Part shown: positions 1 through 7,609 of the stretch, piece after piece
How positions within the stretch are numbered: position 1 is the first letter of the stretch
Layout: every line of letters begins with the position of its first letter
The notes under the pieces: generated by a model
Told to the model about the DNA's origin: nothing
Database searches by the model: none
Seen by the model: the letters and a program-made list of their open reading frames with translations, nothing else
Translations under genes and position numbers: made by a program
Virus record (IMG/VR): IMGVR_UViG_2693429748_000010
Source: a virus
Lineage: Duplodnaviria > Heunggongvirae > Uroviricota > Caudoviricetes
Reading direction: 5' to 3' (one strand)
Length of the DNA: 7,609 nucleotides

Positions 1-437
1 GCCCATACCGGCGGCTTACCATCCGGATACTGGATCTTGTTTGTAAAAACCTCGCTTTCAATAAATTTTTTTCCGTGACAGCAGGGGCACTGTTTTTTGC
101 TCGCCGCGCTACGGGCATAATCTTCAAACGCATACGAAGCCATAATACGCATCACTGCCGGTTTTATTTCTGCCGGGAGTTTTCTTAACGCCGCCACGCG
201 ATCACACCGACTGAGTGCATATTCTGTCAGCAATTCTGTTGCCCGCTCTCTGTCATTCATACTAATGCCCATTTTCCCAAGGAACGCAGAAACCCCCATC
301 TCAGCCCGATTCTGTGTCATGCCCTGCGCGGCCATCACATCAGTGATACTCAGCGCATCTTTCGACGTTGAGGCCGATGCATCAGTCAGGCCGGGGGATT
401 TTGGGGAGTAGTATTTCGGTAAATCTTCCAGTTTCAT
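1..437 (-). CDS. Late-gene antiterminator Q, lambda/P22 gene-23 type; partial, C-terminus lies beyond window start
   Basis: ATG at 437..435 opens a minus-strand frame with no stop down to position 3. Manual translation MKLEDLPKYYSPKSPGLTDASASTSKDALSITDVMAAQGM...ASYAFEDYARSAASKKQCPCCHGKKF matches the N-terminal and Cys/His-region pattern I recall for lambda Q and P22 gp23. Start overlaps rusA stop (ATGA). Confidence 0.8.
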   Translation of the reverse strand, partial: MKLEDLPKYYSPKSPGLTDASASTSKDALSITDVMAAQGMTQNRAEMGVSAFLGKMGISMNDRERATELLTEYALSRCDRVAALRKLPAEIKPAVMRIMASYAFEDYARSAASKKQCPCCHGKKFIESEVFTNKIQYPDGKPPVW

Positions 438-814
438 TTTTTGACCTGCTCTTCATGCATTATGGGGTAAATCTTCACCCCCAGACGTCCACCAGATACT
501 GGCTGACCACGAACGATATTGATTTCATCAAACTGCTCATCGTCCATTAGCAACCCCGCATGCGTCAGCGCATCCAGCGGCGCTTTCAGAATATTGTCCA
601 GGTCACGGCGGCGCTTATCCGGTGGTTCTGCAATAATTTTTATTGCCAACCTTCCGGACAGGCTTAATTTCAGCCGCTGCTGGCGAACAATAAGCGCCAC
701 TGCCCGGCGATAACGCTCCCCGGCTTTTGATACAAAATATGTGCTGCCACGACGACGCCAGTAAGTGTTCACCGTCGGCGGGTAAGGTAAAACAAATTCT
801 ATGCGCTCGGTCAT
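434..814 (-). CDS. rusA: RusA-family Holliday junction resolvase
   Basis: 126 aa ORF starting at a true ATG (814). Contains the RusA acidic motif region DKRRRDLDNILKAPLDALTHAGLLMDDEQ and typical size. Stop TGA 436..434 overlaps the Q start; the upstream DUF968 stop TAA abuts its ATG. Confidence 0.85.
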   Translation of the reverse strand: MTERIEFVLPYPPTVNTYWRRRGSTYFVSKAGERYRRAVALIVRQQRLKLSLSGRLAIKIIAEPPDKRRRDLDNILKAPLDALTHAGLLMDDEQFDEINIVRGQPVSGGRLGVKIYPIMHEEQVKK

Positions 815-1873
815 TTATGCTTTCCACTTCAGAACACCCGAATTTCTCGCGTGCATTAAAAAACGAATCAGCAACAACAGCTGACTGCCGTGTTTCTCTT
901 CAAAATCTTTTACTCCGGCATGTAGTTCGTTACGGCATTTACGGCATAACGGAATAACAAACAAATCATCAGCCTTTGTTCCCATCCCTCCCAGTCCATG
1001 ACCAATGATGTGATGCGGATCATCTGCCTGATTGCCACACGTCATGCATTTCTGCGTTTTTACCCAGCGCGTGTATACAGGCATCTCTTCCCGTTGTGAT
1101 TTCTGGCGCTGGAGATACTGAGCCGGTGACTCCGGATCAACGGCAATGCTGACCACCGTCTTTTCCTGTGGTGGGTTCTGTTGCTGGTGGACGTGAGGCA
1201 GTAACGCAATATTTTTTGTGCGCTGCTTCAGTATGCTGGTGGCTGTCTGCTCTCCCGGTATGATGTCGCTTTCACTGTACACAGAGCGAATTTTTTCCGC
1301 ACGCAACCCCAGCGAACGACGTAATACCGCTTCCGGTAGCGCGTCCGCCACCTGATTGCGGACCGCCCACCAGGATAATTCAGCCAGAGATAATTCACGC
1401 TCCTGCGTACCGCTTATTGCGTGACCGATGACGTCAATCATCCATGCTGACAGGTTTTGATGAGCAAGTTGCTCGAGTGATTCGGATGTCTGGTCACGCA
1501 GCTGGTTGTCGCAGTGCCAGCACAACACCATTGCGCCGGTACCATAACGGTGAATGACGGTTTCGCTGTGATGATAATCGCCGTGTGGCCACTGGCAGGA
1601 TTTAATATGGCGCAACAGCCAGTCAGACAATGCACCAGCACCACCAGCAGCACGAATCACCCGTGCGTTACTGAAAAACGGCAGCAATGTTTTGTCTTCC
1701 ACCAGCGGCTGGCGAGCGGCAGGAACGACCCCGGACGGCAGATTACGCATGCTTTTTGGTTCCGGCTCCACCAGTATTCTGCCGTTATGGAATGCTGACA
1801 TTGATTCACGGCCTGGCTTAACGATAACCAGACCGAGTTCCGGTACCAGAACAGGTCGAAGTAATACCCGCAC
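815..1873 (-). CDS. DUF968-family prophage protein (YdfU-like) with C-terminal YbcO-like Cys/His zinc-ribbon domain
   Basis: 352 aa ORF. Track start at 1873 is GTG with GGAGG 4 nt upstream; the true start may be an internal ATG. C-terminal segment CMTCGNQADDPHHIIGHGLGGMGTKADDLFVIPLCRKCRNELH parallels the Cys/His pattern of the 96 aa YbcO-like ORF at 3441..3731. Position immediately upstream of rusA and Q is typical for nin-region nucleases. Confidence 0.65.
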   Translation of the reverse strand: MRVLLRPVLVPELGLVIVKPGRESMSAFHNGRILVEPEPKSMRNLPSGVVPAARQPLVEDKTLLPFFSNARVIRAAGGAGALSDWLLRHIKSCQWPHGDYHHSETVIHRYGTGAMVLCWHCDNQLRDQTSESLEQLAHQNLSAWMIDVIGHAISGTQERELSLAELSWWAVRNQVADALPEAVLRRSLGLRAEKIRSVYSESDIIPGEQTATSILKQRTKNIALLPHVHQQQNPPQEKTVVSIAVDPESPAQYLQRQKSQREEMPVYTRWVKTQKCMTCGNQADDPHHIIGHGLGGMGTKADDLFVIPLCRKCRNELHAGVKDFEEKHGSQLLLLIRFLMHARNSGVLKWKA

Positions 1874-1874
1874 A

Positions 1875-2153
1875 TTACCTCCAGATCCGTTGCTGGAATG
1901 TGCGGGACGGACGCGTTGGCCGTTCGGAGTAAGGGAGCCTGACGGAGATTATCCAGTGACGGTAGTCGAGGCTAAGGGCTTTTTTAACCTCGCATCCGCG
2001 CCTGCGGTAACACTGAATGAGCCATTCGGCCTGTTCTTCAGTGCATGGGGGATGCTGGTACCAATCAGATTTAAATGCGTGAGAGCGCCGCCCGTGCCTG
2101 CTGGCAAAGACGGCTGAATTATCAGAATTGTGTAGTCTGGAATTTTGCGCCAT
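1875..2153 (-). CDS. Hypothetical 92 aa ORF, possibly a decayed or truncated relative of the 200 aa gene at 3731..4330
   Basis: True ATG at 2153 preceded by the same GGAGAAAG Shine-Dalgarno and MA start as the 200 aa gene; sequence diverges after a few codons. Stop TAA 1877..1875 ends 1 nt before the DUF968 GTG. Arg-rich odd C-terminus; coding status uncertain. Confidence 0.3.
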   Translation of the reverse strand: MAQNSRLHNSDNSAVFASRHGRRSHAFKSDWYQHPPCTEEQAEWLIQCYRRRGCEVKKALSLDYRHWIISVRLPYSERPTRPSRTFQQRIWR

Positions 2154-2219
2154 CGGCTTTCTCCGGTGGCACAGTGTTACTCAACAGGGGTTCAGCCCTG
2201 CGCTGAATTGTAGATGAAT

Positions 2220-2480
2220 TCACTCATCTTCAAAAGCAGAAAAACCAGCCTTAATCCCAGCTTCTTTCAGAGACGGCAACGATGTGACAAATTCATTTGC
2301 ACGCGAAATAAAACCATCCGTCACAAGCCCATCCACAAAATGAATTAACGCAGCTCCACTCTTCCTTTGTTGAGACTGTAAACATTTAATACGGCAGTGG
2401 CTGACAATAGCGCCATTCTCAACGCGCACAGTATAGAGGCCATCTTCACTAAAAATTTCACGTAATTCTTCGATTTTCAT
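2220..2480 (-). CDS. Hypothetical 86 aa protein; paralog of 4369..4656; candidate Rem-like by position only
   Basis: ATG at 2480 (track start at 2483 is TTG). Sequence MKIEELREIFSEDGLYTVRVENGAIVSHCRIKCLQSQQRKSGA... is very similar to the 95 aa ORF over about 70 residues, then diverges through a 1-nt indel. Preceded by promoter-like element and a short coupled leader ORF. Confidence 0.5.
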   Translation of the reverse strand: MKIEELREIFSEDGLYTVRVENGAIVSHCRIKCLQSQQRKSGAALIHFVDGLVTDGFISRANEFVTSLPSLKEAGIKAGFSAFEDE

Positions 2481-2527
2481 CAACAGAATCCTTCCAGATA
2501 AATAGCACTCCCCTGTTCGGGGTCCAT
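2480..2527 (-). CDS. Candidate leader peptide, 15 aa (MDPEQGSAIYLEGFC), translationally coupled to the 86 aa gene
   Basis: ATG at 2527 preceded by purine-rich GGGAGAAGAGGG. Stop TGA overlaps the downstream ATG (TGATG). Nearly identical copy upstream of the paralogous 95 aa gene. Confidence 0.25.
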   Translation of the reverse strand: MDPEQGSAIYLEGFC

Positions 2528-2562
2528 CCCTCTTCTCCCTGCGCGCTACTTAAGTATTTTTG

Positions 2563-2592
2563 ATTCTATTCCGGCACCATCTAAAACTTCAA
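2563..2592 (-). promoter_or_regulatory. Candidate sigma70 promoter for the leader-peptide/86 aa transcript (TTGAAG-N18-TAGAAT)
   Basis: Minus-strand -35 TTGAAG (2592..2587) and -10 TAGAAT (2568..2563). Same hexamers with a different spacer recur upstream of the paralogous module (4738..4765) and again at 6089..6118. Confidence 0.35.
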
Positions 2593-2610
2593 ACGCGTTG
2601 AAAATAAAAA

Positions 2611-2630
2611 CAAAAACCCGCCGAAGCGNC
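2611..2630 (-). terminator. Rho-independent terminator whose 5' stem arm is formed by the tRNA 3' end
   Basis: Minus-strand RNA GCCGC-TTCG-GCGGG followed by TTTTTGTTTTTATTTTC, assuming N at 2629 is G. The intact version (CCCGC-TTCG-GCGGG-TTTTT) is at 6138..6156. Confidence 0.45.
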
Positions 2631-2700
2631 CCTTGCTGGACTTGAACCAGCGACCTGGCGATTATGAGTCGCTCGCTCTGACCAACTGAGCTAAAGGGCC
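2627..2700 (-). tRNA. tRNA with CAU anticodon, most likely tRNA-Ile2 (lysidine) type; no encoded CCA
   Basis: Manual fold of minus-strand GGCCCTT-TA-GCTC-AGTTGGTCA-GAGC-G-AGCGA-CTCATAA-TCGCC-AGGTC-GCTGG-TTCAAGT-CCAGC-AAGGG[N]C-G: 7 bp acceptor stem (needs N2629=G), 4 bp D stem, 5 bp T stem with TTCAAGT loop, anticodon loop CT-CAT-AA. Closely resembles E. coli ileX as I recall it. One A-C mismatch at the top of the anticodon stem. Confidence 0.75.
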
Positions 2701-2788
2701 GGAGGCAGAATAATAACCATATGTCATCACATCTGCAAACTCATCTGACCACCAGCACGTTTAACGTCCTGTGCCGTTTTTCAGGTAT

Positions 2789-2810
2789 AAAAAAACCCGC
2801 ATAAAGCGGG
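2789..2810 (-). terminator. Rho-independent terminator, candidate tR' of the Q82-like late region
   Basis: Minus-strand CCCGC-TTTAT-GCGGG followed by TTTTTTT, about 80 nt downstream of the Q-like stop. Confidence 0.55.
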
Positions 2811-2871
2811 CTCTTTCAAATGTCCATGTCTGCTATTCGCCTCGCGGTACAGCTTTGCGAAGCGTACAAGA

Positions 2872-2900
2872 ATTGAAGCAGTTTTTACGTCAAAAAGCAA
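2872..2900 (-). promoter_or_regulatory. Candidate late promoter (PR'-like) overlapping the 3' end of the Q-like gene
   Basis: Minus-strand TTGCTT (2900..2895), 17 nt spacer, TGc-TTCAAT extended -10 (2877..2872). Hexamer-level guess only; a TTGACG hexamer at 2893..2888 overlaps the Q stop codon. Confidence 0.25.
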
Positions 2901-3444
2901 TAACTTTTTTCTCTATACCAAAAGCCATAACCATTGGTTTGTACAAAATAAATTCTGCCACCTTTAGCCAATGCTCAATGCGTCTTTCACAGGTTCTTAA
3001 ACTCCATTTCGGGTGTGCATCATTCAGCAGTTCAGCCATTTTGCGTTTGGTCATCCCCCGCCCCTCATACCGTTGCCGAAGGACGCTAATCAATCCTGGA
3101 TGCTCTGCCAGCACCTCACTTATGACCCGATCAATACATAACGCCTCTGCATCAGTACAATGCGCCAGCCAGCTCTTTTGCTTACCGTTAATCATATCCC
3201 GCAAAAAAGCCTCAAGTTCAGACTTGTTCAGACCTGCTTTTTTCATCCTCCGGAGCGCCTCGTTAATTGCCGTTTTTGTCAGCTTTTTAGAGGTCAACAT
3301 CAGGTTAAACATATTCCCCGTCTTACCGCCACCAATATACGACCAGCGCCCCCACATACGTAGTTTTCCCTGAATCCAGACACTTTCCAGCGTGGTGAGA
3401 CGAAGGTGTTCTCCGCTTTTTCCTGTATTCGTTGGGTAAATCAT
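2890..3444 (-). CDS. Putative late antiterminator Q, phage 82-like family (family assignment uncertain)
   Basis: 184 aa from ATG 3444 (GGAGGG Shine-Dalgarno upstream); the track start at 3564 overlaps the upstream gene and is unlikely. Motifs LESVWIQGKLRMWGRW, RDMING, LRQRYEGRGMTKRKMAELL resemble what I recall of Q82-type antiterminators. Stop/start ATGA overlap with the YbcO-like gene; followed by terminator and tRNA as in Q-to-lysis regions. Confidence 0.5.
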   Translation of the reverse strand: MIYPTNTGKSGEHLRLTTLESVWIQGKLRMWGRWSYIGGGKTGNMFNLMLTSKKLTKTAINEALRRMKKAGLNKSELEAFLRDMINGKQKSWLAHCTDAEALCIDRVISEVLAEHPGLISVLRQRYEGRGMTKRKMAELLNDAHPKWSLRTCERRIEHWLKVAEFILYKPMVMAFGIEKKVIAF

Positions 3445-3731
3445 AAATATCCCTCCTTTCTCCAGATTTCTTGTGTGCGAAAAACACCTTCTGCATGCAT
3501 CAGGCGTAATTCTTCTTTGGTGTAATCGCTGGTTTTTACCCGCCCGTCGATTAAATCGTGGCACGAGCTACAGGCAATCGCTGCCTGCATATCGTGTGGC
3601 TTTATCGCTGTTCCGCACGTTCCCGCCAGTCGGTAATGCGCCAGCACAGACGTTTCCGGATCGTGATTGCAGTAGCCAGGAATTCTGACGGTGCACATCT
3701 GCCCCCGCGCCGCTTTACGTAAATCCACCAT
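3441..3731 (-). CDS. ybcO: YbcO-like (DUF1364) putative zinc-dependent nuclease
   Basis: 96 aa, true ATG at 3731. Cys/His pattern CTVRIPGYC...AHYRLAGTCGT...ACSSCHDLIDG; size and nin-region context match YbcO. Stop TGA overlaps the Q-like ATG; its own ATG overlaps the upstream stop (TAATG). Confidence 0.7.
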   Translation of the reverse strand: MVDLRKAARGQMCTVRIPGYCNHDPETSVLAHYRLAGTCGTAIKPHDMQAAIACSSCHDLIDGRVKTSDYTKEELRLMHAEGVFRTQEIWRKEGYL

Positions 3732-4330
3732 TACGCAAACTCCAGCAGCTGCGCGGCCACATTTTCGACTTGTTCCGGAGAGGAAAATTTACGGAACAGA
3801 ATCCAGTTCCACAGCACATTCAGAACAGATTTATAAACCTGCTGAAACTCGGTTTCGTCCATATTCGCAAACGCGATAGATTTCGCCCGACACCCACGGC
3901 TACCGTCCGGATAAAAATGCTCGGTGTAAAATCCAGCCTGAATGGTTACCCACTCGCGAAAAGCCTCAAACGACTTTAGCAATGCCGTATCACTGGTTCT
4001 GCGTGTCGCAACTGTATTCAGATATTGCTCTGCGGCTTCGCTCAGAGCTGGCGTATGTTCCCGGCCTACTGATTCACACAGGTAATCAACGAAACCGGAC
4101 ACCAGTTTTCGTTCGCGAGGCGTGATCGCCCCACCGACCGGAGTCCAGTAATCGAAACCCAGTTGCAGGAGTTTGAAAAAACGCTTGTGGAATGCGTAGT
4201 TACACACACGCTTAAAGTCTGCGTGTATCCACTCACCTATTTTGATTTGATGCAGAAAATCGCAACTCTCCGGCGTCGCCGGGAGAAGTAATCCGGAAGA
4301 GGTTTGTTTGACCAGTTGTATATGTGCCAT
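3731..4330 (-). CDS. Nin-region protein of unknown function, 199 aa
   Basis: ATG at 4330 preceded by GGAGAAAG at 6 nt spacing; the track start at 4372 lacks a ribosome-binding site. Long uninterrupted frame, coupled to ybcO-like gene. Family not recognised with confidence (possibly a DUF1367-like prophage protein). Confidence 0.6.
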   Translation of the reverse strand: MAHIQLVKQTSSGLLLPATPESCDFLHQIKIGEWIHADFKRVCNYAFHKRFFKLLQLGFDYWTPVGGAITPRERKLVSGFVDYLCESVGREHTPALSEAAEQYLNTVATRRTSDTALLKSFEAFREWVTIQAGFYTEHFYPDGSRGCRAKSIAFANMDETEFQQVYKSVLNVLWNWILFRKFSSPEQVENVAAQLLEFA

Positions 4331-4368
4331 CGGCTTTCTCCGGTGGCACGGTGTTACACAGCAGGAGT

Positions 4369-4656
4369 TCAATCCTGCTCAAGATTGTAGATGAGTTTAT
4401 TCTTCAGCAAAAGCAGAAAACCAGCCTTAAAACCAATCTCTTTCAAAACCCGTAATGATGTGACAAATTCGTCCTCACGCAAAATAAAACCGTCCGTCAG
4501 AAGTCCATTACAAAAATAAAATAACACAGCACCGCTCTTCCTTTGTTGAGATTGCAAACATCTAATGCGGCAATGGCTGACAATCGCTCCATTCTCAACG
4601 CGCACAGCATAGAGGCCATTTTCACTAAAAATTTCACGCAATTCTTCGATTTTCAT
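4369..4656 (-). CDS. Hypothetical 95 aa protein; paralog of 2220..2480
   Basis: True ATG at 4656. N-terminal ~70 aa nearly identical to the 86 aa paralog; C-terminus differs because of an indel-induced frame change. Confidence 0.5.
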   Translation of the reverse strand: MKIEELREIFSENGLYAVRVENGAIVSHCRIRCLQSQQRKSGAVLFYFCNGLLTDGFILREDEFVTSLRVLKEIGFKAGFLLLLKNKLIYNLEQD

Positions 4657-4658
4657 CT

Positions 4659-4703
4659 TCAGAATCCTTCCAGATAAATAGCTCTCCCCTGTTCGGGGTC
4701 CAT
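4659..4703 (-). CDS. Candidate leader peptide, 14 aa (MDPEQGRAIYLEGF)
   Basis: Same arrangement as 2480..2527; stop TGA lies 2 nt before the ATG of the 95 aa gene. Confidence 0.25.
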   Translation of the reverse strand: MDPEQGRAIYLEGF

Positions 4704-4737
4704 CCCTCTTCTCCCTGCGCGCTACTTAAGTGAGTCG

Positions 4738-4765
4738 ATTCTATCTGCGAAGGTGCGCGAATCAA
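4738..4765 (-). promoter_or_regulatory. Candidate sigma70 promoter (TTGATT-N16-TAGAAT) for the leader-peptide/95 aa transcript
   Basis: Minus-strand -35 at 4765..4760 and -10 at 4743..4738; hexamers conserved with the 2563..2592 copy while the spacer diverged. Confidence 0.35.
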
Positions 4766-4785
4766 ATTCACCGGAAATAAACAAC

Positions 4786-4828
4786 AAAAAACCCGCCGAA
4801 ACGCTGAGAGATCACAGCGATGGGCGGG
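4786..4828 (-). terminator. Structured 3' end and rho-independent terminator of hok locus B
   Basis: Minus-strand CCCGCC ... GGCGGG enclosing an inner hairpin CGCTG-9 nt-CAGCG, followed by TTTTTT. Confidence 0.5.
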
Positions 4829-4905
4829 TTAAGTGCGGGTGCGTTGAGGATGCCTGACACATCAGAGGTGGGCGGGGATGGGATCAGCTCCCCGCCCGGT
4901 CACTC

Positions 4906-5061
4906 TTACTTCCTGGATTCGTAGTCTACGAAGACAGCGACCTCCGTCTGGCCGGTTCGGATTCGTACCTCACAGAGGTCTTTCCTCGTTACCAGTGCCG
5001 TCACTATGACGGTTAAACAGATGACGATCAGGGCGATTAACATCGCCTTTTGCTGCTTCAT
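4906..5061 (-). CDS. hok: Hok-family type I toxin (51 aa) with variant C-terminus
   Basis: MKQQKAMLIALIVICLTVIVTALVTRKDLCEVRIRTGQTEVAVFVDYESRK: first 44 residues identical to E. coli HokD as I recall it, last 7 differ. AAGGAGAAG Shine-Dalgarno 6 nt upstream of a true ATG. Track ORF is an in-frame upstream extension. Confidence 0.75.
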   Translation of the reverse strand: MKQQKAMLIALIVICLTVIVTALVTRKDLCEVRIRTGQTEVAVFVDYESRK

Positions 5062-5118
5062 AGCCTGCTTCTCCTTGCCTTTCGGCATGTAAGAGGCTAA
5101 CCTACATGTGCAAAGCAT

Positions 5119-5283
5119 GAAATTGGCCTCAGATTAATGTTAAGCGTCTTGCCGGACGCGTAATGTTAACTGGGGCTTTTCTCTATCTGCCTTTTGGTGT
5201 TCATGCCTGAAGCAGATAGCCTCAAGCACCCGCAGTCATTCTACTTACCTCGCCAATATGAAATCAATCAGAAAGGTGCCCCA
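5119..5283. repeat. hok leader/promoter repeat, copy B
   Basis: Near-identical to 6445..6604; partial diverged copy at 6626..6748. Confidence 0.8.
5238..5267 (-). promoter_or_regulatory. Candidate promoter of hok locus B (TTGATT-N18-TAGAAT)
   Basis: Minus-strand -35 at 5267..5262 and -10 at 5243..5238, about 170 nt upstream of hok; identical element at 6559..6588. Confidence 0.4.
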
Positions 5284-5288
5284 TAAAA

Positions 5289-5975
5289 TCACTCCTTCTC
5301 TTCTTTACCGTAGTGGAGTTGACCAATTTTGATAAGAGGGCGTCCCTGAGATTTGCGGTGTAGATTGGTATCGCGCAGAGAATACACACAGCCACAATAT
5401 TCCTGCTGATAGAATTTTTCGCGCTTGCTGATTTCAATCATACGGGACGAGCCGCCCTGCTTGCGCCAGTTATAATCCCAGTACACCATGCCCGGATAAT
5501 GCGCGACGGCTCGCCGCCCACAGTCGTTAACCTGCTGCATATTTTTCCAGCGTGAAATGCCCAGTGAACTGCTGATCACACTGAAACCATTTTCAGCGGC
5601 GTACAGCGCTGTCCGCTCAAAACGCATGTCAAAACACATGGTGCAACGGATCCCTCGTTCGGGCTCCCATTCCATTCCTTTGGCTCGTTCAAACCAGTTG
5701 TCTGTGTCGTAATCAGCATCAATAAACGGCACGCCGTGTTGTTCAGCAAAGCGAATATTCTCATCCTTACGAATTAAATACTCTTTCTGAGGATGAATGT
5801 TCGGGTTGTAGAAAAAGATGGTGTAGTCGATTCCCGAGGCCTGAAGCGCCTCCATCACCTCACCGGAACATGGAGCACAGCAAGAGTGCAGTAGTAGTTT
5901 GTTTGCCCCGTTTGGGAGCTCCAATTTGGGCCGTTTGAAATCAGCAACTGTCATAAATATGTTTATTGGGGTCAT
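5289..5975 (-). CDS. queH: QueH-like (DUF208) putative epoxyqueuosine reductase
   Basis: 228 aa with [10 protein letters not shown] near the N-terminus plus [18 protein letters not shown] and [11 protein letters not shown], which match the conserved Cys-containing motifs I associate with DUF208/QueH. No clear Shine-Dalgarno at either candidate ATG (5975 or 5954). Confidence 0.55.
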
Positions 5976-6034
5976 AAAAATATCAAAGAGTGTAGCATTA
6001 GAACGGGGCTATCGGAAACAGATGTGTGACTGCT

Positions 6035-6082
6035 CCCCGCCCGGTCACTCTTACTTCCTGGATTCGTAGTCTACGAAGACAG
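6035..6082 (-). pseudogene. 3' fragment of a hok-B-type gene (last ~9 codons, stop and start of 3' UTR)
   Basis: Matches 4887..4934 of locus B almost exactly; bounded by N at 6083 on one side and divergent sequence leading to the QueH-like gene on the other. Confidence 0.5.
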
Positions 6083-6137
6083 NTTTTGATTCTATTCCGG
6101 CACCATCTAAAACTTCAAACGCGTTGAAAATAAAAAC

Positions 6138-6156
6138 AAAAACCCGCCGAAGCGGG
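6138..6156 (-). terminator. Rho-independent terminator of hok locus C
   Basis: Minus-strand CCCGC-TTCG-GCGGG followed by TTTTTGTTTTTATTTTC. Confidence 0.6.
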
Positions 6157-6226
6157 TTAAGTGTGGGTGCATTGAGGATGCCTGACCCATCAGAGGTGGC
6201 GAGGGATTTCTCCCCCGCCTGGTCTC

Positions 6227-6382
6227 TTACTCCTCAGGTTCGTAAGCTGTGAAGACAGCGACCTCCGTCTGGCCGGTTCGAATTCGTACCTCGCAGAGGT
6301 CTTTCCTCGTTACCAGTGCCGTCACTATGACGGTTAAACAGATGACGATCAGGGCGATTAACATCGCCTTTTGCTGCTTCAT
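6227..6382 (-). CDS. hokD: Hok-family type I toxin, HokD-like (51 aa)
   Basis: MKQQKAMLIALIVICLTVIVTALVTRKDLCEVRIRTGQTEVAVFTAYEPEE matches E. coli HokD (RelF) as I recall it. Same Shine-Dalgarno and leader as locus B. Confidence 0.8.
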   Translation of the reverse strand: MKQQKAMLIALIVICLTVIVTALVTRKDLCEVRIRTGQTEVAVFTAYEPEE

Positions 6383-6444
6383 AGCCTGCTTCTCCTTGCC
6401 TTTCGGCACGTAAGAGGCTAACCTAGATTTGCCGTTCATAGATT

Positions 6445-6604
6445 GAGCCTCAGATTAATGTTAAGCGTCTTGCCGGACGCGTAATGTTAACTGGGGCTTT
6501 TCTCTATCTGCCTTTTGGTGTTCATGCCTGAAGCAGATAGCCTCAAGCACCCGCAGTCATTCTACTTACCTCGCCAATATGAAATCAATCAGAAAGGTGC
6601 CCCA
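6445..6604. repeat. hok leader/promoter repeat, copy C
   Basis: Near-identical to 5119..5283. Confidence 0.8.
6559..6588 (-). promoter_or_regulatory. Candidate promoter of hok locus C (TTGATT-N18-TAGAAT)
   Basis: Identical to the locus B promoter element. Confidence 0.4.
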
Positions 6605-6625
6605 NNNNNNNNNNNNNNNNNNNNN
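6605..6625. other. Assembly gap (21 N) inside the hok-leader repeat array
   Basis: Run of N flanked on both sides by copies of the same hok leader sequence. Confidence 0.95.
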
Positions 6626-6748
6626 GAAATTGGCCTCAGATTAATGTTAAGCGTCTTGCCGGACGCGTAATGTTAACTGGGGCTTTTCTCTATCTGCCTT
6701 TTGGTGTTCATGCCTGAGACAGATAGCCTCAAGCACCCGCTGCAATTC
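6626..6748. repeat. hok leader repeat, third diverged partial copy with different -35 region
   Basis: Matches the leader through the TAGAAT -10, then diverges (TTGCGG-N16-TAGAAT instead of TTGATT-N18-TAGAAT). Several point differences, so not a simple assembly duplicate. Confidence 0.6.
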
Positions 6749-6779
6749 TACTTAACTCTCCTTTTCCCGCAAACCGTTT

Positions 6780-6863
6780 TTATCCCCAGCGGCAAATCGA
6801 ATACACCACCAGCGCCACCGCCATCGCAATTCCTACCGTTGTTAATGCTTCAGGCCAGGTCAT
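6780..6863 (-). CDS. Candidate 27 aa hydrophobic peptide ([27 protein letters not shown])
   Basis: True ATG at 6863 overlapping the stop of the 114 aa gene (ATGA). One predicted membrane span with a basic C-terminal end. Too short to be in the ORF track. GGAGG lies about 10 nt upstream. Confidence 0.3.
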
Positions 6864-7204
6864 CGTAAAATATCCTCCACGCTTATCAGTCCGTTCCGCT
6901 CCAGATAACTCATCGCCTTATCCGGTAATTTGCAGTCTGGCTTCGCTTTTCTCAGTTGCCAGGTTAACTGCTTTACCAGCATGGTTAACTCATCGACCAG
7001 ACGCTGATATCCCACTGGTTTGTATTCATGCAATTTACCGGCTGGCTCTGCTGCCAGCGATACCAGTGCGATTTCCAGAACAGCAATATCCATCTTATAT
7101 GTGCGGATGATGTCATGGTCGATTGTGCCCGGTATGCACAGTCTCTGTGCTTCAATAGTCTCCTCTGCGTGAGCTATTAACTGCTCTCTGGTAAAAGTCG
7201 TCAT
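6860..7204 (-). CDS. Hypothetical 114 aa protein
   Basis: True ATG at 7204 overlapping the stop of the upstream 55 aa ORF (ATGA). Shares MTTxT(K/R)E start and an A-L-x-S-L-x-A-E-P motif with that ORF. Confidence 0.55.
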
Positions 7205-7368
7205 GCCGTAGCCCCTTCTTGATATTTTTCAAACCAGAACACAACCGGCTCTGCTTCCAGCGATGCCAGCGCAATCCGTGCCAGTTCCATTTGTTCACCA
7301 CGGGTAAGCCCGTTTTCAAGCGGGTTTTTAATGAACAATTCAATACGTTCTTTGGTAATAGTGGTCAT
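7201..7368 (-). CDS. Hypothetical 55 aa protein ([55 protein letters not shown])
   Basis: Manual translation. AAGGAG Shine-Dalgarno 6 nt upstream of ATG 7368. Not in ORF track because under 60 aa. Coupled to the 114 aa gene. Confidence 0.4.
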
Positions 7369-7378
7369 GTGTTACTCC

Positions 7379-7609
7379 TTAACCCGCAGTGCTTTCAACT
7401 GATGAGGGGAACAAAATCTTTTCATCAAACCCTGCATTCATATCATGAACAGCAACACACCAATCCATCGACGAACGATTATCAAGAGCCTCCATGATTT
7501 CATCCATGCGGCGTAGGTCATACAGGTAAATGCTTTTATCGCCAATGGTGTAAAAGCCAATTTTTTTCGGTGATGGATGAGGTGTACTGGCAATAGCGGA
7601 CACTACCAT
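7379..7609 (-). CDS. Hypothetical protein, probably partial (N-terminus may lie beyond window end)
   Basis: Open frame to the window edge, stop TAA at 7381..7379, 10 nt upstream of the 55 aa start. The ATG at 7609 may or may not be the true start. Confidence 0.4.
   Translation of the reverse strand: MVVSAIASTPHPSPKKIGFYTIGDKSIYLYDLRRMDEIMEALDNRSSMDWCVAVHDMNAGFDEKILFPSSVESTAG

Follow-up and report, generated by a model that had tools for sequence, protein, structure and literature searches.

In lambdoid phages, the dosage of the Q antiterminator sets the timing of lysis and, in Stx phages, that of toxin release; in lambda, this dosage depends on N antitermination through the nin region. The hairpin analysed here, SL1, is the first of two hairpins in an mRNA leader of about 60 nt in lambda-like prophages of enteric bacteria. 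With the lambda-type nut site it shares a short 5-bp hairpin in a lambdoid early transcript, a conserved loop on a variable stem, and a location upstream of genes leading to Q. However, the nut boxB is a GNRNA pentaloop, whereas the SL1 loop has 6–7 nt and reads YUGAAC(A). The nut sites occur in two copies after PL and PR, while SL1 is present once per genome in the nin region, and the same SL1 loop is found across phages with different immunity regions and Q types. With the put RNAs of HK022, the leader shares a promoter-proximal pair of hairpins in a lambdoid phage without N-type antitermination. The put regions, read directly, are nevertheless unrelated to it in sequence and structure, and the put RNAs follow PL and PR without a translation start, unlike the leader.

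The window, a stretch of 7,609 nt of viral DNA, contains two similar modules, A and B, and all genes around both hairpins are encoded on the minus strand. Module B is arranged as hok/sok, rem (95 aa), DUF1367, ybcO and a Q-like antiterminator (DUF1133/Phage_antitermQ). Module A consists of a tRNA-Met gene followed by rem (86 aa), a 92-aa ORF, a YdfU-like DUF968 gene, rusA and an ORF cut by the window edge, which corresponds to Q by its position in homologous records, where Q follows rusA (689R5, PPompW). The small upstream gene is named rem in public phage records. The two modules are 88% identical over approximately 500 nt, and the likeness stops just past the start codon of the downstream gene. 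The coordinates of the features are collected in Table 1.

Table 1. Leader features and flanking genes of modules A and B in the window.
Feature	Position	Strand	Description
-10-like hexamer TACAAT, copy A	2207..2212	-	start predicted at about G2201 (C2200 at 7 nt)
-10-like hexamer TACAAT, copy B	4384..4389	-	family -10 spacing; start predicted at about 4379–4380
SL1, copy A	2184..2201	-	G-CAGGG / CUGAAC / CCCUG-U; 5 Watson-Crick pairs plus G.U; 6-nt loop
SL1, copy B	4360..4379	-	AGCAGGA / UUGAAC / UCCUGCU; 7 bp
Linker, copy A	2174..2183	-	UGAGUAACAC; single-stranded in the predicted fold
SL2, copy A	2146..2173	-	UGUGCCA / c-CGG-AGAAAG-CCG-a / UGGCGCA; about -15.7 kcal/mol
SL2, copy B	4324..4349	-	GUGCCA / c-CGG-AGAAAG-CCG-a / UGGCAC
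Whole leader, copy A	2143..2204	-	covariance model R1: 35.0 bits, E 1.5e-10
Whole leader, copy B	4320..4381	-	covariance model R1: 38.8 bits, E 9e-12
rem upstream of copy A	2220..2480	-	86 aa; phrog_340
rem variant upstream of copy B	4369..4656	-	95 aa
First gene behind copy A	1875..2153	-	92-aa ORF, start AUGGCGCA; ydfU-like (DUF968) and rusA next
First gene behind copy B	3731..4330	-	DUF1367 (NinB/Orf-like recombination mediator), start AUGGCACA

The window appears to be put together from prophage pieces, as a scaffold or patchwork, and not to be one clean locus. It includes 21 N at 6605–6625, a single n at 6083 and another at 2629, the latter inside the tRNA-Met gene (2626–2700), as well as duplicated blocks, for instance around 4878–4945 and 6034–6082. 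Three Rfam matches to sok/hok-leader (117, 112 and 67 bits) were observed on the minus strand at 5056–5231, 6377–6552 and 6558–6738, together with two complete hok ORFs (4906–5118 and 6227–6439); the third sok copy is broken by the N run. Between two of the hok/sok copies, a 228-aa ORF with a CCAPC motif (5289–5975, minus strand) was found, which this motif makes a candidate QueH-like protein (epoxyqueuosine reductase, DUF208). Additionally, weak isrK-like Rfam matches (20–26 bits, under the gathering score) are present on the minus strand at 2790–2863 and 6137–6218. The first is located just downstream of the Q-like gene, with a terminator-like hairpin beside it, and may represent the short leader RNA of the late promoter; the second lies near a hok/sok copy with no Q gene close by.

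On the plus strand, copy A of SL1 is composed of CAGGG (2185–2189), GTTCAG (2190–2195) and CCCTG (2196–2200), and copy B of AGCAGGA (4360–4366), GTTCAA (4367–4372) and TCCTGCT (4373–4379). The first-pass annotation of this DNA had placed both hairpins, their arms and their loops exactly, and its description of stems that differ in sequence yet pair, with nearly identical loops, is accurate. Since the genes lie on the minus strand, the RNA loops read CUGAAC (copy A) and UUGAAC (copy B), and G2201.U2184 forms the sixth pair of the copy A helix. Copy A folds at -6.1 kcal/mol (z -2.8; 1 of 200 shuffles as good) and copy B at -9.8 kcal/mol (z -4.0; 0 of 200). The hairpin had been called intergenic, but copy B is not strictly so: its loop UGA (4371–4369) is the stop codon of the 95-aa rem ORF. 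Two alternative pairings around copy A were rejected: an extended AUUCA/UGAGU helix, absent in copy B and other types, and pairing of the loop with the 5′ flank UUCAG, which is not conserved. A further occurrence of the SL1 loop motif, CAGGU-CUGAACAA-GUCUG, whose stem is weak and includes two G.U pairs, was seen inside the Q-like gene (3219–3240, minus strand); with 5 bits under model R1, it is probably a chance match.

Between copies A and B, one loop-proximal pair is fully compensated (G-C to A-U), and the other stem changes are one G.U to G-C and one mismatch to A-U. With a single compensated pair, the covariation case that had been drawn from the two window copies alone is thin, and it is the homologues that carry it. 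The exact Shine-Dalgarno flank occurs in 113 viral contigs, among which only a few hairpin haplotypes are present; their outermost pair is G.U, G-C or A-U, and single mismatches are rare. Phage mEp460 carries GCGGGG-CUGAAC-UCCCGC, which adds a second compensated position. In vB_EcoS-689R5, GCCAG-cCUGAACaa-CUGGC follows a terminator, with no rem upstream; here the stem is wholly different and the loop is kept. A loose pattern for viral contigs, CTTTTG...TCATCTACAAT, returned mostly chance matches and was discarded.

More distant relatives were chosen from the genome collection by similarity of the DUF1367 protein and not by the hairpin. This selection comprised 37 loci from Escherichia, Shigella, Salmonella, Citrobacter, Kluyvera, Leclercia, Enterobacter, Klebsiella, Pantoea, Erwinia, Serratia, Siccibacter, Silvania, Atlantibacter and Pluralibacter. 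The same upstream layout was found in 35 of them, which is every locus with a match from the gene start: a -10-like box, a short hairpin whose loop CUGAACA caps a stem of any sequence, a linker in which ACCUG is frequent, and UGCGCCA-(Shine-Dalgarno)-AUGGCGCA. The hairpin is present in prophages of at least 14 Enterobacterales genera. In 28 leaders of the protein-selected loci, the SL1 pairs were distributed as GC 13/AU 11; CG 9/UA 9/UG 4/AU 3; CG 22/AU 3/UA 2; GC 15/AU 12; and an invariant G-C, while slid registers were only 21–36% paired. No column shuffle out of 500 reached the observed covariation score for these leaders (shuffle counts, not probabilities). Family-wide, double changes are seen at 4 of the 5 core pairs of SL1. 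In SL2, 98% of helix positions are paired, CG is exchanged for UA and GC for AU, and double changes occur at 2–3 pairs. RNAalifold independently predicts the same two helices. Pairing is thus conserved in homologous intergenic regions of other prophages, as the first-pass annotation had proposed to check, and its reading of a selected RNA structure is borne out.

A covariance model, R1, was seeded with the 28 leaders, none of which is of the window type. It recovers both window copies, with every other match in the window at 7 bits or below, and in its alignment the loop of the window type lacks one base. Mixed-type alignments were made through the covariance model, as MAFFT set the window type one column out of register, and 90% of cells are paired in 48 distinct sequences with the window type included. 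The pair counts of alignments A3 and A4 are biased towards the structure: some of their sequences had passed a filter for a stem of at least 4 bp, and A4 was fitted to the model. For a test with unselected arms, viral contigs were scanned with a pattern of the loop and SL2 only, yielding at least 120 loci, with 70 distinct elements among the matches listed. Outward from the loop, SL1 pairing in these 70 elements is 0.97, 1.0, 0.96, 0.96 and 0.94, then 0.27 and 0.24. This collapse past the fifth position indicates a family helix of exactly five pairs, to which the window type adds a sixth on the loop side. At least 25 distinct 5-bp stems occur among the same listed elements.

The loop is nearly invariant by position, with C in 43, U in 46, G in 48, A in 48, A in 46 and C in 46 of the 48 distinct sequences, corresponding to the consensus YUGAAC(A), and the closing G-C is also nearly invariant. 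Most members have the 7-nt loop CUGAACA, and the window has the 6-nt forms CUGAAC and UUGAAC. A YUNR motif (C/U-U-G-A) occupies the 5′ side of the loop in 46–48 of the 48 sequences. A conserved loop on a freely varying stem has the look of a protein- or RNA-binding hairpin, consistent with the protein-binding style suggested at first. The core helices are 98.3% paired when read in the gene sense but 93.6% when read as antisense, with 14 G.U pairs against 3, which favours the sense RNA strand; a strand test including the loop-closing position is uninformative because C.A becomes G.U on the other strand. These observations bear on the idea that SL1 is a DNA inverted repeat, such as an operator around +1, or a chance palindrome kept by a recent duplication of the module. 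The repeat overlaps the predicted start site and the window copies are 88% identical, but the arms vary around a conserved centre, the opposite of an operator, all of the different stems in the listed matches pair, the G.U pairs point to RNA, and the element occurs in distant genera. Hence, we regard this explanation as barely credible. By eye, sigma-54 and LexA/CRP-type DNA motifs gave no fit at the element.

The second hairpin, SL2, is likewise conserved and covarying; its loop carries the Shine-Dalgarno sequence, and its stem includes the start codon. In copy A, the Shine-Dalgarno GGAG (2161–2164) lies in the apical part, and the AUG (2153–2151) is located at the base of the 3′ arm, where the U and G are paired and the A forms a bulge between helical segments. 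In copy B, the corresponding positions are 4338–4341 and 4330–4328. With energies of -15 to -16 kcal/mol, SL2 holds the start codon in a stable, conserved and G+C-rich helix of 6–7 bp. SL1 is found 5′ of SL2 in all members, at a distance of about 10–20 nt. The leader moves as a unit that comprises the -10 box, SL1, the linker, SL2 and the first eight coding bases (AUGGCRCA). The shared Shine-Dalgarno sequence recognised by the first-pass annotation is present; what it missed is that this sequence sits inside a second conserved hairpin sequestering the AUG, that a -10 box lies at a fixed distance, and that both copies belong to a leader module with a wide distribution beyond this window.

Statements on promoters refer to consensus matches, that is, to sequence prediction. 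A -10-like box, meaning a hexamer that agrees with TATAAT in 4 or more of its 6 positions, A2 and T6 included, is located 5′ of the loop at 12 nt in 39 and at 11 nt in 11 of 53 distinct elements. A start 6–7 nt from this box places the predicted +1 on the first paired base of SL1, exactly where pairing stops. Several promoter classes were distinguished: TTGACC/TTGACT/TTGACG-18-CATAAT, TTGATT-17-CATAAT, TTTACA-16-TATACT and an extended -10, TGnTATTAT. Leclercia or Enterobacter prophages provide examples of the strong -35 type TTGACC-18-CATAAT, phage mEp237 has the extended -10, and the window type is represented by a PPompW-type prophage of E. coli O157 and by K-12 DLP12, upstream of ybcN. An independent scan found the promoter in L236 (TTGACC-18-CATAAT), L243 (TTGATT-17-CATAAT) and L272, and in L243 it directly follows an intrinsic terminator. 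In the window copies, the -35 matches at 3 of 6 positions and the scan does not report the site, while stronger promoter-like sites are located upstream of rem (TTGAAG-18-TAGAAT, 2592..2563; TTGATT-16-TAGAAT, 4765..4738). Given the poor -35, much of the SL1 RNA of the window type may come from the rem promoter, with SL1 internal to the transcript. In L243, an antisense promoter-like sequence (CTGACA-18-GATAAT, 10/12; 2461..2432, minus strand) was also observed over the SL1 5′ arm and the forward promoter.

The region upstream of rem shows features of its own. Approximately 75 nt are 100% identical between the modules (2484–2560 and 4657–4735, minus strand), compared with about 88% in the rem coding sequence. 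This stretch follows a promoter-like site, and as a whole it folds no better than shuffles (z +0.5). It includes a hairpin, CCCC-GAACA-GGGG, at about 2511–2523 and 4687–4699 (minus strand), also seen upstream of rem in L223 and L115; a Salmonella prophage has the form CCCU-GAAAA-GGGG, and mEp460 has CCCU-UAAA-GGGG. Two nucleotides past this hairpin is GCUAUUUA, resembling boxA (UGCUCUUUA), although the boxA-like match alone is within chance. Together, this hairpin and the boxA-like stretch look more boxB/boxA-like than SL1 does.

Stem-loops at the 5′ end of an mRNA block access of RppH and of the RNase E 5′ sensor. SL1 could accordingly be read as an ompA-type 5′ stabiliser and nothing else, with no trans partner and a loop kept for folding kinetics or for promoter escape at the DNA level. 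The helix begins exactly at the predicted +1 with pairing at chance one step further out, and searches of two phage genomes, the rRNAs and the flanking genes found no partner. For stabilisation, however, a stem suffices, which leaves the constancy of the loop unaccounted for: the stem changes freely, whereas six loop positions and the closing G-C are nearly invariant over at least 14 genera. Furthermore, the window type keeps the hairpin despite its weak own promoter. A DNA-level role of the loop at +7 to +13 may exist. As a full account of SL1, we consider pure stabilisation unlikely.

In complete phage genomes (mEp460, PPompW), one R1 site was identified per genome, between rem and nin-type genes, and sites are also present in mEp237, SPN3UB, Aeromonas phage pAEv1818 and Pectobacterium phage ZF40. 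The window type occurs in 687 of 5,426 complete E. coli genomes, in which RefSeq annotates no RNA feature at the element. The element is absent upstream of the DUF1367 homologues in a Vibrio phage and in Pseudomonas phage D3; there, the DUF1367 gene overlaps the gene before it. Among the matches listed from the at least 120 loci, a Rem-like ORF (phrog_340), which encodes the only frequent neighbouring protein, ends at the element in 57 and is absent, within the sequence covered, in 58. In 24 of the 57, the loop UGA is its stop codon (for example L234, L237, L240 and L338), as it is in window copy B, and in 14 more of the listed loci the Rem-like stop is a UAG in the SL1 5′ arm. Ribosomes finishing the Rem-like ORF on read-through transcripts would melt SL1. 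Translational coupling, one of the roles first proposed, is not supported as a general function, since an ORF ends at the element in only about half of the loci.

The same neighbourhood raises the possibility that SL1 is an operator of the Rem-like protein, whose binding would open or lock SL2 in the manner of Mu Com on mom. The analogy draws on the order of a small upstream gene, a hairpin and an adjacent hairpin sequestering the start codon of the next gene, which is shared with com-mom, on the frequent ending of the Rem-like ORF at the element, often within the loop itself, and on the homology of the Rem-like family across genera. In contrast to the Mu system, no zinc-finger Com-like protein is present and the Rem-like neighbour is missing at half of the loci. 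The family has no conserved cysteines, and a structure model of the protein (pLDDT 81) gave no match to solved folds. We hold this operator to be quite improbable.

The operon behind the leader ends in a Q antiterminator in all 12 loci inspected, with at least three Pfam Q families represented. At least four unrelated first genes follow the module, always beginning with the start given for copy A in Table 1: DUF1367 (NinB/Orf-like), the 92-aa ORF, short ORFs of 26–36 aa and a protein of about 130 aa. The mosaic joint lies after codon 3 of the first gene, so that unrelated proteins receive their first residues (Met-Ala-Gln/His) from the regulatory RNA. In the short first ORFs (MAQ...ASDF(L/F)...AA; L349, L364, L390, L394, L404 and others), the stop overlaps the next start by ATGA. 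By eye, the N-terminal motif of the ~130-aa protein resembles a LexA DNA-binding domain or repressor.

Several conventional functions were compared with these features. Neither copy of SL1 is an intrinsic terminator: SL1 is followed by UUGAGUAAC or GUGUAACAC with no U-run, as had been noted at first, and the scan lists no terminator at either copy. An RNase III site, which was among the initial candidates, requires about two helical turns (roughly 20 bp), and the helix of only 5–7 bp with chance-level pairing beyond it does not provide them. Membership in the nut/boxB class, also suggested initially, is contradicted by the loop of 6–7 nt, the single copy per genome, the location in the nin region and the lack of a nearby boxA (YGCUCUUWA, up to one mismatch), of which none occurs near 2143–2212 or 4320–4389 and three occur in the whole window against 5.8 expected. 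An Rfam 15 scan of the window with E up to 1 reported nothing at 2143–2204 or 4320–4381. Literature searches on the leader, its neighbouring genes, nin-region promoters and the literal sequences found no description of it, and papers on the Pas/AgvB sRNAs were set aside, as they concern other loci.

Another proposal is that SL1 is a processive-antitermination signal like nut or put, replacing N in N-less lambdoid prophages. The nascent hairpin, with or without Nus factors of the host, would modify RNA polymerase so that it passes terminators on the way to Q; the nascent put RNA confers such resistance to terminators in cis. SL1 is positioned at the very start of a transcript that must reach Q, some promoter classes directly follow an intrinsic terminator, the annotations of PPompW_699 and mEp460_ev081 contain no N gene, and a promoter-proximal two-hairpin RNA recalls put. 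Against this, boxA is missing nearby and the loop does not have the form of a GNRA-like pentaloop; put shows no sequence relationship, and R1 finds no site in HK022, where the best match (11 bits) lies elsewhere in the genome. Moreover, SL2 holds the Shine-Dalgarno sequence and the AUG, which points to translation, and mEp237 has the element together with lambda-type P and Ren genes in the part of its genome examined. On balance, an antitermination signal appears very unlikely.

The YUNR motif also fits an antisense or small-RNA target that would kiss at the U-turn, as in hok/sok or CopA/CopT. In the window type, hok/sok lies just upstream, and the Sok sequence UGUUCA is complementary to UGAACA; this six-nucleotide complementarity is nevertheless at chance level, and most family members have no hok/sok nearby. 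Hairpins with GUUCAG or UGUUCA loops are no more frequent than chance in two phage genomes and the window, no conserved complementary hairpin was detected in the complete phage genomes, and 16S, 23S and 5S rRNA contain no match to the loop complement of 6 nt or more. Such pairing is, in our judgement, highly improbable.

From the sequence evidence, we favour, at a probability of roughly 0.55, the reading that the leader is a cis-acting, promoter-coupled two-hairpin module heading a nin-type operon that ends in Q, working as follows. The module would give the nin/Q operon its own start point, and transcripts from the predicted promoter would begin with SL1 flush at the 5′ end. There, SL1 would block RppH and the RNase E 5′ sensor and shield the mRNA from 5′-end-dependent decay, while presenting an anticodon-loop-like U-turn (YUNR) loop to a putative trans-acting factor. 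That the loop stays constant while the stem varies freely speaks for a factor that these hosts or phages have in common and that recognises the loop by its sequence. SL2 (about -15 kcal/mol) would throttle translation initiation of the first gene, and since a poorly translated first gene normally leaves a transcript open to Rho, SL2 would limit Q as well. In combination, SL1 and SL2 would determine how strongly the first gene is translated and, by polarity, how much Q is made; the leader probably sets the expression level of the Q-terminal operon. As a more tentative extension, well short of even odds, SL1 might be an anticodon-arm-shaped recognition hairpin (5 bp plus CUGAACA) fused to the promoter +1, through which a conserved host or phage factor decides on stabilisation, translation or elongation of the Q mRNA.

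In place of the N-dependent route of lambda, this compact promoter-plus-leader arrangement stands before a Q-ending operon in many prophages, namely of E. coli, Salmonella, Klebsiella, Citrobacter, Enterobacter, Pantoea and Serratia. If the proposed working is correct, the leader would offer a small, easily mutated handle on late-gene timing in N-less lambdoid prophages and would add a strongly covarying RNA motif beyond those in Rfam. If the recognition-hairpin reading were also true, the element would represent a previously unrecognised RNA checkpoint for the early-to-late switch, common to lambdoid prophages, those of EHEC among them, whose immunity regions, first genes and Q families are unrelated.

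Besides the phage antitermination sites and com-mom, other described RNAs resemble parts of the leader. SL1 is predicted to start at, or within 1–2 nt of, the 5′ end, as in ompA-type 5′ stabilisers, but these have no loop sequence requirement, whereas the SL1 loop is nearly invariant. SL2 pairs the AUG into a stem, as does the replicase operator of the MS2/Qbeta type. Compared with these operators and with other leaders that sequester the Shine-Dalgarno sequence and AUG, SL2 has its Shine-Dalgarno sequence exposed in the loop and no known repressor, and it is always coupled to SL1 and a promoter. In the case of the anticodon arm, the likeness is a resemblance only, as position 37 is C and not a purine and the window loop has 6 nt. 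It includes the 5-bp stem and 7-nt loop C-U-GAA-C-A, shared with the anticodon-arm mimic of the thrS operator, the equivalents of C32, U33 and A38, and a tRNA-Phe-like GAA triplet.

Follow-up and report, generated by a model that had tools for sequence, protein, structure and literature searches.

TilS converts C34 of tRNA-Ile2(CAU) to lysidine, giving AUA reading. Known tRNAs of this type include those encoded by ileX and ileY of Escherichia coli K-12 and by ileZ of the Stx2 phage 933W. In the GenBank annotation of 933W (AF125520), on which our comparison with this phage rests, Q, pR', terminators and pT are followed by ileZ, argN and argO, and the tRNA cluster lies between Q/pR' and stx; a search of the open-access literature for ileZ, argN and argO returned nothing relevant. 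Related tRNA-Ile genes are also carried by prophages of the E. coli/Shigella type, e.g. that of NZ_CP065613.1 (I6H01_RS20840; RefSeq/PGAP), where the copies have an encoded A73-CCA; after a single nucleotide comes tRNA-Arg, with tRNA-Thr, tRNA-Gly, holin and lysozyme behind it. Two further genomes (UGZB01000001.1 and CP061367.1) contain a copy that is cut by IS911.

Here we analyse a CAU-anticodon tRNA gene in 7,609 nucleotides of DNA from IMG/VR virus record IMGVR_UViG_2693429748_000010 (the whole stretch is hereafter called the window). The gene shares with 933W ileZ (i) the CAU anticodon, (ii) the acceptor stem GGCCCUU/AAGGGCC, (iii) the anticodon arm, including the A27/C43 mismatch, and (iv) a location downstream of an antiterminator gene and terminator(s), with a promoter-like site of its own. 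It differs from ileZ by three base changes in the D and T loops, by its upstream antiterminator (933W Q there, a DUF1133 protein here), by its partners (argN and argO there; tRNA-Arg(UCU), tRNA-Thr(UGU) and tRNA-Gly(UCC) in the intact relatives of the window) and by being without its 3' end. Compared with K-12 ileX and ileY, it has the same C4-G69, C5-G68, U12-A23 and C29-G41 pairs and an identical anticodon loop (CUCAUAA), but it is prophage-borne and shows small D-loop and anticodon-stem changes. Copies of the NZ_CP065613.1 type match it at 99.8% over 3.4 kb upstream, but the window turns to foreign sequence at an N. The IS911-cut copies stop at nt 70, as does the window contig; however, their next bases are the IS911 end, while those of the window belong to a hok terminator.

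The tRNA is genuine and of a known kind, and we consider it very likely that the features which would set it apart (i.e. the missing CCA, the G at position 73 and the hairpin shared with a terminator) are artefacts of a scaffold join marked by an N. The features on which this reading rests are listed in Table 1.

Table 1. Features of the window discussed in the text (Ns are without strand).
Feature	Position	Strand	Remarks
tRNA-Ile2-type tRNA, nt 1–70	2630..2700	minus	anticodon CAU at 2665–2667; end of contig P3
Single N, join of P3 and P4	2629		not an ambiguous base call within continuous sequence
Single N, join of P2 and P3	6083		exact repeats on both sides end at the N
21-N scaffold gap, between P1 and P2	6605..6625		both flanks overlap on one hok/sok copy in complete genomes
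Start of contig P4 (71 nt): 3' part of hokD mRNA terminator and downstream spacer	2558..2628	minus	exact duplicate of 6084–6154
Rest of contig P4	1..2557	minus	two small ORFs, DUF968, RusA and the N-terminal part of a lambda-type Q (Pfam)
End of contig P2 with intact hokD terminator	6084..6157	minus	ACCCGC-UUCG-GCGGGU at 6142–6157; from sequence
Sigma-70-like promoter site	2710..2739	minus	TTTGCA, 18 nt, TATTAT; consensus scan; just upstream of the tRNA
Strong intrinsic terminator, tR'-like	2785..2818	minus	between the Q-like gene and the tRNA
DUF1133 protein, Q-like putative antiterminator	2890..3444	minus	Pfam DUF1133, 355.8 bits
Epoxyqueuosine reductase QueH homologue	5289..5954	minus	Pfam QueH, 220.6 bits; early/nin region, adjoins hok

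The tRNA gene and its upstream region

ARAGORN identifies a single tRNA in the window (75 nt, minus strand, 2626–2700, anticodon CAT), and this call persists with any base at N2629. The Rfam tRNA model (RF00005) matches 2627–2700 with 63.9 bits against a gathering score of 29 (E 1.8e-12). On the minus strand the gene reads GGCCCUU...CUCAUAA...AAGGG-N-C and folds into a cloverleaf with conserved D and T loop elements; the acceptor stem has 7 bp if N is C (ARAGORN). As in every relative aligned, N2629 would be C71 of the tRNA, and the plus-strand letter would accordingly be G.

We aligned the gene with seven comparators: ileX, ileY and metT of K-12, ileZ of 933W and prophage copies from three E. 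coli genomes. Identity over nt 1–72 is 100% for the tRNA-Ile of NZ_CP065613.1, 95.8% for ileZ, 91.5% for ileY, 88.7% for ileX and 64.8% for metT; by this measure, the body of the CAU tRNA is nearer to tRNA-Ile2 than to metT. The acceptor pairs C4-G69 and C5-G68 are present (GGCCCUU/AAGGG(N)C). Both are very frequent in tRNA-Ile(CAT) genes according to a survey of CAT-anticodon tRNAs (PMC1635315), and acceptor-stem base pairs are relied on by E. coli TilS (identity elements of TilS, PMC11947777). Furthermore, identical copies carry the RefSeq label tRNA-Ile. Judged by its sequence, the gene appears to be a prophage-borne tRNA-Ile2 of the ileZ/ileX/ileY type, an already known kind, and by membership in that type it would be a putative lysidine-dependent AUA decoder charged with isoleucine. 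An earlier note on this DNA had described a prophage CAU tRNA resembling tRNA-Ile2; the resemblance is borne out by the ileX, ileY and ileZ identities, the two acceptor pairs and the RefSeq label, and ARAGORN and Rfam accept the fold that it proposed, ARAGORN whatever the base at N2629.

The product of the DUF1133 gene upstream of the tRNA gives a marginal match to Phage_antitermQ (Pfam, 28.4 bits against a cut-off of 26) and a weak phmmer match, in two short stretches, to the Q protein of PDB 6p18 (E 4e-4), which we take to be phage 21 Q. This suggests that DUF1133 may be a divergent Q-type antiterminator. The gene had been called 'Q82-like': a Q-like gene is indeed present, but its matches are weaker and less specific than that name implies. 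The tR'-like terminator that was reported between this gene and the tRNA is also found. Its hairpin (CCCGC-UUUAU-GCGGG) is extended by A/U pairing and comes with a U7 tract; the folding energy is −18.7 kcal/mol (z −5.95). The terminator is conserved in L001, one of the related loci described below. A terminator scan of 2450–2950 returned no site, although this hairpin folds strongly; we relied on the fold, and it may be that the scan is limited where an N falls within the region. The promoter-like site between terminator and tRNA occupies the position at which a 'pT putative tRNA promoter' is annotated in 933W.

AUA occurs at 9.3 per 1000 codons in the ORFs of the window; for the late genes of the intact relative L020 the figure is 11.3. 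Values of 9–11 per 1000 are roughly twice the E. coli average; AUA usage was one of the checks suggested in the earlier note, and it agrees with the interpretation given there. Placement resembling that in Stx phages was also proposed. It holds as far as the position after a Q-like gene and terminator is concerned, as annotated in 933W, but no late genes follow the tRNA in the window. Instead, a second nin-type module comes next; it comprises two small ORFs together with DUF968, RusA and a lambda-type Q (Pfam). Further tRNA genes, holin and lysozyme are present at this point in L001, L016, L018, L020 and L026, and we attribute their absence from the window to a mis-join. The prophage that carries the tRNA genes also encodes a tRNA-modification enzyme, the QueH homologue.

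Scaffold joins and tiling in complete genomes

Three N sites (2629, 6083 and 6605–6625) divide the window into contigs P1, P2 (6084–6604), P3 (2630–6082) and P4 (1–2628). Six contig ends border these sites: five are also the limit of an exact internal repeat, and the sixth, 2630, falls within the tRNA. The 71-nt block 2558–2628, beside N2629, is an exact copy of 6084–6154, beside N6083, and the other exact repeats are 4887–4937 = 6032–6082, 5126–5283 = 6447–6604 and 5119–5210 = 6626–6717. P4 and P2 share these 71 nt at their ends and therefore overlap end to end. N6083 joins the spacer downstream of a hok terminator to the middle of a hok reading frame. This pattern is that of contigs which end in repeats and were joined by a scaffolder, and the DNA does not appear to run on uninterrupted from one side of N2629 to the other. 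The exact DUF1133 protein is found in 3,743 blocks of a public collection, in most of which the longest contig carrying it is shorter than 5 kb; this fits a region bounded by repeats.

Complete genomes place three of the four pieces side by side. In CP064376.1 (L036, one of the loci L029–L036 reached via the exact DUF968 protein of the window), window 7609–6629 maps to 3977–4958, 6575–6084 to 4825–5316 and 2628–1 to 5246–7873, the last at 99.85% identity, ungapped and colinear. These pieces form an uninterrupted stretch in which neighbours overlap by 134 and 71 nt. It has a single hok copy, and within it the 2558–2628 sequence is continuous with the hok of 6084–6575; no trace of the piece 2630–6082 was found within the tiled stretch. 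The rest of P4 (1–2557) would thus be the nin region of a different prophage from that of P3, and the true upstream neighbour of 2557 downward would be the end of P2 (6084–6157). Both regions can occur in one genome: in CP104423.1, the DUF1133–tRNA locus lies at about 1.988 Mb and the DUF968 locus at about 1.862 Mb (0.12 Mb apart), and the pairs L010/L030 and L012/L032 show the same separation.

The merged P2 + P4 path, with the 71-nt overlap collapsed, is present as a single colinear piece in 1,871 of the 5,426 complete E. coli genomes. A real junction of tRNA and terminator would read ...CAGCAAGGGCCGCTTCGGCGGG..., and it occurs in none of these 5,426 genomes (BLAST, N set to C). Searches of GTDB representatives, JGI metagenome contigs and IMG/VR contigs gave no match either; in these, the N in the search pattern may miss a literal N in a record, so that the source scaffold itself could have escaped.

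Past acceptor position 72 (2628), the window continues with G-CUUCGGCGGGUUUUU (as written after the tRNA, G-CUUCGGCGGGUUUUUG); position 73 is therefore G, and no CCA is written. A hairpin CCGC-UUCG-GCGG, read as written, would use C71, C72 and G73. However, the piece at 2612–2628 (CGC-UUCG-GCGGG-U5) is a hokD terminator that is missing the first 2–3 nt of its 5' arm. The intact hairpin at 6142–6157 lies directly 3' of a hok copy, has a U-tract and folds at −11.8 kcal/mol. Sequence of the 2558–2628 type is present in about 2,800 complete genomes, where it follows hokD (e.g. in SMS-3-5). In SMS-3-5 and O103:H2 12009, the sequence from 2628 downward stands directly 3' of hokD, and the first bases after hokD in SMS-3-5 are the hokD mRNA terminator ACCCGC-UUCG-GCGGGU.

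In the minimum free energy (MFE) fold of the tRNA with its tail, the acceptor stem forms and the hairpin keeps 2 bp only. The two structures are predicted to be mutually exclusive, and double duty would fail even on paper. All seven comparators (ileX, ileY, ileZ, three prophage tRNA-Ile genes and metT) have A73 followed by CCA, as opposed to G73 in the window. A73 is an identity element that contributes to recognition by IleRS. If the fusion were real, it would be expected to work poorly, given the competition between stem and hairpin and the G73. Of what the earlier note said about this end, the absence of an encoded CCA is true of the letters, but the bases past nt 70–72 belong to another contig. 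The claim that the tRNA is fused to its terminator is not supported: the 3' side of the N is the hokD terminator of a different prophage. Nor is there support for the claim that N2629 must be G to satisfy both structures: the N marks a contig join, and the hairpin is reduced to its 2 bp once the stem is folded.

The hok/sok copies of the window merit separate description. Rfam places sok/hok 5' regions at 5056–5231 (117 bits), 6377–6552 (112 bits) and 6558–6738 (67 bits). The last two flank the 21-N gap and map, with a 134-nt overlap, to one single hok copy in L036. Judged by this mapping, the apparent tandem hok/sok array would be at least partly a scaffolding duplication, and there are probably only two real hok loci, one per prophage. 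Moreover, 6032–6082 is a 51-nt fragment of the 3' end of a hok reading frame, an exact copy of 4887–4937; a shared string of 11 nt (GGGCGGGGAGC) links it to the sequence upstream of QueH. At the same point, all 11 relatives examined have a different sequence (...GGAGACCGCCCGAAAGGGCGGGGAGC), and the fragment is probably another mis-join, in this case without an N. The small ORFs after each hok (2220–2483 and 4369–4656, both minus strand) are paralogous; 2508–2555 equals 4684–4731 exactly, and the paralogous regions are about 86% identical overall. Homologues of these ORFs are tagged Pfam Rem (PF27490) in precomputed annotation, while a Pfam search of the window gave no match for their products. 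The exact 87-aa protein of 2220–2483 is not on record in the assembly collection.

The tRNA 3' end in related loci

Thirteen related loci (L001, L009–L018, L020 and L026) read through the tRNA, and they show two different continuations. In 11 of the 13 (L001, L009–L012, L014, L016–L018, L020 and L026), the sequence continues as GGG|CCACCA and is followed by tRNA-Arg, tRNA-Thr and tRNA-Gly. Window 2630–6042 is 99.8–99.9% identical to these loci, all of which have the intact end GGGCC-A-CCA, and the sequence past nt 70 runs into the intact tRNA cluster as CCACCAACCACC.... In the closest complete genome, where the tRNA ends in ...AAGGGCC-A-CCA, the match to the window covers 6042 to 2630 at 99.8% identity and goes no further than the N.

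The other two loci, L013 (UGZB01000001.1) and L015 (CP061367.1), continue as GGG|TGAAGTAGTCAAC..., which is the end of IS911 exactly after nt 70. In both, a 1,250-bp IS911-family element occupies 3316–4565; a deletion beyond it has removed the 3' end of the tRNA together with tRNA-Arg, tRNA-Thr and tRNA-Gly. The far side of the element leads to the holin region, with no hok terminator. These loci are the best matches to window 2630–5944 (99.91% versus 99.79% for the loci with an intact tRNA). CP061367.1 contains an intact and an IS-cut copy of the tRNA that are identical over at least 315 nt up to nt 70; a short-read assembly graph of such a genome branches exactly at 2630. Since the best matches to this piece are IS911-cut loci and one of the two genomes holds both copies, the source is probably a Shigella-type, IS-rich genome, in which the tRNA may be intact or truncated by IS911.

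The junction of tRNA and IS911 was not found in GTDB representatives or complete E. coli genomes and seems to be confined to Shigella-type assemblies that carry the locus. As 2630–2700 is also 71 nt long, an overlap of k-mers might have ended the contig at 2630; this cause is inseparable from the better-supported divergence of intact and IS911-cut copies after nt 70. A genuine, natural truncation of the window gene does exist, namely the IS911-cut tRNA-Ile of L013 and L015.

The intact cluster consists of tRNA-Ile(CAU), tRNA-Arg(UCU), tRNA-Thr(UGU) and tRNA-Gly(UCC) with spacers of 1–3 nt (L001, 5131–5441; L009, L010, L012, L014 and L016–L018, 3245–3555). Its four anticodons read the A-ending codons AUA, AGA, ACA and GGA, which occur at 11.3, 7.0, 11.9 and 12.4 per 1000 codons, respectively, in the late genes of L020.

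Origin of the junction and its meaning

The geometry of repeats and Ns, the way the pieces tile in complete genomes and the 3' ends seen in relatives are direct observations; how the assembler produced the join, and which real 3' end the source carries, we infer. The tRNA would be the first gene of a lambdoid-prophage tRNA cluster, an ileZ-type tRNA-Ile2(CAU), of which only the first 70 (at most 72) nt are shown because the short-read contig P3 ends there. The scaffolder would have placed P3, with single-N joins, between P2 and P4, which would in truth be adjacent with a 71-nt overlap. P1, P2 and P4 would together represent the hokD, small ORF, DUF968, RusA and Q region of another prophage, and the 'fused terminator' would be the hokD mRNA terminator of that prophage. 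The same repeats (hok/sok and tRNA-Ile) border the two prophage regions, and this is the likely cause of the misplacement. The true 3' end in the source strain is most likely one of two: (i) ...GGGCC-A-CCA followed by tRNA-Arg(UCU), tRNA-Thr(UGU) and tRNA-Gly(UCC), or (ii) a truncation at nt 70 through insertion of IS911 and a deletion, which is what the two closest relatives show. If a genome had both versions, its assembly graph would branch exactly at 2630.

Some evidence speaks for a real junction. Insertion of a single N usually means that the contigs were estimated to be about adjacent, and the scaffolder did set the tRNA and terminator contigs side by side; read pairs presumably linked P3 and P4, though the shared hok and tRNA-Ile repeats could be the source of such links. 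With N read as C, the written letters allow a microhomology of 1–2 nt (GGGCC versus CCCGC) that real illegitimate recombination could have used, and the IS-rich Shigella-type genomes of this lineage are heavily rearranged. An illegitimate recombination or deletion at this CC microhomology could accordingly have joined position 72 of the tRNA-Ile to the hokD terminator of the second module, leaving a pseudogene in which the N is a poor base call. We regard this as improbable. On the terminator side, the 71 nt have an exact duplicate, and this adjoins the other single N. In complete genomes, the remaining three pieces tile one stretch that does not include the tRNA piece, and none of the collections searched contains the junction; moreover, a unique true junction would have been assembled through, with no N. 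The same points weigh against a functional CCA-less tRNA-Ile2 whose acceptor end is the 5' arm of its own terminator and which is matured by cleavage of the RNase BN/Z type and a CCA-adding enzyme, as in T4. Phage tRNAs without CCA can be matured in E. coli, the cloverleaf has a good score even though CCA is missing, and a U-tract does follow the hairpin; against this, G73 stands where the seven comparators have A73-CCA, the stem and the hairpin exclude one another, with 2 bp of the hairpin left in the MFE fold, and the hairpin is a copy, shortened to 4 bp, of the 6–7 bp hokD terminator that is intact at 6142–6157. We give this version very little credence.

A collapsed and dropped IS911 between true neighbours (tRNA nt 70, IS911, hok terminator) would explain the join differently. 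The element does stand exactly after nt 70 in the two closest relatives, and IS copies are typically lost from short-read contigs. However, its far side in L013 and L015 is the holin region and not a hok terminator, a 1.25-kb gap written as one N is implausible when the same scaffold has a 21-N gap, and the 71-nt overlap ties P4 to P2; this appears to us the least probable of the explanations considered. A tRNA gene of the T4 type, naturally without CCA, was considered as a candidate and rejected: the join is marked by an N, the junction is in no collection searched and the homologues either encode CCA or are cut by IS911.

In the very doubtful case that the junction is real, with the 3' end of tRNA-Ile2 replaced by the hok terminator, the product, once cleaved endonucleolytically at its 3' end and given a CCA, might still be functional as a G73 tRNA. 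The gene would then be a natural enterobacterial example of a tRNA gene without CCA in which acceptor stem and terminator compete with each other.

If, as we think very likely, the unusual 3' end stems from the scaffold join, the locus carries a caution: a single N in a draft scaffold can stand for a contig join, and features that span it should not be taken as genomic. Here, the features misled by such joins are the tRNA 3' end, the 'shared' hairpin and the apparent triple hok/sok array. What lies beneath is known biology. In E. coli and Shigella, the lambdoid prophages have genes for tRNA-Ile2 and for other tRNAs that read rare codons downstream of the antiterminator gene, and in Shigella-type genomes this tRNA-Ile copy is sometimes destroyed by IS911.

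Follow-up and report, generated by a model that had tools for sequence, protein, structure and literature searches.

The hokW-sokW locus of prophage Sp5 acts as a type I toxin-antitoxin (TA) system and aids Sp5-mediated lysis; its toxicity and its neutralization by Sok have both been shown, and HokW is 44% identical to Hok of plasmid R1 (PMC8621323). Loci of the hok type are reported to be enriched in prophages and to occur in multiple copies, and postsegregational killing has not been shown for the chromosomal homologs (bioRxiv 10.1101/2025.08.07.668861).

We analyzed a 7,609-nucleotide (nt) stretch of a Caudoviricetes record (IMG/VR IMGVR_UViG_2693429748_000010; referred to here as the window). 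Two complete hok loci (B and C), a third, "diverged" leader, and a 3' fragment had been read from this sequence as a cluster of four hok elements within 2 kb of a single prophage (i.e., the original prediction). All four sequences are present, but the copies are joined to one another only by n or N characters, and their grouping in one prophage did not hold. The four-copy cluster is very probably an assembly artifact, and the genome most likely carries two hok/sok loci, one per lambda-like prophage, an arrangement that we infer from near-identical relatives (99.8 to 100%).

Scaffold structure of the window

Four contigs (1-2628, 2630-6082, 6084-6604, and 6626-7609) make up the window, a scaffold in which they are joined by a single n at 2629, a single n at 6083, and 21 N at 6605-6625. 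Each hok "copy" lies on its own contig and all of the links between hok units are n/N joins, so that neither the adjacency of the units nor their number within 2 kb has been observed in the genome. Of the six internal contig ends, five repeat other parts of the window exactly, and the repeats stop precisely at the contig ends. The end of contig 1, with its single-n join (2558-2629), covers the region between rem and hokD as well as half of the hokD terminator, and its sequence (2558-2628) is identical to the start of contig 3 (6084-6154). This pair is a true overlap, contigs 1 and 3 being contiguous in the closed chromosome CP064376.1 (L011) and in L003. The end of contig 2 (6032-6082) duplicates 51 nt of locus B (4887-4937), the end of contig 3 (6447-6604) repeats 5126-5283 of contig 2, and the start of contig 4 (6626-6717) repeats 5119-5210, likewise on contig 2.

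Taken at face value, the scaffold would describe one prophage with a 2-kb hok region (two complete loci, one copy reduced to its leader, and a 3' fragment) that arose by local duplication. The sequence as written fits this reading, and the scaffolder ordered the contigs in this way, presumably by read-pair links. However, every junction that local duplication needs is an n/N join and not sequence, contig 1 ends in what is the start of contig 3, and contig 2 starts within a tRNA gene (6 nt in, by the coordinates and annotation of L001). Contigs 3 and 4, moreover, overlap on the reference instead of lying apart: window positions 6448 and 6634 map onto one base of CP064376.1, and the true length of the 21-N gap is negative. 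No two hok units stood side by side in the 5,426 complete Escherichia coli genomes, the fetched closed chromosomes, or the phage records, and in the best E. coli matches to the scaffolded region, both hok copies fall on one locus, with 1,393 bp of record accounting for 2,112 bp of query. That the scaffold is correct as it stands appears exceedingly improbable.

Closed relatives and paths through the shared core

Among complete E. coli genomes, the best matches to contigs 3 and 1 reached just 95.2% and 95.8%, respectively; exact-protein look-ups found closed chromosomes at 99.8 to 100% identity. Window 2630-6042, on contig 2, was colinear with E. coli FDAARGOS_944 (99.8% over 3,413 nt), and window 4024-6042 was 100% identical to CP179977.1; both relatives have a single hok between a Rem-like gene and QueH. 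Contigs 1, 3, and 4, merged at their overlaps, gave one ungapped 3,897-nt high-scoring segment pair with 5 mismatches to CP064376.1, where the gene order is 76aa-55aa-114aa-Hok-Rem-92aa-DUF968-RusA-Q. The two segments map to 1.725 Mb and to 2.95 to 2.97 Mb of CP179977.1, with one hok each; loci B and C are there in two prophages, 1.22 Mb apart, and not in one.

We propose that the 3.45-kb contig 2 (2630-6082), from one lambdoid prophage, has been placed within sequence from another lambdoid prophage, one of the Qin-like type. The contig 2 segment would comprise a tRNA gene, Q-like DUF1133, YbcO, DUF1367, and Rem-like genes, the hokW-like locus B, and QueH. The second segment would consist of 1-2628 and 6084-6531, resuming at 6634-7609, with RusA, DUF968, a 92-amino-acid (aa) open reading frame (ORF), Rem, the hokD locus C, and then the 114-, 55-, and 76-aa genes. 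An 84-nt identical hok leader/sok stretch and other near-identical stretches are common to the two prophages; contigs would break there, and contig ends running briefly into the wrong copy would create the appearance of four hok units. Each prophage would have its hok at the usual position adjoining rem.

Multiple apparently complete hok units in a prophage had been considered unusual in the original prediction. However, complete E. coli genomes had hokD-like loci at up to 9 places each (median, 2), and the complete hokD locus form was present in at least 3,821 of the 5,426 genomes (coverage of at least 80%). Such numbers would accommodate at least three hok loci, spread over three prophages, with contigs 3 and 4 derived from different loci that by coincidence look like one locus of relatives. 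Against this, contigs 1, 3, and 4 rebuild the single locus of one relative without a gap (the 5 mismatches in 3,897 nt given above), and no feature of the window calls for a third locus if the short wrong-copy overhangs are disregarded, which leaves a third locus hardly credible. The 41 loci from other assemblies (3 to 21 kb each) had a single hok CDS and a single core apiece (41/41), and the phage records had 80 hok places across 79 records.

The 84-nt core, which is identical between loci B and C, lies in the proximal leader of locus C (6448-6531). Paths over this core were searched for as exact 130-mers in IMG/VR (2.9 million viral contigs). The uncrossed paths C-in > core > D-out and B-in > core > B-out were found in 19 and 17 contigs, respectively; the crossed paths C-in > core > B-out, as on contig 3, and B-in > core > D-out, as on contig 4, were found in 0 of the 2.9 million viral contigs. 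Three of the four possible core paths are present in the assembly, which a simple collapsed repeat alone does not predict, so that gap-filling with wrong-copy reads must be assumed.

The crossed contigs could also be real, if homologous recombination over the core had exchanged the promoter-distal halves of the hokW-like and hokD loci, in prophages lying 1.2 Mb from each other, and had produced hybrid loci, by inversion or in a mixed population, with C-in/B-out and B-in/D-out loci in the sequenced culture. Contig 3 (C-in > B-out, extending 73 nt past the core) and contig 4 (B-in > D-out) are the reciprocal products expected of such an event, and interprophage rearrangements, which speak for it on general grounds, are known in IS- and prophage-rich genomes of this kind. 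However, over 3.4 kb contig 2 follows the parental B-in > B-out path, which excludes a purely recombinant genome, and the hybrid paths have no counterpart among the viral contigs in which the parental paths occur. The closest complete E. coli genome matched contig 3 at just 95.2%, and the B-in evidence on contig 4 amounts to 7 to 8 nt. Recombination is therefore very unlikely to account for the crossed contigs. If it did, type I TA loci would be recombination hot spots at which Sok/leader modules are shuffled between toxins.

Under the preferred reading of two loci in two prophages, the additional hok pieces would be products of the contig ends. Contig 3 matched CP064376.1 exactly to 6531 and had B-type sequence thereafter. 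Its tail (6532-6604), which attaches to locus C a distal leader, a promoter, and an upstream flank of the locus-B type, showed 32 mismatches in 73 nt to CP064376.1, yet was 100% identical to 5211-5283; we judged it to be a probable mis-extension. A natural mosaic was considered as the source of the B-type leader on contig 3 and was rejected, its path being absent from IMG/VR and both parental paths being present there. The supposedly diverged third leader (6626-6738, minus strand), which matched RF01794 at 6558-6738 with 67 bits (gathering score, 59), has the same sequence as the hokD-locus leader of closed relatives and is the distal leader of locus C itself (6633-6738). Contig 4 opens with a B-type overhang of 7 to 8 nt (6626-6633; base 6633 is common to both types), and from 6633 on it has one mismatch to CP064376.1, at 6950.

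The 3' fragment (6032-6082) is the duplicated end of contig 2 described above. Closed genomes track contig 2 only to 6042 and then diverge from the window, and the junction of the fragment was absent from the 5,426 E. coli genomes, the GTDB representatives, and IMG/VR; the natural QueH-side junction does occur elsewhere (e.g., in Shigella flexneri SFBU1023, one representative). The 40-nt extension at 6043-6082 has just 11 nt (GCTCCCCGCCC) in common with the true continuation, an overlap that is short for an ordinary assembler error. A single hok locus with collapsed-repeat artifacts as extra copies had been named, aptly, as the outcome that would undo the original prediction; the extra copies are very probably repeat artifacts.

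Features and proposed function of loci B and C

The assignment to type I hok loci was supported by matches to PF01848 and RF01794. Both 51-aa Hok ORFs matched PF01848, the profile of the small Hok/Gef membrane toxins (~50 aa, with an N-terminal hydrophobic helix and a conserved Cys), over its full length (81 and 83 bits; cutoff, 22; E of ~1e-23), and both leaders matched RF01794 over the full model length on the hok-sense strand. These matches, like the third leader match and the exact 51-nt copy, reflect homology and not chance. Each locus has an overlapping 70-aa mok frame, in frame with hok and ending at the hok stop codon, and in the predicted minimum free energy structures the first nucleotides of the mRNA (~12 to 18, depending on the locus) are paired with sequence directly preceding the terminator.

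The predicted full-length, hokW-like mRNA of locus B, on contig 2 (4793-5231, minus strand; from RF01794 and folding), has the 5' end GGGUGCUUGAGG and a 3' end formed by a terminator hairpin and a U-run; its leader match (5056-5231) scored 117 bits (gathering score, 59). In the predicted fold (-183.5 kcal/mol; z = -7.5 versus shuffles), the 5' end is paired with the 3' region. A hok promoter predicted by consensus scan (TTGATT-18-TAGAAT; 5238-5267, minus strand) stops ~7 nt upstream of the mRNA 5' end as placed by the Rfam alignment. The 70-aa mok-B ORF (4906-5118, minus strand; ORF list) contains the 51-aa hok-B ORF (4906-5061, minus strand; PF01848, E = 4e-23), whose C terminus is VDYESRK. 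Alignment to the annotated sokW misc_RNA of phage 933W predicted a 71-nt Sok-B antisense RNA on the plus strand (5110-5180), in whose predicted fold (-28.6 kcal/mol) a single-stranded 5' tail of 15 nt is followed by a long hairpin and a U tail. Its putative promoter (TTGCCT-17-TAACCT; 5075-5103) was read by eye and is absent from the consensus-scan output.

Locus C, on contigs 3 and 4, has its genuine contig 3 part at 6141-6531 (minus strand), with 0 mismatches to CP064376.1 over 6084-6531. This part includes the terminator (6141-6158, minus strand; terminator scan), the 3' fold-back region, the 51-aa hokD CDS (6227-6382, minus strand), and the 70-aa mok-C ORF (6227-6439, minus strand; ORF list), which overlaps hokD in frame. 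The leader match to RF01794 (6377-6552) scored 112 bits (gathering score, 59). A 71-nt Sok-C antisense RNA (6431-6501, plus strand) was likewise predicted by alignment to sokW of 933W; its predicted fold (-29.9 kcal/mol) again consists of a 5' tail, a hairpin, and a U tail, and a putative promoter (TTGCCT-17-TAACCT; 6396-6424) was read by eye, also absent from the consensus-scan output. As read from the sequences, the 5' tails of Sok-B and Sok-C differ at 9 of 17 positions, and the 54 nt at the 3' end are common to both. What remains are two complete mok/hok loci with predicted sok genes, both already known and ordinary.

Weak Rfam matches to isrK, rsmX, Trp leader, Plastid-ycf2, and sR55 were also obtained, far below the gathering scores; they sit on terminator hairpins or tRNA and were taken as chance.

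Established knowledge of R1 hok/sok, combined with homology, suggests how such loci would work. In the stable hok mRNA (~410 to 440 nt), base pairing between the 5' end and the 3' fold-back element would prevent translation, and slow trimming at the 3' end would switch the mRNA on. Sok, an unstable antisense RNA (~71 nt) with its promoter inside the mok start region, would pair with the leader, stopping the translation of mok and hence the coupled translation of hok and triggering RNase III cleavage. Once Sok synthesis ends, the 51-aa Hok would enter the inner membrane and the membrane potential would collapse. For a prophage, the role may be element maintenance, phage exclusion, or lysis assistance, the last of which has been reported for hokW-sokW of Sp5.

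Comparison with described hok systems

Complete hokD and hokW-type loci are common and annotated in lambdoid prophages, and the window adds little new biology. It does call for caution, as near-identical modules of different prophages can be interleaved in draft scaffolds of prophage-rich Escherichia/Shigella genomes, and contig ends in the wrong copy can mimic gene clusters, truncated copies, and fragments. Such claims can be checked without reads: repeats ending at n/N are sought, overlaps are rebuilt, and core paths are counted in public sequence.

The prediction that locus C encodes HokD was borne out, its Hok being identical at 51 of 51 residues to that of hokD (relF) in the Qin cryptic prophage of K-12. 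Locus C also lies at the same position as K-12 hokD, with rem and ydfU (DUF968) as neighbors and in a prophage of the Qin-like type. However, homology to K-12 hokD ends at window position 6396, ~14 nt upstream of the hok start; in K-12, relE/relB take the place of the mok start, sok, and leader, and nothing is kept upstream of the hok Shine-Dalgarno region, whereas both window loci are complete, as had been proposed.

Locus B is closest to hokW/mokW/sokW of Stx2 phage 933W/Sakai prophage Sp5 (DNA ~92% identical over 425 nt), and the 933W annotation has mokW and the antisense RNA sokW at positions homologous to those in locus B. The Hok proteins of loci B and C do differ in the C-terminal heptad only, but the heptad of locus B is that of the known HokW type of 933W/Sp5 (PMC8621323), with Hok identical to HokW of 933W at 50 of 51 residues (VDYESRK versus VDYESEK). 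Locus B lies in the early/nin region between a Rem-like gene and QueH, whereas the 933W locus lies near the right end of its record with other neighbors, and the terminator hairpin of locus B is longer. With R1 hok/mok/sok (parB), loci B and C have in common a PF01848 Hok, an overlapping mok, a predicted antisense RNA against the mok start, and a predicted 5'-3' fold-back; the sequences, however, are distant, and the R1 locus is on a plasmid, whereas loci B and C reside in prophages.

Hok elements and contig structure

The 7,609-nt window carries lambdoid prophage genes on its minus strand (ORF list). Two 51-aa hok ORFs, each within a 70-aa mok-like ORF, lie on this strand at 4906-5061 (locus B) and 6227-6382 (locus C), and both Hok proteins matched PF01848 along its entire profile (Pfam). 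RF01794 ("sok") matched the minus strand at 5056-5231 (117 bits), 6377-6552 (112 bits), and 6558-6738 (67 bits; crossing a block of N). The original prediction described a cluster of two intact hok units, a third leader, and a 3' fragment. Judged by these matches, the listed elements are present and reflect homology rather than chance, but their adjacency and number are scaffolding artefacts, arising from n/N joins and contig-end repeats. RF01794, named "sok antitoxin," matches the hok-coding strand at all three sites. What the model describes is the hok leader, since the match begins at the 5' end of the mRNA and stops at the hok start codon; the actual Sok RNA would be complementary to the central portion of the match.

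The window is interrupted by a single n at positions 2629 and 6083 and by a run of 21 N (6605-6625), and therefore consists of four contigs (1-2628, 2630-6082, 6084-6604, and 6626-7609; contigs 1 to 4). All but one of the six internal contig ends exactly repeat other window positions: the end of contig 1 (2558-2628) equals the start of contig 3 (6084-6154; 71 nt), the end of contig 2 (6032-6082) equals 4887-4937 (51 nt), the end of contig 3 (6447-6604) equals 5126-5283 (158 nt), and the start of contig 4 (6626-6717) equals 5119-5210 (92 nt). Each "hok unit" occupies its own contig or contig end, and no actual sequence in the window links any two.

Direct repeats of 78 to 86% identity (2146-2555 versus 4323-4716) correspond to the Rem genes of two prophages and the starts of the ORFs upstream; they probably contributed to the interleaving of contigs by the scaffolder. 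A minus-strand tRNA with anticodon CAT (2626-2700) spans the n at 2629. Contig 2 begins 6 nt short of its 3' end, and the tools fill in with contig 1 bases. ARAGORN called this tRNA Met, whereas its homologue in Escherichia coli FDAARGOS_944, which heads an array of four tRNAs downstream of a Q-like gene, is annotated as tRNA-Ile.

Third leader and 3' fragment

Closed relatives (chromosomes of 4.8 to 4.9 Mb) were found by exact-protein look-up of the 352-aa DUF968 protein of contig 1. In them the genes are arranged as 76 aa, 55 aa, 114 aa, Hok, Rem, 92 aa, DUF968, RusA, and antiterminator. We joined contigs 1 and 3 at their 71-nt overlap and contigs 3 and 4 at an 84-nt core (window positions 1-2628, 6155-6447, and 6634-7609). 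The resulting 3,897-nt reconstruction aligned to one closed chromosome (CP064376.1) in one piece, without gaps and with 5 mismatches. Contig 3 is identical to this chromosome over 6084-6531; its last 73 nt carry 32 mismatches and are identical to locus B. Contig 4, the first 7 to 8 nt of which are of the locus B type, shows one mismatch (6950) from 6633 onward, and window positions 6448 and 6634 correspond to one and the same chromosomal base. From this position-by-position match, it follows that the sequence taken for a third, diverged copy is in fact the leader belonging to locus C, and that the N gap at 6605-6625 conceals an overlap and no missing sequence. A 250-nt rem stretch on contig 1 (2143-2392) is intact in the window and CP064376.1, and is missing in seven of eight closed relatives with an identical DUF968 protein.

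The core is exactly identical at 5127-5210, 6448-6531, and 6634-6717, and the four possible paths through it were searched as exact 130-mers in IMG/VR. The path of the reconstruction, from the locus C flank to the distal leader on contig 4, occurred in 19 viral contigs, and that of contig 2, with locus B flanks on both sides, occurred in 17. Neither crossed path (locus C flank to locus B flank, as contig 3 is written, or locus B flank to distal leader, as contig 4 is written) had an exact 130-mer match in any IMG/VR viral contig. Assembly or gap filling, rather than nature, seems to have produced the crossed paths; real recombination between loci B and C, which would also yield such contig ends, is improbable. 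The core is also 100% identical in many other fetched hok loci.

Positions 2630-6042 are colinear with the FDAARGOS_944 chromosome (99.8% over 3,413 nt), where the order is tRNA-Ile, DUF1133 (Q-like), DUF1364/YbcO, DUF1367, a hypothetical 95-aa protein (Rem family), hokD, QueH, a hypothetical protein, and DUF977; Pfam matches of the window ORFs agree with these families. Every closed genome matching contig 2 has a single hok in this segment, and similarity ends at 6042, past which the reference continues as TTTCGGGCGGTCTCC and not as a hok 3' end. The remaining 40 nt (6043-6082) create a junction between the QueH upstream region and a hok 3' end that is absent from 5,426 complete E. coli genomes, GTDB species representatives, and IMG/VR. 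Two GTDB representatives and 8 IMG/VR records carry the natural junction, and only 11 nt at the switch point are common to both continuations. Given these junction counts, the "3' fragment" (6032-6082) is a contig-end duplicate. QueH (epoxyqueuosine reductase, tRNA modification; 5289-5954, minus strand; PF02677, E = 2e-65) lies directly upstream of locus B in the prophage early region; E. coli B REL606 is among many genomes with the same pairing.

Two prophages and hok copy number

In CP179977.1, which is 100% identical to the window over 4024-6042, the QueH-hok segment (1,725,374-1,729,039) and the 114aa-hokD-DUF968 segment (2,951,498-2,972,556) are 1.22 Mb apart. Other closed chromosomes carry the former beside modABC and the latter beside ompW/trp. 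The 41 loci retrieved from other assemblies (3 to 21 kb each) all contain exactly one hok CDS and one core; the 7.6-kb window, by contrast, contains two hok CDSs plus a fragment and three cores. In phage records, 80 places are spread over 79 records. On these genomic comparisons, the window most likely reflects two hok/sok loci, both already known, each in its own prophage. That several complete prophage hok units would be unusual is a premise that fails, since a survey citing Faridani et al. (2006) describes many bacteria with multiple hok copies and an enrichment in prophages (23% of 4,135 homologues versus 5% expected; bioRxiv 10.1101/2025.08.07.668861).

Predicted RNAs and relation to known hok/sok systems

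The hok-B mRNA is predicted to run from ~5231 to ~4793 (minus strand; RF01794 match and terminator scan), with a predicted promoter, TTGATT-18-TAGAAT, at 5267-5238 (minus strand; consensus scan) and a terminator consisting of an extended hairpin and U run. Its predicted fold (-183.5 kcal/mol; z = -7.5) pairs the first ~18 nt with the region immediately preceding the terminator, in keeping with tac/fbi fold-back, and the reconstructed hokD mRNA (412 nt) is predicted to fold in the same manner. Alignment to annotated sokW places the predicted Sok-B and Sok-C RNAs at 5110-5180 and 6431-6501 (plus strand), each with a predicted long hairpin flanked by a single-stranded 5' tail and a U tail. A putative TTGCCT-17-TAACCT promoter would precede each by 7 nt; neither promoter was reported by the consensus scan of the window. 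The predicted 5' tails (5110-5126 and 6431-6447) differ at 9 of 17 positions. Given this difference and the identical core, co-resident hok loci may be subject to some cross-regulation by one another's antitoxin RNA, or may be to some extent insulated from it.

By analogy with established knowledge of R1 hok/sok and a hokW-sokW study (PMC8621323), full-length hok mRNA would be silent and would undergo 3' trimming; Sok would pair with hok mRNA, leading to RNase III cleavage. Translation of Hok would be coupled to mok, and Hok would depolarise the membrane.

At least 80% of contig 3 is covered in 3,821 of the 5,426 complete E. coli genomes, with 2 places per genome as the median and 9 as the maximum. 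Hok C has the same sequence as K-12 HokD, as the original HokD identification rightly held. The K-12 hokD locus is shared only up to window position 6396, ~14 nt before the hok start, beyond which relE/relB take over in K-12 whereas locus C continues; by this alignment, locus C represents hokD in its complete form. Locus B is ~92% identical in DNA to hokW/mokW/sokW of phage 933W, where all three are annotated. Relative to locus C and 933W, 23 nt (4803-4825) are inserted into the loop of its terminator hairpin, which is predicted to be extended, with two stems. The different C-terminal heptad noted for locus B is real but already known: Hok B is identical to 933W HokW at 50 of 51 positions, and the heptad is thus of the HokW type.

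Follow-up and report, generated by a model that had tools for sequence, protein, structure and literature searches.

The DNA analysed here, hereafter the window, is the 7,609-nt viral record IMGVR_UViG_2693429748_000010 of IMG/VR. Its minus strand carries a gene for a QueH-type protein (queH), with one hok/sok locus (locus B) immediately downstream and a second (locus A) upstream, on the far side of an ambiguous base (Table 1). The genes around queH in E. coli, Shigella and E. albertii are phage genes, encoding cI/Cro-like regulators, replication functions, and NinB-like, HNH and Q-like proteins, beyond which lie tRNAs and then the lysis genes. The position is that of the nin region of lambdoid prophages and of the isolated phage HannyBb, between the replication genes and the Q antiterminator, and queH is oriented in the same direction as the flanking early genes.

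Table 1. Features of the queH region and of the tRNA in the window
Feature	Position	Strand	Remarks
queH coding sequence, likely start	5289..5954	-	221 aa + stop; PGAP form WP_012421537.1
Longest queH ORF	5289..5975	-	228 aa; ATG at 5975
Candidate extended -10 element, TGcTACACT (TGCTACACT)	5997..5989	-	TG 5997-5996, hexamer 5994-5989; ~33 nt before start
Upstream segment travelling with queH	5976..6042	-	shared by all 84 related loci; upstream boundary of the module
51-bp copy of the hok B 3' end (4887..4937), with GGGCGGGGAGC at its end	6032..6082	-	self-BLAST 100%
Ambiguous base N at homology breakpoint, possible contig join	6083	.	6084 is the first matched base in complete E. coli genomes
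hok/sok locus B, directly downstream of queH	4781..5288	-	Rfam sok 5056..5231, mok 4906..5118, hok 4906..5061
Locus B promoter-like site	5267->5238	-	promoter scan
Locus B terminator-like hairpin with T-run	about 4830..4781	-	
hok/sok locus A	6084..6604	-	Rfam sok 6377..6552, mok 6227..6439, hok 6227..6382
Locus A terminator	6158..6141	-	
Locus A promoter-like site, TTGAAG-18-TAGAAT	6118->6089	-	
tRNA, anticodon CAT (Ile2 type), interrupted by N at 2629	2626..2700	-	ARAGORN, Rfam; outside the queH unit

The initial annotation placed the 228-aa ORF in the DUF208/QueH family and proposed a profile search as the check. That search returns a match far beyond chance to Pfam PF02677 (QueH), with an E-value of 1.9e-65 and a score of 220.6 bits (cut-off 23.5) over positions 1-174 of the 175-position profile, and the ORF also matches T. 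maritima QueH (7lc5) at 5e-22. The motifs HSCCAPC, RCTMC and YCGC (YCGCVYS) are present, and contain all seven cysteines conserved in the family. Numbered with M8 as residue 1, these are Cys25, 26, 29, 104, 107, 187 and 189, which are invariant across 28 homologues and align with C9, C10, D13, the CxxC pair and the CGC pair of T. maritima QueH. Asp13 of the T. maritima enzyme (mutated in PDB 9DCO) thus aligns with a cysteine in the prophage protein, and cysteine is the majority state of the family: among 113 diverse cluster representatives, 109 have CCxPC and three have CCxPD.

An AlphaFold (AF2) model with 28 homologues as input is of moderate quality only (pLDDT 71.3, pTM 0.72). Its best PDB matches are the five T. 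maritima QueH entries (TM 0.77-0.80, E ~1e-9), followed by distant adenine-nucleotide alpha-hydrolase-type enzymes. T. maritima QueH (PDB 7LC5/7LC7; DUF208, PF02677/IPR003828) shares with the prophage protein the same full-length profile, the fold, and the HxCCxP, RCxxC and YCGC motifs, whereas identity is only ~30%, and the prophage protein is phage-borne and carries an extension of ~20 residues at each of its N- and C-termini. By profile, motifs and modelled fold, the product of 5289..5975 is a real QueH, and an ordinary member of a characterised and already annotated family. Although no NCBIfam model matches the protein at E <= 0.01, PGAP names it QueH, and the name evidently derives from another type of evidence. 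In PHROGs, the family is phrog_3217, listed as 'unknown function', with a profile whose first position corresponds only to residue 34; it would thus appear that many annotations of phages use an internal Met, dropping the CCAPC motif.

Two ATG codons come into consideration as the start of queH. Homologues of other genera start at the second (5954, the M8 equivalent), whereas the nearest relatives outside Escherichia have ATT, or nothing equivalent, in place of the first (5975). The start used by homologues and by PGAP alike, the ATG at 5954, is therefore probably the true one. No recognisable Shine-Dalgarno sequence lies upstream of the 5975 ATG (...CACTCTTTGATATTTTT) or of the 5954 ATG (...CCCCAATAAACATATTT), in keeping with the earlier remark that the gene has no obvious ribosome-binding site; neither codon is preceded by a purine-rich stretch of this kind. 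The same is true of the nearest chromosomal queH relatives, whereas more distant ones (Serratia, Erwinia amylovora) have GAGG or GGAG. The predicted 5' leader is AU-rich, and no structure was found in it (z = -0.08).

Upstream of the leader, a GCTACnnT sequence lies 31-35 nt before the queH start in 84 of 84 Escherichia and viral loci. The sequence recurs at that distance in the 13 nearest chromosomal homologue loci (16 entries when three metagenome copies of one Erwinia locus are counted), where the DNA further upstream is unrelated, and more distant clades have TACACT, TACAAT or TATATT at similar distances. A generic consensus promoter scan made no call at 5997..5989, the element having been missed because of its weak -35 (3/6). 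The simplest reading of this conservation is that the -10-like element represents a sigma-70 extended -10 promoter that was captured together with queH, in which case transcription would start near 5983-5981.

That the element is common to prophage and chromosomal queH argues for a promoter of the gene's own, rather than for expression by read-through from 6089..6118, as the initial annotation had suggested. The TTGAAG-18-TAGAAT site is present there as a pattern in the promoter scan. However, the N at 6083 stands between this site and queH, none of the 84 other queH loci has the site, and it lies inside a 71-bp repeat whose second copy, at 2558..2628, stands upstream of a different gene, of 87 aa, at 2220..2483. 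A similar promoter-like site (4765->4738) precedes a paralogous 95-aa gene after hok B. Promoter-like sites of this type thus precede the gene that follows hok, and the site at 6089..6118 is expected to serve such a gene and not queH; read-through from it is unlikely, and the site was rejected as the queH promoter.

At the other end of the gene, the terminator scan found nothing in the stretch from the queH stop (5289) to the promoter-like site of hok (5267). With no terminator and only 22 nt between the two, queH transcripts probably enter hok/sok. Within 5238..5291, such transcripts should reach the hok/mok leader, where they would meet antisense sok transcription.

Both hok/sok loci are genuine by the features of the family: each has a ~50-aa Hok ORF, an overlapping mok and a hok leader/sok element, and they score 117 and 112 bits against Rfam RF01794 (gathering score 59). 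PGAP names the copy in the FDAARGOS_944 prophage (L001) HokD. A third, partial copy of the hok/sok leader (6626..6761; Rfam match 6558..6738) breaks off at the N run, immediately short of the mok start codon, and represents a truncated locus or else the end of a contig.

The two loci differ in their relation to queH. A hok/sok leader directly follows queH in 84 of 84 loci, with the same junction, which identifies queH-hok as a constant unit whose upstream boundary lies near 6025-6042: homology upstream of queH stops at 6042 in the comparison with FDAARGOS_944, and at 6025 in that with HannyBb. An upstream hok is found at none of the 84 other loci, only in this window. The description of queH as lying between two hok loci is therefore borne out on the downstream side; on the upstream side it is correct as to the ORFs and the Rfam sok element, which are present on both flanks as given, but the upstream locus stands across the breakpoint at N 6083, and its place there is doubtful.

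It seems somewhat more probable than the alternative that this two-hok arrangement is an artefact of assembly or scaffolding, and not a biological arrangement. The Ns of the window (2629, 6083 and 6605-6625) each fall exactly on a homology breakpoint between two prophage types, and exact repeats lie near them, one of 71 bp (2558..2628 = 6084..6154) and one of 51 bp (4887..4937 = 6032..6082). The segments on either side of the breakpoints have different affinities. The pieces 1..2628, 6084..6604 and 6626..7609 are colinear in TUM10008, where the corresponding genes lie in one contiguous prophage, and in HannyBb, which matches 860..2628, 6084..6599 and 6626..6757; the intervening 2630..6082 is 99.8% like a different prophage, that of FDAARGOS_944, the identity being measured over 2630..6042. 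None of the 5426 complete E. coli genomes spans 6083, and none covers more than 59% of the window. Judging from these breakpoints, the window thus has the appearance of four contigs strung together by Ns rather than of a continuous stretch, so that the adjacency of hok A and queH is unproven, and locus A is probably part of another contig or prophage than the one that carries queH.

Two points weigh the other way. The Ns might be masking that was put in after assembly, and a 51-bp fragment of the hok 3' end (6032..6082) is contiguous with queH on its upstream side, showing that some hok sequence does precede the gene here. This fragment is the only hok sequence contiguous with queH upstream, and it is absent from the 84 other loci. 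The 11-bp sequence GGGCGGGGAGC (6032..6042 and 4887..4897) has one occurrence in the hok 3' untranslated stem and, at loci of ordinary arrangement (L008), another immediately ahead of queH. A tandem duplication of the 1,145-bp queH-hok unit, mediated by this microhomology, possibly explains the 51-bp fragment.

Outside the window, queH is found at a nucleotide identity of at least 90% in 995 of 5426 complete E. coli genomes (~18%), where it is annotated as 'epoxyqueuosine reductase QueH', and the exact protein is present on at least 1000 contigs. Carriers include Shigella sonnei, EAEC 042 and APEC O1, and the Shigella sonnei Ss046 deposit of the 228-aa form describes it as a conserved hypothetical protein. 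The queG gene of K-12, by comparison, is found in all 5426 complete genomes, so that queH is always a second, B12-independent epoxyqueuosine reductase. These counts bear out the earlier view that E. coli uses the unrelated QueG for this step and that a QueH-type gene is accessory. QueG (E. coli YjeS; cobalamin + [4Fe-4S]) and QueH have the same predicted reaction (EC 1.17.99.6) and occur in the same cells, but are unrelated in family and fold; the one is core, the other accessory.

The prophage-borne nature of queH is likewise upheld, by its phage-gene neighbours, by HannyBb and by the IMG/VR contigs. Escherichia phage HannyBb (45 kb) has queH at the same position, annotated as hypothetical, and 188 viral contigs of IMG/VR match the gene. 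Searched with tblastn, 50,697 phage records yielded only 25 matches, which, apart from HannyBb, are unannotated faecal metagenome fragments or very large records (282-379 kb). The latter may be bacterial DNA. For instance, homologues of QueH occur in 'Acinetobacter phage MD-2021a' (328-379 kb) and in 'Staphylococcus phage SA 1306 Kay' (283 kb), records whose size and missing annotation suggest bacterial chromosome and not phage DNA. Hutinet et al. (2019) reported no QueA, QueG or QueH homologues in the viruses that they analysed (PMC6884629), and a full-text search of literature other than the primary QueH papers (Zallot 2017, Li 2021) found nothing on a QueH of E. coli or Shigella phages or prophages, nor on what such a gene would offer a host in which QueG is always present. 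While the name QueH is already given to the gene in RefSeq, the fact that lambdoid phages carry it alongside a universal QueG is, as far as searched, apparently undescribed.

The closest relatives outside Escherichia are the chromosomal queH genes of other Enterobacterales, whose products have the same length and are 78-92% identical in amino acid sequence. Identity to the prophage protein is 86-92% for Enterobacter, 91% for Scandinavium and Kluyvera, and 85-86% for Erwinia, with Serratia, Pectobacterium, Rahnella and Proteus/Providencia also falling within the 78-92% range. Besides length, the nearest of these genes share with the prophage copy the GCTACnnT -10-like element and the lack of a Shine-Dalgarno sequence. 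Their setting is different: the chromosomal genes occupy stable, genus-specific neighbourhoods, with synteny conserved within each genus (for instance, purL-queH-glrK in an Erwinia species), whereas the Escherichia and Shigella copies lie in lambdoid prophages, fused to hok/sok. The dS to the nearest chromosomal relatives is near or beyond saturation (0.9-1.6 where estimable), which indicates that the capture is not recent.

Lambdoid morons, such as lambda bor and lom, are accessory genes with a promoter of their own inserted between phage genes. Like these, queH is host-derived and accessory, has a candidate promoter of its own, and is absent from sibling prophages; in the TUM10008 prophage, hok is present without queH, showing presence and absence at the same position. 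Unlike them, queH has no terminator of its own between 5289 and 5267, and runs straight into hok/sok.

The best explanation of these features, and one that we regard as probable while allowing appreciable doubt, is that the gene encodes a functional QueH, captured with its native promoter, which gives the lysogen a B12-independent way to complete queuosine. QueH would act as an iron-sulfur, cobalamin-independent epoxyqueuosine reductase, converting oQ34 to Q34 in tRNA-Asn, -Asp, -His and -Tyr. A lineage of lambdoid phages would have taken a chromosomal queH, along with its native sigma-70 promoter, from another Enterobacterales species, and the captured gene would have become fused to hok/sok at its present place in the nin region. 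There, queH would be transcribed from its own extended -10 promoter (TGCTACACT, 5997..5989) and, in lytic growth, also as part of the early-right transcript of the phage. Translation would begin at the 5954 ATG on a short, AU-rich and unstructured leader that lacks a Shine-Dalgarno sequence. Activity in E. coli, use of the promoter, expression in the lysogen and a benefit when B12 is scarce are all points that we infer from the sequence.

The presumed gain to the lysogen follows from the requirements of the resident enzyme. E. coli has no de novo synthesis of cobalamin (B12). QueG needs cobalamin, according to a statement in PMC4646009 that cites Frey et al. (1988), and a prophage queH would thus offer the lysogen a B12-independent route to finished queuosine. 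Several points weigh against this explanation. The missing Shine-Dalgarno sequence could mean low translation, and without a terminator before hok the gene is not a clean autonomous unit. Enteric E. coli imports corrinoids, and a cobalamin shortage that limits QueG may therefore be rare in the gut; moreover, we know of no growth phenotype that distinguishes oQ from Q. The weak -35 of the proposed promoter, the lack of an NAU codon excess in the prophage genes (0.54 against 0.65 in six flanking host genes) and the lack of an NCBIfam match count against it as well.

A tRNA in the same window had been taken as further support for the tuning of host translation through queuosine. However, the tRNA at 2626..2700 is of the Ile2 type, for AUA codons, and annotated as tRNA-Ile by PGAP in the 99.8%-identical copy of FDAARGOS_944 (L001). 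With the anticodon CAT it is outside the Asn, Asp, His and Tyr substrates of queuosine modification, and the proposed link was rejected. In FDAARGOS_944 (L001 17102..17412), this tRNA is the first of four (Ile, Arg, Thr, Gly), whereas the array in the window is cut after the N at 2629.

Alternatively, queH may be an auxiliary gene of the lytic cycle, expressed mainly from the PR transcript to bring about a rapid rise of Q34 for translation of phage genes, and silent or irrelevant in the lysogen. The position of queH between the replication genes and Q, in the orientation of the early genes, would suit such a role, as would the finding that infection of Shewanella by phage induces queG, with oQ going down and Q going up (bioRxiv 10.64898/2026.03.05.709803), which indicates that the step from oQ to Q is dynamic during infection. 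Yet the gene has its own -10-like element, conserved with its chromosomal relatives, and tRNA turnover within a lytic cycle of ~1 h leaves little time for a benefit. Nor does codon usage point to a special phage demand for Q, a notion that was rejected: the fraction of NAU codons is 0.54 in the late and in the early genes of the prophage, as against 0.65 in six flanking host genes. A mainly lytic function is thus unlikely, while a lytic contribution is compatible with the preferred explanation of a B12-independent route in the lysogen.

Whether queH is under selection at all can be judged from its alleles. It might be a hitch-hiker without a selected function, kept only because it is fused to an addictive hok/sok that recombines among lambdoid phages; the invariable junction with hok/sok would be consistent with this, as would the absence of a Shine-Dalgarno sequence and the full redundancy of queH with queG. 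Against it, the ORF is intact in 84 of 84 Escherichia, Shigella and IMG/VR loci, all of the metal-ligand residues are kept, and 20 alleles have a mean pairwise dS of 0.10 and dN of 0.003 (dN/dS ~0.03), a ratio that would be unexpected for a neutral passenger at that divergence. Similar values, of 0.025-0.054, are obtained against those homologues for which dS can be estimated. The intact copies and low dN/dS argue strongly, on evolutionary grounds, against a decaying passenger, and hitch-hiking appears very improbable.

It is scarcely credible that QueH has been re-purposed, for 7-deazaguanine in phage DNA or for phage-host conflict (for instance, over tRNAs targeted by anticodon nucleases): phages do use the preQ0 pathway for DNA modification (PMC6884629) and the lambdoid nin region gathers accessory genes, but the protein shares 78-92% identity and the same constraint with housekeeping chromosomal QueH, annotation of the ~32-kb FDAARGOS_944 prophage and of 16.7 kb of HannyBb shows neither DpdA/TGT-like nor preQ0-synthesis genes, and no PADLOC defence model matched QueH or five neighbouring proteins. 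A role in DNA modification and membership in a defence system were both rejected on these results. The 7-deazaguanine clusters of phages (DpdA with FolE/QueD/QueE/QueC; PMC6884629) resemble the present case in that genes of the queuosine/7-deazaguanine pathway are carried by a phage. They differ in that those clusters modify phage DNA and include DpdA, whereas prophage queH is a lone, late-pathway enzyme specific to tRNA.

If the preferred explanation of a functional, B12-independent QueH is correct, ~18% of sequenced E. coli would have a route to queuosine that is missing in K-12, which would bear on how far results on tRNA modification and codon decoding in K-12 can be generalised. To our knowledge, few enzymes acting on the modification of host tRNA are encoded by phages. 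It may be suggested, tentatively and with rather more doubt than assurance, that lambdoid prophages bring about a lysogenic conversion of the tRNA epitranscriptome, in which QueH made from a captured host promoter renders the balance of Q and oQ strain-dependent and phage-determined, and about one-fifth of E. coli/Shigella strains complete queuosine without B12. Prophage queH would then represent a simple, testable case of lysogenic conversion acting on translation. In addition, the fusion of queH to hok/sok without an intervening terminator might couple transcription of queH to toxin-antitoxin control.

Two further arrangements were observed among the neighbouring genes. The 87-aa gene (2220..2483) and its 95-aa paralogue (4369..4656), both on the minus strand, are 85.6% identical in nucleotide sequence and belong to phrog_340, of unknown function. 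Each follows a hok terminator and a TAGAAT promoter-like site, so that hok, promoter and small gene appear to form a recurring module. In its longest form, the ORF of the Q-like antiterminator shares 124 nt with the HNH/DUF1364 gene (2890..3564 and 3441..3731, minus strand). The shorter start used by PGAP, equivalent to 3444, removes this overlap, and the start of the long ORF is thus probably unused.

Follow-up and report, generated by a model that had tools for sequence, protein, structure and literature searches.

Small inner-membrane proteins of Escherichia coli such as KdpF, AcrZ and MgtS act by binding larger membrane proteins, and phages encode small membrane proteins as well, among them T4 Imm and HK97 gp15, which serve superinfection exclusion and for which exclusion phenotypes have been shown. 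The early operon of lambdoid phages, downstream of the Cro-like gene, is repressed in the lysogen. The small single-pass inner-membrane proteins of E. coli are the subject of a review (PMC12648545), and for the exo-xis region a mosaic architecture of portable domains has been described in the Ea22 and DUF551 proteins (PMC10834534). Multicopy yfdQR together with yfdS or yfdT inhibits replication initiation (PMC4776307), which is the sole, and an indirect, functional hint for the proteins carrying the N-terminal module (N-module) discussed below.

In the present study, we analyzed a window of 7,609 nucleotides of viral DNA (IMGVR_UViG_2693429748_000010), concentrating on the genes between position 6780 and its end, all of which lie on the minus strand. 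An earlier note on this DNA had described here a chain of four co-oriented ORFs, linked by a 10-nt spacing and by ATGA overlaps, and the coordinates confirm it. The chain begins with a partial ORF (7379 to beyond 7609): the window has the 3' 76 codons of this phage gene, which encodes 87 aa in full and starts 33 nt past the end of the window. A gap of 10 nt (7369-7378) leads to a 55-aa ORF (7201-7368), which an ATGA overlap (7201-7204) links to a 114-aa ORF (6860-7204), and a second such overlap (6860-6863) links the latter to the 27-aa gene (6780-6863). The Shine-Dalgarno (SD) sequence of this last gene, GGAGGA (6873-6878, minus strand, as read from the sequence), is placed 9 nt ahead of the ATG and falls within the final codons of the 114-aa gene.

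The prophage L001 (NZ_AP022105, RefSeq), which shares 99.9% identity with the window, completes the 87-aa gene and supplies its surroundings in the order Cro-like gene, YdaT, replication genes, DUF977, a 70-aa gene, DUF4014, the 87-aa, 55-aa and 114-aa genes, the 27-aa gene (without annotation), hokD, DUF968, RusA and Q. The Pfam matches of the window (RusA, DUF968, DUF1133/Q-like, YbcO, DUF1367, QueH and HOK_GEF) fit this lambdoid layout, which places the gene chain in the early rightward operon of an E. coli prophage, where lambda has its ren/nin genes. The 87-aa protein itself (WP_000224233.1, a hypothetical protein) matches phrog_1714 at E 9.5e-51 and found no counterpart in Pfam, PDB, PADLOC or NCBIfam. 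The four ORFs recur in their full arrangement in 315 of 5426 complete E. coli genomes, which is consistent with one successful mosaic.

Judged by their sequences, the 55-aa and 114-aa proteins are members of an extensive family of function-unknown phage proteins in which recombination has been heavy. The start MTTxT[K/R]E and the motif IAL(A/V)SL(E/A)AEP that they have in common, to which the earlier note had drawn attention, are genuinely homologous (BLASTP, 33% identity over 54 columns, E 1e-5). The accompanying suggestion, that the shorter protein is a truncated copy of its longer neighbor, had to be replaced: the 55-aa protein is instead a chimera, in which an EaA-type N-terminus is joined to the 3' end of an HNH-endonuclease gene. 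Its residues 1-44 are 86% identical to residues 1-44 of P22 EaA (BLASTP), and its last ~14 residues are identical to the C-terminal end encoded by the HNH-endonuclease gene that stands before the 114-aa gene in phage ArgO145; the PHROG matches are to phrog_3323 (E 1.3e-19), to phrog_60 and, weakly, to phrog_2118 (HNH C-terminus, E 0.002). The N-terminus of K-12 YfdT also matches the N-module (41% over 54 columns, E 8e-6).

By PHROG and BLASTP matches and AF2 modeling, then, both proteins carry an EaA/YfdT-type N-module of ~50 aa, opening with MTTxTKE and forming a predicted helical hairpin. In the 55-aa ORF it stands essentially alone; in the 114-aa protein, which matches phrog_660 (E 8e-43, a function-unknown family, at the ends only), it occupies residues 1-54 and is followed by a linker and a conserved C-module, ELTMLVKQL..KLPDKAMxYLxRNGLISxEDILR, with 17 invariant positions in our alignment (A1). 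The same alignment contains several N-module subtypes fused to one common linker and C-module. The AF2 model of the 114-aa protein is all helical (mean pLDDT 78, pTM 0.43), the N-module helices 6-26 and 30-51 reaching a pLDDT of about 90 and the remainder being less certain. A Foldseek search of this model against the PDB gave nothing significant (best E 0.58), sequence searches of the PDB were empty or insignificant, and in Pfam neither the 55-aa nor the 114-aa protein had a match, the DUF551 domain (PF04448) and the EaA body both being absent.

A natural 101-aa protein, P0074, consists of residues 1-37 of the 55-aa protein followed by residues 50-114 of the 114-aa protein and is, as this composition indicates, the recombination product of two adjacent N-modules at the ALASL-AEP motif. 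Since the junction falls at the common motif, the motif marks a recombination-prone module boundary and not a truncated copy of a neighbor. The 55-aa ORF is likewise, from its make-up, a chimeric recombination remnant.

A 27-codon ORF alone is expected by chance, and the significance of the last gene of the chain therefore rests on its conservation elsewhere. It was on this conservation that the earlier note had made its proposal depend, and the frame turned out to be kept in homologous and non-homologous contexts alike. Searched by tblastn, 50,697 phage records yielded 95 with a match, and in 92 of them the match, with 63-96% identity, spans 80% or more of the peptide; VT1-Sakai, VT2-Sakai, EDL933-Stx, BP-4795 and ArgO145 are included. 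In three of these phages the frame stands behind three unrelated genes (with products ending in ISVEDILR, IEQKVNQ and PQEVK), the ATGA overlap being present every time and the similarity stopping at the peptide stop codon. A degenerate DNA pattern, fixing only W-P-E-A...Y-S..R-W, retrieved at least 120 loci from IMG/VR, which together with the loci of earlier comparisons made up a set of 125 copies. Among the matches listed, 122 of the 125 have exactly 27 codons, in 34 peptide variants and 54 nucleotide variants; 123 overlap the upstream stop codon as ATGA or GTGA, and an SD 5-mer is found 4-11 nt upstream, again in 123, within unrelated upstream coding contexts.

At least five unrelated types of upstream gene end were distinguished among the matches listed, namely that of DUF551 proteins (HWMPLPEPPQEVNQ), which are the commonest upstream neighbor elsewhere among these matches, that of a 131-aa protein of phrog_1621 (NDLKNIEQEVNR), WERGGHEEGDK, AAMLKKKGMNQ (phage Av-05) and the C-module of the 114-aa protein (...ISVEDILR). 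On the downstream side, the peptide stop codon is directly followed by at least ten unrelated sequences, including the hok promoter, other genes, and a hairpin-plus-T-run resembling intrinsic terminators. As the flanks are unrelated on both sides, the conserved unit is the stretch from the SD through the ATG to the stop codon, about 100 nt in all. Both the pattern search and tblastn favor conserved copies, and, because most copies come from Escherichia and Shigella phages, between which DNA is frequently exchanged, part of this conservation possibly reflects recent common descent.

The substitutions within the frame point in the same direction. On the 18 codons left free by the search pattern, the peptide frame has a pN/pS of 0.46, compared with 0.63 and 1.7 in the other two frames, and the entropy by codon position (0.37, 0.29 and 0.64) is highest at the third. 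Overall, dN/dS ranges from about 0.1 to 0.6, and among close relatives pN/pS is about 0.4-0.6, only moderate. The most diverged intact copy comes from the virulent phage Av-05 (Vequintavirinae); of its 84 bases, 19 are not those of the window, with 12 of the changes being synonymous and 6 non-synonymous (dN/dS about 0.09). A decayed copy was seen in Shigella phage POCJ13, where codon 3 has changed from TGG to TAG and further replacements have occurred. Taken together with the conservation of the frame, these observations leave us highly confident that the 27-codon ORF is a protein-coding gene.

The block formed by the SD and the ORF (111 nt) is present in 1637 of 5426 complete E. coli genomes, in 1395 of them at 80% coverage or more, which corresponds to about 26-30% of the genomes. 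Single genomes hold as many as 7 copies of it, and 164 of all its places are located on phage-sized plasmids of about 100 kb. In a scan of species representatives it was confined to E. coli, Shigella flexneri and one Escherichia sp., apart from two contigs (431 and 369 bases) of Xanthomonas and Acinetobacter assemblies, which have the appearance of contaminants. The carriers include Stx phages of the VT1-Sakai and VT2-Sakai/933W type and at least one virulent phage. RefSeq rarely annotates the peptide gene, and under the block matches only the upstream gene is listed; with its 84 nt, the gene is below the minimum length usually set by gene callers, which would explain the missing annotation. 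The exact 27-aa sequence exists in NCBI/UniRef as a 'putative prophage protein' (E. coli 042), a 'bacteriophage protein' and a 'hypothetical protein', and extended database calls of 45 and 52 aa begin inside the DUF551 gene. The peptide sequence is absent from the searchable literature, and it does not appear in the portions covered of the supplements to the Sakai small-gene survey and the Enterobacteriaceae microproteome survey. An in-frame DUF551-peptide fusion was also considered, on account of 121- and 185-aa proteins in the 90% clusters of the peptide; these proteins end in ...PQEVNQ and do not contain the peptide, and the idea was dropped because the cluster link stems from partial out-of-frame calls.

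With regard to the product, the earlier description of a single-span hydrophobic peptide agrees with prediction. One hydrophobic stretch, residues 6-24 (mean Kyte-Doolittle 2.16), is bounded by W3-P4-E5 on one side and R25-W26 on the other, so that the sequence displays the single spanning stretch and the polar and aromatic flanks of the small single-pass inner-membrane proteins. W3, P4, E5, A6, Y21, S22, R25 and W26 are invariant, all of them fixed by the search pattern; at positions left free in the pattern, G11 and A15 are kept in 30 of 31 variants, and A17, L18, I23 and C24 in 29 of 31, among the matches listed. The helix contains the small-xxx-small motifs G11xxxA15 and A13xxxA17, and motifs of this type typically mediate helix-helix packing. 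The sole acidic residue is E5 and the sole basic residue R25, which, by the positive-inside rule, suggests an N-out/C-in orientation as the most likely one.

The peptide had no significant match in Pfam, PHROGs, NCBIfam or PADLOC. Its best scores, all of them below the respective cutoffs or weak, were with DUF883_C (E 0.029), with KdpF (TIGR02115, 12.5 bits vs a cutoff of 26.85) and with the unannotated phrog_4612 (E 0.011), the last remaining weak even for the extended forms of 45 and 52 aa. A lipoprotein was rejected, given that Y-S-I-C is not a lipobox ([LVI][ASTVI][GAS]C) and that Cys24 is replaced by Phe in the VT1-Sakai-type variants.

The earlier note had also pointed to a hok array next door, and this is borne out by Rfam sok/hok-leader matches at 6558-6738, 6377-6552 and 5056-5231 and by a HOK_GEF ORF at 6227-6439 (Pfam, E 3e-23). 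A putative hok promoter, TTGCGG-16 nt-TAGAAT (6745-6772, minus strand, as it reads in the sequence), adjoins the gene chain on the outside and begins 7 nt past the peptide stop codon. Since this promoter runs from 6772 to 6745 and the first sok/hok-leader match begins at 6738, the peptide ORF abuts the hok promoter and lies outside the hok/sok RNA element; no Rfam sok/hok-leader or other antisense RNA family overlaps the peptide ORF and its SD (6780-6878). Among the matches listed, hok is downstream in only about half of the peptide-gene copies, with the same junction as here, and such a share directly before hok may mean that the arrangement is not accidental. The second hok of the window has no peptide gene beside it. 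In K-12, the hokD region of Qin, judged by annotation alone, has no gene at the position of the peptide, and a motif scan of the yfdS/yfdT region of CPS-53 found no peptide gene.

How, then, should the four ORFs be understood? That they act as one dedicated toxin/regulator or phage-exclusion module, as had been proposed, is contradicted by a peptide gene that is found behind at least five unrelated genes and, in about half of the copies listed, without hok. From the 'tightly coupled operon' of the earlier note the coupling, the co-orientation and the common N-module stand, and the single functional module falls. The particular version in which the 55-aa and/or the 114-aa protein neutralizes or regulates a 27-aa effector could appeal to the tight coupling of the four ORFs and to the 315 genomes that share the arrangement, but the 114-aa C-module is just one of the upstream partners, the 55-aa ORF is a chimeric remnant that is deleted in the natural recombinant P0074, which keeps the rest, and in phage ArgO145 the 114-aa and 27-aa genes are present while the 55-aa and 87-aa genes are both missing; this version is in our judgment very improbable. 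Nor did PADLOC return a match for the 27-, 55-, 114- or 87-aa protein at E <= 1, and for none of the four did NCBIfam and Pfam give a significant match. As far as sequence comparison can tell, the four genes are independent mosaic accessory modules of the phage, and not a toxin/antitoxin or exclusion system; the location of the peptide gene in an early operon, repressed in the lysogen, argues in addition against prophage-mediated exclusion.

A stand-alone toxin is a different matter, and we regard it as unlikely, if less so than the dedicated module. The peptide would here be a membrane-damaging host killer of the type I or Kil-like sort, or an agent of abortive infection, which depolarizes or permeabilizes the inner membrane when the phage early genes are expressed. 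It is indeed small, phage-encoded and made of a single hydrophobic helix, hok is often adjacent, and expression only from repressed early operons would allow lysogens to tolerate a toxic product. Against this, the gene has neither an antisense RNA nor a dedicated promoter, its SD is exposed and its translation coupled within the operon, and a Pfam scan of the peptide gave no HOK_GEF match (PF01848), just as PADLOC gave none. The small-xxx-small helix and the invariant interfacial motifs WPEA and YSxxRW are more suggestive of specific packing than of generic membrane disruption, and up to 7 copies coexist in a genome. The notion that the frame is not translated at all, the 84-nt block being kept as DNA or RNA (a recombination linker, a hok regulatory site, or mere hitch-hiking), would suit a location at mosaic boundaries and the fact that RefSeq PGAP makes no call. 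The latter would be accounted for by the length of the gene, however, and frame, length, start, stop and SD are kept in 122-123 of the 125 listed copies despite the 54 nucleotide variants, third-position substitutions dominate, and dN/dS goes down to 0.09. RNAalifold, run on the copies of the peptide gene, found no supported conserved structure (-8.4 kcal/mol, with an unfavorable covariation term), and the block is conserved without hok, so that an untranslated element seems to us quite implausible. Least credible of all is a detachable C-terminal anchor, added by frameshifting at the ATGA onto DUF551- or EaA-type proteins. In some contexts the open frame of the peptide extends a further 11-25 codons upstream (hence the annotated forms of 45 and 52 aa), the databases contain one entry (P0054, 143 aa) in which a frameshift fuses the 114-aa protein to the peptide, and the sub-cutoff score with DUF883_C denotes a weak compositional likeness to a tail-anchor family; yet such fusions are rare, forming a single cluster on 5 contigs, no slippery heptamer was found by inspection at any type of junction, and the conserved SD and ATG point to independent initiation.

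The account that we prefer, and consider reasonably probable, is that of mosaic accessory genes ending in a real, largely unannotated gene for a single-pass membrane peptide, which is independently mobile and whose product binds a partner. The region would be the tail of an 'ea/nin-type' run of mosaic accessory genes, situated between the replication genes and the hok/nin region, in which an N-module (a helical hairpin of ~50 residues) has been joined to interchangeable C-terminal modules and the 55-aa remnant would keep the reading chain intact. The 27-codon gene would bring its own SD and start in an ATGA overlap with any upstream gene, an anatomy from which we infer that translation of the peptide is coupled to that gene. 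The product, with its W-P-E-A head, a helix rich in small residues and a Y-S-x-x-R-W tail, would reside in the inner membrane as a single-pass peptide, made only while the phage early genes are on, and would most likely act by binding a membrane protein of host or phage through its small-xxx-small face. It would thereby serve an accessory, non-essential early function and would not be one half of a toxin-antitoxin pair with its neighbors or with hok. The partner-binding mechanism and the topology are what we purely infer. A bolder version, to which we hold only tentatively, would make the peptide a phage effector that docks on a specific E. coli inner-membrane protein, or on Hok, early in the lytic cycle and that founds a family of micro-effectors; if true, an overlooked and widespread family, which about one in four E. 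coli genomes and the main Shiga-toxin phages carry, would be moving between unrelated operons as a self-contained cassette from SD and ATG to stop.

Several points deserve attention beyond this locus. If the peptide is made, its gene is among the commonest unannotated phage genes in E. coli, and, conserved as it is and rarely annotated in RefSeq, it offers a clean example of a gene missed through its size. Furthermore, it is a whole expression cassette, from SD to stop and about 100 nt long, that has been shuffled as a unit. Should a phenotype be defined, a small membrane effector would be added to the biology of Stx phages. Through the EaA/YfdT N-module, in turn, K-12 YfdT and many 'hypothetical' prophage proteins can be placed in a family.

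When set beside the known systems, the upstream proteins resemble the Ea22 and DUF551 proteins in their domain-shuffled mosaic architecture (PMC10834534), and the N-module is common to the 55-aa and 114-aa proteins, P22 EaA and K-12 YfdT; the genes of the present locus are located in the rightward, nin-side operon and not in the exo-xis region. With Hok/Gef and other type I toxins the peptide shares its small size, its hydrophobicity and its residence on mobile elements, and it adjoins hok in about half of the listed copies. It differs in being the product of an operon-internal, coupled gene that lacks the HOK_GEF domain, an overlapping Sok-like RNA, a promoter of its own and a structured leader, and it is half the size of Hok, without the periplasmic tail of the latter. 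T4 Imm and HK97 gp15 are, like the peptide as predicted from its sequence, phage-encoded, non-essential inner-membrane proteins of an accessory region, whereas they are longer, are made either from the prophage or by early genes, and have no detected homology to it. The class of KdpF, AcrZ and MgtS provides a close likeness in form, these proteins being about 27-50 aa long, with one hydrophobic helix and interfacial aromatic or charged residues, and often unannotated; in contrast to them, the peptide is phage-borne, the genes to which it is coupled upstream vary, and its sequence is unrelated to theirs. No new kind of system is revealed by this comparison: the peptide belongs to a known class, that of the small phage membrane proteins, in which it represents a family that is common and present in medically relevant Stx phages.

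Beside the peptide gene, the hok promoter/leader is present as two consecutive copies (window 6440-6745, minus strand), as revealed by the Rfam sok matches, the first at 6558-6738 (minus, 67 bits) and the second at 6377-6552 (minus, 112 bits), with 20 masked bases (N-run 6606-6625) separating the two copies. Of the two, only the second leads into a hok ORF (6227..6439, minus), which makes the first look like either a leftover of hok or an incomplete duplicate. Just downstream of hok, Rfam matches IsrK, an sRNA of Salmonella prophages, at a score below threshold (6137-6218, minus; E 0.021, 25.7 bits where the gathering score is 50), and a terminator-like hairpin (6141-6158) marks the end of this match. 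The prophage also carries an epoxyqueuosine reductase QueH gene (5289-5975, minus; PF02677, E 2e-65) flanked by two hok/sok loci, the second of which has a complete hok (4906-5118, minus) just downstream of QueH and an Rfam sok/leader match at 5056-5231 (minus).

Further along, two paralogous small ORFs of 87 aa (2220-2483, minus) and 95 aa (4369-4656, minus), both beginning with MKIEELREIFSE and neither assigned to a Pfam family, bracket the DUF1367/YbcO/DUF1133 block, which suggests that the nin region is duplicated or composite. A tRNA-Met (CAT) gene (2626-2700, minus; ARAGORN, Rfam 63.9 bits) also resides inside this nin/Q region.

As for the peptide gene itself, a database protein of 143 aa (P0054; E. 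coli, five contigs) runs as the 114-aa protein through ...SYLERNG and is then joined, by a one-base frameshift, to the peptide frame, ending in ...CRWG. From its sequence, P0054 is a predicted membrane-anchored fusion, and the frameshift could have arisen by mutation in nature or could reflect an error in sequencing. Shigella phage POCJ13 (L132, 2001-2081) carries the peptide gene as a pseudogene, with codon 3 changed from TGG to TAG, and the annotation there calls two small opposite-strand ORFs instead. E. coli phage sequence including the peptide gene was also found in very short contigs from unrelated genera, one of 431 bases in Xanthomonas pisi (L127) and one of 369 bases in Acinetobacter idrijaensis (L129), and, at 92.6% identity, in phage vB_Apl-pPE4 (H70), for which Actinobacillus is the recorded host; all three occurrences are likely due to contamination or mislabelling.

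In VT2-Sakai (L002, 2034-2504), a DUF551 gene is followed by an inserted 131-aa phrog_1621 gene and then by the peptide gene, and both ends of the phrog_1621 gene carry the identical junction motif (C)AGGAGGTGAAnnAATG, which, judged from the sequence, looks like a linker for module insertion. In the CPS-53 prophage of E. coli K-12, the EaA-type N-terminal module (MTTFTNKELI...EIALVSLEVEP) is present in YfdT (L134, 11874-12179), a protein with no defined motif according to its published description (PMC4776307), and the stop codon of the DUF551 gene yfdS overlaps the yfdT start in the sequence TAATGA.
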